Position numbers and translations under genes: made by a program. Positions 1 through 64,000 of a stretch of 64,000 nucleotides of DNA are shown here, piece after piece (the first letter of the stretch is position 1; every line of letters begins with the position of its first letter). The notes beneath the pieces are model-generated. The model was not told the origin of the DNA. It ran no database searches and worked only from the letters and a program-made list of their open reading frames with translations. Location: assembly GCA_965246885.1 (NCBI GenBank), contig OZ251992.1:608001-672000 (forward strand). The letters run 5' to 3'. This DNA is from Abditibacterium sp. Lineage in GTDB: Bacteria; Armatimonadota; Abditibacteriia; Abditibacteriales; Abditibacteriaceae.

Positions 1-1
1 T

Positions 2-1030
2 GGCGAGTTTCTTGTCCGGCGCCGCCAAAACGCGCACATAGCGGTAGGGCTTGGCATCGTTGACGGTGAACCACTTGTCGGGCCATCCGCCCAGTTCGGA
101 CTTGATCGCGCGCCAGTCCGTCCACGTCTTTTGATCGTTGGAAGCCTGAATAGTGGCGCCTGCAAACCCCTCGCCCGCATTGACGAACTGCAACGCGGCC
201 AGCGTTTTCGGCGCCCCCAAGTCGAGGCCGATGAAGCCGCCGCCCTCGCCCGCCACAAAGCTGCTTTTGTCGCCCCCGTTCAGCTTGTCGGCCTCGTTGC
301 CCGCCACTCCCGCCGAGCCGAACGGTTTGGCGTCGGCAACCTTTTGTGGGTCTAACATCGCCGTTTCGATGGCCCACACATTCCCGCGCTTGTCCACTTC
401 GAGACGCGTGGGGCGCTTGGTGTTGAAGTTGCCCGCAGGCATCGTGAGCGGCTTGCCGTCGGCGAGGTTGAAAACGCGGATGTTGCCTTTGGCGTCGGAT
501 AAATAGAAGCGCCCGCGCCCTTCATCTATCGCCAACCCCTTGTAAGCCGTGACGCCCGCGCCCTCGTCCACGTGGTAGTCGTGCCCGGCGCCCTCGCCGT
601 TGACGTGGCCGTTGATGGCGTAGCCGGGGGTGCGGTCGAAAACGGTAACGACGCCATTGCCACGCGCATACACAGCGTGCTTATCGGACACCGCAACGGA
701 ATAAACGGGGTTGAACAGGAACGGCGAATCGGTCGCCCAGTCGCCATTGTGGTAGACGCCCGACGAGTTCAGGCCCTCCTCGTAAGCGCTCGACACGAAC
801 ACGAACCCATCCGGCGAGACCGCGCAATCGTCGAAGTAAGACGCCATAAAACGCCGCCCCGCTTGAAAGAAGTTGCCGCCAAGCGGCCCCGGATTGAGCG
901 TGTTGCCCACATAAGAGGTGGTGACGGGCAACTTGCGGTGCGGGATACCCGTCTTGGGCGGCGAAACCAACTGCGCGCGGGCGCACCCGGAAAGCACCAA
1001 GAGCAGGGAAGGCAAAAGAAATCGCTTCAT
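2..1030 (-). CDS. Secreted protein, beta-propeller-like region followed by F5/8 type C (discoidin/CBM32)-like region; runs off the window edge
   Basis: Own translation from ATG at 1030: MKRFLLPSLLLVLSGCARAQ signal peptide, then propeller-like segments (GLAIDEGRGRFYLSD, LEVDKRGNVWAIE) and IGLDLGAPKTL...IQASNDQKTWT...YRYVRV. No stop before base 1. Confidence 0.65.
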   Translation of the reverse strand, partial: MKRFLLPSLLLVLSGCARAQLVSPPKTGIPHRKLPVTTSYVGNTLNPGPLGGNFFQAGRRFMASYFDDCAVSPDGFVFVSSAYEEGLNSSGVYHNGDWATDSPFLFNPVYSVAVSDKHAVYARGNGVVTVFDRTPGYAINGHVNGEGAGHDYHVDEGAGVTAYKGLAIDEGRGRFYLSDAKGNIRVFNLADGKPLTMPAGNFNTKRPTRLEVDKRGNVWAIETAMLDPQKVADAKPFGSAGVAGNEADKLNGGDKSSFVAGEGGGFIGLDLGAPKTLAALQFVNAGEGFAGATIQASNDQKTWTDWRAIKSELGGWPDKWFTVNDAKPYRYVRVLAAPDKKLA

Positions 1031-1105
1031 GAATACAGTAAGACACAAAGCAACGCGGCGCGTTTCGCAAAGGAAACGCGCCGCGTGCGCCGCAATTGCT
1101 GAGGC

Positions 1106-1882
1106 TTAGGCCGCGCTTGGCCACCACAGGCGCCAGCTGGTTTCCGGCGTGGGAGGCGAAATGATAATGGTGTGCCGCAGCCACTTCACGTGGCCATCAG
1201 CGAAGAGAACGTTGCCGCCCTCGAAATGGCGCGAGTGGGGAAGGGCGACGTTGTTCACGTTGTTGATGTGGCATGGGGCGCTGGTGAAGTTATACCACGT
1301 CATTGTGTAGCCGCCTTTGAATGGCCCGCCGCCGCCGCCGTAGCCACCGCCTAACGCGGGGTTGGGGTCGGCATCCAGACTGTCCTCGAACACGATACCC
1401 AATTCAGCAGCGTTGTTAATGGCTGCCGCAGCCCGTCCGACTTGACCGCCATTGTCGAGTTCGCCAGTGCCCTGCATAAGGGCCATGTTGTAGCCGTAAG
1501 ACAAGCGGTCGGCTTGCCCCGTTAGGACGGTGTTGTTGTCGGCATACTGATAGCTGGGGCAGTTGAATATCTGCTTGCTTTTGACGTAAGGGTAAATCAG
1601 ATTGGGCCAACCATTAAAACTGTTGGTGCAGCTACCAACGCAGGTCTGGTTTTCAACCGGCACATACCTTTCATCGTAATCTTGGGCGTATTGCACAATA
1701 CCCAAGCCAATTTGCTTGAGGTTAGACTGGCAGGAAGCGCGGCGGGCGTTCTCGCGGGCGCGAGCGAAAGCCGGGAACAAGATAGCTGCCAAGATAGCGA
1801 TGATGGCAATGACCACCAACAATTCTATAAGAGTAAATCCCTTAGCAGCGCCTCCTCCCTTTGTGTGAACGATGTGTTTCAT
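1106..1882 (-). CDS. Prepilin-type N-terminal cleavage/methylation protein (DUF1559, H-X9-DG motif)
   Basis: [40 protein letters not shown]-terminal [17 protein letters not shown]. Confidence 0.93.
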
Positions 1883-2109
1883 GATGGTTAGTAGACCGTC
1901 GCGGTTCCCGCTTCTTGCCGCACACAGGCGAGCGAGGCCGGTGGCGGCTCAGGCCGATACACCACCAGTATGCCCAAATGCGGCTCCGTTCTAACAGTTG
2001 CGCGCCAGTTTTTTAGGGGCTTGTTGCTTCTTGCCGCTTTTGCTGTCCCCTACAAGCGTGCAAGCGGCAAACTCAACGTTTGCCGCTTGCAGGGGGTGGG
2101 CTAATCGGC

Positions 2110-3318
2110 TCACGCCGCCGCCGTCATTTGTGGCTCTTGCAGCAAGGCGCGCCCCGCGATGCCGTAGGAAGCGGCGCTTTCGGCCCCTATCTCGACGAGT
2201 TGCGGCGTAATCACTTGGCGCACCGGAGGCTCCGGCAGATGCCCCGCGATGCGCGCGAAGAGCATTTCCGCCGCCCGTTCGCCCAGTTGCGTGTTGTGTT
2301 TGTCAACGGTCGCCATCGGTGGCGTGGACTCGAAGGCGCGCGTGGGCGCTTCGCTCCAATAATTGTCGTAGCCGCCCAGCATCACGTCGCGGTTCGGCTC
2401 CAATCCCAGTATCTTGAGCGCCGCCGCCAGCAAGGGAACATGCCCGTCGGACGCGGCCAGCAGCACGTCGGGGGTTTGGTTCTTGAACGACTTTTGCAGC
2501 GCTGTCGCCAGTTGGCTCGCGGCGCGCTCGAAGGCGGCGGCGTTTTTGGGCAGGGCAGAGGTCGGTGGGCGAAGCGTGGGAAGGACGCGCAGGTTCGCTT
2601 CTTCAAGTGCCCGTTCGTAGCCCGCCTGCCGCAACGCGAACCAGTAGCCATCCGCCGGTGCGAACCACACGTTCTGGATGCGGCGCGCGCCCCGATTGGC
2701 GAAGAACTGCGTAAGAGCAAAGGCCCCGGCCTCATGATCGGACACCACGCGGTCGCAGTGTTTGAACGCCGGATGGTCGCTCATGGCCACGACCGGAATC
2801 GCGTGTTGTTGCAAACCGCCCAGTAGCTTGTGCAGGTGCCCCTCGGCGCCGGGCAGGTCGGTAATAAGCATCCCCGACAAGTGCCGCATCGCCAGTCGCT
2901 CGATGTCTTCGGCGACCACGATCTCATCCACGAAGCGGCGCGGATGCAGCGTCAGGACGTGGTGCTCGTGCTCATGCACGCCGTGCGAGGCGCCCGCGTC
3001 CACCGCCTGCGTCCACCCGGAGGGGCGCAGGTCTATCGCTTCGAGCGAGTGCGGCGACAACAGGGCGACCGTATCGCCCTTGGGCGCGTTTTTCTTTTCG
3101 CCCGCGATGAACGTCCCGACGCGCGGCACGGAATACAGTAGACCGCGTGCCGCCAGCTTTTGAAGTTCAAGGTTCACCGAGCGCAACGACAGCCCATGCC
3201 GCGCCGCCAATTCGCGCACCGGTGGCACCAAAGCGCCCGCGCGCGCGCCTACTCGTGTCCCGCTCAATTCTTCGTGCAAAGCCTGCTTGCGCTGAGATAC
3301 ATCCAAACGTGTCGACAT
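2110..3318 (-). CDS. GntR-type HTH + LacI-type periplasmic-binding-fold transcriptional regulator
   Basis: PPVRELAARHGLS...GLLYSVPRVGTFI winged HTH; VVSDHEAGA, LLAASD, GGYDN, MATVDKHNTQLGERAA sugar-binding domain. Confidence 0.88.
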   Translation of the reverse strand: MSTRLDVSQRKQALHEELSGTRVGARAGALVPPVRELAARHGLSLRSVNLELQKLAARGLLYSVPRVGTFIAGEKKNAPKGDTVALLSPHSLEAIDLRPSGWTQAVDAGASHGVHEHEHHVLTLHPRRFVDEIVVAEDIERLAMRHLSGMLITDLPGAEGHLHKLLGGLQQHAIPVVAMSDHPAFKHCDRVVSDHEAGAFALTQFFANRGARRIQNVWFAPADGYWFALRQAGYERALEEANLRVLPTLRPPTSALPKNAAAFERAASQLATALQKSFKNQTPDVLLAASDGHVPLLAAALKILGLEPNRDVMLGGYDNYWSEAPTRAFESTPPMATVDKHNTQLGERAAEMLFARIAGHLPEPPVRQVITPQLVEIGAESAASYGIAGRALLQEPQMTAAA

Positions 3319-3437
3319 AAATTATCTGCTCAAACTCCCCGGACAAAAATATACATCCTCACTATACCCGCTTGCACCCCGTTTCTAACGCGGTGGAAAA
3401 AATTCTTTCCCGGAAAGTATGACGCACCGCCGCCCTC

Positions 3438-3605
3438 GCTTCACCGCCGTCTGTCATTGCCCGGCGCAGGTCTGCCATCGTTCCGCCGTCGTCTGTCGAG
3501 CAGTGACAGACGTCCGGCGAGCAATGACAGACGGCGGCGGAACGAAGGATTACCTCCGTCATCGCGTCGCCGCCCTCCCGCACCGTCTGGCAGAAGGCGG
3601 GCAGC
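3438..3605. repeat. Degenerate 21-bp-period repeat array (about 8 units, TGACAGACG/CGTCTGTCA core)
   Basis: Units such as gcttcaccgccgtctgtcatt, cagtgacagacgtccggcgag, caatgacagacggcggcggaa; same core as 53551-53760. Confidence 0.7.
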
Positions 3606-3667
3606 GCCACTTCTCTGGCAAGCATCCCAAACCAAGGCCGCGCCGCCCGCTCAAACTGGAAGGCGTT

Positions 3668-4333
3668 ATGCGCGTTCTCATTGTAGAAGACACGCCCGCC
3701 GTCGCGCGGCTTTTGCGGCAATCGGTTTCCGAGGCGGGCTATGCGCCCGAAGTCGAGACCGATGGCATCGCGGCTTTGGCGCGCGCCAAAAACGACCAGT
3801 TCGACCTCATGCTCCTCGACTGGATGCTGCCCGGCATGTCGGGCCTCGAAGTGTGCCGCTCGTTGCGCAAAGAAGGGCACAACACGCCGATTCTGATGCT
3901 TACGGCGCGCGACACCACCGAAGACAAAGTGGCGGGGCTGGACGCGGGCGCCGACGATTACATCGTCAAGCCGTTCGCGGTCGTGGAACTTTTGGCCCGC
4001 ATGCGCGCCCTGCTCAGGCGCGGCGCCGCGACGCCCACCGCGTTCCAAGTCGGCGACCTCACCCTCGACCCCACCACCCGCCGCGCCAATCGCGCCGGAA
4101 AAACTATCTACCTGTCCGCCACCGAATACACCCTGCTCGAATACCTGATGCGCCACGCCGGGAAAACCCTGACGCGCACCCAACTCCTCGACCACGTGTG
4201 GCAATACGATTTCGGCGGCAACGACAACGTCCTCGACTGCTACATCTCCTACCTGCGCCAAAAAATAGACAAAGGCGCCGACACCCGCCTCATCCACACC
4301 GTGCGCGGCGTGGGCTTTCGACTGGGAGAGTAA
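3668..4333 (+). CDS. OmpR/PhoB-family response regulator
   Basis: MRVLIVED, LLDWMLPGMSG, PILMLTARD, GADDYIVKPF, C-terminal LIHTVRGVGF. Start set at ATG 3668; the longer ORF only reads through the repeat array. Confidence 0.95.
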   Translation: MRVLIVEDTPAVARLLRQSVSEAGYAPEVETDGIAALARAKNDQFDLMLLDWMLPGMSGLEVCRSLRKEGHNTPILMLTARDTTEDKVAGLDAGADDYIVKPFAVVELLARMRALLRRGAATPTAFQVGDLTLDPTTRRANRAGKTIYLSATEYTLLEYLMRHAGKTLTRTQLLDHVWQYDFGGNDNVLDCYISYLRQKIDKGADTRLIHTVRGVGFRLGE

Positions 4334-4334
4334 T

Positions 4335-4407
4335 GAACCCAGAGCGGGGGAGACGGGCACGCGAAACAGTCAGTTATGGGCGTGCCCGTCTCCCCCGCTC
4401 TGGGTTC
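4335..4407. repeat. Perfect 28-bp inverted repeat (REP/REPIN-like) between regulator and kinase genes
   Basis: gaacccagagcgggggagacgggcacgc (4335-4362) / gcgtgcccgtctcccccgctctgggttc (4380-4407). Confidence 0.85.
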
Positions 4408-4415
4408 TTCCAACA

Positions 4416-5765
4416 ATGAACTGGCGTTCAATGCGTGCCCGCGTGACGACGGGTTTTGTGGCGGCCTTTGCGCTTTTGCTTTTGGTGACGGGCGCGAGTT
4501 TGCTGTTGGTGGCGCACATCGGCGCGCGCGATCGCGTGCAAACGCTGCTCAAAGCCACCAAGAGCGAGTTGCAGGGCGATTTGCAAAACCACCAAATAGA
4601 TGCGCGCGAGCCAGCGCAGATGATGCGCCTCGACGCGGCGCAGTTCCGTAAGTCCGACCTGCTCTTGCTGGTCTACGACGAGCGCGAGCGCTTGGTGGCG
4701 TGGTCGAGCCGCCACCCGCCGCGCCCCGACGAAGAACGCGGCTGGATGACGACGTCCATTCCCAGTGGCGGGCGGCGCATCGTGCTCGCGTTTCCTTGGG
4801 CGCGGGCGGCGCGCGAACTGAACCGCCTCGCGTGGTCGCTGTTTGCGGGCGCGCTGATCGTGTTGTTGGCGGTTGCGGTGGGGTCGTGGGTGTTGGTGGG
4901 CCGCGTTTTGTCGCCCATTGACCGCCTCGCGGAACTGGCGCGCACGGCGCCGGTTGAAACCGCGCGTTTGCAAGCGCCCTCGGAAGATGTCGAGGTGCAG
5001 CGGTTGGTCGGCACGCTAAACGACTTTCTGGCGCGCTTGCGCGAGTCCAACCGCGCCAAAGACCGCTTCTACGCTGCCGCCTCGCACGAACTGCGCACGC
5101 CGCTTCAGGGGCTGGCGGGGTTTTTAGAGATAGGCTTGGCCCGTCCGCGCGAGCGCGACGAGTTGGTGGAGATACTGCGCGAAGCGCAGGGCCAGTCGAA
5201 GCGGCTGGTGAAGCTAACCGCCGATCTGCTTGCGCTCAATCAGTTGGAAAGTGCCGCCGACAAGCCTTCATCGGAGGAAAGCGAGATGGACGTGGCCGAC
5301 GTGGTGGAGCGCGCGGTGGCCCCCTTGGAAGGTGCGCGCGCAGCGCGCAGTTTACAGCTTGCGCTCGACCTGCCGGGAGACGCCGCCGCCGAGATACTGG
5401 CGCCTTGGAGCCACGTCGAGATGCTGGTGCGCAACCTCGTGGAGAACGCGCACAAGTATGCGCCCGACGGCGGGCACATTGAGATCGCGTGGCACGAGGG
5501 AGCGCTGCGCGTGTGGAACACAGTCGCGTGGAGCGACTCCGACCAGAAGCGCGCGCGCGAACGCGGGCTGAACCGCTTGTTCGAGCCGTTCTACCGCCTC
5601 GACGCTTCGCGCGAAGGGCAAGTGACCGGCAACGGGCTGGGTCTCGCCATTTGTCATGCCATTTGCGGCGCCAACGGCTGGAAGATTGCCCTGCGCCCCA
5701 CGCGCGAGGGCGACGAAGCCGGACTGGAAGCGCGGGTGGAGTTTAAGCAGCACACAAGCGACTGA
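4416..5765 (+). CDS. HAMP-HisKA-HATPase sensor histidine kinase
   Basis: Two TM segments, ASHELRTPL H-box, NLVENAHKY N-box, LFEPFYR, GNGLGLAI G2 box; follows the response regulator. Confidence 0.93.
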   Translation: MNWRSMRARVTTGFVAAFALLLLVTGASLLLVAHIGARDRVQTLLKATKSELQGDLQNHQIDAREPAQMMRLDAAQFRKSDLLLLVYDERERLVAWSSRHPPRPDEERGWMTTSIPSGGRRIVLAFPWARAARELNRLAWSLFAGALIVLLAVAVGSWVLVGRVLSPIDRLAELARTAPVETARLQAPSEDVEVQRLVGTLNDFLARLRESNRAKDRFYAAASHELRTPLQGLAGFLEIGLARPRERDELVEILREAQGQSKRLVKLTADLLALNQLESAADKPSSEESEMDVADVVERAVAPLEGARAARSLQLALDLPGDAAAEILAPWSHVEMLVRNLVENAHKYAPDGGHIEIAWHEGALRVWNTVAWSDSDQKRARERGLNRLFEPFYRLDASREGQVTGNGLGLAICHAICGANGWKIALRPTREGDEAGLEARVEFKQHTSD

Positions 5766-5860
5766 AGTCGCAGCCAGCGAGAGCGTCGGCCTTTGCCGAC
5801 GGGGTTGCTGCTACTTGTCGGCGAAGGCCGACGCTCTCGCTGGCTGCGACTTCAGTCGCT
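5757..5860. repeat. 44-bp inverted repeat with terminal GCGACTGAAGTCGC palindrome (REPIN-like; may act as bidirectional terminator)
   Basis: Arms 5757-5800 and 5817-5860, one mismatch, between convergent genes. Confidence 0.85.
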
Positions 5861-5863
5861 CGC

Positions 5864-7777
5864 TCAACCCCCCGCCAACATCTGCTGCGGGCCGCCGTGC
5901 TCGCTCCGCTTGCGCTCTTCGGCGGTTTGGGCGGGCAGCAGGACGACGAAGTGGGCGCCGGTTTCCTTGTCGTCGCGCCCGATTTCGGCGATGACGCCGC
6001 CGTGCGCTTCGATGATGCCCTTGACGATGCTTAATCCCAGCCCCATGCCCTTGGCTTTCTTGGTGTAAAAGGGCGCGAAAACGCGGTTGCGCTCGAACTC
6101 GGACAAGCCCGGCCCCCGGTCTTGGAAGTCGAGGCGGATGGTGGGCGGCACGAAGGTCTGGCGCGTCAGGGCGGAGATGGCTTTGGGGTCGGCGATGCTG
6201 CTGCGGATGGCGATTTGTCCGCCACCCGGCTGAAAATCTATGGAGTTCTCGATTAGCTCGCCAAACGCGCGCTTGAGCTTGACTTCGTCGCAGTGCACGG
6301 GCGGCAGGTCGGGCAAAAGGTTGAGCACGAGGTCTATCTTGGTGTTCTTGGGAAAGGTTTCGCCCGTGACGGCGCGCAGGATGGAGTTGATGTCGCCCGT
6401 CGTGGAATGGAGTTGCGTGGCTAACACGAAGTCGCGGAACTCGCCCAGTATCCCTTCGAGTCGGTAGATGCCGCGCGTGACCGATTCGGCCAACTCGCGG
6501 GTGTCTCGCCAGTCGGGGTCGTCGGAATCGGCTTTGGTTTTGAGGACGTAATTGAGTTCGTTCAGGTGGCCCTTGACGCCAAAAACCGTGTTGCCGATCA
6601 TGTGTGCGGCGCGCGCGCTCATTTCGCCCCACGCGGCCATGCGCTCGGCGCCCAACAGCCTGTTGGTGAGCTTGGTGCGGTCTATGGCGACGGCCATTTG
6701 CGAGGCGAGCGTGCCGAGCACGTCCTCGTCGGCTTGGGTGAACTCTTGCGGCAGAAAGTACAGCGAGCCTTTGCGCTTGCGCACGACGCGAAGCACCCCG
6801 GCCTTGGAACGCTGCGTCAAGACGGGCACCGCCAGAAGCGCGGCGACTTCGGAAGGCGGCGCTTCGGAAAACAAGCCTTTCCAGCGCGAATCGGTGCGCG
6901 GGTCGCCAACGCGGATGGCCCGCCCGTTCTGCGCGACCCAACCCGTCAAGCCTTCGCCGATGCGGTAGCGAACCGTGTGGCGGCCCGACTGTTCGTCCAA
7001 GGGGCCATACGAAGCGGCGAGTTCAAGCGCTTCGCCCGCCTCGTCCATGAGGAACAAGGAGCAGTCGTCGGCGCGCAGAATCTTGGTGGCCTGTTGCACG
7101 ACGTCGTGCATGAGGGAGTCGAGGTCGGAAGTGACGTTGAGGTCGCGCCCAACGGAAATCAAGGCTTCCTCGCGCAATTGGTGCTCGGCCATTGTGATGA
7201 TGATGGCCGCGCGGCGTGTGAGGGGTTGCAACAGCTTGGCGTGCGCCTCGTCCCACATGTCGGAGTCGGGCGATTCGATGTTGATGACGCCGATGGTGCC
7301 GCCGCCCGACGCCTTGATGGGCAGGGCGATCTCCGACTTCACGTCGTCGAAGAAGCCGATATAGTGCGGGTCGCTCGACACGTCGCCCGTCCAATACGTG
7401 CGCCCGTTGATGACGACGTGCCGCGTGATGCCGCGCCGCGAGGTGCTGCCCGCGTTGGAGACGGCATGGACGTTGACGCGCAGGCGCCGGATTTCGTCCG
7501 TCCAGCCCTCGCCCGCCGTGAAGCGCAACACCAGTTCGCCCGACGAGGTGTCCACGAGCGCCAGAAACGCGCGGTTGCCGCCGACCAACTCCATCGCTTC
7601 TTCAAGCGTCGAGCGGAGCAGTTCGTCGGCTTCCTTGAGGGAGGTTTGCGACAGTTCGAGGTCGAACTCGTGCGAGTCGAAGGCGGCGCCGGGCAGCGAC
7701 GCGTCGGCGATGGTGCCCGTCGTTTGCCCCGACACGGCGGGCGAGGACAACGGCAAGGAAGAAAGCGGCTCGGACAT
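5864..7777 (-). CDS. Cytoplasmic GAF-GAF histidine kinase
   Basis: Two GAF domains (KSEIALPI..GVINIES; AALLAVPV..GVLRV), atypical H-box AAHMIGN, ELIENSIDF, DRGPG, FAPFYTKKAKGMGLGLSI. Start approximate. Confidence 0.88.
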   Translation of the reverse strand: MSEPLSSLPLSSPAVSGQTTGTIADASLPGAAFDSHEFDLELSQTSLKEADELLRSTLEEAMELVGGNRAFLALVDTSSGELVLRFTAGEGWTDEIRRLRVNVHAVSNAGSTSRRGITRHVVINGRTYWTGDVSSDPHYIGFFDDVKSEIALPIKASGGGTIGVINIESPDSDMWDEAHAKLLQPLTRRAAIIITMAEHQLREEALISVGRDLNVTSDLDSLMHDVVQQATKILRADDCSLFLMDEAGEALELAASYGPLDEQSGRHTVRYRIGEGLTGWVAQNGRAIRVGDPRTDSRWKGLFSEAPPSEVAALLAVPVLTQRSKAGVLRVVRKRKGSLYFLPQEFTQADEDVLGTLASQMAVAIDRTKLTNRLLGAERMAAWGEMSARAAHMIGNTVFGVKGHLNELNYVLKTKADSDDPDWRDTRELAESVTRGIYRLEGILGEFRDFVLATQLHSTTGDINSILRAVTGETFPKNTKIDLVLNLLPDLPPVHCDEVKLKRAFGELIENSIDFQPGGGQIAIRSSIADPKAISALTRQTFVPPTIRLDFQDRGPGLSEFERNRVFAPFYTKKAKGMGLGLSIVKGIIEAHGGVIAEIGRDDKETGAHFVVLLPAQTAEERKRSEHGGPQQMLAGG

Positions 7778-7792
7778 AAACTGCGCTTCAGT

Positions 7793-8152
7793 ATGAACGT
7801 GCCCACCCCCGCTCCCGAACCCAGTGAGGCCGAACTCCTGCGCGCCCAAATCGTGCGCTTGTGCCAATCCGTCCCGCAGGGCCGCGTCGAATCGTATGGG
7901 AAGTTGGGCGCGCGCTGCGACCCGCCCGTGTCGGGCTATGTGTGTGGGCGCGTGATGGGGCAAATCATGGACGGCGCCCCTTGGTGGCGCATCGTCGGAA
8001 AAGACGGACGTCTGCCCATCTCCAAACGCTCGCCCGACCATTCGCGCCAGCAGCGCGAACGCTTGGAAGCCGAGGGCGTGGAGTTCGAGGAGGACGGGAC
8101 GGTCAAGCGGCGGTTTTTTGGGGGAGAAGCGGAGGAGTTGGCGTTGTTTTGA
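7793..8152 (+). CDS. Alkyltransferase-like protein (MGMT family, Atl/YbaZ type, non-catalytic Trp)
   Basis: VPQGRVESYGKLG, APWWRIVGKDG (Trp in place of the PCHRV Cys), QRERLEAEGVEF. Confidence 0.88.
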   Translation: MNVPTPAPEPSEAELLRAQIVRLCQSVPQGRVESYGKLGARCDPPVSGYVCGRVMGQIMDGAPWWRIVGKDGRLPISKRSPDHSRQQRERLEAEGVEFEEDGTVKRRFFGGEAEELALF

Positions 8153-8158
8153 AGTGAG

Positions 8159-8878
8159 CTACTTCGCAAACACCGCCAGATAGTTATCCTCGCCCAGTTG
8201 CCGCGATTCGAGAAAGCGGAAGCCCGCGCGCTCCCCTTCGCGGCGCACGATGTCGAGGGCGAGGCGGTGGTCGTCGGTGAGCGGGTTGTGGTCGTCGCGT
8301 TCCTCGACGCGGTGCAGTATCTCGCCCGTTTTGGCGTAGGCGCGGCGCGCTTCGCGGCGCAGTTCGGGAGTGTCGCGCTCGATGATACCCAAGCGTCCGC
8401 CGCTTTTCAAGGCGGCCTTGATGCGCGCGAGCATACCGAGTGGCTGGTCGAACTCGTGGTAGGCGTTCAAGATGACGACGGCGTCAAGGGAGTTGGCGGG
8501 CAGTTTGGGGTCACTGGTGGTGCCCAAGACGGTGCGCACGTTGCCCAGCCCCGCGCGTTTGGCGCGGGCGGCGGTGTAGGCGGTGTATTTGGGCAGAATC
8601 TCTTCGGCGTAAACGGTTCCGCTCGGCCCGACGGCGCGGGCAAGGCGCACGCTCAGCCAACCGCCGCCCGCGCCAACGTCGGCGACCGCTTTGCCGCGCG
8701 TGATATGAAGGGCGCGAAAGGTGGCGGGCAGGCGCAGTATCTTGTCGCGCCCCGGCGTGTCGAAAGCATCAGCGTCACCCGTCCAAGGCGCGGCAGTCTG
8801 GCGCTGCGTGCCATCCGGTTTGGGCGCGGCAAGCGCAAGGGCGGGGAGGAGGGCGAGGAGGAGCAAAGGGCGTTTCAT
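8159..8878 (-). CDS. Class I SAM-dependent methyltransferase with signal peptide
   Basis: VADVGAGGG motif I, LDAVVILNAYHEF, ALKSGGRLGIIE. Confidence 0.85.
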   Translation of the reverse strand: MKRPLLLLALLPALALAAPKPDGTQRQTAAPWTGDADAFDTPGRDKILRLPATFRALHITRGKAVADVGAGGGWLSVRLARAVGPSGTVYAEEILPKYTAYTAARAKRAGLGNVRTVLGTTSDPKLPANSLDAVVILNAYHEFDQPLGMLARIKAALKSGGRLGIIERDTPELRREARRAYAKTGEILHRVEERDDHNPLTDDHRLALDIVRREGERAGFRFLESRQLGEDNYLAVFAK

Positions 8879-8941
8879 ATCCCTCCCAGACGTGCGGCCC
8901 GAAGCGGGGCGCCTCGCGTTGACACTTCACGGGCAAGCCGC

Positions 8942-9535
8942 TTAAAACCCGTTATTGGGTTCGGGCGAGATTTTCATTTGTAGCGAGGCATCTGGTTCAA
9001 TGGAGAAGGAGGAGATGGGGGCGGTTTTAGTTTCTGTTTCCTCGCGGTAACTGCTGTCGCCAGTGCTGACCCACTCGATGGGGAAGCGGCGAGCAAGGCG
9101 GAAGCTGAACCGTCCGCCCAAGCTCAAGTCGAACATCCGCCGTAGGGGGAACACAATCGTTTGCTTGCCTTTGGGCGGCAGATAAATACCCGCGTTTCCA
9201 AAAACGTTCACCATCGGCGTGAAGCAGCCCTCTCCGAAGGCAGTGCGAGCAACCTCCCTCTGCGTCCCATTGGCATTGGGCAAATCTTTCTGCCCCCACA
9301 ACTTCAGGTCGAACAACGAGAACTTATCCGCTCCAGTGCCGAGATTGATTCTCTGGTCGCTCTTGTTCTCCAAGACGACGGTCAAATTGACCGGCTCATC
9401 GGCCCCGAACTTCTGCTTGGCAAGAGTTGCCGTGATTGTAACTGGCACTTTCTCCACCGCAAGGGCGGGAGCAACAGCGAAGGCGGGCGCGTGCAGGGCG
9501 CAGACGAAAGCGAGTAGGCAGAAGAAGGGCTTCAT
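8942..9535 (-). CDS. Hypothetical secreted beta-rich protein
   Basis: MKPFFCLLAFVCALHAPAFA signal peptide, Ig-like pattern (EPVNLTVVLENKSD). Confidence 0.6.
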   Translation of the reverse strand: MKPFFCLLAFVCALHAPAFAVAPALAVEKVPVTITATLAKQKFGADEPVNLTVVLENKSDQRINLGTGADKFSLFDLKLWGQKDLPNANGTQREVARTAFGEGCFTPMVNVFGNAGIYLPPKGKQTIVFPLRRMFDLSLGGRFSFRLARRFPIEWVSTGDSSYREETETKTAPISSFSIEPDASLQMKISPEPNNGF

Positions 9536-9595
9536 AGCGCATAGAGACACATGCCCGCCCCCGTTGTGGCACGCGCGCCCTTACGTGGGAGCGCC

Positions 9596-10378
9596 CTACT
9601 TCACCGCGTATCCCACGACGACGATGGCGACGATTTTCTTGTCGAGGGCGGTGGTGTCGTCGGTTCCGCCGTCGCTTTCGCCCTTGGAAAAGTAGGGCGT
9701 GATGGAGGGCGTCATCATGCGGGCGAAGCGCACCTCGCCCAAGCGACAGCCCGCGTTTTGCGCCATCGCTTGCGCGCGGTTCTGGGCGTCGCGCGCGGCT
9801 TCGGCTTGCATGGCGACTTTGAGTTCGCTCATCTTGGTGTAAAGGTAGGTCGGCTCGCTGCCGCTCAAGACAACGCCTTTGCCCAACAGGTCGCTGGTAT
9901 CGCGGGTGGCGTTTTCGACCACATCCACCTTGTCGGAGCGCACTTCGAGGCTTTGCGTGAGCTTGTAGCCCGCGACCTCGGTGCCCGTCGAGGCTTCGGT
10001 CGTGACCGTCCCGTTGGGCAAGCGGGTGGTGCGCGGCTTGACATAGAGCGTCTCGACGCTCACGCCTTGCGAAACGACATCCTTATCGGCCACGCCCTTG
10101 CCGACCAAGTAAGCGCGCGCGATGGCGGTCTTGCCTTTGACGCCCGCGAAAGCGAGGGCGAGGGTGGGGGCCGTCTTTTCGACGCTGCCGCTCCAAATGA
10201 TGAAGTCGGAGCGGATGGAGCGCCGCGCCGAACCCACCACGCGCAGGACGGCCTCTTGTCCCCGTGCGCGGATGAGGGCGCGCGTCCAAATGGAGGAGCA
10301 CCACAAGGTGCCAACCACGAAGATAGTCGTGACGGCGACGGGAACGGGCACGAGGACGCGGGGCAGGGAAAGGCGCAT
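9596..10378 (-). CDS. SIMPL (DUF541) domain protein
   Basis: VVGSARRSIRSD, GYKLTQSLEVRS, AARDAQNRAQAMA...LGEVRFA. Confidence 0.85.
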   Translation of the reverse strand: MRLSLPRVLVPVPVAVTTIFVVGTLWCSSIWTRALIRARGQEAVLRVVGSARRSIRSDFIIWSGSVEKTAPTLALAFAGVKGKTAIARAYLVGKGVADKDVVSQGVSVETLYVKPRTTRLPNGTVTTEASTGTEVAGYKLTQSLEVRSDKVDVVENATRDTSDLLGKGVVLSGSEPTYLYTKMSELKVAMQAEAARDAQNRAQAMAQNAGCRLGEVRFARMMTPSITPYFSKGESDGGTDDTTALDKKIVAIVVVGYAVK

Positions 10379-10408
10379 GGGTGTATGACAACCGCGCCCG
10401 CCGCGCGG

Positions 10409-11350
10409 TTACGCGGTCATTTCCCGCGCCCATTGCGCCGCGCCGATTAAGCCCGCGCGGTTGCCAAGGGTCGCCATGACGATTTGGCTCGTGTCGAAGT
10501 GGAGGCGCGAGGTGCGCGCGGCGACGGCGCGGCGCAAGGGAAGCAGGAGCACGTCGCCCGCTTGCGCGACGCCCCCGGCCAACACTACGCGCGACACGTC
10601 GGCGGTGAAGACGACGTTGACGATGCCGACGGCCAAATAGGAGGCGGTTTCGAGCCACACGCGCACGGCGATGTCGTCGTTTTGCTCGGCGGCGAGGGCG
10701 ATGTGGCGCGGCGTGAGTTCGCTAAGATCAGGGCAAAGCTCGTGGATGAGCGAGTCGCGCCCCCACGTTAGGGCGCGGAGAGCGCGCCAGACGATAGCGT
10801 CGCGGCCACACACGCTTTCGAGGGTGCCGACGTTGCCCGCCGAGCCGCGCTTGTCGTTGATGTCAACGGTGATGTGCCCAATTTCGGCGCCGCGCTCGAA
10901 GGCGCCCAAGCGCAGTTTGCCGTCGAGAATCAGACCCGATCCGATGCCGGTGCCAAGCGTAACGACGAGCACATCGGGCGCCCCGGCGCCCGCGCCAAAG
11001 CGCGCTTCGCCCAGCGCGGCAGCGTTGGCGTCGTTGAGAACGTGGACGGGCAGTCCGATTTTCTCGCTTAGTATCGGGCCGACGGGCAAATTTACCCAAC
11101 CCTGCAAGTTGGGCGCGTAGACGCAGATGCCCTCGCGGTGCCGAACCGGGCCGGGAACGCCGATGCCAACGGAGGCCGCCGCGCCGCCCTTTTCCAACAC
11201 GCGCTTGGCCGCGTCCGCGATGCGGCTCAGTAACACATCGGGCGCGTCGTGCTGGCGCGTTTCGATGGTGTGTTCGTGGCTGAGGGCGCCGCTTTCGTCG
11301 AGCAAACCGAGCGCGCAAGTGGTGCCGCCCAGATCAATTCCCAGAATCAT
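10409..11350 (-). CDS. ROK-family sugar kinase (glucokinase-like)
   Basis: GIDLGGT, GIGVPG, NDANAAALGE, TLGTGIGSG, AEIGH. Confidence 0.92.
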   Translation of the reverse strand: MILGIDLGGTTCALGLLDESGALSHEHTIETRQHDAPDVLLSRIADAAKRVLEKGGAAASVGIGVPGPVRHREGICVYAPNLQGWVNLPVGPILSEKIGLPVHVLNDANAAALGEARFGAGAGAPDVLVVTLGTGIGSGLILDGKLRLGAFERGAEIGHITVDINDKRGSAGNVGTLESVCGRDAIVWRALRALTWGRDSLIHELCPDLSELTPRHIALAAEQNDDIAVRVWLETASYLAVGIVNVVFTADVSRVVLAGGVAQAGDVLLLPLRRAVAARTSRLHFDTSQIVMATLGNRAGLIGAAQWAREMTA

Positions 11351-11395
11351 GGCTTCTGGTATAGCCGCTCACACCGATCAAGCGTTCGTCCATGC

Positions 11396-11449
11396 GCCCA
11401 CGTGGGTGCCATCGCGCCAACGAAAAAGGGCACCCACATGGGGTGCCCT
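11396..11449. repeat. REP-like palindromes / possible terminator downstream of rpsR
   Basis: agggcaccc-acatg-gggtgccct (11427-11449) plus related gcccacgtgggtgcc (11396-11410). Confidence 0.5.
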
Positions 11450-11474
11450 CACGGACTCTATTGTGTCGGTAGCG

Positions 11475-11744
11475 TTAGCCGCCCTGCGATTGGCGCAGGT
11501 GGTCGGCGGTGTAGTGCAAGAGCGCCATGTAGCGGGCGAGCTTGACTTGTTCGGCGACGTGGCGCTGCTGTTTGGCGGAAAGGCCGGAGTTGCGGCGCGA
11601 CAGGATTTTGCCCCGGTCGGTGATGAAGCGCTTGAGTTGCGAGGCGCTCTTGTAGTTGAGGCCGAAGACGAACTCGTCGGTAAAGGTCGGGCGCTTGCCT
11701 TTGAGCGGGCGAAGCGGTTTGCGACTGCGTGATTTTTGTGCCAT
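11475..11744 (-). CDS. rpsR: 30S ribosomal protein S18 (Cys-lacking form)
   Basis: NYKSASQLKRFITDRGKILSRRNSGLSAKQQR...ARYMALL; rpsF-ssb-rpsR synteny. Confidence 0.95.
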   Translation of the reverse strand: MAQKSRSRKPLRPLKGKRPTFTDEFVFGLNYKSASQLKRFITDRGKILSRRNSGLSAKQQRHVAEQVKLARYMALLHYTADHLRQSQGG

Positions 11745-11823
11745 TGTTATCTATCCTCCTTTGCGTGGGAGTTGCTTTCTAAAGGTGAAGCGGGCTAACG
11801 CGCGTCAGCCCGCTTTGGGTGGT

Positions 11824-12441
11824 TTATTCGTCGGCGAACGGGTCGCTGTCGTCGAAGTCCTCGTCGTAGGTCGCTGCCGGAGCCGCTTTGCGGGCCGCCG
11901 GAGCGGGGGCCGGAGCCGCGCGAGTGGGAGAGGGAGCCGGACGCGCCGCTTGCGCCGCGACCGGAGCGGGCCGGTTGGCCGGACGCGCGGGCGCCGGTTC
12001 GTCGTCAGGGAAGTAGCCGTTGCCGCCACCGTCATCGTCTTGGCGAGCGTTGCCGCCGCCACCCCGATTGCCGCCGTCGTAACCGCCCCCGCCGCCTTCG
12101 CCGCCCTCGCGGTTGCGCGAATCGAGGGTTTCCACGCTGTCCACCGAAATCTCGGTGATGTAGCGCTTTTGCCCTTCTTTGTCGAGATAGTCGTTGAGTT
12201 CGACGCGCCCCTCGACCAGCACCAAACGACCTTTGCCGACGTATTGCTCGACGAAATCGGCGCGTTGGCGCCACGCTTTGCAACGGAAGAAGTCGGTCTT
12301 CTTCTCGCCGTTTTCCCCTTTGCCAAACGCGCGGTCTACCGCGACGGTGAACTGCGCGACCTTAAGGCCGCCTGAGGTGTTGCGAACTTCCGGGTCGCCC
12401 GTCATGCGACCAACCAGCGTTACTTTGTTATACGAAGCCAT
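11824..12441 (-). CDS. ssb: Single-stranded DNA-binding protein
   Basis: NKVTLVGRMTGDPE OB fold, Gly/Pro/Ala-rich linker, acidic DDSDPFADE tail. Confidence 0.96.
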   Translation of the reverse strand: MASYNKVTLVGRMTGDPEVRNTSGGLKVAQFTVAVDRAFGKGENGEKKTDFFRCKAWRQRADFVEQYVGKGRLVLVEGRVELNDYLDKEGQKRYITEISVDSVETLDSRNREGGEGGGGGYDGGNRGGGGNARQDDDGGGNGYFPDDEPAPARPANRPAPVAAQAARPAPSPTRAAPAPAPAARKAAPAATYDEDFDDSDPFADE

Positions 12442-12517
12442 CTTTTTTCTCTCCTGACGCTCCACTTAAAATTTCACTCGGATCAGTGAGATGGAGCGGA
12501 CAAGGCAAACGGGCCAT

Positions 12518-12546
12518 AGGATAACGCCTTGGCCGCCCCATTTCAA
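12518..12546 (-). promoter_or_regulatory. Putative sigma70 promoter internal to the operon, upstream of ssb
   Basis: Minus strand TTGAAA-N17-TATCCT in the rpsF-ssb gap. Confidence 0.5.
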
Positions 12547-12591
12547 GGGGTGGCGGGCGAAATTTCTGGCGGGAGTTCCCGCGCAAGACGC

Positions 12592-13056
12592 TTACGCGTC
12601 TTCGCGCAGGATGATGTGGCGCAAGATGCGCTCGTCCAATTTGAAGAAGCGCTCTAACTCGCCCGTCAGGTCTTTGCCAAAGCGCGCGTTGAGGACAACG
12701 TAGACGCCTTCGGCCTTTTTAGCGATGGGATACGCCAAGCGTCGGACTTCCGACACACGCGCATTGTCTACGGCGCCGCCCGCCCCTTCAATGAGGGCTT
12801 TGACGCGCTCTTGCGTTTCCTCGACGGCGCCCGCCACGTTCGCTTGCACGATGTAGGTGATCTCGTAAGCGCGCCCGTTCGCCACTTCTTGCGTGGAAAC
12901 GGGGGTTTGCCCTTCGCCGATTTCGGGAAGGAGGTCGCTCGCGCCCACGCGGATGCCCGCCGGACGCTGCGCCTGCGGTTCAGTGCGCTCTGGAGCGCCG
13001 TTCTCGGCTGCCGCCACGTCTTCGCGGGGTGCCGTTAAGGTTGTTGATTCTGCCAA
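12592..13056 (-). CDS. rpsF: 30S ribosomal protein S6 with long N-terminal extension
   Basis: YEITYIV...RRLAYPIAKKAEGVY...ELERFFKLDERILRHII; TTG start 8 nt after AGGAGG. Confidence 0.92.
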   Translation of the reverse strand: MAESTTLTAPREDVAAAENGAPERTEPQAQRPAGIRVGASDLLPEIGEGQTPVSTQEVANGRAYEITYIVQANVAGAVEETQERVKALIEGAGGAVDNARVSEVRRLAYPIAKKAEGVYVVLNARFGKDLTGELERFFKLDERILRHIILREDA

Positions 13057-13059
13057 TAT

Positions 13060-13180
13060 ATTCACCTCCTCATGGATGTTCTCCGGCTCTGGGCCGGAAA
13101 ATCAGCCCGAAACGCGCGAAGCGTTCAGGTCAAGGAGCTTGTTTCCCGCCGAAGCGAAAAAGCCAACGGGGAATTATAAC
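13060..13180 (-). promoter_or_regulatory. rpsF promoter (-10 TATAAT) and possible S6:S18 autoregulatory leader
   Basis: TATAAT at 13173-13178 (minus); leader CTCCTT can pair with the AGGAG RBS around an internal ccgg...ccgg hairpin. Confidence 0.45.
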
Positions 13181-13211
13181 GTATGGCGCACTTCGCGGGG
13201 TACGGCACTGT

Positions 13212-13301
13212 CGGAGGAAGCTGATTGGAAGAGGTCGTCAGACCCGCTTTCGCTAAGTGACGGGAGCGGGTCTGACGACCTCTTCCAATCAGCTTCCTCC
13301 G
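13212..13301. repeat. Perfect 37-bp inverted repeat (REPIN/MITE-like)
   Basis: cggaggaagctgattggaagaggtcgtcagacccgct (13212-13248) and its exact reverse complement (13265-13301). Confidence 0.9.
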
Positions 13302-13385
13302 TGACTCTCGCTTTAACGCCCTCCCTGTGAACCCCAACTCCCCTTTCGCCCCCAACAAAGCGCGTTTGGGTTTACTTGAGGGCCG

Positions 13386-14420
13386 ATGCTTCCGTCCTCC
13401 TCCTTTCCTCGCGTGGCCGTTGTGGGCGCGGGAATTGGCCGCGCCCATGTCGAGGGCTACCTCGCGGCGGGCGCGGAGGTTGCCGTCATCTGCGACCTCG
13501 ACCCCGCAAAGGCCGCCGCCGTCGCGCTCAAGTGGAACATCGCGCCGCGCATCGAGAGCGATTTTGGCGCTATTCTGGCGGACGACTCCATCAGCGCCGT
13601 CTCGATTTGCACGCCCAACTCGCTCCACGCGCCAATGGCGGTCGCGGCCATGCGCGCGGGCAAGCACGTTTTGTGCGAAAAGCCCCTCGCCCTCAACGCG
13701 CCCGACGCACAACTCATCGCCGACTGCGCGCGCGACACGGGGCGCATTTGCATGGTGTCGCACGTCCTGCGCTTCCGCGACGATGTGCTGGAACTCAAGG
13801 GCCGCGTCGGGGACATCGGCGAAATTTACTACGCCCGCGCCCTCGCGCGGCGCGTGAGCGGCATCCCCAAGTGGGGCGGCTGGTTCACCCAACAACGGCT
13901 GTCGGGCGGCGGGCCACTGATTGATACCGGCGTTCATGTCCTCGATCTCGCGTGGTGGCTGGCGGGGTGCCCCATTCCCCTACGCGCGTCGGGCACGACC
14001 TACGCCAAGTTCGGCCCCGCCCAAACGCACTTGGGAGCGGGCGGCGCGCACAACCCCGGCGGCGTCTTCGATGTCGAGGATTTGGCGGCGGGGTTGGTGC
14101 GCTTCGAGAACGGCCTGAGCATCCACTTCGAGGCGTCGTGGGCCATTAGCGCCGAGGGCGATGAGCGGTTTTGCCACCTGCACGGCACGCGCGGCGCCCT
14201 GCTCTGGGAAGACGAACCCAAATTCGTCGGCGAAAACGACGAAGTCGAACGGCTCACCCCCGGCGCGGGCGGGGCATGGAAGCGCGAAATGGAACACTTC
14301 CTCGCCGCCATCCAAAGCGGCCAAGCCCCCGACCCCGACGCGGGACAAGGCGTCACCATGATGCGCATGCTCGACGCGCTGTATCTGTCCGCCCGCGAAG
14401 AGCGCGAAGTCGCGGTGTGA
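13386..14420 (+). CDS. Gfo/Idh/MocA oxidoreductase
   Basis: VAVVGAGIG, ICTPNSLH, GKHVLCEKP, GGGPLIDTGVH. Confidence 0.93.
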   Translation: MLPSSSFPRVAVVGAGIGRAHVEGYLAAGAEVAVICDLDPAKAAAVALKWNIAPRIESDFGAILADDSISAVSICTPNSLHAPMAVAAMRAGKHVLCEKPLALNAPDAQLIADCARDTGRICMVSHVLRFRDDVLELKGRVGDIGEIYYARALARRVSGIPKWGGWFTQQRLSGGGPLIDTGVHVLDLAWWLAGCPIPLRASGTTYAKFGPAQTHLGAGGAHNPGGVFDVEDLAAGLVRFENGLSIHFEASWAISAEGDERFCHLHGTRGALLWEDEPKFVGENDEVERLTPGAGGAWKREMEHFLAAIQSGQAPDPDAGQGVTMMRMLDALYLSAREEREVAV

Positions 14421-14427
14421 TTTGGAC

Positions 14428-14592
14428 GGCGGACACGCCCTAAAGGACGTGGCAAGAAGCCTCCGGCTGGTCGTGCTCCGCACGAGTGGCGGCTCTAATC
14501 TCCTTGCGCGGACGCGGCTCACTTACGCCCTCGTATTGTGCGGAGCACGACCAGCCGGAGGCTTCTTGCCACGTCTTTAGGGCGTGTCCGCC
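14428..14592. repeat. About 55-bp inverted repeat with 54-bp spacer (MITE/REPIN-like)
   Basis: Arms 14428-14483 and 14538-14592 identical apart from a 1-nt indel. Confidence 0.9.
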
Positions 14593-14617
14593 ATCGGTCG
14601 AACGAAACTCCATCCCC

Positions 14618-15406
14618 ATGTTTTTCGACTCCCACTGCCACCTTTCCGACGCGCGCTTGCTCGCGAACTTGCCCGCCGTCTTAGAGCGCGCCCGCGCCGC
14701 GCACGTGAGCCGCATCCTTTCCATCGCGGTTGACTTGGACGACGCGCGCGCCATCGCGCCCTTGGCCGATGGGCAGAGCGTATGGATGAGCGCGGGCGTG
14801 CATCCCGCTTCGGCCCTGACGTGGGACGACGCGACATCGGGCACCGAACTACGCGACATGGTGCGCGACAACCCGCACTGCGTCGCCGTCGGCGAGTGCG
14901 GCTTGGATTATGTTTACGACGACGCGAACCCGCAATACCCCGGCGCAACTCGCGCCCGCCAAGCGGAGGTTTTCGAGGCGCAGTTGCACATCGCCGCCCA
15001 AGCCCGCAAGCCCGTCGTCATCCACAACCGCGACGCCGACGGCGACGTGCTCGCCATCCTCGGAGCGTGGCAGAGCCGCTTAGCGGGCGGCGTGTTTCAC
15101 TGCTTTGGCTCCGATTGGGAAGTCGCTCGGCGCGCACTTGACCTCGGCTTTCACATCGGCTTCACCGGCATCGTCACCTTCAAAAACGCGCCCCTGCTCC
15201 ACGAGGTCGCCGCCCAGTGCCCCCTCGAACGCCTTCTCATCGAAACCGACGCGCCCTATCTGGCCCCCGTCCCGCACCGGGGGAAACGCAACGAGCCAAG
15301 CTACGTCCCCTTCGTCGCCGCCAAAATCGCCGAACTGCGCGGGATGAGCCGCGACGAAATCGGGGAAATCACTACCAACAACGCGCGCCGCTTGTTCGGG
15401 GTGTGA
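14618..15406 (+). CDS. tatD: TatD-family deoxyribonuclease
   Basis: FDSHCHL, GVHP, VGECGLDY, IHNRDA, FHCF, LIETDAPYLAPVPHRGKRNEP. Confidence 0.95.
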   Translation: MFFDSHCHLSDARLLANLPAVLERARAAHVSRILSIAVDLDDARAIAPLADGQSVWMSAGVHPASALTWDDATSGTELRDMVRDNPHCVAVGECGLDYVYDDANPQYPGATRARQAEVFEAQLHIAAQARKPVVIHNRDADGDVLAILGAWQSRLAGGVFHCFGSDWEVARRALDLGFHIGFTGIVTFKNAPLLHEVAAQCPLERLLIETDAPYLAPVPHRGKRNEPSYVPFVAAKIAELRGMSRDEIGEITTNNARRLFGV

Positions 15407-15441
15407 AGGCCCGTTTCATGACAGTCACCGGGAGTAGCCTC

Positions 15442-15888
15442 TCACTTCTTGCGCGTGTAAAAGGTGATGGCAGCAATCACCGCCGCAACTGCGAAGCCGT
15501 AGCCTTGCAGGTCGCGCGCGCCGTCCCACGTCACGACTTGGCCCAAGAACAAGACGCCCAGCAGCGTGACTACGACGCCGAGCAACTTGCTCTTGAGGTC
15601 GTCGAGTGTGTGGATGGCCAGCCACTCCGGGACTTGGATGGTTTCGTCTACGAAGAGTTCATACAGTCCCAGCGCCACGACGTAACACAGCGTTGCCAGT
15701 AGGAACGTGTCTATCGCTTCGATGGCATGAAGCAGCAACAGCTTGCCCTTGGCCGCGCCGCTCAAGAGTTGGCCCACTAAGGTCAATACTTCCCATGCGC
15801 CGTAACCCAAGAGGGCGCACGCACACACGAACGAACCCGCCACCGCGACGAACACCAACAGCCGCGAGCGCGACAGAAAAGCCGACAT
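15442..15888 (-). CDS. YqhA/UPF0114-family membrane protein
   Basis: IEAIDTFLLA..LGLYELF..PEWLAIHTLDDLKSKL. Confidence 0.85.
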   Translation of the reverse strand: MSAFLSRSRLLVFVAVAGSFVCACALLGYGAWEVLTLVGQLLSGAAKGKLLLLHAIEAIDTFLLATLCYVVALGLYELFVDETIQVPEWLAIHTLDDLKSKLLGVVVTLLGVLFLGQVVTWDGARDLQGYGFAVAAVIAAITFYTRKK

Positions 15889-15952
15889 AAGCGCCGCCCA
15901 GTTTGAACGCGCGGCCTTTGACGCGGCGCGTCAAAGGGGCGACACTGGGGGA

Positions 15953-17176
15953 ATGACCAGCGTTTCTTCGCGCAGGATATGGCGTTTTGGTACGGGCATC
16001 GCGCTCGTGCTGGGGCTAATCGGTGCCGGGATGCTCCTGAGCCGAAGCGCGACCGGCTCCATTCCCGCTCCGCTTCCGCTTCCTTCGCCCAACGGGTTCG
16101 ACCGCTACGTTGCGGCGGCGACGGCCATTGTGCCCGCCCGTCCGCCCGTAGACGCGGTAAACGACACCGTCGTTCTTACCCCCGCTCAAGCCGCCGTGAA
16201 CTATGCGCCCGCCCGACGGGAAGCGTGGATTGGAGCCAACGCCCGCGCGTGGGCACTCATGGCCAGCGCCAAAGCCGTCGCTTCGCGCCACCCCAACATG
16301 CGCGGCACGACAATGACCCTCCCGGCATGGAAGAGGCTGCGCGAACTGGCGCGCAGCCAATCCATCCGCGTGCACAACTGGGAAGCGCGCGGGCAATGGG
16401 GCGCCGCGATGGACGGCGGCCTCGACACCCTCCAAATGGGCCGCGACATTGAACACGGCGCCCCGCTCATCGGATCGCTCGTCGGCATGGCCATCGAGCA
16501 TATCGCCGACCGTTGCGTCGAAGACGTGCCCGCGCACCTGAGCGCCCTCGAAGCGCGCGCCGCCACGCGCCGCTTGGAAACCATCATCGCTACCGGCGAG
16601 CCGTTTTCGGGCGTCTTGACCGAGGAAAAGTGGAGCTTTCTCACCCTCGCCCTCAGTTCGATGGGCGGGACGAGCGCTCGTGGCGCCTTCGCTTCCCTCG
16701 TGACGACGCCCGGACGCACCGGTTACATCAGGACGATGGACGCTTTCATCGCGGGGGCCAACGCGCCCGCACTCGCCCAAAAACCCGTTCCACTCCCCGC
16801 CGCCGCTCCGGGTTTTCTGGGCATTTATAACCTGATGTACCCCTCCGTCGAAGAGGCGCTGTTCAGCGAACACCGCCGCCGAGCGGTCGAAAACTTGCTG
16901 CTCTTGCGCTTGGCGTTGCGGGCCTACCGCGTCCAAAACGGCGCCTATCCCGCGCAGTTGTCGGCGCTTGCGCCCGGCATACTCAAGCAACTGCCCGTTG
17001 ATCCCTTCGGTGCGGGCGAGCCGCTTCGCTACCGCGTTGCGGGCGACTCTTACCTCGCGTGGAGCATCGGGCCGGACGGCATAGACAACGGCGGAGCGCT
17101 CATCCCCCTGCGCCCCGGCGCCACGCACCGCGTCGCCCGTGCAACTTCGCAGGGCGACATCACGGCCTCGCCCTGA
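15953..17176 (+). CDS. Hypothetical membrane-anchored helical protein with C-terminal GspG/pseudopilin-like segment
   Basis: N-terminal TM; C-terminal LALRAYRVQNGAYPAQLSAL...PVDPFG...WSIGPDGIDNGG. Confidence 0.7.
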   Translation: MTSVSSRRIWRFGTGIALVLGLIGAGMLLSRSATGSIPAPLPLPSPNGFDRYVAAATAIVPARPPVDAVNDTVVLTPAQAAVNYAPARREAWIGANARAWALMASAKAVASRHPNMRGTTMTLPAWKRLRELARSQSIRVHNWEARGQWGAAMDGGLDTLQMGRDIEHGAPLIGSLVGMAIEHIADRCVEDVPAHLSALEARAATRRLETIIATGEPFSGVLTEEKWSFLTLALSSMGGTSARGAFASLVTTPGRTGYIRTMDAFIAGANAPALAQKPVPLPAAAPGFLGIYNLMYPSVEEALFSEHRRRAVENLLLLRLALRAYRVQNGAYPAQLSALAPGILKQLPVDPFGAGEPLRYRVAGDSYLAWSIGPDGIDNGGALIPLRPGATHRVARATSQGDITASP

Positions 17177-17216
17177 GCCGCCCAAACGCGCGCGGGATTT
17201 GCTCCTTCTGCGGGCA

Positions 17217-17690
17217 ATGACTTCTTTTGCTCATTCGTATCTGTGGCGCGGCGTGGCAACGAACGCGCGGGTGTTTGGCTTTTTGCTCCATGACCTGCCG
17301 CTCGATTCGCCGCGCTGGGACGCGCGGCCTGAGGCCGACCGGTTCTCGCTCCGCGAAGTGGTGGCGCATCTGGTGGACTTCGACACGGTGACGCGCGAGC
17401 GGTTCGAGAGGATTATCCGCGAGGACAACCCCGAACTGCCCGACTGGGATCCAACCGTTGCCGCCGCGCACTACTCGGCGCGCGACCCACAGCATGGGAT
17501 GGAACACCTGCTGCTTTCGCGGCAAGAGTTAGCGCAGTGGCTCGAAGGGTTAAGCGAGCCGGAATGGAAGAGACGCGGCTCGCGCCCGCGCGTCGGGGAG
17601 TTCTCCGTCGAGGAAGGCACCGCCCTCTTTCTCGGACACGACTCCTATCACCTGATACAGATAGCGCAGTGGCTCGACGCGACGAAGTAA
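17217..17690 (+). CDS. DinB/YfiT-family protein
   Basis: FSLREVVAHLVD, EWKRRG, HDSYHLIQI. Confidence 0.85.
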   Translation: MTSFAHSYLWRGVATNARVFGFLLHDLPLDSPRWDARPEADRFSLREVVAHLVDFDTVTRERFERIIREDNPELPDWDPTVAAAHYSARDPQHGMEHLLLSRQELAQWLEGLSEPEWKRRGSRPRVGEFSVEEGTALFLGHDSYHLIQIAQWLDATK

Positions 17691-17713
17691 CCACTTCCAC
17701 CCATTTCACTCCC

Positions 17714-18616
17714 ATGTCACTTCACCCCGTTGCGCCGCGCGTTTGGCGCTCGAATGTCCTCAACTTCGTCAACGCTTACTTCATCCAAAACGCGGACGGC
17801 GAGTTCGTCCTCGTGGATGCGGGCTTGCGGCCCGTTGTCGGGCAACTTCAGGGCGCTGCCGTTGAGTTGGGGCGCCCTCCCGTCGCCATCGTCCTCACTC
17901 ATGGGCACATAGACCACGTCGGCGGCGCGGGCGAGTTGGCGCGGGCGTGGAACGTGCCGGTTTACGCGGGGCGTTTGGAACGCCCGTTTTTGACCGGCAT
18001 GGATTTATACCCGCCCGGCGACCCCACCGTCGGCGGCGCGCTCGCGCAAGTCTCGCGCTTCCTACCGCCCCAAAAGTTCGACCTTTCCGACGTGTTGGAA
18101 ACCCTCCCCGACGACGGGCAGTTGGACGTTTTAGGCGGCTGGCAAGTCATTCAAACGCCGGGACACTCGCCGGGGCACGTGAGTTTGTGGCACGAGGACG
18201 ACCGGGTGTTGCTTGCGGGAGACGCCTTGTGCACGGCGGACATGGACTCACTCGTTGGTATGACGACGCTCCAACCCACGCAGTTCGCGCGCGGCGGCAC
18301 GCCGTTCGTTCCCGACTGGGGCGCCATGAAACACTCGCTCGGCGTTCTGGCCGACTTAGAACCCGTGACTGTTGCGGCGGGGCATGGCCTACCCATGAGC
18401 GGCGGAGACGTGCCGCAACGCTTGCGCGATTTCTATCACTCCTTCACCCCGCCCGCGCATGGCCGTTACGCCGACGTTCCCGCCCTGACCGACGAAAGCG
18501 GCGTCACGTTTTTGCCGCCCGCGCCGCCCGACCCATTGCCGCGCAACGTTGCGCTCGGCGCCCTCGCGGGCGGGTTGGCGTTTGCCCTTTTGGGCGGCGC
18601 ACGGCGGGGAGATTAA
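17714..18616 (+). CDS. MBL-fold metallo-hydrolase
   Basis: LVDAG, THGHIDHVG, TPGHSPGH, AGDAL, AAGHG. Confidence 0.9.
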   Translation: MSLHPVAPRVWRSNVLNFVNAYFIQNADGEFVLVDAGLRPVVGQLQGAAVELGRPPVAIVLTHGHIDHVGGAGELARAWNVPVYAGRLERPFLTGMDLYPPGDPTVGGALAQVSRFLPPQKFDLSDVLETLPDDGQLDVLGGWQVIQTPGHSPGHVSLWHEDDRVLLAGDALCTADMDSLVGMTTLQPTQFARGGTPFVPDWGAMKHSLGVLADLEPVTVAAGHGLPMSGGDVPQRLRDFYHSFTPPAHGRYADVPALTDESGVTFLPPAPPDPLPRNVALGALAGGLAFALLGGARRGD

Positions 18617-18618
18617 CC

Positions 18619-18702
18619 AATGGCGCGATCCGGTGGACGAATGGCATGGCCCGGCGGACGGATGGCGCAGTTAATTCTTTGAATGGCGCGACCCGGCGGG
18701 CG
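18619..18702. repeat. Four degenerate 21-bp tandem units (RATGGCGCG...GGACG)
   Basis: aatggcgcgatccggtggacg / aatggcatggcccggcggacg / gatggcgcagttaattctttg / aatggcgcgacccggcgggcg. Confidence 0.65.
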
Positions 18703-18721
18703 AGTCACCGAGGCCCGCCGC

Positions 18722-19465
18722 TTAGTTCTGGAAGGTGTTTCCGGCGCGGTCTACGCCCCGCGCGCGCCACAGTTTGTGAATTTGGTTGTGCGGGTGGTCG
18801 GGGAAGATTTGCGTGGTGAGCGGAAAGTAGCGCATGGTGTATCCGGCGCGGCGAAGCGGACTGGTGTTCGCTTCGGCTCCGTGAATAATGCGCGCCTCGT
18901 GGAGGCTGCACCCGTTCGGCTCCAACTCGAAGTAAACCGCGCGGGAGGCATCGAACTGGTCGGCTTTGATTTGCGAGTTGAAAATGTTGTTTTGCGTGTC
19001 CACGCCTTCATATTGCGAGAAGCCGCCTTCTTGCGTGCCGGGAATGACGGCCATGCAGCCATTCTCGCGGGTGGCGCGGTCGAGGGCGAGCCACACGGTG
19101 ACGATGCCTTCCATCGTCGAAATGCGCCCGCTCCAATAGGTGGAGTCCTCGTGCCAAGGCGTCGCTTTGCCGGTGAAGGGCGGCTTGGAAATGAAGTGGC
19201 TGCTCCACAGTCCGATGTCTGGCCCGACGAGCGGCTCCACCAAGTCGAGAACTTCGTCGCACAAGAGGAACTCCAACAGCCGCGCGTCGCGGAAGTGGAT
19301 GGTGTCAAGGTTCTCTTCGCCGTAGGTGGCCAAGTCTTCCTCGAAGATGGCCTGAAGGCGGGCGAACTTGTCGGGAGCAAAGACAGGTTGGTGAAACAGC
19401 GTGTAGCCGTCGCGCCCGTACTGTTCGACTTGGGCGGGCGAAAGGCGTCCGGTGGTGGTGGTCAT
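18722..19465 (-). CDS. Phytanoyl-CoA dioxygenase (PhyH)-family 2OG-Fe(II) oxygenase
   Basis: TPWHED HxD motif, VTVWLALD..ENGCM..PGT, IIHGAEANTS..RR. Confidence 0.9.
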   Translation of the reverse strand: MTTTTGRLSPAQVEQYGRDGYTLFHQPVFAPDKFARLQAIFEEDLATYGEENLDTIHFRDARLLEFLLCDEVLDLVEPLVGPDIGLWSSHFISKPPFTGKATPWHEDSTYWSGRISTMEGIVTVWLALDRATRENGCMAVIPGTQEGGFSQYEGVDTQNNIFNSQIKADQFDASRAVYFELEPNGCSLHEARIIHGAEANTSPLRRAGYTMRYFPLTTQIFPDHPHNQIHKLWRARGVDRAGNTFQN

Positions 19466-19540
19466 GGCCTTTCTAATCTACCCCCGTACGGTGGCGCGGA
19501 AAAGAGAGTAAACCTCCTCCGGTTCTCTTTTGCGGCCACA

Positions 19541-20335
19541 ATGATCAACCACATTCGTTTCTTCGATGTCGCGGGCGTTCGCGCCTTCCACGCGCGCCGC
19601 GTCGTGGGGGCCGAGAAGATTTCCGCTCACGACCACGACTTTTGGGAAGCTTTTTGGGTTGAAAGCGGAAGTGCCCGCCATGTTGTCAATGGGCGCGGAC
19701 ATGCTTTGGGGCGCGGCGACGCCTGCTTGATTCGGCCCTCCGACGTTCACTGCTTGGAAGGCGACGCGCCGTGCCGCATCGTCAACGTCGCGTGGCCCGC
19801 CGATGGCTGGGAGCGGTGGTTGGACTTGGCGGCACTCCGGGCCGAGGAAGCCGCTCCCTTCACTCATGGCCCCGAACTGGGCGCCGCCTTCGCGCGCATG
19901 AACGCGGCTTACGCTGTTGAGGGCACGCGCGAAGCGCTCGAACTGGCCCGTTTCTGGGGCGAACTGGCGCCGCACTTTTGGCCCACCTCCGACCCAAATG
20001 ACGCGCGACCGCCTTGGGTGCTCCGCGTTCTCGACCGATTTGAGCGCGAGGACGGCGTGCGCGGCGGCTACGAGTTTCTGCTTCGCATCGCGCCCGTTTC
20101 GCCGCGCGGCTTGCACCGCGCGTGGACGGCGGCTTTTAATCAAACTCCCTCCGCGTGGGTGGGCGAAAAGCGCTTGGCCCGCGCCGCTTTGCTGTTGCTT
20201 GAAACCGCTTTGCCCGTCCAAGAAGTCGCGCTGCGGTGCGGCTTCGACAACGCCCCGTATTTCCACCGCGTTTGGAAGCAAAAACACGCCGTTTCGCCCC
20301 AAACCTTCCGCGACCGTTTGCGCACCGGAGACTAA
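19541..20335 (+). CDS. AraC-family transcriptional regulator (cupin + HTH)
   Basis: HDHDFWE cupin; RLARAALLL..VQEVALRCGFDNAPYFHRVWK...SP; divergent from the PhyH gene. Confidence 0.9.
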   Translation: MINHIRFFDVAGVRAFHARRVVGAEKISAHDHDFWEAFWVESGSARHVVNGRGHALGRGDACLIRPSDVHCLEGDAPCRIVNVAWPADGWERWLDLAALRAEEAAPFTHGPELGAAFARMNAAYAVEGTREALELARFWGELAPHFWPTSDPNDARPPWVLRVLDRFEREDGVRGGYEFLLRIAPVSPRGLHRAWTAAFNQTPSAWVGEKRLARAALLLLETALPVQEVALRCGFDNAPYFHRVWKQKHAVSPQTFRDRLRTGD

Positions 20336-20341
20336 TCCCCG

Positions 20342-21361
20342 ATGAACCGCTTCATCCCACAAGCCGCGCTTCGCGTCGGTGCCATGCTCGCTACGGCTTG
20401 TTGCCTGTCATTGGGCGTTTGCCACGCCCAAGGGTTCCCGCGCGCCTCGCTCGTTGGCTATGAGCCGGTCGGGTGGCACATCACGTATATGACCGGCCTG
20501 CGCGACGACCTGTTCTGGCCAATTCCTGTAGGTGGCGATGGCCTCGGCAATGAAGGAATAGGATATTTGGAGGTTTTCTGCTGCGCTCCACACCTTTACG
20601 GCATGTTTGGCTTCAATGGGGGTGTCGAACTACTCGACTTTGGGCCAACTCGCAGTGTGGGCACCTTCCCGCTTGCGCCCCGCGATTCGGGTAACGACGA
20701 GCAGGTTTACGCCGGTGCGTCGCGGGTCGTGCTGGTTCAAAGCAACGGGGCGTGGGTGTGGAATAGACGTTCGCGGCGTTTGGTGAGCCACTGGAATTTG
20801 AAGCGGGCTGAAGGAGAAGAAGTCGGGCTGATGTCCACTGCCTATGCTCCCCACGCGGGCGTTATTATGCAAGCGGTCGGCCCTCAACTGCGCGCGTGGA
20901 ACGTGAGGACAGGAAAGCTCGCTTGGGTGGCGCCGCACGCTTTGGCCGAATTCGACGCCGAATATGGTGAAGCCAAAGAAGCCAGCCACGTGGTATTTTC
21001 GCCCAACGCCCACTTGTGCTTCTACGATACGACCAATTACGACAACCGTCCCGGCCCGCGCGACGACGAAGATACGCCGCGCGACGGGCCTCCCGGCCCC
21101 ACGCACGTCGCTTCGTGCGCAAGCGGGCTGACGCTCTGGACGATTGCCCCCGCTTACACCTTGACTTTTGGCGGCGACGGACGCACCGTGTGGGCGCAGC
21201 GTGCTGGCGCCCTCACTGTAGAAATGTGCGACGCCCAAACGGGGAAGGTGTTGCGTACTGTGCCCATCGGCGCAGGGTGTCGCGTGCTTGGCTCATCCAG
21301 TGACGGGGCGGCGCTGTATAGTCACGACAAGGCGGGTCGCGTTTATCGGCAGGGTCTGTGA
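20342..21361 (+). CDS. Hypothetical secreted WD40-like beta-propeller protein
   Basis: Signal-like N-terminus; LRAWNVRTGK, VFSPNA, CDAQTGKVLRT, SSDGAALY. Confidence 0.6.
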   Translation: MNRFIPQAALRVGAMLATACCLSLGVCHAQGFPRASLVGYEPVGWHITYMTGLRDDLFWPIPVGGDGLGNEGIGYLEVFCCAPHLYGMFGFNGGVELLDFGPTRSVGTFPLAPRDSGNDEQVYAGASRVVLVQSNGAWVWNRRSRRLVSHWNLKRAEGEEVGLMSTAYAPHAGVIMQAVGPQLRAWNVRTGKLAWVAPHALAEFDAEYGEAKEASHVVFSPNAHLCFYDTTNYDNRPGPRDDEDTPRDGPPGPTHVASCASGLTLWTIAPAYTLTFGGDGRTVWAQRAGALTVEMCDAQTGKVLRTVPIGAGCRVLGSSSDGAALYSHDKAGRVYRQGL

Positions 21362-21467
21362 GGTCTTACAATACTGTGCGCGGAACGAAGCGGGGGGCGC
21401 GGCGTTTAGCAGTGTGCTGAGCAAAACAGCGCGGGCCACCGGAAAACACCGGATTCCGCTCACCATT

Positions 21468-21878
21468 ATGGAAACCACAACGACAATGATTTCGATTTCC
21501 GACCGTGCCGCGCAAGAAGTGCACGGTCTGTTGGAGCGCCAAAACAAGCCCGACGCGATGCTCCGCGTGTTCGTCGCAGGCGGCGGCTGTTCGGGCTTTC
21601 AATACGGCATGACGCTCGAAGAAGAGCCGATGGAAGGCGACGAGCAGTTCGAGTCGAACGGCGTACGCGTGATTATTGACCCGCGCTCCGTGCAGTACAT
21701 GGGCGGCGCCCAGATTGATTTCGTCGAGTCCATGATGGGCGGCGGCTTCAAAATTGATAACCCCAACGCGGCGTCTTCGTGCGGTTGCGGCTCCAGCTTT
21801 ACGCCCAAAGAAGGCGAGGCGGCTCCGGCGAGTGGCGGCGGGTGCGGCTCGTGCTCGTCGGGCGCGGGCGGATTCTAA
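21468..21878 (+). CDS. A-type Fe-S cluster carrier (HesB/IscA/ErpA family)
   Basis: GGGCSGFQY, FKIDNPNAASSCGCGSSF. Confidence 0.95.
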   Translation: METTTTMISISDRAAQEVHGLLERQNKPDAMLRVFVAGGGCSGFQYGMTLEEEPMEGDEQFESNGVRVIIDPRSVQYMGGAQIDFVESMMGGGFKIDNPNAASSCGCGSSFTPKEGEAAPASGGGCGSCSSGAGGF

Positions 21879-21935
21879 GCGATTTCCTTCCGGCGGCGCG
21901 CTCCCATAACGCGGGGCGCGCCGCTTGCTGTTTCC

Positions 21936-22787
21936 ATGCTCCTTGGCGCCCATCTCCCGACCGGTAAGGGGTTCCCCTTCGCCCTTGCCCATGCGCAGCA
22001 GCTCGGTTTGGGGTGCTTGCAACTGTTCTCGAAGTCCCCAAAACAGTGGAGCGCGGCGGCTTTGGACGAGGGGAAGTGCGCCGACTTCCGCGCGCGTTGG
22101 CGCGAGTCCGGGATGGCGCCGCTTGTGGTGCACGACTCGTTCCTCATCAACCTTGCCGCGCCCGACGAAGCGGTGAGGGAAAAGTCGATCGCCGCGATGG
22201 TGGACGAGATACAGCGCGCCGACGCTCTGGGCGCCGATTGGCTGGTGACGCATTGCGGCGCGCACCTCCAGAAAGACAAGACCGAGGGCGAGCGGGTGGG
22301 TTTGGCGACGCTCGCGGCGAGTTTGTGGCTCTGCTTGGAAGCGACGGCAGGGGCGCGGGTGCGGATTGCCCTCGAAAACACCGCCGCGCAGGGCACCTGC
22401 TTGGGTGGCCCGTTCTGGCATCTGGGGCAGGTATTGGCCGACCTCGATTCGCCGCGCTTGGGGGTATGTTTCGATACCTGCCACGCGTGGGCGGCGGGCT
22501 ACGATGTCGCGGCGGATGTGGCGGGAGTGCTGGCGCAGTTCGACGGCGCGATTGGGTTGGGTAAACTTGGCGTCGTTCACTTGAACGACGCCAAGGGCAC
22601 GCTCGGCGGGCACTTGGACAGGCACGAGCACATCGGCGAAGGTGCCATCGGGCGCGCGGGGATGGCCGCTTTGCTGCATCATCCAGCGTTGCGGGCGTTG
22701 CCATTTGTCCTCGAAACGCCGGAAGTCGAGACGCGCATCGCCGATAACGTCGCGGCGGCGCGCGCCCTTGGCCCGCTCAGCGCGTGA
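21936..22787 (+). CDS. nfo: Endonuclease IV
   Basis: LGAH, QLFSKSP, HDSFLINLA, LENTAAQG, CFDTCHAWAAGYD, HLND, DRHEHIGEG, LETP. Confidence 0.94.
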   Translation: MLLGAHLPTGKGFPFALAHAQQLGLGCLQLFSKSPKQWSAAALDEGKCADFRARWRESGMAPLVVHDSFLINLAAPDEAVREKSIAAMVDEIQRADALGADWLVTHCGAHLQKDKTEGERVGLATLAASLWLCLEATAGARVRIALENTAAQGTCLGGPFWHLGQVLADLDSPRLGVCFDTCHAWAAGYDVAADVAGVLAQFDGAIGLGKLGVVHLNDAKGTLGGHLDRHEHIGEGAIGRAGMAALLHHPALRALPFVLETPEVETRIADNVAAARALGPLSA

Positions 22788-23205
22788 ACAGCCACAGCAA
22801 GCCGCCCGCCGCGCCCAGCGCGACCAATGGCACGAGCAGGATGAGCGGGCGATTCTCGCGCTCCCCATACGACGGCGCGACCAGCCAATACCCCAGCGCC
22901 CCGCCCATCACCGCTCCCCACACCGTCCACGCAATCCAAGGCGCAATCGGGAGCGCCGCGCCGCCCGTGATTGTGTCCAAACCCCGCACCAGATAAAACG
23001 CGGGCCAGCGCAGCGCCTGCGACAGCCACACGAGCGCGCTCAGGCCGAAAGTCACCAGCATCAACCCCACGCTGAGCAGCATCTGCGGCGGTAGCTGCGA
23101 CAGCCAACCCATCCCGCGACGGCGGCGCGGCGCTTGGCGTGAACGCTGGTCGGGCGGGGGCGACAAAAACGAAGGCGGGCGGAAAGAAAAGTTCATCGGA
23201 AGCAC
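22777..23205 (-). CDS. Small integral membrane protein (about 3 TM), last gene of the kinase operon
   Basis: Hydrophobic helices (WTVWGAVMGGALG); GTG start 1 nt after the kinase stop, alternative ATG at 23196. Confidence 0.7.
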   Translation of the reverse strand: MLPMNFSFRPPSFLSPPPDQRSRQAPRRRRGMGWLSQLPPQMLLSVGLMLVTFGLSALVWLSQALRWPAFYLVRGLDTITGGAALPIAPWIAWTVWGAVMGGALGYWLVAPSYGERENRPLILLVPLVALGAAGGLLWLFTR

Positions 23206-23206
23206 C

Positions 23207-25957
23207 TCACGACTGCGCGTGTTTCTTGAGCGCGTCGAGCCACACGTAGAAGGCTATCACCGCGCCCACGAGCAGAAAGCCGAGCGCGCCGATGTATCCC
23301 ACTGGCGGCTCGACGTCGGAACCATCGGGCGGGTCGGGGTTGATGGTGACGACGCGCACTCCGTCCGCGCGCACAACGGTGCTGGCGCCCCATCCACCTG
23401 CCGGGGGCGGCACGGCGACGGCAGCTTTGACGGCGGCTTCGGGCGACCACTGCGCGCCGGTGCAAGCGAACGCCAGCAATCGTGTGCCGCCCCCGATGGC
23501 CGCGCCCATCAGCATGCCATTGCGCACGAAGGTCTTACGCTTGGTGTCGGGCGGCGCGATGCGGTACGCCAAACCGAGCGGAGCGCGTAGGCAAGCGGTG
23601 CCTCCCTTGGCAAGGGCGAGACTCGCGCGGCCCGCGCTGCCGGGCGCCATGCCGTCGCGCGAGTTGAGCGACACCATCACTTCGCCGCGCCGCGTGTTGA
23701 TTTGAAGCGGCTCGATGCGAAGACCGGGCGGCGCGTTATCGAGCGCCCACGCGCCAAAGGGTAGCCCCGGCCCGACGGCCTCGAACTCCAAGCGCGCGGT
23801 CGCCTTCTCGCCCCACTCGACGGTCATCGGAGTGGGCGCGGCGGTGAAGCGCAGTTCGACGCGCGGCAGTTCGGGGTCGAGCAGGCGCAAGACGGCTTCA
23901 AAGGTCGCTTCGGGCGCGACGGCATCCTTGCGGCGCAGCGCCTCGATTTGCGCGACAAGCGGAGAAACCTCGCCGTTTTCGTCGCGCATCCGTTGGCGCA
24001 GCCACGCGCCCAGCCAGCCGTCGCGCCAGCGCTCCAACCCCGCGCGATACGCCGACGGCACGCCCGCGTCCCAGTCGCGCGCGCTTCCATAGCACGCCCG
24101 CGCGAGGTCGCGCGGTGAACGGGCGACGACGCCGGGCAGGATGGTGTAGGGCCGCGCCGGGTCGAGGAGCCACAGCACCTCCTCCCACGCGATGCGCGCG
24201 TCTATGCTCGACAAGGTGGCGCCCTCGCGCGAGGGCGGCCACCACGCGCCGCGCAAGATGGCCACGCCCGCCGCCAAGTCGGGCCGGTTGGGGCGCCCCA
24301 AGCGCAGCCACGCTTCGAGGGAGTAGAGCGTCTTGCGGGTGATAATCTCGTGAAGGCTGGTCTGCTTGGCCGCCAGCCACGCTTCCACCTGAGCGGGAAA
24401 CGCCTCGATCTCCTCGACCCACAGCCCCGGCCCAAAGGGAAAGGGCAGGTCGGGGTCGAGGCGCAAAATGGCGTGAAAGAGGGCGAGTCGCGGCGCGGTG
24501 CCCCATTGCTCGCGGTCGCGGCGGATGTCGCGCGCGGCCTTGACGTCGAGTTCGCCGATCCAGTTGAGCAGGACGTCCGAGCGCAGCAGTTCCTCTTCGC
24601 CCAGCGTGGGTTCCTCGCCCAGCGCGCGGGCCATGCCCGCCAAGTCGGTGGGCGCGGACGGGAAGACGTTGTAAGGCCGCGCCGCTCGCTTGACGCCTAA
24701 CTCATACCCGGCGTCGTCGCGGATTTTCTGGCGGTCGTGGTCGGTGGTGGTGCCCCCCAGCCAGCGCGCCACTTCGGGGGCGCCCCAGCGCGTGCGGCGG
24801 TTGCGGATGAGCAGACCTTGCATTAACTCCCGCAAGCGCGGCTCGCAGTCGGGCACGGCAACGCGCCCGCCCGCCATGTAGAAGTCGTAGACGTCGCTCC
24901 AACGCCCGGAATGGAGCGCACTCGTGCCGCTTAAAAGCTCGACCAAGACGACGCCAAAGGAGTAGTAGTCGGACGCGGGCGACACGATGGCGGCGGTCTG
25001 GCCGCTTTCGGGGTCAACGAAGCGCGGAAAGGCTTCGGGCGCCATGTAGAAGTGGGTGCCCGCCGCGCGCACGGTGTCGCGCGAGGTGAGGTGCAGTTCA
25101 ACGAGCGAGGAAATGTCGAAGTCGCCGATGGCAAGCGACAAGCGCCCGTTGTGGCGGCGCAAATACAGGTTCTTCGGTTTAATGTCACGGTGAACGACGC
25201 CGCGCTCGTGCAGGTACTGCAAGCCCGCGCAAAAGGGCGCGACGACGCCGCGCTCCAAAACTTGCGCCGCGAGGCGCGCTTGGCCGTCGCGCGGCAGGGC
25301 ATCGTCTAAGGTGCCGCCCTCGCAGAACTCCTGCACTTCGGCCCAGAAGTCTCCCTCGCGCGCGACGCGGTGCGTGGTGAGCAGGGCAGGGTGGCGCAGG
25401 TCAGGCAAGCGGCGCCAGAGTTCCTCGCGCGGCGGATGCAGAGCGGCGGCGATTTTCACCATCACGCGGCCTTGGGGCGCGTCGCAGTCATAAAGTCCGG
25501 CGCGCGTGGTCTCGTGCGGGCGGATGGTCTCGCGGACGATGCAATCGCCACAAATGAGCGCTCCCGGCGCCAAAACGCCCAACGGCAGCAGCCGACCGGC
25601 GCCCGTTTGGACGCGAGCGCGCGGCGCCATGCGGGTGGCATCGGCGGGCGCGAGCGGCGGGGCGGGCGCGGCCTCGACGGGGCGGCGCGGCACGCGGCGC
25701 GTGACGGCCCACAGCAAAGCGCCACGCGGCGCGCGGCGCGTGGTTTGGGCGCGAAAGTCCAGTGGGGAAGCGGCCATAGCGGATAGTTGCTTTGACAAAG
25801 CGTTAGTTTGAACCGAATCAGCCCTCGGCGTCCCGGCCATGAATGACCGGGCTACCCGTTGGCTTTGCCAACCACTGCCCGCCTTCGCGGACAAAACGCA
25901 GTTCGTGTTGGCCACGAAGGTGGCCAGTGGCGCCAAAGGCGCGTGTAGCCCGGCCAT
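23207..25957 (-). CDS. Large Hanks-type Ser/Thr kinase with helical repeat region and two C-terminal TM segments
   Basis: VMVK, HRDIKPKN, GDFDIS, GTHFYMAPE, SDYYSFG. Start uncertain (25957 abuts the FHA stop; alternative ATG at 25777). Confidence 0.88.
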   Translation of the reverse strand: MAGLHAPLAPLATFVANTNCVLSAKAGSGWQSQRVARSFMAGTPRADSVQTNALSKQLSAMAASPLDFRAQTTRRAPRGALLWAVTRRVPRRPVEAAPAPPLAPADATRMAPRARVQTGAGRLLPLGVLAPGALICGDCIVRETIRPHETTRAGLYDCDAPQGRVMVKIAAALHPPREELWRRLPDLRHPALLTTHRVAREGDFWAEVQEFCEGGTLDDALPRDGQARLAAQVLERGVVAPFCAGLQYLHERGVVHRDIKPKNLYLRRHNGRLSLAIGDFDISSLVELHLTSRDTVRAAGTHFYMAPEAFPRFVDPESGQTAAIVSPASDYYSFGVVLVELLSGTSALHSGRWSDVYDFYMAGGRVAVPDCEPRLRELMQGLLIRNRRTRWGAPEVARWLGGTTTDHDRQKIRDDAGYELGVKRAARPYNVFPSAPTDLAGMARALGEEPTLGEEELLRSDVLLNWIGELDVKAARDIRRDREQWGTAPRLALFHAILRLDPDLPFPFGPGLWVEEIEAFPAQVEAWLAAKQTSLHEIITRKTLYSLEAWLRLGRPNRPDLAAGVAILRGAWWPPSREGATLSSIDARIAWEEVLWLLDPARPYTILPGVVARSPRDLARACYGSARDWDAGVPSAYRAGLERWRDGWLGAWLRQRMRDENGEVSPLVAQIEALRRKDAVAPEATFEAVLRLLDPELPRVELRFTAAPTPMTVEWGEKATARLEFEAVGPGLPFGAWALDNAPPGLRIEPLQINTRRGEVMVSLNSRDGMAPGSAGRASLALAKGGTACLRAPLGLAYRIAPPDTKRKTFVRNGMLMGAAIGGGTRLLAFACTGAQWSPEAAVKAAVAVPPPAGGWGASTVVRADGVRVVTINPDPPDGSDVEPPVGYIGALGFLLVGAVIAFYVWLDALKKHAQS

Positions 25958-26458
25958 TTATGGCCGGGCAGAAATTCCCCCTTCAATCGCCACGCGGAAC
26001 GCGGTGAGCGAAAGCGAAAGCAGCGAGCCGTCATGGAGCGCCACTTCCGAGTCGTCTTCGACTGTTTCGCCGTCTACCGCGATGAAGTTGCCCTGCGCGA
26101 TGTATTGCACGAACCACTGCTCGCCGCGCCGCAAGAACTTGGCGTGGCGGCGCGAGATGAAATCCATGTGCGGCACGTCGCAAAGGAGCACGTCGGCTTC
26201 GAGGCCGCGCCCGATGGTTTGCCCCGCTTCCATGACAAAGGAGCGCGTCGGGTCGTCCACCAATTCCAAGCGGCAACGCGCGGGGATCGGAGCAACGGGC
26301 GCGGCGGGCGGGAGCGGGGCCGCGACTTCCACGCTATCGGCGGCGCGCGCCGCGACGGTTTGCGCGGGAACCGACAAGAGGTCGAAGTCGCAGCGCGTGC
26401 AAAAGGATTCGCTCGGCGCGTTTTCGAGGCCGCACGAGGGGCAGATTTTGACTTGCAC
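25958..26458 (-). CDS. Zinc-ribbon + FHA domain protein
   Basis: CPSCG..N..FCTRC ribbon; TIGR, FISRRHA, GNF FHA motifs. Confidence 0.9.
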   Translation of the reverse strand: MQVKICPSCGLENAPSESFCTRCDFDLLSVPAQTVAARAADSVEVAAPLPPAAPVAPIPARCRLELVDDPTRSFVMEAGQTIGRGLEADVLLCDVPHMDFISRRHAKFLRRGEQWFVQYIAQGNFIAVDGETVEDDSEVALHDGSLLSLSLTAFRVAIEGGISARP

Positions 26459-26459
26459 G

Positions 26460-27152
26460 CTACGCAGTTTCTCCTTCCGGGGCTGTCCGGCGCGCGGGCA
26501 GGTCGGGGCGCGCTTGGATGCCCTGCGCCATCAGCGCCCCGCGATACGCCGCCAAGTCGCCGCGCTTGGGGATCCCAATCAAGCGGAAGCGCGCGGCTCC
26601 CAGCATCTGCAACTGCAACGGGCGGCGCTCCGGCATCGGCGCGGTGGTTTGCTCAAGGTGCCGCGCCGCGCGCGGTGACAAGAGATGCACGCGCTGATTA
26701 TCCGAGCCGCGCCACGCCAACTCGTTGCCCGCGCCCTGCTCGAAGCGGCCATCTATCAGCAAGTCCAACTCGCCCAAATACTCCGCCACTTCCGGCCCGC
26801 GCCCTTGCAACTCCTCCAGCGAAAAGCCGGAATACGACAGCACTTCCAACCCTTCCAAGCCCGCCATCGCCCGCAACGCCCGAATCAGCAGCGTAAGCGG
26901 GCGCGCTTGCAGCGTCGGCTCGCCGCCCGAAATCGAAAGCCCATCCAACCCGCGCAAGGCGGGCGCCAACTGCTGCGCTATCTCGCCCACTGCGCGGTGC
27001 GTCGCGGACGCTCCCGGTTCCCACAGTTCGGGCGTCATGCAACCCGGACACGCGAGCGGGCAGCCGCGCACCCACAAGATCAAGCGGCGCCCCGGCCCCA
27101 GCCCTTCGACGGGCGCGGCGAAGTCTTCCATGTCCAGCAAGGCGTCTTCCAT
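26460..27152 (-). CDS. NrdG-like radical SAM (activating-enzyme family) protein
   Basis: GCPLACPGC (CX3CX2C), SGGEP, YSGF, LIDGRF, WRGSDNQR; ATG overlaps the AAA stop (TAATG). Confidence 0.9.
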   Translation of the reverse strand: MEDALLDMEDFAAPVEGLGPGRRLILWVRGCPLACPGCMTPELWEPGASATHRAVGEIAQQLAPALRGLDGLSISGGEPTLQARPLTLLIRALRAMAGLEGLEVLSYSGFSLEELQGRGPEVAEYLGELDLLIDGRFEQGAGNELAWRGSDNQRVHLLSPRAARHLEQTTAPMPERRPLQLQMLGAARFRLIGIPKRGDLAAYRGALMAQGIQARPDLPARRTAPEGETA

Positions 27153-29200
27153 TACTTCGCCTCCCAGTGCAGCGTGTAGCCCCAACCCGCGACGGGCGGG
27201 ACTTCGATGTTCGTGACGCGCAGCGTGGTTATCTTGTGCGGCGCGTCGAGAACTTGGAACAGGACGCGTGCGAGCGGGTTGAGGACGGCGGCTTCGGCGA
27301 GGTTGCCCATGCCGCGCCCGCCCGACGCGACGTCACCCCCGCCCAAGCGCATGAGGGTGTCCACCACGCCCTGCTCGAAGACGACTTCGATGCCGTGTGT
27401 TTCGCGCACTTGGGAGGCAATGGAGGGCAGCACTTTGTTTTCGAGGATGCGGCGTAGCGTCGGCTCGCGCACGAAGTCGAAGACAACGACGTTTTGCCCG
27501 ATGCGGTTAAGCAGTTCGGGGCGCCCCAAGATGTGCTTGAAATACGAGCCGACGCCGTCCACGATCTTGGCGCGCACATCGGCATACTCGGTGTCAATGG
27601 CGGGGTCTACGTTGAGTTCGGGCCGCCCCGTGACGGGGTCTACCATAGGCCGCGTGGTTTGCGGGTCGAGGCGGTAGATGCCCGCGTTGGACGTAAAGAC
27701 GATGACGGACTCGGAGAAGTAGACGGTTTGTCCGCGCCCGTCGGTCATGCGGCCATCTTCGAGTATCTGGAGGAACTTATCGAGTATCGAAGGGTGCGCC
27801 TTCTCGATTTCGTCGAAAAGTAAGACGGAGAACGGGTTGGCGCGGACGCGGTTGGTGAGTTGTCCGCCTTCCTCGTAGCCGACGTAGCCGGGCGGGGCGC
27901 CCAATAGCTTTTGGTCGGAGTGCGTGTCGCCGTATTCGCTCATGTCGAAGCGGATGCAGGCGTCTTGGGTTCCAAAGACCAGTTCCGCCATCGCTTTGGC
28001 GAGTTCGGTCTTGCCCACGCCGGTTGGCCCGGCGAAGAACAGGACGCCGCGCGGCTTGGTGCGACTGGAATGTTGCGCGCCCGACAAGCCCAGTCGCGCG
28101 CGGCGCAAAACGTCGGCGACCGCCGCGACCGCCGCTTCTTGGCCGATGACGCGGCGGCTCAAGGCGGCTTCGGCGCCCGCCAACTTCGCGGCGGGCAAGG
28201 TGTCCCATTCGCTTTCGCGCTCGCCGTATTTGAAGCGGTCTACTAATTCCTTGGGCTTGATGGGCGCGTCCTCGCCTTGCGCGTGCGCGGCGCGCGCGAT
28301 TTTGCGGATGCCATACAGGTCGCGCACGCTCATGCCGTCGGTCAGTTCGACCAACTCATCGAGGGGTGTCTTGTGGCTGGCCTCGGAGCGTTGGCGGGCG
28401 ACGGCGGGCAGGAAGCGGGTGAAGAAGTGGCGCCGCTCGACCGAGCGTGGCAATTCCACCTCGACGCCCGCGCCAAAGGGGTTGTTGAGATACACCCACG
28501 CCGGCAGGTCGGTCAGCTTGTCGCAACCCACGACCAGCAGGTTCTGCACTTCGCGCGGCGCCTCGTCGCCCGCGCCGCGCGCCGACAGGACACGGTTTTC
28601 CGGCGCCGAGCGCACCAGCCGCAAGAACGAACTCCGCTCGGCGAGCGTCAGGTGCGTCGGCGACGCGAGCAGTTGCGAGGCGTATTCCAGAAAGAACACC
28701 GTTGGCACCCGCGCGTTGAGCAGACAAATCCGCATTTGCTGGAGCGCCAAGTCGAGAGGGTCTTCGGGGTTGCTCGGCCCCGGATGGCGCCCCGCGCCAA
28801 GCGAAAAGCGCGCCGTCCGTTCGCCCGCTTCGACGAACTGCTCGAACAGTTGCGCCATCGTGAGCGCGGCGCCGGGAACTTTAACCGGCAAGACCGGCGC
28901 TTTGACGTCAGTGAGCGGAAGCGGCACGCCCGCGAGTGGCGCGTCGGCGAACACCATCCCGTCAATGGAGTTGAACGCGCCAATCAGCCCATAGCCGCGC
29001 GTTCGGAAAAACTCGAACAGCGCCTCGCGCAGCGACCCCAACTTCCAAGCGCCGTCCCCTTCGGGCACGCCGGGCGAGGGCGCGAGCGGATACAGCACGG
29101 TGTCCTTGATTTGCCCGTAGAGATAGATTTGCGACTTGAACGCGCTCAGGCGGTCGAGGTCGCGCATCCAACGCGGCAGCAGATTCGGGGTTTGCGACAT
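27152..29200 (-). CDS. ClpB/ClpA-D2-type AAA+ ATPase with divergent N-terminal module
   Basis: AGPTGVGKTE, RFDMSEY, GAPPGYVGYEEGG, LFDEIEKAHP, GRMTDGRG, RPELLNRI. N-terminal half has no intact Walker A (YLYGQIKD). Confidence 0.9.
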   Translation of the reverse strand: MSQTPNLLPRWMRDLDRLSAFKSQIYLYGQIKDTVLYPLAPSPGVPEGDGAWKLGSLREALFEFFRTRGYGLIGAFNSIDGMVFADAPLAGVPLPLTDVKAPVLPVKVPGAALTMAQLFEQFVEAGERTARFSLGAGRHPGPSNPEDPLDLALQQMRICLLNARVPTVFFLEYASQLLASPTHLTLAERSSFLRLVRSAPENRVLSARGAGDEAPREVQNLLVVGCDKLTDLPAWVYLNNPFGAGVEVELPRSVERRHFFTRFLPAVARQRSEASHKTPLDELVELTDGMSVRDLYGIRKIARAAHAQGEDAPIKPKELVDRFKYGERESEWDTLPAAKLAGAEAALSRRVIGQEAAVAAVADVLRRARLGLSGAQHSSRTKPRGVLFFAGPTGVGKTELAKAMAELVFGTQDACIRFDMSEYGDTHSDQKLLGAPPGYVGYEEGGQLTNRVRANPFSVLLFDEIEKAHPSILDKFLQILEDGRMTDGRGQTVYFSESVIVFTSNAGIYRLDPQTTRPMVDPVTGRPELNVDPAIDTEYADVRAKIVDGVGSYFKHILGRPELLNRIGQNVVVFDFVREPTLRRILENKVLPSIASQVRETHGIEVVFEQGVVDTLMRLGGGDVASGGRGMGNLAEAAVLNPLARVLFQVLDAPHKITTLRVTNIEVPPVAGWGYTLHWEAK

Positions 29201-29242
29201 GGGTAGTGGGTTGTTGGGGTTGGGAAGCGTTGAAAAAGAGTT

Positions 29243-30574
29243 TTATTCCCCCATTCGCCGCACTTGGGGCGCCCCGCTTTCGCGGCGGGCGGCTTCGGCA
29301 ATGGCTTGGGAGGCCCCGTCGCTTTGCAGTTGCACGACTTGCAACTCTTCCTTGCCCGCTTTGAAGTTGCGGCGCTTCTTTTCGCGCACAACCAAGTTGC
29401 GGCGGCGCAGGCCGTCGAAGACGGCGTCCATCAGGTCGCACACCCGCTCTTGTTCGCGGCTCGATACCTCGCGCGTGCCGTCCGACAGGGCGACCATCTT
29501 GCCTTCGAGCGCGCCTTTGCCGTCTATGTGCAGTTGCACGCCCGTTCCGGCGTCGAGAACCGCGACAAGTTCGGGCGAGTTGGTGGCGCTCGACACGCGG
29601 TAGCCAAGCCCCGCCAGCACTTGCTGCACTTGGTCTTCGAGAAAGGTCTGCATGGCGCGCTCGTCGAGGGCTTCCTGCGTGCGGGCGAACAGGGCGTCGC
29701 TTTGCTCGGCCAGCCCTTCGAGGGTTTGCAGTTCGACGGGCGTCGCGGCGACAAGGGCGGACAGGCGTTTGAGCATCTCGTTCGCTTCGCGGCGCGGCTC
29801 CTCAAGGACGGTTTGGTTGAGGACGGCGCGCGCGTTGGCCGAAATGTGACCGGCCAACTCGCGGGCGCGGGCGGCGTTTTGCAAGCGCGCGGCGTCTTCT
29901 CCGGTGGCGCGTTTGATTTCACTCCGCGCCCGCTCCCCAAGCAGTTGCAGCCCTTGCACCGCCATCGCGGGCTGAGTCGCCGCCAGTTCGCGCACTTGCG
30001 CGGCGCGCTCCAAAATGGCTTTGAGTGCTGCGCCCCGTCCGCCGCGCGCCAAGGGAGACGCGCGCACATCCGCTTCAAGCGCGGCGACTTCCTCGCGCAC
30101 GAGTGCCGCGACATCGGCGCTCTTGGCGGAGGTCTCTTTCGCGCGTGCCGCCACCCATGCCGCGACCGCCGCCTGCAATTGCTCGAAGGCCGCCATCTGT
30201 CCGCCCGCGCCGGACGCCGCTACCTCGCGGATGACCTCCGCGCATCGGGCGCGCAGAGCCGCCACTTGGGGAGAAGTCGGCGCGTTCGGGTCGCCGCCCG
30301 CCGCGCCCAAGCGCCCGCGCATCCGGCTCAGGGCGCCCAGCAGAAACGCTGTGTCGGGGTCGGCGGCGCTTTGGGGAGATAGCTCCAGCGCCATGCTTTG
30401 CGCCAAGCGCCGCGACTCGGCGAACTGCGCGCGCTGTTGCGAGTGTTCTTGTGCTTCGCGCTCGTCGCGCGCGGCCCACTCCGCTTTGGCCGCGCAATAA
30501 TCGCCGCGCATCTGGCGCGCGGCCAAATACACCGCCGCTCCCGCCACCACCACGCCCCCCGTCGCCGCCATCAT
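29243..30574 (-). CDS. Ala-rich coiled-coil protein, first gene of the AAA/radical SAM/kinase operon; true start possibly 30645 via frameshift
   Basis: Hydrophobic Gly/Ala N-terminus, long helical body, alpha/beta C-terminus (VLAGLGYRV...LHIDGKG...RVC); GGAGG RBS precedes an out-of-frame ATG at 30645. Confidence 0.8.
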   Translation of the reverse strand: MMAATGGVVVAGAAVYLAARQMRGDYCAAKAEWAARDEREAQEHSQQRAQFAESRRLAQSMALELSPQSAADPDTAFLLGALSRMRGRLGAAGGDPNAPTSPQVAALRARCAEVIREVAASGAGGQMAAFEQLQAAVAAWVAARAKETSAKSADVAALVREEVAALEADVRASPLARGGRGAALKAILERAAQVRELAATQPAMAVQGLQLLGERARSEIKRATGEDAARLQNAARARELAGHISANARAVLNQTVLEEPRREANEMLKRLSALVAATPVELQTLEGLAEQSDALFARTQEALDERAMQTFLEDQVQQVLAGLGYRVSSATNSPELVAVLDAGTGVQLHIDGKGALEGKMVALSDGTREVSSREQERVCDLMDAVFDGLRRRNLVVREKKRRNFKAGKEELQVVQLQSDGASQAIAEAARRESGAPQVRRMGE

Positions 30575-30729
30575 GGTGGCAAAGGCGCCCGCGCCCCCGC
30601 CCGCTCCGCGTTCATTATCACGACCGCATCGGTTGCTCCGCTCATAGTTCCTCCCGGCGAAAATGCCGCTTCAAGTAAAGCACGTTGCGCGCCGCCGCTA
30701 AAGGGAGCGATAAGCAAAAAGCCTTGCAA

Positions 30730-31095
30730 TCACGCCGCGTGCGCTCGCAGTTGGGCCAAGTCCACCCACTCCAAAGCGGAAATGTGGGTGGCATGAAGGT
30801 CAACGGGCGGGGCGACGCCTGCGTCGAACGCTTCTTTCCAGCGCCCAACGCACAAGCACCACCGGTCGCCCGCGCGAAGGCCGGGGAAACCGAAACGCGG
30901 GACGGCAGTAACGAGGTCGTTGCCGCGTGCGCGGGAGAAGGCGAGGAACTCGTCGGTCATGACGGCGCACACGAGGTGCAGGCCGGAGTCGTTCTCGCCG
31001 GTGTTGCAGCAGCCGTCGCGGAAAAAGCCGGTGAGCGGGTCGCGGCCACACTCTTGGAGCGGCTCGCCTAAGACGTTGTGGGCCGTAGAAGTCAT
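30730..31095 (-). CDS. DUF2237-family protein
   Basis: NVLGEPL..C..DPLTGFFRDGCC, GNDL..P..GFPGL..GDRWCLC. Confidence 0.92.
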   Translation of the reverse strand: MTSTAHNVLGEPLQECGRDPLTGFFRDGCCNTGENDSGLHLVCAVMTDEFLAFSRARGNDLVTAVPRFGFPGLRAGDRWCLCVGRWKEAFDAGVAPPVDLHATHISALEWVDLAQLRAHAA

Positions 31096-31185
31096 TGCTG
31101 GGGCGTGGTTCCATTTGCGCGCCAAAATTCCGGTGAACTTCCGCGCCACAAGCGCGTCCAAGGGTGCAAGTTCAAGAGGATTCCC

Positions 31186-31356
31186 ATGTTTCCGCGCCAC
31201 CTTCCCGTTGTTTTGTTCGTCGCCGCGCTGTTGCTTTCGCAGCAGGCCATCACCCCCGCCGCCACCCACGACGACATCGCGGGCAAGAAAGACAAGGACG
31301 ACCCGCCCCGCCCCAAGCCCAAACCCGGCCCGCGCGGTGGCGGCGACGACGACTAA
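31186..31356 (+). CDS. Small putative secreted peptide (56 aa)
   Basis: GAGGA RBS, signal-like N-half, charged/Pro-rich tail, hairpin immediately downstream. Confidence 0.55.
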   Translation: MFPRHLPVVLFVAALLLSQQAITPAATHDDIAGKKDKDDPPRPKPKPGPRGGGDDD

Positions 31357-31385
31357 ACCCCCGGCTTCCCCCGAAGCCGGGGGTT
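31356..31385. terminator. Hairpin terminator between convergent genes
   Basis: aacccccggcttc...gaagccgggggtt 13-bp stem. Confidence 0.7.
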
Positions 31386-31395
31386 CGCGTTTGGC

Positions 31396-32361
31396 CTACG
31401 GCGCCCAGATCAAATCTTTGGTTTCGTCCTTCGAGCGCGCGGCGGCGTGCCCATCGACGAAACCAATTACCGTCTTGCCGTCGAAGCGGAAGTTGAGCGC
31501 GTCGCTTTGGGGCGCGGTGCCGTCGTAAAACAGGACGGTGTGGCTAACGTCGTTGAGCTTGGCTTGCGAGACGCCCGCCAAGTGGTCGTTGAAGTGCCAC
31601 TTCTCCCCGGTCGTTCCGATGATGGTGTAGAGGGTGTCATCCTTCAGGTAGGGCCGCAGGGCGCGCTCGTGTCCGGCGTCGTCAAAGGCGAACGTCTCGT
31701 CGTAGTCTTGCACGAACTGTAACACGCCCAAAGCCAGCTGCTTGAGTTGCGATTCGGCCCGCTCCTGCCGGAGGAGAACTCCTAAGCGCGGGTCGTGAGT
31801 TGCCACCGCCGCCGCGAGCAGGAGTGACGGCGTTTGGTCGAGGGGTTTGGCCAGCACGTCATCAATAGGCGGGGGCACGATGCGCCAAGTGTCTTTGCCA
31901 AAGACGGGGATGTTGCTGTGATCTAAGCGTAAGTGCAGTGTTTGGCTGTCGTCGCGGCGTTCTTTTGTTTCTGGTTGGGCGCCGTGATAAACAGTCTCCA
32001 TGCGGTGACTGGTGACAACAACTGTCGCTTCATCCCCGTTCTGTGCGGCGACCTGAACGCCATCTACTGCGTCGCCAAAATGGGCAAGATGAAGGAGGCC
32101 ATAGTTCCACTCATTGCCGCCGTAAAATCCGACGCGAGCGCCCTCAACCACCGAGGTGAGAGAGAAATCCATCACGGTGTCTGGTGTTTGGGTTTGAAGG
32201 GCGCTGACTAAAACGCGCACCGTGCCGTCCGGTGTGGAAGTATTGGGAGGAGGCGGCCCAACGGGTGCAACATCAGGAGGGGCAGGCTTCGGCTCTTCCG
32301 GTTGGGCAAACGCGGCGCAGCACAGCGCGAGCGGTAGGGCGCACAGGAGCAGGCGGTTCAT
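31396..32361 (-). CDS. Secreted protein with C-terminal DUF1559/H-X9-DG-like module but no prepilin leader
   Basis: Sec signal; SQLKQLALGVLQFVQDYDE, LRPYLK, FRFDGKTVIGFVDGH. Confidence 0.75.
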   Translation of the reverse strand: MNRLLLCALPLALCCAAFAQPEEPKPAPPDVAPVGPPPPNTSTPDGTVRVLVSALQTQTPDTVMDFSLTSVVEGARVGFYGGNEWNYGLLHLAHFGDAVDGVQVAAQNGDEATVVVTSHRMETVYHGAQPETKERRDDSQTLHLRLDHSNIPVFGKDTWRIVPPPIDDVLAKPLDQTPSLLLAAAVATHDPRLGVLLRQERAESQLKQLALGVLQFVQDYDETFAFDDAGHERALRPYLKDDTLYTIIGTTGEKWHFNDHLAGVSQAKLNDVSHTVLFYDGTAPQSDALNFRFDGKTVIGFVDGHAAARSKDETKDLIWAP

Positions 32362-32421
32362 TCACCCTATTTTAGCACCCTTGCGGGCGGCATCCAAATC
32401 GCCCAACGGCGAGGGCACATT

Positions 32422-32838
32422 ATGGAACACGCACAAATCGCCGCCAAAGCGCGCGAGTTTATTGACGCCTTGCACGAACTCGAAACCGGCGCCGCCGAGG
32501 ACGCGGGTCAACTCGCCGACCTGTATGCGCCCGACGCGGGCCTCGCCAACTCCGCCCTTGATAACAAGAGCCGCGAGCTAAGTGGCAAGGACGAAATCCT
32601 CCAGTTCTGGACGCAATACAAAGCCACGCTTGGCGAGGTGTACTCCAAGTTCCACCACGTCACCGCGTCCGACGACTCCGCCGGATTGTTCTGGACAACC
32701 GAAGGCACCAACCCCGCCGGGGACAAGGTGCATTATCACGGCTCCACGCTCCTCGTCTTCAACGCCGAAGGGCTAATCCAGTTCTTTCGCGGCTACTACG
32801 ACACCCGCGAACTGACGGTGAAAGCGGAAAGCGAGTAG
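32422..32838 (+). CDS. NTF2/SnoaL-like protein
   Basis: LADLYAPDA, GKDEILQFW, GLIQFFRGYYD. Confidence 0.85.
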   Translation: MEHAQIAAKAREFIDALHELETGAAEDAGQLADLYAPDAGLANSALDNKSRELSGKDEILQFWTQYKATLGEVYSKFHHVTASDDSAGLFWTTEGTNPAGDKVHYHGSTLLVFNAEGLIQFFRGYYDTRELTVKAESE

Positions 32839-32840
32839 GG

Positions 32841-34208
32841 CTACTTCAACGCTTCGCGCGCCAGTTGGGGAGCGAGGCCGATGTAGCAGGCGGGGGTGAG
32901 TTCCAACAGGCGCGCGGCTTCGTCGGGCGGCAGGTCGAGCGACTCGATGAAGGCGCGGATGGTGGCGGCGTCCATGCGGGCGCCGCGCGTGAGTTCTTTT
33001 AGCTTCTCGTAAGGGTTCTCGTGGCCGAGCTTGCGCATCACTGTTTGAATCGGCTCGGCCAGCACCTCCCACGCGCCGTCCAAATCGTCCGCGAGCTTTT
33101 GCTCGTTGAGTTCCATCTTGTCCAAGCCGCGCGTGAGGGAGACGAGGGCGAGGAGGGAGTGGCCGATGCCCACGCCCAAGTTCCGCAGGGCGCTCGAATC
33201 GCTTAGGTCGCGTTGCAAGCGCGAGACGGCTAACTTTTCCGCGAGGTGGCGCAAGACGGCGTTGGACAGGCCGAGGTTCGCTTCGGCGTTCTCGAAGTCA
33301 ATGGGGTTGACCTTGTGCGGCATGGTGGAACTGCCGACCTCGCCCGCGACGACGCGTTGCCGGAAGTAGCCGAGCGAAACGTAGCTCCACATGTCGCGCG
33401 CGAAATCGAGCGCGATTTGGTTGAAGCGCGCGAGGGCGTCGAAGAGTTCGGCGATATAGTCGTGCGACTCGATTTGGGTGGTGAGCGGGTTGTAATCGAG
33501 GCCGAGAGACTCTACGAAGTCGCGCGCGATGGCGGGCCAATCGGCGTCGGGGAAGGCGGCGACGTGGGCGTTGAAGTTCCCGACGGCGCCGTTGATTTTG
33601 CCCAGATACGCTTGGGCGCGGATGCCCTCCAACTGCCGGTTCCAGCGCGCGACGAAGACCATTAGCTCCTTGCCAACGGTCGTGGGCGAGGCGGTTTGCC
33701 CATGCGTGCGCGCGAGCATAGGCACGTCGGCCCACTCGTCGCCCATGCCCGCCACGCGGTTGGCGACGGACAAGGCGCGCTCTATCCAGACGTTGCCGAT
33801 GCCGCCTTGGAGCATGAGGGCGTGCGCGAGGTTGTTGATGTCCTCGGACGTGCAAGCGAAGTGAATCCATTCGGTTTCCGATGCGAGGCTCGTGTCGCGC
33901 AACCGCTCCTTCAGGAAGTATTCGACGGCTTTGACATCGTGGTTGGTGGTTTTCTCGATGGCCTTGACGCGCGCCGCGTCGTCGTCGGAGAACTCCAGCG
34001 CAATGCCACGCAACAGCCGCACCTCGTCGGGCAAAAAGGCGCGCACGCGGTCAATGGCGGGCGCCTCGGCGAGGGTAAGGAGCCACTCGATTTCGACGTG
34101 GACGCGGAACTTAATCAGCGCCGCTTCGGAGAAGTAGGCGCCAAGCGGCTCGGTTTGAACGGCGTAGCGCCCATCAAGGGGCGACAAGGCGTATAAGGGC
34201 GAAGGCAT
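32841..34208 (-). CDS. purB: Adenylosuccinate lyase
   Basis: ALSPLDGRY, TNHDVKAVEY, TSEDINN, GSSTMPHKVNPIDFEN, SRLQRDLSDS. Confidence 0.97.
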   Translation of the reverse strand: MPSPLYALSPLDGRYAVQTEPLGAYFSEAALIKFRVHVEIEWLLTLAEAPAIDRVRAFLPDEVRLLRGIALEFSDDDAARVKAIEKTTNHDVKAVEYFLKERLRDTSLASETEWIHFACTSEDINNLAHALMLQGGIGNVWIERALSVANRVAGMGDEWADVPMLARTHGQTASPTTVGKELMVFVARWNRQLEGIRAQAYLGKINGAVGNFNAHVAAFPDADWPAIARDFVESLGLDYNPLTTQIESHDYIAELFDALARFNQIALDFARDMWSYVSLGYFRQRVVAGEVGSSTMPHKVNPIDFENAEANLGLSNAVLRHLAEKLAVSRLQRDLSDSSALRNLGVGIGHSLLALVSLTRGLDKMELNEQKLADDLDGAWEVLAEPIQTVMRKLGHENPYEKLKELTRGARMDAATIRAFIESLDLPPDEAARLLELTPACYIGLAPQLAREALK

Positions 34209-34395
34209 GGGAGAGATTTTAAGCGGCGCTCAAAACGCGTGGAAGTTTTTCCACTGGCCAAAACCGTTCTACATAAAGGCCAGCAAGGTTGAACGGAGTG
34301 AGAAAGCCGAAGCGGGGGCAAAACAAAGCCGAGGCTCTTTCCATCCACAAGCCGAGCGAAAATTTGCGCCCTTCGGGGCAAGGACAACCACCCAC

Positions 34396-34560
34396 ATGAT
34401 CAAACAGTTTTTGCAAGAAGAAGAGGGCCAGACCCTCGTCGAGTATGGCCTGCTCATCTCGCTCATCGCCCTCGTCGTCATCGGCGTCTTGACCCTCTTG
34501 GGCGCCAAGATCAAGAACACCTTCAACACCTCGGCCAACGCCATGAACACAACCACCTAA
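34396..34560 (+). CDS. Flp-family type IVb pilin
   Basis: EEEG|QTLVEYGLLISLIALVVIG Flp motif. Confidence 0.92.
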   Translation: MIKQFLQEEEGQTLVEYGLLISLIALVVIGVLTLLGAKIKNTFNTSANAMNTTT

Positions 34561-34578
34561 TTCCCTTGGATTTAGGAG

Positions 34579-34610
34579 AAAAGCCCTCCGCTTCCGGCGG
34601 GGGGCTTTTT
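34579..34610 (+). terminator. Rho-independent terminator after the first flp
   Basis: aaaagccctccgc-ttccg-gcggggggcttttt. Confidence 0.8.
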
Positions 34611-34760
34611 CTTTACCACTTTCTGACTCCCAACGCCATAAACGCACGTTCCTGCCGCGAAAGGAGAGAACAATGCAAAGGGGAAGGGCAACCACAAAGG
34701 CCGCGCCGCCACCGATTTTTCCGCTCTGGCACGGCGACCTTTTTCAGGAGGAATAAGCTA

Positions 34761-34928
34761 ATGATTTACAGTTTTTGGAACGACGAAGAAGGGCAGTCAA
34801 TGGTCGAATACGGTTTGCTTATCTCGCTCATCGCGCTCGTTATCATCGGCGCGCTCACGATTATGGGCGGGCGCGTGCGCAATATGTGGGGCAACAACGC
34901 GGGGCGCTACCCCGACCCGCCCGCGTAA
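34761..34928 (+). CDS. Second Flp-family type IVb pilin
   Basis: AGGAGG RBS; DEEG|QSMVEYGLLISLIALVIIG. Confidence 0.9.
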   Translation: MIYSFWNDEEGQSMVEYGLLISLIALVIIGALTIMGGRVRNMWGNNAGRYPDPPA

Positions 34929-34988
34929 GCCGCCAGCCGAAGCTTCACCTGAAGTTTCGGCTGTTCGCGTATGCCCTCTCGCCCCTCA

Positions 34989-35969
34989 TTATTGAAGGGC
35001 CGAGTCATATAGTCGTGCCATCACGCGGCTTTGGCGGGCGGCTTCTTCAATTGTCACCAGTTCCGCCTCCTGCCCTTCCAATTTGTTCCAAAACAAATCG
35101 AAGGCGTGCGCTTTGCCGTCCGGTAGGTCGTGCCACTGCCCGCCATCGGCGCCTTCGACTTCCTCCGAGAAATAAAAGACCTTCTCATCGTGCACGAGAA
35201 TCTGCCCGCGCGTGCCGTGCACTTCAACGGGCGCCGAGTATTTCGGGTCAACCCAGCCCGCTTCGATAATGGCCACCGCGCCTTTCTCGAACGTCACCAT
35301 GCCCGCGCCCCATTCGTCTATATCGCCATAGCGGTGCGTCGCGCTTCCCACTGTCGCGGCAGTTTTGACGGCTTCGCCGCACGTTGGCACGAGACACCAT
35401 AGCGCGATGTCGAGGGAGTGCGCGCCCAAATCGGCGTAACCGCCGCCGCCCGCTTCGGTCTTGTCGGCAATCCAGCGCCACTCCGAATCGAACCAGCCCG
35501 CGAGCGACCCCTCATGGCAGTTCGTGTGGCGCATCCGGGTGACGACGCCCAGATGCCCCGCCTCGATTTCGCGTTTGATGAACAGGTTCGATGGCATACC
35601 ACGCATGAAAAAGCCGGTTTGAAAAGTGACGCCCGCCGCTTTGACGGCGGCTTCGATGGCGTCCGCGTCTTCTTCGCTTGTAGCCAAAGGCTTTTCGATG
35701 AACAGGTGCTTGCCCGCCTTCGCCGCGCGCGTGGCCAGTTCGCGGTGGTGGCACGTTTCCGAGCAGATGACGACGGAAGTGATTTGCGGGTCGGCCAAAA
35801 TCGCGTCGAGGTCGGCGACTTGCGCGTCCAATTGCGCCGCGCACCGTTGCGCGCGCGCGGCGTCGTGGTCATAGACATACTTGACGGAAACATCGGGTCG
35901 CTTGTTGATGGTCGCCACGAAGCCGGGAGTGTGGATGTGGGCGACGCCCAGAAATGCGGTAATTTGCAT
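34989..35969 (-). CDS. Gfo/Idh/MocA oxidoreductase
   Basis: FLGVAHIH, GKHLFIEKP, GGGYADLGAH. Confidence 0.9.
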   Translation of the reverse strand: MQITAFLGVAHIHTPGFVATINKRPDVSVKYVYDHDAARAQRCAAQLDAQVADLDAILADPQITSVVICSETCHHRELATRAAKAGKHLFIEKPLATSEEDADAIEAAVKAAGVTFQTGFFMRGMPSNLFIKREIEAGHLGVVTRMRHTNCHEGSLAGWFDSEWRWIADKTEAGGGGYADLGAHSLDIALWCLVPTCGEAVKTAATVGSATHRYGDIDEWGAGMVTFEKGAVAIIEAGWVDPKYSAPVEVHGTRGQILVHDEKVFYFSEEVEGADGGQWHDLPDGKAHAFDLFWNKLEGQEAELVTIEEAARQSRVMARLYDSALQ

Positions 35970-36068
35970 GGAATCCCCTTTATTTTGCGTGTCGCCCGCC
36001 CGTTCTACAAGGAGCTTTGGGCAGATGGCGCGGCGCGGGGGCGGCCAAAAAGTCACACTTGAAGCCTG

Positions 36069-36518
36069 ATGGGAAAAATTTTAGTTGCCGATGACGAAGA
36101 TGATGTGCGCTTTTCGCTGGAGCGGCGCTTGCGCCGCGACGGGCACTCCGTCACCATCGCCGCCTCGCAAGCGCAGGCCAGCCAAGCCATCGAGGATGCG
36201 CCCGTGCCTTTCGATGTCGTCCTCACCGATATGCTGATGGAATCGGCGGCGTCGGGCGTCGAAGTGCTCAAGTCCGCTTTGGCACGCGACGTGTTCACCG
36301 AAGTCGTGGTCTTGACCGCTTACGGCAACGTCGCCAACGCCGTCGAGTGCATGAAAATGGGCGCTTTCGATTACGTCGAAAAGAACATCCCCGGTGTGGA
36401 CGTCTACGAACTGGTCTCGATTAAAATCGAACAAGCCCTGGAGCGGCGCCGTTCCAGCTTGGCAACGGTGCGCCGCCTTGAATCGTTCGCTAAAGTGCGC
36501 GAAATGAACCGCGACTAA
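36069..36518 (+). CDS. Receiver-domain response regulator (NtrC-like REC, no output domain)
   Basis: ILVADDE, VLTDMLM, LTAYGN, GAFDYVEK. Confidence 0.9.
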   Translation: MGKILVADDEDDVRFSLERRLRRDGHSVTIAASQAQASQAIEDAPVPFDVVLTDMLMESAASGVEVLKSALARDVFTEVVVLTAYGNVANAVECMKMGAFDYVEKNIPGVDVYELVSIKIEQALERRRSSLATVRRLESFAKVREMNRD

Positions 36519-36527
36519 CTGCTTGTT

Positions 36528-36944
36528 ATGGAATTCCACTTCGGAGACCGCGTCGAAATCGGCGGGCGCACCATGCTCGGCCCCGGTTTTTCGCTCGTCG
36601 GCTTGGCGGGCATGGTGATTTTCCCGACCGCTCCCGGCGCGCCCGCCGGATGCCTGTCCGTCGCCGTTGATTGGAAGGGCTTCAACTACACCCCCGAAAC
36701 CGGCTACGCCGAAGGCTCGCTCCCGCCGGTTGTCAACGTGCCCGCCGAACACCTGTTCCTGCTCGAACCCAACCCCACCGAATACGGCGTCAAGTTGCCC
36801 ACCCTCCAGCCCGACCCCAACGCGCCGCCCAAACCGCAGTTGGGCATCGTGCACGGCGACAAAGACCCCGCCGAAGCCCCGCCCCTCCCCACCGATGCAG
36901 ATGAGGAGGACGAACCGCCCCGCCCGAAACTGCGGTTGGTGTAA
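36528..36944 (+). CDS. Hypothetical protein with Pro/acidic tail ending RPKLRLV
   Basis: 138-aa ORF, 9 nt after the REC gene; SH3-like N-terminus (FHFGDRVEI). Confidence 0.7.
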   Translation: MEFHFGDRVEIGGRTMLGPGFSLVGLAGMVIFPTAPGAPAGCLSVAVDWKGFNYTPETGYAEGSLPPVVNVPAEHLFLLEPNPTEYGVKLPTLQPDPNAPPKPQLGIVHGDKDPAEAPPLPTDADEEDEPPRPKLRLV

Positions 36945-36953
36945 GGTCGTGAT

Positions 36954-38126
36954 TTAAACCCCCTGCGCCCGCGCTGGCCTTGTGCCCACGTTCACCGTGT
37001 AGTCCTTTGTCGCGCCGTTTGCCCACACCTTCAGCTTGAGTGGAGCGCCGGGTTTGAGGTTTGCGACGAGGTTGCGCAGTTCGCCGGGGGAGTCAATGGG
37101 CGTGTCGTTAGCGCTCAGGATGACGTCCGTTCCACCTTCGCTCCATTCAACTTTGGCGCCGGGAGCTTGCGGATACACGCCCGTCACCAGGACGCCGCCT
37201 TGGTTGCCCACGCCCAGTTGGTCGGCGAGGTCGCCGGTGAGCGGCTCGACGACCACGCCCAGCCAGCCGCGCGTGACGCGGCCCGTCGTTTGGAGTTGCG
37301 CGGCGATGGAGCGCACGAGGTTGGAAGGAATCGCCAAGCCGATGCCCTGATTGCCGCCGCTTTCGCTGAGAATGGCGGTGTTGATGCCGACCACGTCGCC
37401 GTTGATGTCCACGAGGGCGCCGCCGGAGTTGCCGGGGTTAATCGCCGCGTCGGTTTGCAGGAAGTCTTCATAGGCCGAAATGCCCAAGTCGCGCCGCCCT
37501 TTCGCCGAAATGATGCCCTGCGTGACAGTCGAGGCGAGGTTGAACGGGCTACCGACAGCCAGCACGATGTCGCCCACGTTTGCTTTGTCCGAGTCCACGA
37601 ACTTCAGCGTCGGGAGGTTGGGCGCGTCTATCTTGAGGACGGCGACATCGGATGCGGGGTCGGTGCCCAAAAGCTTGGCAGGGAAGCGGCGCCGGTCGGG
37701 AAGCGTCACGGTCAATTGCGTGGCCCCGCCTGCGACGTGGTTGTTGGTGATGATGAGACCTTTGGCGTCTATGATGACGCCGGAGCCGATGCTTTGGGAT
37801 TTCTGGTCGGGTTCGCGCAGCATGCGCCCGCCAAAGGAGCCGTCGTCGAACAGGCCGCCGCCAAAGGGGTCTTGGTACACGCGGCCCGGTTGGACTTTAA
37901 CGGCTTGGATGTTGACGACGGCGGGGGTGACTTTGGCGGCGATTTGCGCGTAGGTGGCGGAAAGTCCCGCTAAGTCGGCGGCGGTGCGAATCGGGACGCT
38001 TTGCCCTTGCGCCAAAGCGTTGGGTTGGATGGGGTTTTGGGGGGCGGCGTGTTGGAAGCATGCGCCCGCGCCAAAGGCGATGCCCGCCGCACCGACGCAA
38101 AGCGGTAACCAGTTGGAATTCTTCAT
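36954..38126 (-). CDS. HtrA/DegQ-family serine protease with PDZ domain
   Basis: [37 protein letters not shown]. Confidence 0.95.
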
Positions 38127-38195
38127 GGAGTGGCGCCTCATTTGCGCGCATTTGGTGCCGAAACCTTCTCCTTCGGAGAAGAAAAGGAAATTACA

Positions 38196-38801
38196 ATGGC
38201 TTTTGAATTACCCGCCTTGCCCTACGACTACGCCGCTTTGGAGCCGACTATCTCGGCGGAAACCATGACCCTGCACCACGACAAGCACCACGCCGCTTAC
38301 GTCAACAACCTCAACGCCGCCATCGAGAAGGCGCCCGAACTCGCCGGGAAGTCCGTCGAGGAACTCGTCAAAGACTTAAACGCCGTTCCCGAAGCCGTGC
38401 GCGCGGCGGTGCGCAACAACGGCGGCGGCCATCTCAACCACACCATGTTCTGGGAACTGATGACCCCCGGCGGCGCGACCGCGCCTTCCGGTGCCCTGTT
38501 GGAAGCCATCAATGCCGCGTTTGGCTCCTTGGATGAACTCAAAAAGCAGTTCAACGCGGCAGGCGTGGCGCGCTTCGGGTCGGGTTGGGCGTGGCTCGTC
38601 AAAGACGGCGGCGGCAAGTTGTCCATCGTTTCGACGCCCAACCAAGACAACCCCCTCGCCGACGGCCACACGCCCATCTTGGGCAACGATGTGTGGGAGC
38701 ACGCCTACTACGTGGACTACCGCAACCTGCGCCCGAAGTATTTGGAAGCGTGGTGGAGCGTCGTCAACTGGGATAAAGTCGCCACCAACTTCGGCAAGTG
38801 A
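38196..38801 (+). CDS. sodA: Superoxide dismutase, Mn-type
   Basis: [36 protein letters not shown]. Confidence 0.96.
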
Positions 38802-38877
38802 ACCATTGCCTGCAAGTAAATCAATGCCTTGGGGAAGCGGCGCACCGTCGCGCCGCTTCCCACCAATACCCCTTCTC

Positions 38878-39075
38878 ATGCCCTTCGTTAACTTCCTCCT
38901 GCGCCGCCTGCTGACGGGCATCCTCGCGCGCGCCTTTTCCAATTTTCTGGTGAAGCGATTCAAGCTGTCGCCCGGCGCGGCGAACCTCATCTTCGTGGTG
39001 CTGGCGGAACTGCTGGCGCGCGGGACGGAAAAACCGACCGCGCCGGGTCGCGGTTTCCACTTCGGACGGCGCTAA
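38878..39075 (+). CDS. Small hypothetical amphipathic protein (65 aa)
   Basis: ATG-started ORF filling the gap, genome-like codon usage. Confidence 0.5.
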   Translation: MPFVNFLLRRLLTGILARAFSNFLVKRFKLSPGAANLIFVVLAELLARGTEKPTAPGRGFHFGRR

Positions 39076-39131
39076 AGGGCGCCGATGCCCGGCGCGGCGC
39101 CAATGGCGAAAGACGTGTTTACCCCCCGCTC

Positions 39132-40379
39132 ATGCAACAAACCGAAGCCTCTCACCCCGCGTCCGCGACTGACTCGCTCGCCGCCTTGGATACCCTGCGC
39201 GCGGGCATTCTCGCCCAAGCAACCGAAACCGAGTCCGTGCGGCAGGAACTCGACGCCGCCCGCGCTCGTTTGGCCGAAGTGGAAGGCGCGCACGAGGAAG
39301 CGCGGAGTGAAAACGCGCGTCTGAGTGGGCAACTCGTGCAAGTGACCCGCAAGCTCGATAACGCCCGCGAGCGCAACCGCGACTTGCACGAGCAACTCCT
39401 CGACTTCTACGCCGAACTGCGCGCCGCCGACCTGCCCCACCTTGCGCTCCGCTTAGCGGCGGGCATCACCGGCGCCGAATCGGGCTTGTTCACCCAAGCT
39501 GACGGGAGCGGCACGCTCGCCACCTTCCACTTGTCCGACATGGAAGAGTTCCTCGTCAACGCGCTTTACGATTATTCGCGCCGCGCGGCGGACGCGGGAG
39601 AACCCATCGTCGAAAACGACCCCAAGAAGTTGCCCGATGGCGCGGGTCTGGTCAACCTCGCCGCTTTGCCCGTCGCTGCCAAGGGCGAACTGCGCGGCGT
39701 CTTGCTGCTGTGTAACAAGCGGTCGGGCGCCTTTGATGACGACGACACGCGCACCCTGCTCGCCATCGGCCAACACGCGGGCTTGGCGATGGAAAACGCG
39801 CGCTTGCACTCGGAACTCAACGAAGCCTACGCCGCCACCATCGCCGTCCTCGCCGACGCCATCGAAGCCAAAGACGCGTACACGCGCGGTCACTGCGAGG
39901 GCGTGTCCCGCTTGGCGGTTGAAGTCGGGCGCCGCCTCAACCTGAGCGAAGAGCAACTGCGCAACGCCCGCTACGCCGCCCTGCTTCACGACATCGGCAA
40001 GATTGGCGTGCCCGATGGTATCCTCTTCAAGCCCACTAAGCTGATGCCCGAAGAGTTCGCCATCATCCAAAAACACCCGCAGATTGGCCGCGACCTCGTG
40101 GCCCGCGTCGCGGCCTTAAATGGCCTGTCCGATGTCATCTTGCACCACCACGAGAAGTGGGACGGCTCCGGCTACCCCGACGGTTTGGCGGGCGAGGGCA
40201 TCCCGCTTCTGGCGCGCATCGTGGGCGCCGTTGACGCCTTCGACGCCATGACCACGCCGCGCCCCTACCGTGAACCCGTCGCCCACAACGAAGCCATCGC
40301 CGAAATGCGGCGCTGCGCCGGAAGCCAGTTCGATCCTCAAGTCGTCGAACTCGTCGCCCAAATCGTCAGCGCCAACTGA
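39132..40379 (+). CDS. Coiled-coil + GAF + HD-GYP phosphodiesterase
   Basis: KDAYTRGH, LLHDIGKIG, HHHEKWDGSGYP, DAFDAMT..RPYR. Confidence 0.93.
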   Translation: MQQTEASHPASATDSLAALDTLRAGILAQATETESVRQELDAARARLAEVEGAHEEARSENARLSGQLVQVTRKLDNARERNRDLHEQLLDFYAELRAADLPHLALRLAAGITGAESGLFTQADGSGTLATFHLSDMEEFLVNALYDYSRRAADAGEPIVENDPKKLPDGAGLVNLAALPVAAKGELRGVLLLCNKRSGAFDDDDTRTLLAIGQHAGLAMENARLHSELNEAYAATIAVLADAIEAKDAYTRGHCEGVSRLAVEVGRRLNLSEEQLRNARYAALLHDIGKIGVPDGILFKPTKLMPEEFAIIQKHPQIGRDLVARVAALNGLSDVILHHHEKWDGSGYPDGLAGEGIPLLARIVGAVDAFDAMTTPRPYREPVAHNEAIAEMRRCAGSQFDPQVVELVAQIVSAN

Positions 40380-40394
40380 ATTAAACTGGGCGCT

Positions 40395-41051
40395 ATGAGC
40401 GCCCAACGCAAAGCCGACCACTTCGTTTCCCTCGACGAGTACTACGATTTGTTGCTTCACGGCGACATCAAATACGAACGCTTCAACGGGCACATCTGGC
40501 CCGTCGGCAACCCCGACAACTCGCCCAAACTGATGGCGGGCGCCCAGCCCGACCACAACCGCATCAAGAACAACGTCGAAACCAAGCTTTCCGCGCAACT
40601 CGACGGCACGCCGTGCGAGGTCATGTCCGGCGACCAACAAGTCCGCATCGAAGACTCCGGCCTCAACGCTTTTCCAGACCTGATCGTGGCGTGCGCCGAT
40701 GCCCGCTTCGAGAACGTGCGCGGCTTGGGCACGCTGTTCAATCCCATCGTCATTGTCGAAATCCTGTCGCCTTCCACCGAGTCCTTCGACCGCACCGACA
40801 AATGGGCACACTACCAACGACTCGCTTCCCTGCGCGACTACGTCGTTATCTTCTCCAACCAAATGCGCGTCGAACATCATGGGCGGGAGGAGGCGGGCGC
40901 CGCGTGGACGGAAACCATCTGCTTTCGTCCCGACGAGCGCCTCGAATTGCGCGGTGTTGCGGCGAGTTTGCGCGTGGGCGATTTGTATCGGCGCGTCACG
41001 CTGTCTTCCGAGAATACGACGCGCATGCCGCGCCTTGACCTGAGCGAGTAG
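40395..41051 (+). CDS. Uma2 (DUF820) family endonuclease-fold protein
   Basis: MAGA..DHNRI, FPDLIVAC, NPIVIVEILSPSTESFDRTDK..Y. Confidence 0.9.
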   Translation: MSAQRKADHFVSLDEYYDLLLHGDIKYERFNGHIWPVGNPDNSPKLMAGAQPDHNRIKNNVETKLSAQLDGTPCEVMSGDQQVRIEDSGLNAFPDLIVACADARFENVRGLGTLFNPIVIVEILSPSTESFDRTDKWAHYQRLASLRDYVVIFSNQMRVEHHGREEAGAAWTETICFRPDERLELRGVAASLRVGDLYRRVTLSSENTTRMPRLDLSE

Positions 41052-41067
41052 CGCACACTGGCCCGCC

Positions 41068-42099
41068 ATGAATCATCACCGTTGGTTTTCTCTTGCACTC
41101 GAAGTTTCGCCCGCCGATGTGGACAACGCCTCAGCCTTTTTGCACTCGCTGGGCGCGCAAGGAGTGCAAATCGAGGACACGCAGATTCTCTTCGACCAAA
41201 GCGAGGACGCGGCCATCGTCCCGCGCGAGTCGCCGCTTGTCACCGGCTACTTCGAGATCGCGTCCGCCACGCAATTGGAAGAGCTACGGGGCGCGGTGAA
41301 CGAACCACCGGCATCGGCGAACCATTCCCACACCTCTGCCGACGACGGAACTGTGCGCGCCGACGACGGAACTGTGCGCGCCGACGACAGAACTGTGCGC
41401 GCCGATGGTTCGTTTAGGCCGGTGAACGTTCGGTGGGAAGAGATCGAGACGCAAGATTGGGCGACGAAGTGGCGCGAGAACTTCCCGCCGCTCGAAATCG
41501 GCCCGTTTCTCATTGTGCCGACATGGGAAGAGGTGCCAACCGATGCGAGCGAGCGAATAGTGTTGCGGCTCGATCCGGGGTTGGCGTTCGGGACGGGGCA
41601 ACACCCGACGACGCACCTATGCTTGGAACTGCTGGCGCAAGAACTGGAAGGGCGCGGAGAAGTGGCGCTGTTGGATGTCGGGTGTGGAAGCGGAATCCTC
41701 AGCCTCGCGGCGGCGCACTTGGGCGCGCGGGTAGTGGCGTCCGACTTGGACTTGTGGTGCGTCGAAGCCACGCGCGAGAACGCGCAGTTAAATGGTGTGT
41801 CTGAGCGCGTCGAGGCGAAACTGGTCGCCGATTTGGAGTGGGTCAAAGCGCCGTTTCCCTTCGTCGTCGCCAATCTGATGAGCGCGCTTCTTATCCGTCT
41901 GGCGCCCGATTTGGCGCGGGCCACGCTCGAAGGCGGCACGCTGGTAGTCTCCGGCATTTCTTCGCCGCGCGCCGACGATGTCCGTGCGGCGCTCGAAGCC
42001 GTTGGGTTTACGACTCAAGAAAAGCGCGAGCGCGACGGCGAAACGCGCGGCGACGGCTGGATTGAGCGGTGGAGCGCGTTTGTTTTTCGCCGCGCGTAG
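41068..42099 (+). CDS. prmA: Ribosomal protein L11 methyltransferase with internal repeat insertion
   Basis: DWATKW, LDPGLAFGTGQHPTT, LDVGCGSGILS, VVANL; prmA-rsmE synteny. Confidence 0.93.
   Translation: MNHHRWFSLALEVSPADVDNASAFLHSLGAQGVQIEDTQILFDQSEDAAIVPRESPLVTGYFEIASATQLEELRGAVNEPPASANHSHTSADDGTVRADDGTVRADDRTVRADGSFRPVNVRWEEIETQDWATKWRENFPPLEIGPFLIVPTWEEVPTDASERIVLRLDPGLAFGTGQHPTTHLCLELLAQELEGRGEVALLDVGCGSGILSLAAAHLGARVVASDLDLWCVEATRENAQLNGVSERVEAKLVADLEWVKAPFPFVVANLMSALLIRLAPDLARATLEGGTLVVSGISSPRADDVRAALEAVGFTTQEKRERDGETRGDGWIERWSAFVFRRA
41299..41414. repeat. In-frame 21-bp tandem repeat element with terminal inverted repeats inside prmA
   Basis: gccgacgacggaactgtgcgc x3 (41338-41400); ends aacgaaccaccggc / gccgatggttcgtt (13/14 complementary). 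Confidence 0.85.
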
Positions 42100-42170
42100 G
42101 GACGCTGCTTGCCGCGTCCTCTTTGTCTGTTACAATTTGCACGGACGGAGCAAGCGCCGTCCCTACGCCC

Positions 42171-42959
42171 ATGCCCCGCCTTTACCTGTCCCCCGACATC
42201 CTTGACCTCGCTTTGGCGGGCGAGGAGTTTGACCTCGACGCCGAGTCCAGCAAGAAAATCGCACGCGTGCTGCGCATGAGCGCTGGCGAAACCTTCGTCG
42301 GTTTTTCCGGCTTCGGGCGCGAGTGGGAGTGCGCCATCACCGCCATTGAAGCCGACGGCAAGCCGCGCGTCAAGGCGGTGTTGATGGGCGAGCGCGACGT
42401 TGAGCGACTGGAGCGGGTGCGCATCTCCATCGCCCAAGCCATTCCCAAGGGCGACAAGATGGACTTGGTTCTTCAAAAGGGAACCGAGATAGGCGTCGCC
42501 GAATTTTACCCGTTTGACGCGGAAAGAAGTGTCGCGCGCCTCGACCCCGATGCCGATTATGAACGCTCCGTCGCGCGCGCGGGGCGCTACCGCAAAATCG
42601 TCGAAGGCGCCGCCGCACAATCGGGCCGCGCCGACGTGCCGGTCGTGCACGCCATCTCCGACTTTTCCACTGCCGTTGCAACCGGCACGGGCGAAGGCGT
42701 CGCTTTCCTGTTGGATGAGGGCGACGACGCCCTCAGTCTACGCGAAGTTTTGAAGCGCGACCCCATTGAGTGGAGCGACGAGTTCCCGCCCAAAGTGATG
42801 CTCCTCATTGGGCCAGAAGGCGGCTGGTCGCCGCGCGAGCGCGAGTGGGCCGACCGCTACGGCGCCGTCGCCGTCAGCTTGGGGCGCCGCATTTTGCGAA
42901 CCGAAACCGCAGCTCTGGTCGCGGCGGCCATATTGAAATGGGAAGCGGGGGAAATCTAA
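42171..42959 (+). CDS. rsmE: 16S rRNA m3U1498 methyltransferase
   Basis: RVLRM, KGDKMDLVLQKGTEIGV, IGPEGG, SLGRRILRTETA. Confidence 0.95.
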   Translation: MPRLYLSPDILDLALAGEEFDLDAESSKKIARVLRMSAGETFVGFSGFGREWECAITAIEADGKPRVKAVLMGERDVERLERVRISIAQAIPKGDKMDLVLQKGTEIGVAEFYPFDAERSVARLDPDADYERSVARAGRYRKIVEGAAAQSGRADVPVVHAISDFSTAVATGTGEGVAFLLDEGDDALSLREVLKRDPIEWSDEFPPKVMLLIGPEGGWSPREREWADRYGAVAVSLGRRILRTETAALVAAAILKWEAGEI

Positions 42960-43787
42960 GTGACCGCCGAACCCGCGCCCAACGTTCCCACCCGCGCCGC
43001 CGTGCGTCGCGTCAACGCTCTGCTGGTCGAAAAGTTCGGCACGCGCACCGTCCACACGCGCGACCCGCTCGACGGGCTAATCCTTATCATCCTCTCGCAA
43101 GCGACTAACGACGTGAACTGCGACCGCGCGTTTTCCGGCCTCAAAGCCGCCTTCCCGACGTGGGACGCCTGCCTCGGTGCCACCGTTTCCGCCGTCGCTG
43201 ATGCCATCCGCTCCGGCGGCTTGGCCAACCAAAAGGCGGCGCGGATTCGGCAACTGTTGCGCGAAATCCAAGCCGAGCGCGGCAGCCTCGACCTCGGCTT
43301 TCTCCATGCGCTTCCCGCCCGCGACTGCGAAGCGTATTTGAGCAAGTTTCACGGCGTCGGGCCGAAGACCGTCGCTTGCGTGCTGGTCTTCTTCCTCGAT
43401 AAACCCGCTTTTCCCGTCGACACGCACGTTTTCCGCATTTGCAAGCGCTTGGGCTGGATTCGCCCCAAAGCCAATCCCGACGAGGCGCACCGCGTGCTAC
43501 ATGACCTCGTTCCCGATGACTGTAAGCTCGATTTGCACGTCAACCTCATCGCGCATGGGCGCCTGACCTGCCGCGCCGATGGCAACGGCGGCCCCAAGTG
43601 CGGCGAGTGCCCGCTTAAAAAGCTGTGCGCTTTCGGACGCCCGCTCAAAATCGCGCCGGGAGAAGCGGTCGTCGCGCAGGGCAAGCGCGACCCCGATTTC
43701 TTCGTGACCATCAAAGCCAGGCGCGACGTGAAAAGCGTGGACGGCGTCGAAGAAGTCGCGGGCCAAACGCAGAGAAAGGGAGCGTGA
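42960..43787 (+). CDS. nth: Endonuclease III-family HhH-GPD glycosylase
   Basis: ILSQATND, GVGPKT, FPVDTHV, C-X9-C-X2-C-X5-C Fe-S motif. Confidence 0.85.
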   Translation: MTAEPAPNVPTRAAVRRVNALLVEKFGTRTVHTRDPLDGLILIILSQATNDVNCDRAFSGLKAAFPTWDACLGATVSAVADAIRSGGLANQKAARIRQLLREIQAERGSLDLGFLHALPARDCEAYLSKFHGVGPKTVACVLVFFLDKPAFPVDTHVFRICKRLGWIRPKANPDEAHRVLHDLVPDDCKLDLHVNLIAHGRLTCRADGNGGPKCGECPLKKLCAFGRPLKIAPGEAVVAQGKRDPDFFVTIKARRDVKSVDGVEEVAGQTQRKGA

Positions 43788-43807
43788 TATACCTCTAAAG
43801 ACTTTTT

Positions 43808-44683
43808 ATGAGACCCCCTCTGAGCCGTCGGAGATTTTTGCAAACCATCGCTGTGTTCCCCCTCGTCGCCACAACGGAAGAGGCATGGGCACACACGAGC
43901 GCAGCTTCGGCTCTATCGCGTCTGGAATCTTCTTTTGCAGGGCGATTGGGCGTTTTCGCGCTGGATATGGCGAACGGGAAAGAACTGCGCTTTCGCGCGG
44001 GCGAACCGTTCGCCCTGTGTAGCACGTTTAAGATAATGCTGGTCGGGGCCATTTTGCATCGCAGCGCGAGGGATGCTGGGCTGCTACACCGTCAAATCTC
44101 CTTTGCGGCGGGTGACATTTTGCCCAACTCGCCGCAAACGAAAAAGCACATAGGTGGGGGGATGACCGTCGCGGGGTTATGCGGCGCCGCGCTTCAATAC
44201 AGCGACAATACCGCCGCCAATCTTCTGTTGCAACTTGTGGGCGGCCCAGCGGCCGTGACCTCTTTCGCGCGTTCGATTGGCGACTGCGAGTTCCGCTTAG
44301 ACCGGCGCGAAACCGACCTGAACAGCGCGGTGCCGGGAGATGTACGGGACACTTCTACGCCGCAAGCGATGGGGCACACCCTCGCCAACCTCACTTTGCG
44401 CGGTGCACTGGGCGGGCCGGAACGCGCACATTTGACCGCATGGTTGAAAGGAAATACGACAGGCGCTACCCGCATCCGCGCCGGTATCCCCACGAACTGG
44501 CAGGTTGGTGATAAGACCGGAAGCGGCGATTATGGAACAGCCAACGATGTCGCGGTTTTATGGCCCCCACGCCGCTCCCCCTTTGTTCTGGCTATCTACA
44601 CCACGCAGACAACTAAGAACGCCGCCGCGCGCAGTGACATCGTGGCCGCCGCCACTCGCATAGTCGTGGACTGGCTCAGTTAG
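43808..44683 (+). CDS. bla: Class A beta-lactamase with Tat signal
   Basis: SRRRFL leader, STFK, SDN, ETDLN (E166/N170), KTG. Confidence 0.95.
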   Translation: MRPPLSRRRFLQTIAVFPLVATTEEAWAHTSAASALSRLESSFAGRLGVFALDMANGKELRFRAGEPFALCSTFKIMLVGAILHRSARDAGLLHRQISFAAGDILPNSPQTKKHIGGGMTVAGLCGAALQYSDNTAANLLLQLVGGPAAVTSFARSIGDCEFRLDRRETDLNSAVPGDVRDTSTPQAMGHTLANLTLRGALGGPERAHLTAWLKGNTTGATRIRAGIPTNWQVGDKTGSGDYGTANDVAVLWPPRRSPFVLAIYTTQTTKNAAARSDIVAAATRIVVDWLS

Positions 44684-44740
44684 GGCAAAGCCACCCGTGC
44701 CTTTGCGAGAAATGGTTGTTTCCATAAACTGCGCGTTCTG

Positions 44741-46630
44741 ATGTCCGAATCTCTGACCTCCCACGACGAGCAACTCTTCTTCCCGTCCGCCCACGTCCTG
44801 CAAAAGTCGCTGACGCCCGACTTCGACGCCCTGCGCGAGGCGGCCAACGCCGACCCCGAAGCGTTTTGGGCCGAGCAAGCGCGCGCCCTCGAATGGTTCT
44901 CGCCTTGGCACACCGTTAAGACGTGGGACGCTTCGGTTCCCAAAGTCGAGTGGTTCGTCGGCGCGACGTGCAACATCACCTTCAACGCCCTCGACCGCCA
45001 CGTCAAATCCGGCCTCGGCGAGAAGGTCGCTTACCGCTTCGTGCCCGAACAGGGCGCGGACGAGGCGTACTCCGTCACCTACTCGCAACTGTTGGAGCGC
45101 GTGGGCCGCTTGGCGAACGCGCTCCGCTCGCTTGGCGTGCGCGAAGGCGACCGCGTCACCATCTACATGGCCCTCACGCCCGACCTGCCCGCCGCCATGC
45201 TCGCGTGCGCCCGCATCGGCGCCATTCACTGCGTCGTGTATGCCGGATTCTCCGCGCCCGCCCTCAAGCAACGCATCGAAGATAGCGGCTCCAAAGTCGT
45301 CATTTCCAGCGACCTCGGCTGGCGGCGCGGCAAGCGCGTGGACTTGGCGGGCATCGTCGGTGAAGCGACCCAAGGCGTGGCGTGCGTCGAAGCGCAAATC
45401 GTGCAACGGCGCGGAGAAGGCGCCCTCCCCGATGGTGCGCACGACATGGAAACCCTGCTCGCCGCGCAGTCGCCCACCTGCGCACCCGCCGTGCTTTCTT
45501 CCGAAGCGCCGCTCTTTTACCTTTACACTTCCGGCACGACGGGCAAGCCCAAGGGCATCTGCCACGTTCACGGCGGCTACGGCGTCGGCACCAGCTACAC
45601 CCACCGCCTCGCCTTCGACTTGCACCCCGACGACATCTTCTTCTGCTCCGCCGATCCAGGCTGGATTACTGGCCACTCGTACGTCGTGTATGGCCCCTTG
45701 ATTAATGGCGCGACCGTCGTGTTGGCCGAAGGCGCGCTCGACTTCCCCGACGCGGGGCGCTGGTGGAGCATTGTCGAGCAGGAGCGCATCACCATCTTCT
45801 ACTCGACACCCACCGCCATCCGCGCCCTGATGCGCTTTGGCGACGAGTTCCCCGCCCAATACGACCTGTCCTCCTTGCGCGTGCTCGGCAGCGTCGGCGA
45901 ACCCATCAACCCCGAAGCGTGGCTGTGGTTTTACCACAACATCGGCCACGACAACTGCGCCCTCGTGGATACGTGGTGGCAAACCGAAACCGGGCAGTTC
46001 CTCATTTCCACCGTGCCGTCCTACCCCGCCAAGCCCGGCGCCCCCGGCAAGCCGTACCCCGGCATCATCGCCCGCGTCGTCAACCAAGCGGGGGAGGAAG
46101 TGCCCCGCAACGAGCAGGGGTTTCTCGTCATTGACTCGCAGTGGCCCGCCATGATGCGCACTATCTTCGGCGACCACGACCGCTACGCGGGCTATTGGAA
46201 CACCATTCCCGGCTTTTACTCCGTCGGCGACGCCGCTAAGATGGACGACGACGGCTACATTCGCGTTATTGGCCGCACCGACGACGTGTTGAACGTCTCC
46301 GGCTACCGCATCGGCACCGCCGAAGTGGAATCCGCGCTCGTCAGCCACCCCGCCGTCGCCGAAAGCGCCGTCATCGGCATCCCCGACGCCCTCAAGGGCG
46401 AGGCCATCAAAGCCTTCGTCATCCTGCGCGTGGGCCACGAAGCGTCCGACGCGCTCGCCGCCGAACTCAAAAAGCACGTCCGCGTCGAACTTTCGCCCAT
46501 CGCCATGCCCGCCGCTATCGAGTTCGTGCCCAGCTTGCCCAAGACCCGGAGTGGCAAAATCATGCGCCGCGTGCTGAAAGCCAAAGAGTTAGGCACCGCG
46601 ACAGGCGATGTCTCGACTTTGGAGGATTAA
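44741..46630 (+). CDS. acs: Acetate--CoA ligase
   Basis: YTSGTTGKPKG, GWITGHSY, DTWWQTETG, GRTDDV, PKTRSGKIMRR. Confidence 0.95.
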   Translation: MSESLTSHDEQLFFPSAHVLQKSLTPDFDALREAANADPEAFWAEQARALEWFSPWHTVKTWDASVPKVEWFVGATCNITFNALDRHVKSGLGEKVAYRFVPEQGADEAYSVTYSQLLERVGRLANALRSLGVREGDRVTIYMALTPDLPAAMLACARIGAIHCVVYAGFSAPALKQRIEDSGSKVVISSDLGWRRGKRVDLAGIVGEATQGVACVEAQIVQRRGEGALPDGAHDMETLLAAQSPTCAPAVLSSEAPLFYLYTSGTTGKPKGICHVHGGYGVGTSYTHRLAFDLHPDDIFFCSADPGWITGHSYVVYGPLINGATVVLAEGALDFPDAGRWWSIVEQERITIFYSTPTAIRALMRFGDEFPAQYDLSSLRVLGSVGEPINPEAWLWFYHNIGHDNCALVDTWWQTETGQFLISTVPSYPAKPGAPGKPYPGIIARVVNQAGEEVPRNEQGFLVIDSQWPAMMRTIFGDHDRYAGYWNTIPGFYSVGDAAKMDDDGYIRVIGRTDDVLNVSGYRIGTAEVESALVSHPAVAESAVIGIPDALKGEAIKAFVILRVGHEASDALAAELKKHVRVELSPIAMPAAIEFVPSLPKTRSGKIMRRVLKAKELGTATGDVSTLED

Positions 46631-47547
46631 GCCGCCGCCCACTCCGCCAACAAATCCGGCGCGTGTTCGCGCAGCCACTCGCGCAGGAAAAGGTGCGCTT
46701 CGAGCCGCTCGTGTTCGGAGGGCGGGTCAACTTCGATTCTTATATCTGCTGATTGCCAACTGCTGTAGTGGAACGCAAACGGGCGCGGTGCCCATCGGCG
46801 CTGGGCAAAAGGCCCCGAAAAGACAGGGTGATTTCTCTCGAAGGCCCTATCCCATACGCGCGGCAGGCGCCCGTTCTCCAACTCTTCAGGGAAAACAGCC
46901 CAAAGGCGCCCTTGCAAGCTCTGGATGAATCCCAATTGTCGGTCGTCACCGGGATGCTCAATTTGAAGCGCTGCGCGTGCAACGGCCCGCAACTCCGTAT
47001 AGTTCCCGCGCCTCCACTCGACGCCGAACAGCCGCCGCCCTTCAGAGTTGCTCATTAAAAACTGGCGCACTGCCGCCGCTTCGGAATTCAGATTGCGCCA
47101 TTCGCGCCCCAACAACCGCGCAAAGTGGGCGCCTTCTCGAATCCACGCGCCGCGCATCCAATCACACTGGGCCTCAAACATCACCGCCTCGAGTGTGTCG
47201 GGGCGCATCAAGAACGACTTCCGCTCCCGCCACAGCACCCGCCAGAAGCGCGTAGGGTCGTTTGGGTCGGGCAGCGAGATGGCGCGGCCCCATTGCCGCT
47301 CTGTCAGCCCGCGTTCGAGTAGGAACTTCAGATGCCCGAAGTCGCCTGCACGCGCCGTTTCCGTCAACTCTTCCGAATAGTTATCGAACACGCCCAACCA
47401 ATCCGCGTGCCCTTCCAAGCGCAACCAGAAATCGTCCCCGCTTTGCAGGACGTGGAAGCGGTTGACCTCGTGCTTGGCGGAAATCTGCGCGTCGAAGGAG
47501 AAAAGCGGCGCAAAGTCGGGGCGCAGAAGGGGGTCGGGGAGCGGCAC
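46627..47547 (-). CDS. Hypothetical Trp/Arg-rich protein (paralog of neighbour)
   Basis: Starts MPLP; C-terminal PPSEHERLEAHLFLREW. Confidence 0.7.
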   Translation of the reverse strand: MPLPDPLLRPDFAPLFSFDAQISAKHEVNRFHVLQSGDDFWLRLEGHADWLGVFDNYSEELTETARAGDFGHLKFLLERGLTERQWGRAISLPDPNDPTRFWRVLWRERKSFLMRPDTLEAVMFEAQCDWMRGAWIREGAHFARLLGREWRNLNSEAAAVRQFLMSNSEGRRLFGVEWRRGNYTELRAVARAALQIEHPGDDRQLGFIQSLQGRLWAVFPEELENGRLPRVWDRAFERNHPVFSGPFAQRRWAPRPFAFHYSSWQSADIRIEVDPPSEHERLEAHLFLREWLREHAPDLLAEWAAA

Positions 47548-47550
47548 GGC

Positions 47551-48435
47551 TTAAAGTTTGGGCAGCAGAAGCCGCAGTTCGTCGGGCGGAATTTTGCCCT
47601 GCGCCCACTCGCGCAAAAACAGCGCGGCTTCGAGTTGTTCGTGGGCGGTGGGCGGCGTCAGTGGGAATTGAATGTGTGGGCCGGTGGGAGACTGCGCGAC
47701 ACAACGGCGGGCGGCGGATAAAACCGGGTCGCGGTGCCATTGGAAATGCGCGGACAAGTAGCGGTTCCAGCGTCGCACGCGCGCATCGGAGCGCTTGTGT
47801 TGGCCGAAGCCGGAAAACCAACTTCCGTTCCAAGAAGCCCCAACATAATCTCGATCCATGCGGCACACCACCGCAACCGCGCGCGTGAACTGCTCCAATT
47901 CGTCGAGACTGCCGCGCGTCCAAACAGCCGCCCGCCGCCCGCGTTCGTGCAACGAAAGCCGCGACCAATCGCGCGCAAAACGGATGTCGGAATCGGGGCG
48001 CGCCAACTCGCACTCCCAATGCGCGCTTTCGGACAATTGGAAAGGAGCCGCATATAAATTCGTGCCGTCGCCGTCCCAATTGCCCTCGCGCCCGTTGGAA
48101 TGTAGAAAGAGCCAGTCGCACTCCCACATTTGTGCGCGCCCGAAATGCCCGCCTTCCAGCGCGGCTTCGATTGCCTCTTGCGGCGGCTGCACACCCTCGA
48201 ACAAGCATGGTAGGCCCGATGTGTCGCATACAAGTCGCGTCGTCGCGTCGCCCTCGACCCGGAAAAAGAGCAACACATAATTTGGATTGCCCGTAACCCC
48301 GACTCTCCGCGCGCAAATCAGCGCGCGCCCACCGTTCCAGTTGGTTTCAAAGTGAGCATCGGCGAACCCTTCGCGCGGCCCGTCACCGAGCGGTGGCCAT
48401 TCGTCGGGCGCGAAATCGAAGCGGGGCAGGGGCAT
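47551..48435 (-). CDS. Hypothetical Trp/Arg-rich protein (paralog of neighbour)
   Basis: Starts MPLP; C-terminal PPTAHEQLEAALFLREW. Confidence 0.7.
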   Translation of the reverse strand: MPLPRFDFAPDEWPPLGDGPREGFADAHFETNWNGGRALICARRVGVTGNPNYVLLFFRVEGDATTRLVCDTSGLPCLFEGVQPPQEAIEAALEGGHFGRAQMWECDWLFLHSNGREGNWDGDGTNLYAAPFQLSESAHWECELARPDSDIRFARDWSRLSLHERGRRAAVWTRGSLDELEQFTRAVAVVCRMDRDYVGASWNGSWFSGFGQHKRSDARVRRWNRYLSAHFQWHRDPVLSAARRCVAQSPTGPHIQFPLTPPTAHEQLEAALFLREWAQGKIPPDELRLLLPKL

Positions 48436-48505
48436 AGGCCAAGTAAAACATCCCGCCCCTGCTATATTGTTGGCGCCGCCTTTGCCGTTGGGCGCGCCTG
48501 TTTTA

Positions 48506-49714
48506 ATGACTTCCTCTCCGTTTCGCTCCTTTTGGATGGGCGGGTTCGAGTGTTCCACGCATCGCCGCCACGACGGGCACCGGCTCGACTGCACCGCTTC
48601 GACGCGGCACGATGAGTTTGCGCGCGCCGATTACGAGCGGATGTTGAGTTTTGGGATGCGCACGGCGCGCGATGGGGTACGTTGGCATTTGTGCGAGAAG
48701 CGGCTGGGACATTACCAATGGGGCAGCGCGCTCCCGCAAGTGCGCGCGGCGCGCGAAACGGGGATGCAGGTGATTTGGGACATCTTCCACTATGGCTGGC
48801 CCGACGACATCAACATTTTCGGGCCGCGCTTCCCGGATGCTTTGGGGCGCTTCGCCGGAGCGTTCGCGCGCTTGCTGCGCGAGGAATCGGACGAGGTGCC
48901 GATATTCGCCGTCGTCAACGAGATGTCGTTCCTGTCGTGGATTGGCGGCGACGCCGGGTTTTTCGCGCCCTATTCGCACGCGCGCGGCGACGAACTCAAG
49001 CAGTGTTTGGCGCGCGCCTGCATCGTCGCCATCGAAGCCATCCGCGAAGTTTTCCCCGCCGCGCGCATCATTCACCCCGAACCCGTCGTGAGCGTGGTGC
49101 CCGCCGACAATTCGCCGCGCGCGAAAGAGGATGCTTATTGGCGCCACCAGTCGCAGTTCTGGGCGCTCGACATGATTTGCGGGCGCGACCATCCCGAACT
49201 GGGCGGGCGCGAAGAGTTGCTCGACATCGTGGGCGCGAACTACTACTCCTACAATCAGTGGCGCTTTCCCGGCGGGCACGGCTCGACCGTCGCGCCGTCC
49301 GACCCGCAATACCGCCCGCTCTCCGAATTACTGGGCGAACTCTGGGGCCGCTTCGGGCGCCCGATTCTGCTCAGCGAGACCGGCATCGAACACGAAGCGC
49401 GCGCGCCTTGGCTCCAGTACATCGGGCGGGAAGCGCGCGCCGCGATTAAAAACGGCGTGCCACTTTTGGGCGTCTGCTGGTATCCCATTGTCAACCACCC
49501 CGGGTGGGACGACGACCGTCATTGCCAAAACGGGCTGTGGGACTACCCGAACGAGCGCGGCGAACGCGCCGCCGACCCCGCCCTCGCCGCCGAGTTCCGC
49601 GCGCAAATGGAACTCACCGCCGCCGACGCGCAAGACCGCGCACCCGACATGGAACTGCTCGCCCGCGCCGCGACTGAGCAGGGCGACGAAGCGGGCGAAT
49701 CACGTAGCGCCTGA
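48506..49714 (+). CDS. GH1-like (clan GH-A) beta-glycosidase
   Basis: FWMGGFECSTH, RDGVRWH, VNEMSF acid/base, LSETG nucleophile, CWYP. Confidence 0.82.
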   Translation: MTSSPFRSFWMGGFECSTHRRHDGHRLDCTASTRHDEFARADYERMLSFGMRTARDGVRWHLCEKRLGHYQWGSALPQVRAARETGMQVIWDIFHYGWPDDINIFGPRFPDALGRFAGAFARLLREESDEVPIFAVVNEMSFLSWIGGDAGFFAPYSHARGDELKQCLARACIVAIEAIREVFPAARIIHPEPVVSVVPADNSPRAKEDAYWRHQSQFWALDMICGRDHPELGGREELLDIVGANYYSYNQWRFPGGHGSTVAPSDPQYRPLSELLGELWGRFGRPILLSETGIEHEARAPWLQYIGREARAAIKNGVPLLGVCWYPIVNHPGWDDDRHCQNGLWDYPNERGERAADPALAAEFRAQMELTAADAQDRAPDMELLARAATEQGDEAGESRSA

Positions 49715-49793
49715 ACAGAACCCGGAGCGGAAGCGACGCGGCTCACATCGGATACCCCCGTTGAGCCGCGCCGCTTCCGCTCCGGGTTCTGTT
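49714..49793. repeat. 32-bp inverted repeat (REP-like) between convergent genes
   Basis: aacagaacccggagcggaagcgacgcggctca / tgagccgcgccgcttccgctccgggttctgtt; GAACCC.GAGCGG start shared with the 4335 element. Confidence 0.85.
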
Positions 49794-52700
49794 TCATTCG
49801 CTCCACTTCCACTCGCGCAGCCAATAGCGCGCGCCTTGCGCGTTGCCGCCCAAGCCTTGGCGCAGATAGTCGCGGGCGGGCGCAGCGAAAGCGAGAGCTT
49901 CGACGGGGTTGCCCGCCAAGCCGTTCTTTTGAAGCGCCCCGGCCAAATCGAAGCGCGCGGTGTGCCATTGCCCATCGGTGCGCACGTCCTCGATGGCGCC
50001 CAAAGTGGGCTGGTTGTCCTCGGGTTTCGCGCTTCCGCCCGTCCAAGCGATTTCGCGCCAACTGCCGCCCACGTGGGCGTAGAGGTTGAGTTTCACATCG
50101 GGGGTGGCGCGGTATTGAAAACTGAAGGCGCCCTTTCCGGTGCCAAGGGCGGCGGCACCTTTGGCGGCGGTGAGCGTCCAATCGCCGCCGTCGCGCGGGT
50201 TGCGAACTTCGACGGCGCCCTGTGGCGCGGGGGAAAGCAGCGCCGAAACGTCGCGGCCCGTTCCGCGCGCCGAAAAGCCTGCAAGCGCGGTGACGCCGGA
50301 GAGCACAACCCGCGCGTCGGGCGCAAGCGGAGCCAAGCCGTTGTGCCACAAGCGCACGCGAGCGAGCGACAAGGCGCCGTTTTTCGTCCAAAACGCGAGG
50401 CGGTTCGCGTTGCCAACGGCGAGGGGGTTAGTGTCCTCGTAGTCGCCCAACGGCTGGCCGTTCGCGCTCCACCGGAAACGCACGCCGCGCGCCGTGTGGC
50501 GGCGCTCCAAGCGGATGTAAAACCAGTCTTGGTGCGTTTCGCCCGCGCTCGGCGGCATCTGGAAGGGCTTGGCGAGCGCCACAGCGTTCTCGCGCCAGAT
50601 GAGGTTTTGCGAGCGATTGCGCGCGCCGAAGGCGAAGGAGTAGCCACCCGAAATGCTCCGTCCGTCGCCAACGGAGATGTTCAGGTCGGTGGGCGAGCGC
50701 TCGCCGCGCGTTAAGTCCATCGGCGTCGCCATGTACGCTTCGAGCGTCCAATCTCCCTTGAGGGCGAAGCGGCTCCACAAAAGCGGGAACTCGTCGTTTT
50801 GCCCCGCGAAGAAGCTCCACTGCGGGCTGCACGTCCAGCGTTCGGCCACTTCCCAATCGCCGCGCGCGGGGTGCCAATCAACGGGCGCGGTCGTGAACGC
50901 GTAGTCGAGTTGGTTGGGCGTGCTCGCGCGGCAAGCGGCCCAGTCGAGGCCCGACCCATCCCCCGGCGCGCGCAGAATCTGAAGCATGAGCGAACCGGGA
51001 GCATGGACGGCGCCCACCGCCGCGCGCATGGTGTCCACGTCCGTCACGCGCGCGCCGTTGGCACTGCGCACCACATCGCCGTTGCGAAAGCCCGCGACCT
51101 GAGCGGGAGAACCGGCTTCGACATTATCAATGACGGCGCCCGTCGCGTCGGGCAACCCCATATCGCGCGCAATGGCGGGCGAGACCGGCGTGATGTTGAC
51201 ACCAATCACCGTATGGCCGTCGCGCTCGAAGGTTGTGGCGCGGATGTCCAGCTTTTGGAGAGGAGGAATGGGGATGGGCGCCGCGCCGCGCGTTGGCTCG
51301 ATGCCAATCTTGGTGCCGCCTGCGCCTTGCACGGTCAAAACGCGCGCGCCGTTCCACCCAAGCGTCGTGGAAAAGGAGCCATCGGCTTGGGGCGTGCGGC
51401 GCAGTTGCACGCCGTTGGAAGCAGGGGCGGCGGGCAACGCGACAGTTTTGCCGCCCGCGAGGGCGCGGAGTTTTCCGGCATGGCGCTCCAACAACACGGA
51501 CGGCGCGCCGCTTTGCGGTGCTTCCGTTGTGGCGCCGAGATAAAAGCGGTAGCCTTGCCCTTCGGCGAGTTTGGGCAGGGGCACATCAAGGGTAGCGGCG
51601 CCCCAAAAGTCGCCGGTGTGCCACCAGATGCCGCGCGCGTCGCGCTTCCATGCGCTCGCGGCGCTGGCCCAGTTGCGCATCAGGCGGTCTTTGACCAAGC
51701 GGTCGGGCAACTGCCCTTCGCCCGCTTGCTCCGGCCCGTTTTGGACGCGCACATCGTCGAAATCCACTAAACTCAGCGCGCCCGTTTGGGCGCGCAGGGC
51801 AACCCCGCCCTGCGCGAGGTCGCACGCCGCGCGCGCCACTTCGCGGCCATCGAACAGCAAGCGCACAGCGCCGTTGCTCGGTTCCAAGCGCAAGCGGTGC
51901 CACTCGCCAATGGCGGCGTCGAAGGGCGCGCTATGCGCAACTTCGCGCTGATGTATGAAGGGCGCATTGTGCCCACGTTCACTCATAAGGATGCGCGCCA
52001 CGCCCTTGCGGAAATCCACCTCGCCGCGCACGCCCGAAGTGCCCGACTCGAACGCTTCCAAACCGGCGACGAGGGGGGAACTGTCGTCGCCTTCGGGCGC
52101 GACGGCGCGTACAGAAGCGGAAACGGCGTAGCTGTTCCAGAACCATTTTCCGGTGTGCGCCTCATGAGCGTTCCCGCCCGCCGCGCGGAACACGAAGGGG
52201 TTGGGACTTAAAGAAGCGTCGGCTTTGGGGCCGAGAGTGCCGGATGTCTTCCAACCGGCGTCCGCGCTCCACACGCTCGCCGCTTCGGGCGAACCGGGGC
52301 CGTCGGCGCGCATGAAGTCGTCGCGGAACACGACGGGTTCGGTCGGCTGCCACTGCGCATCGAGCCGCTTCCACCCACCCGACACGCGCATCCCGAAGCG
52401 GACGCCGCCCAAGTCGGTCTGCATCTGCGCCTTGACGTGCCCGTTCCATAACACCTTGAAGTCGCTGCCAACGCGGATAATACCAATCTCGCCCGCGTCG
52501 CCGTCCAACGCAAACTTTTTGCTCCGTATTGCCAGTGTTCCCGCCATCGGTATCCAGCCTTTTCCAGCATTGAACATGGCCTTGGCTTGGCGCCGCACCT
52601 CGCCCATCAACTTCCCATCCTCGCGGAAGACGGAGACAATGACGGCGTTATCCTTGTCTTGCCCGAACAGCCATGCCGCTTCGCCTTGGCCCGGCGCTTC

Positions 52701-52856
52701 GAGGCGGGCGCGGTAGCTCCAGCGCGCTTCGAGGTCGTCCTCGGAATATCGAAACGGCATGGCGCGTGCTTCGAGTGGATGGGGTTTGGGATTGGCCAAC
52801 GAGGCGCGGGCGCCGCCCAACAAGGGCAGCAAGAGGAGCAAGCGCAGGGAGTGCAT
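49794..52856 (-). CDS. Large secreted beta-sandwich protein with internal PDZ domain
   Basis: Signal peptide; LamG/DUF1080-like segments (WHRLRLE, DFDDVRV); PDZ IGVNITPV..GAVIDNVEAGSPAQVAGFRNGDVV. Confidence 0.75.
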   Translation of the reverse strand: MHSLRLLLLLPLLGGARASLANPKPHPLEARAMPFRYSEDDLEARWSYRARLEAPGQGEAAWLFGQDKDNAVIVSVFREDGKLMGEVRRQAKAMFNAGKGWIPMAGTLAIRSKKFALDGDAGEIGIIRVGSDFKVLWNGHVKAQMQTDLGGVRFGMRVSGGWKRLDAQWQPTEPVVFRDDFMRADGPGSPEAASVWSADAGWKTSGTLGPKADASLSPNPFVFRAAGGNAHEAHTGKWFWNSYAVSASVRAVAPEGDDSSPLVAGLEAFESGTSGVRGEVDFRKGVARILMSERGHNAPFIHQREVAHSAPFDAAIGEWHRLRLEPSNGAVRLLFDGREVARAACDLAQGGVALRAQTGALSLVDFDDVRVQNGPEQAGEGQLPDRLVKDRLMRNWASAASAWKRDARGIWWHTGDFWGAATLDVPLPKLAEGQGYRFYLGATTEAPQSGAPSVLLERHAGKLRALAGGKTVALPAAPASNGVQLRRTPQADGSFSTTLGWNGARVLTVQGAGGTKIGIEPTRGAAPIPIPPLQKLDIRATTFERDGHTVIGVNITPVSPAIARDMGLPDATGAVIDNVEAGSPAQVAGFRNGDVVRSANGARVTDVDTMRAAVGAVHAPGSLMLQILRAPGDGSGLDWAACRASTPNQLDYAFTTAPVDWHPARGDWEVAERWTCSPQWSFFAGQNDEFPLLWSRFALKGDWTLEAYMATPMDLTRGERSPTDLNISVGDGRSISGGYSFAFGARNRSQNLIWRENAVALAKPFQMPPSAGETHQDWFYIRLERRHTARGVRFRWSANGQPLGDYEDTNPLAVGNANRLAFWTKNGALSLARVRLWHNGLAPLAPDARVVLSGVTALAGFSARGTGRDVSALLSPAPQGAVEVRNPRDGGDWTLTAAKGAAALGTGKGAFSFQYRATPDVKLNLYAHVGGSWREIAWTGGSAKPEDNQPTLGAIEDVRTDGQWHTARFDLAGALQKNGLAGNPVEALAFAAPARDYLRQGLGGNAQGARYWLREWKWSE

Positions 52857-52963
52857 GGGGTCTTGGTTGGACTTGTCATGGAAGGTGGGGGTTCCGGCCC
52901 TTGACACATCGGGGCACCGGCATTGCTTGCGTACAGTGTGTTCTACGGAACAGGAGCGAATCA

Positions 52964-53554
52964 ATGACAGCTACAACCCAAATTCAGTGGCGCCACGACA
53001 TCATGGGCGCGCGGGCCGAAGCGCAGGCTTCCGACGGAAAAAAGATGGTGCTCATCGAGTGCTTCTCGCCGACGTGCATCTCCTGCAAAAACATGGAAGA
53101 GCGGACATGGAGCGACGACATGGTGCAGCAGATACTCGAAACCGAGACCGTCCCGGTGCAACTCAACGTGTTGGAAGACCCCTCCACTGGCAAACCGCCG
53201 CTCCTCGCGTATTGGACGCCGACAATCATCGCCATGTGCAAAGACGGCAACATCCACCGGCGCTGGATGGGTTTCTTGCCACCGCACGAGTTTCTCGGCG
53301 AACTCGCGCTGTCGCGCGTAGCGTATGCCCTCGCCCGCCAAGATTATGGGGAAGCGCACCGGTTGGCCCAAGAAGCGACGCAGTGGACGGAAAACGACGA
53401 AGTGCGGCACTCCGAAGCGCTCTATTGGCAAGCCGTGTCCGCGTACAAGGCGAGCGACAACCAAGAACTGCTCATCGCCGGTTGGAAAGATTTGCTCTCC
53501 CGCTTCCCACATTCCGAGTGGGCCAAGCGCGTGGACTTCGCCGCCAGTTTGTAG
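52964..53554 (+). CDS. Thioredoxin-fold protein with C-terminal TPR-like helices
   Basis: CISC CxxC, WTPT cis-Pro loop, GFLPP, EALYW..YK..FPHSEWA. Confidence 0.8.
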   Translation: MTATTQIQWRHDIMGARAEAQASDGKKMVLIECFSPTCISCKNMEERTWSDDMVQQILETETVPVQLNVLEDPSTGKPPLLAYWTPTIIAMCKDGNIHRRWMGFLPPHEFLGELALSRVAYALARQDYGEAHRLAQEATQWTENDEVRHSEALYWQAVSAYKASDNQELLIAGWKDLLSRFPHSEWAKRVDFAASL

Positions 53555-53760
53555 ACGGACGGCGGCGGGCCATTCCCAGACGTCTGGGAACGATCTCCGG
53601 ACGTCTGTCACTCATTCACGGACATCCGTCAGTGATTCCCAGATGTCGGCGGCGGGATGACAGACGTCTGTCAGGCGCCCGCCGCCGTCCCGCAATGCCT
53701 GACAGACGTCTGGGAATAGTCGCCAGACGGCGGTGGACGGTTCACCGATACTCCGGCAAC
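53551..53760. repeat. Degenerate 21-bp-period repeat array (about 10 units, CAGACGTCTG core)
   Basis: attcccagacgtctgggaacg, gatgacagacgtctgtcaggc, cctgacagacgtctgggaata, etc. Confidence 0.8.
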
Positions 53761-53776
53761 TCCTACACTGGGCAGT

Positions 53777-54619
53777 ATGAATTTCGTTCGTCTCGTTTTG
53801 CCAGTCGCCGCTGTCTGGGGCGCCTCGTCGTGCGCCCAGTCTGCACCAAAAGTCGTCCAAGTCCCACACAACGCCTCCGCTCCAGCGTCCGCCAAGGCGA
53901 CTCCGGCCAAGGTGAAGTTGTTTGACGCCCACGAGCACCAATGGCAAGGCACCGGCACCAAGCGCACCCGCCCGCGCTTCGGCGTTAAAGGCAAGAACGG
54001 CTTCTTTTTCACGTCGGGCATGACCATTGACGCCGACGGAAGCCCGCGCGCGTTCAACCGCGTCTCCTCCAAAGGCTTGGACGACCTCCAAAACGCGGGG
54101 CACCCCGGCAACTGGTGGGGCATCATGACAAACAACGGCGAAACATCGGGCCGCCCCATCATGCAACGCAAAGGCGACCCGGCGCCCGGTTTTTATATCT
54201 CCCAAACCGGCCTCGAAGACACCAGCAAGCGCGAAACCGACCCGAACCGCTACGTGGATGCCGAACGCGTGCCCTACATTGTCCTGAGCGGCACCAAGAA
54301 GCAGAACATGGACGCCCAATTTGGCGACTACGCCGTCGTGCTCAACAAAGCCAACGGCAAATACGCCTTTGCGCTGTGCGGCGACGAGTGGCCCGAAGTC
54401 AAAATCGGCGAAGGCTCCATCGCCCTCGCCAAAGCCATCGGCGTTCCCGCCGACCCGCGCGACGGCGGCGTGGACGACGGCATCGTCTATCTCATCTTCC
54501 CCCACTCGCGCCGCACTCCTTGGCACGCGGGCGAAACCCTGAAGCAAACCGATGCCGCCGCGCAAAAAGTCTTGGACGCCTGGGGCGGCATCGAGCAACT
54601 GCGGGCGCTGGCGAAGTAA
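53777..54619 (+). CDS. GH75-family chitosanase-like exported protein
   Basis: MTIDADG, YVDAERVPYIVL, GDYAVV, GDEWP..IGEGSIALA. Confidence 0.78.
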   Translation: MNFVRLVLPVAAVWGASSCAQSAPKVVQVPHNASAPASAKATPAKVKLFDAHEHQWQGTGTKRTRPRFGVKGKNGFFFTSGMTIDADGSPRAFNRVSSKGLDDLQNAGHPGNWWGIMTNNGETSGRPIMQRKGDPAPGFYISQTGLEDTSKRETDPNRYVDAERVPYIVLSGTKKQNMDAQFGDYAVVLNKANGKYAFALCGDEWPEVKIGEGSIALAKAIGVPADPRDGGVDDGIVYLIFPHSRRTPWHAGETLKQTDAAAQKVLDAWGGIEQLRALAK

Positions 54620-54676
54620 GGCTCCGCTTAGTCAATTCTCTATCCAGCGCACGCGGCGCCCCTTAAACTTCTACCC

Positions 54677-54934
54677 ATGATCGAGAACTTTGGCGACCTG
54701 CCGCCCGAAGAACGGGCGCGCTTGGTGGTGGAGGAGCGGCGGGGCATCGAGCGGAGCAACGAAAGGATGCACGTTCAGGCTGAGGGAATGCGCGCGCAAA
54801 ATGAACAGCTGCGGCGGTTGCTCGAAGAGCGGCGAACGGTGCTGGCGCGCTTGCGCGAAGTGGCGGCGGGGTTGTTAGCCGAAGATGAGCGCATCGGGCG
54901 CGAAGTGGCGCGGGTGCTAACTAAGACACCATGA
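54677..54934 (+). CDS. Small coiled-coil protein (partner of HNH gene 1)
   Basis: Heptad-rich 85 aa; stop overlaps the HNH start (ATGA). Confidence 0.75.
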   Translation: MIENFGDLPPEERARLVVEERRGIERSNERMHVQAEGMRAQNEQLRRLLEERRTVLARLREVAAGLLAEDERIGREVARVLTKTP

Positions 54935-55401
54935 CCCACGAAGAGCGTGAGCAGACGCGCGCCCGGTTTAGTTTCGCGTGCGGTTACTGCGGCGTGAGCC
55001 AAACCCTAAGCGGGGCCGCCCTCACGTTTGATCATTTTCAGCCCAATTCACGCGGCGGAGCTAACGAAGAAGCTAACTGGGTCGCGTGTTGCCACGCTTG
55101 CAACGAGTTCAAAGGCGCATATTGGCCCGCAACGCCAGAACAACATCCCTTGCTTCATCCAGAGCGTGACGTTTGGGGTGAACACCTGCACGAAGGCGGT
55201 TTGGGAGAACTGGAAGGCGCCACACCTCGCGGAGTCTTTCACATCGCGCGCCTTCACCTCAATCGGCCAGAGCTAATCGCGCATCGCCTTTTTCTCCGGG
55301 AAGTCGCGCGCGAGCAAGCCGAGCGGCAAGCGATCTTCGAGGAACTACGCGCGGTAGCGGAAGAAGTAAACCGACTACGCCTCCAAATCGAGGGGACATA
55401 A
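54931..55401 (+). CDS. HNH endonuclease 1
   Basis: CGYCG, FDHFQP.SRGG, NWVACCHACNEFKG, LLHP, LHLNRP. Confidence 0.9.
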   Translation: MTHEEREQTRARFSFACGYCGVSQTLSGAALTFDHFQPNSRGGANEEANWVACCHACNEFKGAYWPATPEQHPLLHPERDVWGEHLHEGGLGELEGATPRGVFHIARLHLNRPELIAHRLFLREVAREQAERQAIFEELRAVAEEVNRLRLQIEGT

Positions 55402-55402
55402 C

Positions 55403-55577
55403 AAGCCCCGCGTGCATCGCACGCGGGGCTGTAGTGTAACCGGGGCCGGGCTTAATACATGCCGCCCATGCCACCCATATCGCCGCCACCGCCGCCCATC
55501 GGGGCGGGGTTCTTTATCAAGCTCGCAATCGAAGCGGCGTTTTGCGGCGCCGAGCGCGTCACTTTCACGGGGCCAAC
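55403..55577 (-). pseudogene. Decayed duplicate of the groEL 3' end and its terminator (att-like direct repeat)
   Basis: Matches 56952-57166 with a 36-nt in-frame deletion; encodes [38 protein letters not shown]. Confidence 0.92.
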
Positions 55578-55604
55578 AATGTTGGCACGACTTAAACTAA
55601 AGGT

Positions 55605-55829
55605 ATGGAACAAGTTCACATAACCATCGAAGAACAGGACGCGCGCTTGGAAGAGGCGACAAAGCAACTCGACGCTCAAATCGAGGCAAAACGTGAGCGG
55701 GTGCGGCAGTTGGAAGAACTTGTGGCGGCTCAACGCGACTTCCAGCGCGAGTTGGAACAAACCCTCGCCCACTTGCGCGGAAAGAACCAGATGCTACGCC
55801 AAAAGAAGGATTCTCTCTTGGCTCGATGA
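55605..55829 (+). CDS. Small coiled-coil protein (partner of HNH gene 2)
   Basis: Heptad-rich 74 aa; ATGA overlap with the HNH gene. Confidence 0.75.
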   Translation: MEQVHITIEEQDARLEEATKQLDAQIEAKRERVRQLEELVAAQRDFQRELEQTLAHLRGKNQMLRQKKDSLLAR

Positions 55830-56293
55830 CCACACACGAACAAGACGAACTGCGGGCGCAATTCGATTTTCGATGCGGCTACTGCGGCGTGAGTGAAGTA
55901 TTTGCTGGCGCGGTTTTGCACTGCGATCACTTCCACCCGACTTCGCGCGGTGGGCCGGATGACGCAAGCAACTGGGTGTATGGTTGCGTGGCTTGCAATG
56001 GGTTTAAAGGTGCCTACTGGCCACGCAACGCGACCGGGTTATCGCTTTTGCACCCATTCCGCGATGACTTGTCGCTTCACATCCGCGAAGAGAACGGAAC
56101 GTTCGTCGGTCTTTCGCCGCGCGGCCACTTCCACATTGAATTGTTGCACCTCAACCGCGCACCTCTTGTGCGGCATCGCCAAAAACTGGTCGATGACCGC
56201 AAAGTGGAGGAGCGCATCCGGGAACTCAAACTTCAAGTCGAAGCGGGCAGCGAAATCATCGCGCGTTTGTTGGAGCAGATGGACGAGTTGTGA
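55826..56293 (+). CDS. HNH endonuclease 2 (paralog of HNH 1)
   Basis: CGYCG, CDHFHP.SRGG, NWVYGCVACNGFKG, LLHP, LHLNRA. Confidence 0.9.
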   Translation: MTTHEQDELRAQFDFRCGYCGVSEVFAGAVLHCDHFHPTSRGGPDDASNWVYGCVACNGFKGAYWPRNATGLSLLHPFRDDLSLHIREENGTFVGLSPRGHFHIELLHLNRAPLVRHRQKLVDDRKVEERIRELKLQVEAGSEIIARLLEQMDEL

Positions 56294-56324
56294 ACCGGAC
56301 TCTCATTAAGGAAGAAACAAACTG

Positions 56325-56927
56325 ATGCCTCACCCACGATTCGGCGTTGAGTTCGCCTTGACTGATGTGACTTGGTTCGCTCCTAACGCGCCCAAACCCC
56401 GGTTCGGAATTGACTACGCCAGCCAAGATCAAGAGGTTCGCGTCGGGGACGAAATTTGGATTTATTTGGCCAGTTACTCTCCTGCGCTCGCCCAATTCTT
56501 GAGCCTGCCTTTTTGGGCGCTGTTTGAGCATTGGACGACCCACATCAACGGCTTCAGCGATGCACCGGAGAACTTGGATAGAATGCGATTGGTTTTGTGC
56601 AAGCCGATTCCCGAATCGTCCGGCGACGAGCAGAAAAACCTCTTTTCGGTTCGTTGTTTGGAAGTTTTGGCGATTGACGAGATTCCCGCTCGCTTTGCTT
56701 TCAACGAGGAGCCACTCATTTTGGATTTGACGAGTCCACACGACCGAGTCAGCCAAATCTTCAAGTGCCCACAATTCACAATCTATGCTGGTGGTCAGGA
56801 AGGAATTGTTTGGTATTGGATAGTTACGAATCAAGAGCCACATCTGTTGGTAACCTATGGCTTCTTTCTCGAGCGCCACGACAAATGGGAAATTTGCAAT
56901 CGCCCTTTCATCTTGAAAAACGGCTAA
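56325..56927 (+). CDS. Hypothetical protein, visibly lower GC
   Basis: 200-aa ORF with AAGGA RBS; no family recognised. Confidence 0.6.
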   Translation: MPHPRFGVEFALTDVTWFAPNAPKPRFGIDYASQDQEVRVGDEIWIYLASYSPALAQFLSLPFWALFEHWTTHINGFSDAPENLDRMRLVLCKPIPESSGDEQKNLFSVRCLEVLAIDEIPARFAFNEEPLILDLTSPHDRVSQIFKCPQFTIYAGGQEGIVWYWIVTNQEPHLLVTYGFFLERHDKWEICNRPFILKNG

Positions 56928-56949
56928 TCTTGGGTTAACCAGCCAAACG

Positions 56950-56978
56950 AAAAGCCCCGCGTGTTACGCACGCGGGGC
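56950..56978 (-). terminator. groEL Rho-independent terminator
   Basis: gccccgcgtg-ttacg-cacgcggggc stem with T-run on the minus strand. Confidence 0.8.
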
Positions 56979-57004
56979 CTAAGTTTAACCGGCGGGCCGG
57001 GCGC

Positions 57005-58734
<1,730 letters not shown>

Positions 58735-58736
58735 GG

Positions 58737-59030
58737 TTAGGCTTCTTTGACTGCGAGGATGCTCGATTCGTCCAGAATCAGGTACTCGGTGCCGTCCACT
58801 TTGACTTCGGTGCCGCCATACTTAGAGTAAATGACGAGGTCGCCGACTTTGACGTCGAGTTCGACTTTCTGGCCGGAGTCGAGCGTGCGGCCCGTTCCGA
58901 CGGCGATGACGGTGCCCTCTTGCGGGCGCTCTTTGGCAGAGTCGGGAAGCGCGATGCCCCCGGCGGTCATTTCGCCCGATTTGCTGGGCTGGACGAGAAC
59001 TTTGTCGCCCAATGGTTTGATGTTGGCCAT
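58737..59030 (-). CDS. groS: Co-chaperonin GroES
   Basis: [38 protein letters not shown]. Confidence 0.99.
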
Positions 59031-59064
59031 TTTCGGTTGGTTTGTGCTCCTGCGAAAAGGGTTG

Positions 59065-59091
59065 TTAGCACTCCCCTTTCGAGAGTGCTAA
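59065..59091. promoter_or_regulatory. CIRCE element (HrcA operator)
   Basis: Exact TTAGCACTC-N9-GAGTGCTAA upstream of groES. Confidence 0.97.
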
Positions 59092-59104
59092 TCCCAAAGA
59101 AGAG

Positions 59105-59133
59105 ATTGTAAGCGTCTGGTTCCCCCGGCGCAA
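59105..59133 (-). promoter_or_regulatory. sigma70-type groESL promoter
   Basis: Minus strand TTGCGC-N17-TACAAT just upstream of CIRCE. Confidence 0.7.
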
Positions 59134-59216
59134 GGCATCCGGCGGAAAAATCCAAAATAAAGTTGGCAGCAACCGCTTTCGGTTTGGGGTAAAATGGTGG
59201 CGGGAGAAGAAACACA

Positions 59217-59987
59217 ATGCAACCACCACAAAGCCCGTTCAACCAACCCAACTACGGCCAAGGCGCGCCCTACGGCGCTCCGGCTCCCCAAACCCCACGC
59301 GGCACGGTTTCGCTTGACGTCATCGGCGAAGCGTGGAAATTAGTTTCGGCCAACATGGGCACTTGGATCGCGGCGACGGCCATTTATCTGGTCGTCGGGC
59401 TAATCTTCAACGGTCTGGAACGTGCCACGCAAACGCATGGGCCAAGCGGTCTGCCGCAAAACACACCGTTTTCCTTCCTCATTTTGGGCTTCAGCATATT
59501 CATCACCCAGTTCTTAGTGGGCGGCTTGATGCGCATGGCGCTCACGACGGTCAAGGGCGGCAAAGCCGAAATCTCAGAAATGTTCACCGCCGGAGACGTG
59601 CTGATGTCGCTGGTCATTGCGGCCATTATCACCGGCATTGCCATCGGCGTCGGCATCGTGCTGTGCATCATCCCCGGCCTCATCGTGGCGTCGGGATTGG
59701 CTTTGGTGACGCCCATCATTGTGGACAAGCGCCAAGGCGCAATTGCGGCGCTGGGCGAATCGTGGGGCGCGATGACACCCAATTTGATGATGGGGATTAT
59801 CTTGGGCATCGTGCTTCTACTCATCATTTTTGTCAGCGCCCTGCCGTGTGGTTTGGGGTTGTTAGTCACCATCCCGTTGGCGCAGGTTTCCATTGCTCTG
59901 GTTTACCGCGACCTATTCGGCATCGGCACCGGTGCGCCGCAACAAACGGGTTACACCCCGCCGCCCATCGCCAACCCGAACTTCTAA
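59217..59987 (+). CDS. Integral membrane protein (DUF975/BPSS1780-like)
   Basis: Pro/Gln-rich ends, IGEAWKL, LCIIPG, AIAALGESW, CGLGLLVTIP. Confidence 0.75.
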   Translation: MQPPQSPFNQPNYGQGAPYGAPAPQTPRGTVSLDVIGEAWKLVSANMGTWIAATAIYLVVGLIFNGLERATQTHGPSGLPQNTPFSFLILGFSIFITQFLVGGLMRMALTTVKGGKAEISEMFTAGDVLMSLVIAAIITGIAIGVGIVLCIIPGLIVASGLALVTPIIVDKRQGAIAALGESWGAMTPNLMMGIILGIVLLLIIFVSALPCGLGLLVTIPLAQVSIALVYRDLFGIGTGAPQQTGYTPPPIANPNF

Positions 59988-60012
59988 TCGGGCGGCAACG
60001 CGCCCGCCGCCA

Positions 60013-60178
60013 TCCCCCACGCGACGGCGGGAGGAAATCACGGCGCGCGGGGAGGTATTATTCCCGTGCGGGGAGGAATTTACGGCGTGCGGGGAGGTAA
60101 TCATGGGACGCGGGGAGGTATTCTTCCCATGATTTCCTCCCCACACGGGATTATTTCCTCCCCGCGTCGCGTGGGGGA
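60013..60178. repeat. 21-bp-period GGGAGG repeat array with inverted units and terminal inverted repeats
   Basis: Five direct units of cggggaggwa..., two inverted atttcctcccc units, ends tcccccacgcgacg / cgtcgcgtggggga. Confidence 0.85.
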
Positions 60179-60279
60179 CGTCTGTCGCGGGAGCGGGGGA
60201 CGGTGTAGAACAGGTTCGAGGAAAATGGCTTAGTCGGCGGGTGCTTCGGGAAGTGGCGCCTTCTCATGGGTTCCCGCTG

Positions 60280-61116
60280 TTAGGGCGTCTTGTCGGAAGC
60301 GTGCACTTGGCTTTGTAGCGAGAGAAACGCTTGACGTTGCAAGGCTTGGAACCAGACCTGCGCGACTTTATCGGCGCCCGACTGCAAAAAATGGGTCTTG
60401 TCGTTGGGGTCTATGTCGCTTGGCGAAAGCGCCGCGAACACATCGGCCAGCGCCACGCGTTCGCCTTTTCGGGAGTGGGCGGCCACCATGAGGCGCACGC
60501 TTGCGTTGAAGGCTTCGACGGGCGCGGCGTCGGGGATGTTCTTGAAATAGCCCGGCGGGATGATGGGCGGAATGGTCGCCACGATGAGCGGCATCTTCGG
60601 GTAAGCCGTTGTAATCTGGCCAATCAGGGCGTCGAGTTGTTTGCTTCCTGCGGGGCCGTCGCTTTGATTCATGACGTTGGTGCCGATCATCAGCAGCATG
60701 ACATCGGGCCGGTAGGTTTTGAGGTCGGCCATCGCAACGGGAGCGATGCGGACAACGTTGTAGCCGGAGTAACCCGAATGTTGCGGGTTAGTCATGCCGT
60801 CGGAATTGTCGTTGCGCGAGCCAACGAACTCGAAGGAACAACCGGCGTCTTTGAGGAGCTTTTGCAACGGGGAGCGGTAGCCGCCAGTAACGTTGAAACC
60901 CGCCGTGAGGGAATCGCCGACGGGCAAGATTTTGAGCGGCCTGTCGGGGGTGTTCTCCGTATTCTTCGGGGGGACGTCGCGCCGTTGGCTGCCTGCGGGG
61001 GCTTCAAGAAAGGGTTTGGCCACAAGCGGAGCGGCCTCGCAGCCGCGCGCGCCCAAGGACAGGAACACGGCGCACAACACGGGCAGAGGACGAGGGCGAG
61101 CGGTAGGGGTCATCAT
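60280..61116 (-). CDS. SGNH/GDSL hydrolase (carbohydrate esterase CE3-like), exported
   Basis: PVGDSLT, GGYR, FVGS, HSGYSG, MIGTN, DKTH. Confidence 0.88.
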   Translation of the reverse strand: MMTPTARPRPLPVLCAVFLSLGARGCEAAPLVAKPFLEAPAGSQRRDVPPKNTENTPDRPLKILPVGDSLTAGFNVTGGYRSPLQKLLKDAGCSFEFVGSRNDNSDGMTNPQHSGYSGYNVVRIAPVAMADLKTYRPDVMLLMIGTNVMNQSDGPAGSKQLDALIGQITTAYPKMPLIVATIPPIIPPGYFKNIPDAAPVEAFNASVRLMVAAHSRKGERVALADVFAALSPSDIDPNDKTHFLQSGADKVAQVWFQALQRQAFLSLQSQVHASDKTP

Positions 61117-61194
61117 AAAGGGTGGGAGGTGGGTTAAACCAACGGCGGGGCGGCCCAAGTCGGATTGGAGCCGCCCCGCCGCTGCGTCACGCCG

Positions 61195-62010
61195 TTAGGG
61201 AGTCGAGATGTTGAAGGTGGCGTTGCCGCCCGATGCAGCGAACGACGACATGCCGCTATAAACCTTGGCCGGATGAGTCGCGTCGGCGCCTTTGAGCCAC
61301 TTGACATGCCCATCGGTGAAAGCGTAGTTGGAGCCTTCGAGGTGGCGATTGGCAACGCCGTGAGTGCCGTAAACGGCCAAGGCATTTTCCCCTGCCGTGC
61401 CGCAAGCACTCAACGCATTGAGACCGGCCCAAGACCCCGCGCCGTTGCTGCAACCGCCTTCCCAGTCGGAAGCCGAGTCAGCAAGGGGATTTTTGCCACC
61501 ATCCAACAGCATCACGGTCAAGGAGGTGTTGGTAAGCGAAGCCACGCTAATGCCCGCCGCGTTCACGTCGCTGCCCGGAATGGACAGATTGATGTTGTAA
61601 GCGTAGTCGGAGTATCCCATCCCCGCCGGGTCGCTGGGGGTGGCAGGGGGCGGCGTGGTGTCGCTGGGGCACTGCAGAATTTGCACGCTTTTGATGTAGG
61701 GCTGCATGCGGCTCCCCCAACCCTTCAAGTTGTCGCTGGCCGAGCCGCCCCAGATGGGATATTTCTCGTCGTAGTCCTGAATGTATTGGGCGAAACCTAA
61801 CCCCAACTGCTTGAGATTGGATTGGCAAGAAGCGCGGCGCGCATTTTCGCGGGCACGAGCAAAAGCGGGAAAGAGAATCGCCGCGAGGATTGCTATGATG
61901 GCAATCACTACGAGTAATTCTATAAGAGTGAACGCGTTCCTCTTAGTGGGGTTGTGCCCAGTGGCATGGTGTGCGGTGCGTTGGGTGCGCATGGTAAAGA
62001 TGGTGTTCAT
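61195..62010 (-). CDS. Prepilin-type DUF1559/H-X9-DG protein
   Basis: [51 protein letters not shown]. Start approximate. Confidence 0.93.
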
Positions 62011-62124
62011 AGGATATGGTTCCAAGGAAAATGGCGTAATGGAACGCCGAATATAAACACGAAGAGCGAGTTGAGTGTCTCCTCGGTGTTGTTTTCTAAA
62101 CTGTCCGTGTAGATTCAGCGCAAG

Positions 62125-63528
62125 TCAAGGGGCGCTTGAATGGGCGCTGGCTTGGCCAGCGAAGTAGTTGAAGCGGCTCGATGCGTCGGTCGCCGAAATC
62201 TCGTGTTCCCCGGTTTTGTCGAAGACGATGTTTTTGCCGCGTTTGAGGACAAAGCGTTGGCTTCCGGGCGCAAAGGGCATCTCAACGTCTTGGACGCCCG
62301 CCGCTAAAGCGAAGGTTTTTTGCTGGTCGCCGCTTGAAATGGTCAGTTGCGCCGGAGCTTTGAGGAACAGCGAAACGAACACGCTCTCGTGCAGGGCATC
62401 CGCGTTGGCGGGGCGGCCCAGCGTTGCGTCGCCCGAAGGCTGAACCAGCGCTTGCAACGCTTTGGGATGCAGGCGGTAGAAGTAGAACAGCTTGTCTTTG
62501 GTGATGGCCGGACGCTTGCCGGTTTTGAACCAGTCGATGTAGTAGCGGCTCGCGTCCAAATAGGCCGTATGGGACAGCATTTTTTGGCCCCAATGTCCGC
62601 CCCACAATTTTGTTTCGGCGGGCGCGCCAAAGGGCGCAAGGTAGCTGGACTCTGCCCAATCGTTCCAAGTGACGAACTCGACCCACGTGGCGTTGTTGTC
62701 GATGGCGCTTTTCCACTCCTGCTCCAGCGCACTCATGCCCATCGTTTCAAAAAGGCGGTAGTTACTCCCGCCCGCCCGATAATAGGGAGTCAGGGGCGCC
62801 ATGTAAATCTTGCCCGCGCCAACCCATTTCTGGGCTAAGAGCGAACTGGAAGCGGCGATTTGATCTCCTCCCCCTGCTGCGCCAAAGTAGAAGTAGCCGT
62901 CGAGGGTGGGGTAATTGTTGAAGACTTCGTCGACTTGGCTTTGTCCGGGAAGTTCTGTGATGTCGGGTCGCGGATAGTAGTACGGCACGAACACGATTTT
63001 GCGATTCGCTCCGGTGCCAAAGGTTTGGTCGATGAAGTTCGTCAGATCGCTGCCCTCGCCAGCAAAGGTGGACAGCACGGGTTTGCCATTCACACGGAGC
63101 TGGTTGGGATGATCGCGAAAGGTATCCACCATGTCGCGCGTTTCGTCCGACGTCAAACCGCAGCAATAGTCAGCGGAAATGAAGAGCTTGAAGCCAGTGT
63201 TCAACTGGCGGGCCGCCTCATACATTTGAAGCGAGCGCTGTTTGTAGAATGGCTCGTTGTGCGTCCATCCGCCCGCGTTCAAAGCGAAGCCGTCAATGCC
63301 TCGGATTTGGGCTTCCCGGATTTCGTTCTTGTAGTCGGCGACCGTTGCGCCACTATCGGCGGTGGGACAGCACACCATGTAGTGCGCGAACACCATCTTG
63401 GGAACAGGTCGGGAGGAGGGTGCTGGAGCACAGAAAACGGCGGAAGCGGTGAAGGCGCCCCCCACAACCAAGCTCAGAACTGCGGCGAAGAGAATTTTAG
63501 GCAAGTGAAAGATACGGGTGTTACTCAT
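62125..63528 (-). CDS. GH71 endo-alpha-1,3-glucanase-like secreted enzyme
   Basis: VFAHYMV, GIDGFALN, FKLFISAD, VLSTFAG, VTWNDWAESSY, FYFYRLHP. Confidence 0.85.
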   Translation of the reverse strand: MSNTRIFHLPKILFAAVLSLVVGGAFTASAVFCAPAPSSRPVPKMVFAHYMVCCPTADSGATVADYKNEIREAQIRGIDGFALNAGGWTHNEPFYKQRSLQMYEAARQLNTGFKLFISADYCCGLTSDETRDMVDTFRDHPNQLRVNGKPVLSTFAGEGSDLTNFIDQTFGTGANRKIVFVPYYYPRPDITELPGQSQVDEVFNNYPTLDGYFYFGAAGGGDQIAASSSLLAQKWVGAGKIYMAPLTPYYRAGGSNYRLFETMGMSALEQEWKSAIDNNATWVEFVTWNDWAESSYLAPFGAPAETKLWGGHWGQKMLSHTAYLDASRYYIDWFKTGKRPAITKDKLFYFYRLHPKALQALVQPSGDATLGRPANADALHESVFVSLFLKAPAQLTISSGDQQKTFALAAGVQDVEMPFAPGSQRFVLKRGKNIVFDKTGEHEISATDASSRFNYFAGQASAHSSAP

Positions 63529-63568
63529 AGTGGCGGGTTGTGGTGGTTACATTGAAGCTGGTGCGCGG

Positions 63569-64000
63569 TCAGCTGGTGCGCGGGAAGCCTTGGGAAAAAG
63601 CTCTGGTGGAATGACCGACTTGGAGTTCGGTCGGTATGATGCAAAGACTCTCTTCGTCGGCAGGGGATGTTTGGCACACGAACTCGATGGCGGCGCGCCC
63701 CATCTCGAAGCGGTTGAAGCGCGCCGAGCAAAGCGACAGGCCGGGCGCGAAAAGTTCGCTTCCCCCATCGAATCCGGTCACGCTCAGGTCGTCGGGAACG
63801 CGCAGGCCGTGTTCCCCGGCACGGCGGATAACGCCCAGTGCCGATTGATCGTTGAAGCATACGACCGCCGAGCAATCGGCGCCGCGTGCCCGCAGTTCGT
63901 CCCAACCCCGCGCGCCCGCGCGCGCCGAAGGAGCGCCGATGTCCGTCACCATGAGCTTGGGGTCGAGCGGCACACCCGCTTCCCGCATGGCCCCCTCGTA
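63569..64000 (-). CDS. LacI-type regulator, C-terminal sugar-binding part (5' end outside window)
   Basis: AVVCFNDQSALG, LRVPDDLSVTGFDG, MGRAA. Confidence 0.88.
   Translation of the reverse strand, partial: YEGAMREAGVPLDPKLMVTDIGAPSARAGARGWDELRARGADCSAVVCFNDQSALGVIRRAGEHGLRVPDDLSVTGFDGGSELFAPGLSLCSARFNRFEMGRAAIEFVCQTSPADEESLCIIPTELQVGHSTRAFSQGFPRTS

Follow-up and report, generated by a model that had tools for sequence, protein, structure and literature searches.

A six-gene AAA+ and radical SAM cluster in Abditibacterium is a candidate Armatimonadota form of an unnamed gene set widespread in bacteria

Six tightly packed ORFs lie in the same orientation on the minus strand of a 64-kb stretch of Abditibacterium sp. 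contig OZ251992.1, which we call the window. We refer to them as genes A to F, and to the protein family of gene A as X.

29243-30574, minus strand: gene A, coiled-coil/helical-bundle protein X, as an uninterrupted ORF of 443 aa (ORF call)
29243..30645, minus strand: probable full extent of gene A, from a homology-supported ATG at 30645
27152-29200, minus strand: gene B, two-tier AAA+ protein (ORF call; Pfam AAA_2, 2.8e-45)
26460-27152, minus strand: gene C, radical SAM protein (ORF call; Pfam Fer4_12, 3e-27)
25958-26458, minus strand: gene D, N-terminal zinc ribbon and C-terminal FHA domain (Pfam FHA, 4.7e-08; Zn_Ribbon_1, 3.6e-04)
23207-25957, minus strand: gene E, Hanks-type Ser/Thr kinase (Pfam Pkinase, 1.1e-25)
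22777-23205, minus strand: gene F, small TM protein (ORF call; two hydrophobic segments)
25719..25739, minus strand: G+C-rich hairpin with a T-rich tail (consensus scan)

Genes A and B are separated by 42 nt, B and C overlap by 1 nt (TAATG), a single nucleotide separates C from D and E from F, and D abuts E (0 nt). An earlier note on this DNA had described six co-oriented genes joined in this way and had assigned AAA+, radical SAM, Zn-FHA and kinase domains; the ORF calls reproduce the arrangement and Pfam agrees with the domains. Genes A and F matched no Pfam family. The six genes form a real operon. The tight D-E and E-F junctions hold as written for ORFs opened at the first possible start codon, but the kinase and TM starts are uncertain: similarity to relatives starts at residue ~94 of E and ~46 of F, so the true gaps may be longer, and translation of E may begin downstream of 25957. 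The hairpin at 25719..25739 falls within this weakly supported 5' part of the kinase ORF, where sister loci have a PP2C gene. Hairpin-type sites are no commoner than in shuffled sequence (5 found versus 9.8 expected), so this one is only a lead.

The start of gene A at 30645 is supported by homology, with relatives sharing the N-terminus (MSGAT...) encoded from this position, but its frame is interrupted: opened at 30645, it ends after 24 codons in the window, and the long ORF begins at 30574 in another frame. Contigs of two public runs contain one extra G behind 30607 that makes gene A continuous (~467 aa); both runs come from one study and may represent the source sample. Because the extra G restores the frame, the break near 30607 is most likely a one-base assembly error.

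To place the cluster among other genomes, we searched 185,579 species genomes by pattern, obtained 566 relatives of the radical SAM protein, and kept the best 80 loci. Among the 56 fully flanked loci, for which 8 kb or more is available in each direction, the same two-tier AAA+ protein, full length and with its N-tier, accompanies the radical SAM gene in 53. A kinase-fold protein occurs in 43 of the 56, X in at least 42, and AAA+, kinase fold and X together in 38. The three genes for X, AAA+ and radical SAM are adjacent and co-oriented in the window, and gene maps of other loci, for example L011, L041 and L022, likewise have the AAA+ stop overlapping the radical SAM start. The linkage of these three components had been proposed before and is borne out here; judged from sequence, the coiled-coil X, the AAA+ protein and the radical SAM protein are the core conserved across phyla. 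Locus L003 has counterparts of all six genes (51-72% identity) and L004-L006 have counterparts of five, which answers the concern that the set might not be kept together elsewhere. The six genes are nevertheless not the unit of conservation, which is the triad: the full set is confined to Armatimonadota, and the core is widespread. We therefore regard the cluster as a putative Armatimonadota form of a gene set that is common among bacteria but has no name.

In most phyla the set carries a degenerate kinase fold fused to a Hhe/ProA-like helicase-nuclease (DUF4011, AAA_11/AAA_12 helicase, REase_MTES_1575). Modules found in other variants include CHAT, a trypsin-like peptidase, vWA with PP2C, GAP1/Double-GTPase, FGE-sulfatase kinases and a restriction helicase-endonuclease. 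Gene E, a Hanks-type Ser/Thr kinase, has K, HRD, N and DFD all present; its kinase domain is followed by a system-specific post-kinase region, a ~450-aa region and one C-terminal hydrophobic anchor (residues 884-902). Similarity to the giant fusion proteins reaches residues ~506-555, yet Pkinase is the sole Pfam domain of E, with no DUF4011, SF1 helicase or nuclease. We predict that E is a catalytically intact, membrane-tethered kinase.

FHA domains read phospho-threonine. The FHA protein of the window finds an FHA in 6 of the best 80 loci, and homologues of D come after the radical SAM gene in L003-L007 and L009. Gene F encodes hydrophobic segments at residues 40-58 and 119-137 and has homologues at two loci, L003 and L004. 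A PP2C gene lies between the FHA and kinase genes in sister loci L003, L005 and L006; none occurs in the whole 64 kb of the window. We class the FHA protein, the anchor of E and the TM protein F as lineage-specific accessories. Of 52 family rows, 21, mostly shorter proteins, retain all four kinase catalytic residues: beta-3 Lys, HRD Asp, catalytic-loop Asn and DFG Asp. Among the giant helicase-nuclease fusions, the kinase fold is degenerate in 19 of 23 and gapped or degenerate in two more, which excludes a phospho-switch as the mechanism of the family at large. The phospho-switched membrane machine suggested in the earlier note may apply to the window, where the kinase motifs are intact and an FHA domain and an anchor are present.

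Gene C encodes an NrdG/PflA-type radical SAM protein with a CX3CX2C motif, a GGEP motif and an N-terminal G-x-G-x-R loop, followed by an additional conserved C-terminal domain of ~60 aa. C31, C35, C38 and GGEP are invariant in 25/25 and 56/56 sequences; WRGSDNQ is invariant as well. Its CX3CX2C and GGE motifs and its similarity to PFL-AE, the closest solved sequence (2.1e-15, PDB), place C in the glycyl-radical-enzyme activase superfamily. Database records label its relatives 'anaerobic ribonucleoside-triphosphate reductase activating protein'.

These names, and the fact that NrdG is the best named model of C (4.7e-26), could mean that C is an ordinary NrdG or PflA for a glycyl-radical enzyme encoded elsewhere, its adjacency to the other genes being incidental. 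However, C scores 91.6 bits against the NrdG model TIGR02491, below the cut-off of 126.1, and also falls below the PflA cut-off. Neither NrdD (PF13597) nor the glycyl-radical domain (PF01228) has a match in this 92.7%-complete genome, and NrdD was found in only one of five other carrier genomes. Five of five enterobacterial/Orbaceae carriers examined hold a separate true NrdG (204-212 bits, compared with 83-92 bits for the system copy). In a tree with 56 system radical SAMs, from which the mis-picked rows L085 and L095 were left out, four NrdG rows group by themselves (SH-aLRT 100). A single system clade apart from both NrdG and PflA is not rejected; constraining the tree to it improves the fit by 6.2 lnL (p-AU 0.715), and two changes to the unconstrained quick tree are needed to obtain it. 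Given also the fixed AAA+ linkage, we can practically dismiss an ordinary activase. On this evidence C is not an NrdG. It keeps its earlier description as an orphan that serves no NrdD or PFL, and the possibility raised with that description, that it groups with a true NrdG serving an nrdD elsewhere, is contradicted by the separate NrdG clade and the missing NrdD match.

Gene B encodes two AAA+ tiers: residues 1-345 form a classical-AAA-like tier that is degenerate and lacks a P-loop, and residues ~383-650 form a ClpB-D2-type translocase tier. Foldseek relates the AF2 model of the N-tier (pLDDT 87.9) to proteasome Rpt, p97-D1 and PAN (E ~3e-6, TM 0.3-0.5). In the second tier, most positions of Walker A/B, the pore loop G-[YF]-[VI]-G, sensor-1, the Arg-finger and sensor-2 are identical in 45/45 family members, and the remaining motif positions show exchanges between similar residues only. 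This tier is predicted to be an active motor. We considered and rejected ClpB (246.5 bits versus a cut-off of 1232) and TssH/ClpV (208.6 bits versus 885) as identities for B; in both cases the D2 half alone matches. The same genome encodes separate Clp paralogues.

A membrane Hanks kinase, an FHA domain, a Clp-family ATPase and, in sister loci, a PP2C are also the parts of the T6SS threonine-phosphorylation pathway (PpkA-Fha-PppA, ClpV), and weak matches of D to TagH (1.1e-05) and of B to TssH (1.7e-61), both far under their cut-offs, point the same way. Even so, a checkpoint of this kind that has lost its secretion genes is a very improbable origin for the cluster. The sheath gene is missing, with no match to the T6SS core VipB/TssC (PF05943) in this genome; B is not TssH by score, and its upper tier is dead and comes from another AAA clade. 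Moreover, the AAA+ protein travels with the radical SAM protein and X rather than with secretion genes.

The X family comprises 2,503 cluster representatives at E<=1e-3 (693 at E<=1e-30) and has no model in Pfam, NCBIfam or PADLOC. The product of gene A is a homologue of the X proteins of other phyla (hhalign 83%, E 8.5e-6; local jackhmmer agrees) and bears both hallmarks of the family, the C-terminal Gly-aromatic ... Cys domain, here with the motif LGYRV ... VC, and the MS-G/S/A start, here MSGAT at 30645. Actinobacterial loci hold further homologues (hhalign 95%, E 2.6e-8), and planctomycete and other loci encode proteins with X-type end motifs. AF2 models X, a protein of ~450 aa, with confidence (pLDDT 92.2) as a helical bundle with a small alpha/beta head; Foldseek returned no match to this model at E<=1e-3. 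The modeled head is built from the conserved N-terminal strand (MSG-P/A-K...) and a C-terminal domain in which a Gly-aromatic pair and a Cys are invariant. Across 93 X sequences, G332, Y333 and C396 never vary, and M1/S2/G3 almost never do. The invariant Gly-Tyr comes straight after a long helix (residues 294-330) in the model and may therefore be structural, not catalytic.

We also predicted the complex of X with the radical SAM protein. It scores 0.58 (runs 0.62, 0.53 and 0.58) versus 0.00 for the best of three controls, with contact agreement of at least 74% and partner pLDDT of at least 85. Of 157 solved pairs, 116 reach the mark set for this score, as do 2 of 215 mismatches; among those that reach it, scores of 0.60 or under belong to only 18 of the 157 solved pairs and to both mismatches. 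The prediction thus gives weak support for an X-radical SAM complex. Together with the nearly constant co-occurrence of X and the radical SAM protein, the invariant Cys and a weak match of E to the LanL model (2.2e-12, far under its cut-off), it would suit a RiPP-like maturation pathway, in which the radical SAM protein modifies X, for example at the conserved Cys, into a product, the AAA+ protein acts as unfoldase or exporter and the kinase is a LanL-like modifier. This reading seems distinctly unlikely, because X is a 450-aa, confidently folded protein instead of a leader-core peptide, the loci do not conserve a SPASM domain, protease or transporter, and helicase-nuclease fusions are unsuited to a biosynthetic role.

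The distribution of the module bears on what it does. The module is patchy: within the phylum, 50 of 401 genomes have it, and within the genus, 7 of 12. It also occurs in 11 plasmid records, including 5 that are conjugative. Insertion sites vary: none of the eight proteins flanking the window cluster recurs in any of the best 80 loci. X is absent from 50,697 phage records, and a DNA-level search of 5,426 E. coli genomes gave no match beyond TssH similarity. The flanks of the window cluster are housekeeping genes (Fe-S assembly, endonuclease IV, DUF2237, PurB), and at 20 canonical loci most of the 124 flanking ORFs that reach 180 aa are housekeeping or metabolic. Defence- or mobile-type neighbours occur at only 5 of these 20 loci (ParE; ArdC/AAA_34; UvrD_C with sacsin; AAA_27, AAA_13/21 and SNase; WYL). 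The association of the module with defence islands is weak.

The exchange of outputs among nuclease, protease and GTPase types, the patchiness, the plasmids and the varied insertion sites probably speak for a role in conflict, and the weak defence-island association, the housekeeping flanks of the window and the absence of X from phage records count against one. The alternative is a housekeeping or stress module, in which a Clp-type motor and a radical SAM protein restore or reshape a protein of the cell, either X or a client, during redox, envelope or DNA-damage stress, the window version being under membrane Ser/Thr phosphorylation control. FHA, PP2C and Hanks-kinase triads often regulate physiology, and the mainly housekeeping flanks and the phage records favor this alternative. 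So would reports of similar genes, possibly the same module, among the core flank genes of P. aeruginosa; if these genes are this module, it acts as a core gene there. Yet a housekeeping module would hardly be expected to be patchy even inside a genus, to sit at differing sites, to travel on plasmids or to swap outputs of the types typical of conflict systems, in a genome already equipped with separate Clp paralogues. We consider it a real possibility, though a rather unlikely one. Our preferred reading, which we hold with modest confidence, is that the cluster is the Armatimonadota variant of an unnamed conflict system, most likely anti-phage or anti-plasmid.

PFL-AE and NrdG work on protein substrates. 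In the proposed conflict system, a triad of X, a two-tier AAA+ protein with a dead upper tier and a translationally coupled activase-type radical SAM protein would be wired to a kinase-fold output protein. We infer that the AAA+ protein remodels X and that the radical SAM protein, like its relatives, modifies a protein and not a small molecule. The unfoldase would engage either X itself or a foreign protein that X holds, and present a segment to the radical SAM protein, whose modification would license the output. The predicted X-radical SAM complex lends weak support here too. In the window, this output would be a phospho-threonine signal, read by the FHA domain and delivered at the membrane, with the PP2C of sister loci as the eraser; in other phyla it would be DNA or RNA cleavage.

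A more specific version, which we rate as unlikely, makes X a protein-radical carrier. Here the motor would open the head of X and the radical SAM protein would abstract H from the invariant backbone Gly (or Cys). In mostly aerobic hosts, O2 would then cut the polypeptide where the glycyl radical sits. Infection would thereby trip an irreversible switch, and the kinase-fold output, be it a nuclease, a protease or a membrane signal, would be set free. X contains the Gly-aromatic pair and Cys, although its fold matches no known glycyl-radical domain. If true, glycyl-radical chemistry would for the first time be found in immunity and beyond anaerobic metabolism.

Should the triad prove to be immune, it would add to defence a chemistry absent from described systems, the pairing of an activase-type radical SAM protein with a polypeptide unfoldase, and give a function to the large orphan family X and to many 'anaerobic RNR activase' annotations in aerobes without NrdD. 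Such names mislead metabolic reconstructions, and the present analysis corrects them. The family also offers a natural experiment: across most phyla one core serves a dead-kinase helicase-nuclease, in Armatimonadota it serves a membrane circuit of live kinase, FHA and, in sister loci, PP2C, and the coupling of core to output is therefore directly comparable.

Consistent with the earlier note, the PADLOC, NCBIfam, PDB and literature searches name no described system of this composition, and PADLOC, which the note had proposed as a check, has no match for X, the radical SAM, FHA or TM proteins. The PFL-AE/NrdG activases share the G-x-G-x-R loop, CX3CX2C and GGEP with C, but C differs in its sub-cut-off scores, its extra C-terminal domain and a genome without a glycyl-radical enzyme, and the system radical SAM, unlike those activases, pairs with an AAA+ protein (53/56 loci) and X (at least 42/56). 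The single-gene proteins Hhe, ProA and PADLOC candidate PDC-S37, and Mokosh MkoA (kinase plus helicase), whose names and anti-phage functions are as annotated in the model libraries, share DUF4011, SF1 helicase or nuclease with the kinase-fold protein of the common four-gene form. The fusion partners match PDC-S37 (2.7e-141), Hhe (2.7e-63), ProA (2e-136, below cut-off) and also MkoA, but these matches are partial or fall under the NCBIfam cut-offs (ProA, 456.6 bits versus 1500; Hhe, 304 versus 2000), and the window kinase has neither helicase nor nuclease. None of these systems has a radical SAM, Clp-type AAA+ or X partner, and no Mokosh-type PLD partner was seen at our loci.

Dodola DolB and PDC-M37 resemble B as ClpB-like AAA+ proteins in defence; the PADLOC matches (PDC-M37B, 2.4e-29; DolB, 2.6e-17) cover only ~120-180 residues of the ATPase core. 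Also comparable are the prokaryotic viperins and OpnA of Ophion, a system described as radical SAM+PHP+PRTase (bioRxiv 10.1101/2025.09.30.679545): each places a radical SAM protein within a proposed or proven defence operon, as we propose here. Viperin-like enzymes, however, modify nucleotides, whereas C belongs to the protein-activase branch and keeps different partners.

ORF calls and Pfam searches reproduced the six-gene arrangement, junction lengths and domain identities that the earlier note had read from the DNA. The six ORFs are arranged head to tail, all on the minus strand of the window.

29243-30574, minus strand: gene A, coiled-coil protein (family X); ORF without a Pfam match
27152-29200, minus strand: gene B, AAA+ protein; Pfam AAA_2, 2.8e-45
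26460-27152, minus strand: gene C, radical SAM protein; Pfam Fer4_12/Radical_SAM, 3e-27
25958-26458, minus strand: gene D, zinc ribbon plus FHA; Pfam FHA, 4.7e-08
23207-25957, minus strand: gene E, kinase; Pfam Pkinase, 1.1e-25; one C-terminal hydrophobic segment
22777-23205, minus strand: gene F, small TM protein; no Pfam match; two hydrophobic segments

Genes A and B are separated by 42 nt and B and C overlap by 1 nt (TAATG). The remaining spacings are 1 nt (C-D), 0 nt (D-E) and 1 nt (E-F), the last two on the assumption that translation begins at the earliest available start codon; relatives align only from residue ~94 of E and residue ~46 of F. In a consensus scan no promoter-like site turned up, and terminator-like sites numbered 5, where shuffled sequence gives an expectation of 9.8.

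The proposed start of A at 30645 holds for the family, but the frame is interrupted shortly after it. Because the N-termini of its relatives read MSGAT or MSGPK, the ATG at 30645 is the homology-supported start. The frame from this ATG (minus strand) hits a stop after 24 codons, and the long A ORF opens at 30574 in another frame. Two public runs from a single study, possibly the source of the assembly, have contigs with one additional G behind 30607, and this base joins both frames. The break near 30607 is therefore probably an assembly error in a G/C homopolymer run, not the mark of a pseudogene.

Sister loci L003, L005 and L006 carry a PP2C gene between the FHA and kinase genes, and none lies within the window. 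The first ~100 codons of the window's kinase ORF (25634-25957, minus strand) are without a counterpart in relatives, and this 5' part contains a G+C-rich hairpin with a T-rich tail at 25739-25719 (minus strand). Since the PP2C gene occupies the same place in the sister loci, 25634-25957 may be a remnant left by the loss of a phosphatase gene rather than coding sequence.

We followed the operon into other genomes with a pattern scan of one genome per species (185,579 species), which returned 566 relatives of the radical SAM protein; the best 80 loci were kept. The close homologues of C were named Abditibacterium and Armatimonadota. All six genes recur in the Abditibacterium locus L003, with tblastn identities of 51, 72, 71, 57, 59 and 52% for A to F. 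Five of the six are found by tblastn in L005 (Fimbriimonadales) and L006 (an unclassified MAG), and five in L004, whose contig starts at B (B-E by tblastn, F by clustering). Outside Armatimonadota the FHA and TM proteins are mostly missing and B and C remain together.

Linkage was counted in the 56 of the best 80 loci whose radical SAM gene is flanked by 8 kb or more on either side. Full-length AAA+ proteins, including the N-terminal region, occur in 53 of these, a kinase-fold protein in 43, an A homologue in 42 and all three in 38; FHA occurs in 3 (6 of 80 overall). The common operon encodes an AAA+ protein of ~620 aa, a radical SAM protein of ~215 aa, a protein of 2,050-2,150 aa and a ~450-aa protein without a Pfam family, and is seen in Proteobacteria, Cyanobacteria, Verrucomicrobiota, Chlamydiota and Acidobacteriota. 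These four gene families travel together. The idea of a conserved six-gene unit thus survives in part: all six genes recur in L003 and a core extends across phyla, but the kinase, FHA and membrane parts are lineage-specific output. The core is to be re-centred on X, the two-tier AAA+ and the activase-type radical SAM protein.

In a profile comparison, the Armatimonadota A proteins matched the ~450-aa family of the common operon over the C-terminal 154 columns (83% probability, E 8.5e-6). A local iterative search from the C-terminus of A recovered the X family in 48 of the 80 loci, and one from a common-operon X added four. The 460-aa neighbours in actinobacterial loci belong to X as well (95%, E 2.6e-8), and planctomycete and other long forms carry the same end motifs. 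At the level of sequence, these searches show window A and the ~450-aa protein to be the same protein, X. A profile search of 1.84 billion representatives gave 2,503 matches at E<=1e-3, of which 693 reach E<=1e-30; relatives in the ESM Atlas are all unnamed, and NCBIfam holds no family for X.

Across 93 sequences, one Gly, the next Tyr and one Cys of X are invariant, and an N-terminal Met-Ser-Gly is nearly so. In an AF2 model of one common-operon X (pLDDT 92.2, pTM 0.86), residues 4-9 form a strand that joins C-terminal strands in a small alpha/beta head on a long helical bundle, and this contribution explains the conservation of the N-terminus. The invariant Gly-aromatic pair and Cys invite the idea of a protein radical. 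In the model this Gly directly follows a long helix (residues 294-330), and it may be structural. No convincing solved-fold match was found for X: a Foldseek search of the PDB had no hit at E<=1e-3, and VIA-align returned only generic helical bundles (best Z 10.7), with KA1-like matches to the head (5wi2_B, Z 7.7, rmsd 3.0, 89 aligned; 3t4n_A, Z 7.3) in the tool's noise range.

The C-terminal half of B is a ClpB-D2-type module. Across the 45 members examined, its motifs (Walker A/B, pore-loop G-[YF]-[VI]-G, sensor-1, arginine-finger, sensor-2) are invariant at most positions and vary only among similar residues at the others. ClpB D2 is a polypeptide translocase. Because the motifs are kept, we read the module, by analogy with this established behavior, as a probable active translocase. 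The N-terminal 345 residues adopt an AAA-like fold in the AF2 model (pLDDT 87.9), nearest to proteasomal Rpt, p97-D1 and PAN (Foldseek E ~3e-6, TM 0.3-0.5). The P-loop position of this upper tier reads G-x-x-x-D instead of GxxGxGKT, so the tier is dead. Two further Clp paralogues lie elsewhere in the window's genome. At three loci (L019:10644-14679, L024:3082-8737 and L033:10470-15361) the radical SAM family occurs without a ClpB-like AAA+, alongside an X-like protein of ~480-520 aa and a different, double classical AAA+, with a fusion to a trypsin-like peptidase in L033. The ClpB-like motor may be replaceable by other AAA+ proteins.

Could C simply be NrdG? Its best model is indeed NrdG, but the score of 91.6 bits stays below the curated cut-off of 126.1. 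Neither NrdD nor a glycyl-radical domain was found in the window's genome (3.56 Mb in 2 contigs, 92.7% complete), which agrees with the earlier description of C as an orphan NrdG-like radical SAM protein. NrdD occurs in only 1 of 5 other carrier genomes, and 5 enterobacterial and Orbaceae carriers have a bona fide NrdG besides the system copy, with 204-212 bits for the former and 83-92 for the latter. We also built a quick maximum-likelihood tree of 56 system radical SAMs with 4 NrdG and 4 PflA-like proteins, from which two mis-picked rows had been removed. NrdG and PflA each form one clade (SH-aLRT 100). The free tree required 2 changes for the system proteins, and constraining them to one clade improved the likelihood by 6.2 lnL (p-AU 0.715), so a single clade is not rejected. 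The sub-cut-off score, the lack of NrdD in the window's genome, the separate NrdG elsewhere and the tree together rule out a true NrdG.

The system radical SAMs retain the CX3CX2C, GGEP and WRGSDNQ motifs and carry an additional conserved C-terminal domain of ~60 residues. By sequence, the nearest solved relative of C is PFL-AE (2.1e-15), followed by QueE. Motor and radical SAM protein thus keep their catalytic motifs, and the latter is without a conventional client. A second Fer4_12 match in the window's genome (C1:1409393-1409686), outside the window, is weak, at 22.8 bits, and lies inside a 658-aa open frame. Upstream of the Xenorhabdus copy, a deoxynucleoside-kinase-like gene and a small radical SAM gene sit on the opposite strand (L041:1673-3241); they may be an unrelated nucleotide-modifying pair.

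The kinase-fold component is the part of the system that varies as its output. The giant proteins of the common operon combine Pkinase, DUF4011, AAA_11/AAA_12 and REase_MTES_1575 domains, and 19 of 23 lack the beta-3 Lys and DFG Asp, as expected of pseudokinases (e.g., L011:10624-16887). Two more are gapped or degenerate, and two, from Verrucomicrobiota (L032, L051), keep all four catalytic residues, as do window E and 18 other shorter proteins. Similarity between E and the giants extends ~100-150 residues beyond the kinase domain, which marks the kinase module as system-specific. The output module is swapped between lineages, and other variants have the following partners beside the core.

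L031, L070: FGE-sulfatase kinases
L059, L073: CHAT proteases
L016, L031: vWA plus PP2C
L013, L015: GAP1 plus Double-GTPase proteins
L056: restriction helicase-endonuclease
L049, L067: FHA

The N-terminal tails of the Armatimonadota kinases contain one to three acidic-x-Thr-x-Arg/Lys-(V/I/L/A) motifs (L003:10967-11200, with three; L004:3447-3650; L005:11910-12060; L006:11914-12080; window E, residues ~100-110). These Thr-x-x-(V/I/L/A) motifs could plausibly serve as auto-phosphorylation and FHA docking sites.

We propose that the motor would engage either X itself or a foreign protein that X has bound, as ClpB-D2 rings suggest. The radical SAM protein would then act on the segment so exposed, in the manner of PFL-AE and NrdG, and this event would control the kinase-fold output. 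For the window, that output would be a kinase that keeps its catalytic residues and is anchored in the membrane at its C-terminus; the gene just before it encodes an FHA reader, and the gene after it a small TM protein. The complex predicted for X and the radical SAM protein scored 0.58 (runs 0.62, 0.53, 0.58), with the best of 3 controls at 0.00, contact agreement of at least 74% and partner pLDDT of at least 85. Among solved pairs 116 of 157 reach the mark for this score, as do 2 of 215 mismatches; at <=0.60 the figures are 18 of the 157 and both mismatches. The prediction lends weak support to such a complex.

Among 401 sampled genomes of the phylum, 50 match at E<=1e-15, including 7 of 12 in the genus. 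The eight proteins flanking the window operon are present in none of the 80 loci. Eleven plasmid records carry X, and 5 of these plasmids are predicted to be conjugative; PGAP gives the four genes only generic names there. X has no match among phage records, and at the DNA level 5,426 E. coli genomes showed TssH similarity only. The flanks of the window operon are housekeeping genes. Around 20 common-operon loci, 124 flanking ORFs are mostly metabolic or housekeeping, with defence or mobile-type neighbours in 5 loci. This flank content speaks against a defence-island picture. In P. aeruginosa, the genes flanking cDHS1 are presumably PA2725-PA2728, for which we found no functional study in the literature searched. 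The genes near cDHS1 (PMC10250203) may be the same module, there a landmark rather than a system. Overall, we put the chance that the operon is a conserved conflict system at slightly better than even.

Searches for a named counterpart agreed with the earlier view that no characterised system of this composition is known. PADLOC 2.0 gave only generic ATPase or kinase matches, and its models hit neither X nor the radical SAM, FHA or TM protein. NCBIfam 20 had nothing above cut-off for the non-X components, and the PDB sequence set (2026) offered no name for the ensemble. The gene set is likewise undescribed in the accessible full-text literature (including PMC7159879, 10.64898/2026.10.19.760177 and PMC10853773); the Ophion supplement of more than 500 candidates and post-2023 PADLOC/DefenseFinder lists could hold it. 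Ophion itself (bioRxiv 10.1101/2025.09.30.679545) is a different system. The window operon has parts similar to those of the T6SS phospho-threonine checkpoint, but its AAA+ is distinct from TssH, and the missing sheath gene in the window's genome rules this link out. The radical SAM protein is similar to glycyl-radical activases, yet falls outside NrdG. Giant proteins match PDC-S37 (2.7e-141), Hhe (2.7e-63) and MkoA in PADLOC. In NCBIfam they score 456.6 bits with ProA (2e-136; cut-off 1500) and 304 bits with Hhe (cut-off 2000). With matches that are generic, partial or below cut-off, no named defence system in these libraries accounts for the gene set. Linkage across loci, and the lack of a named counterpart in the resources searched, uphold the central claim that the system is conserved and undescribed and that its activase is an orphan. 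Its common-operon output resembles Hhe, ProA, PDC-S37 and Mokosh MkoA in part only.
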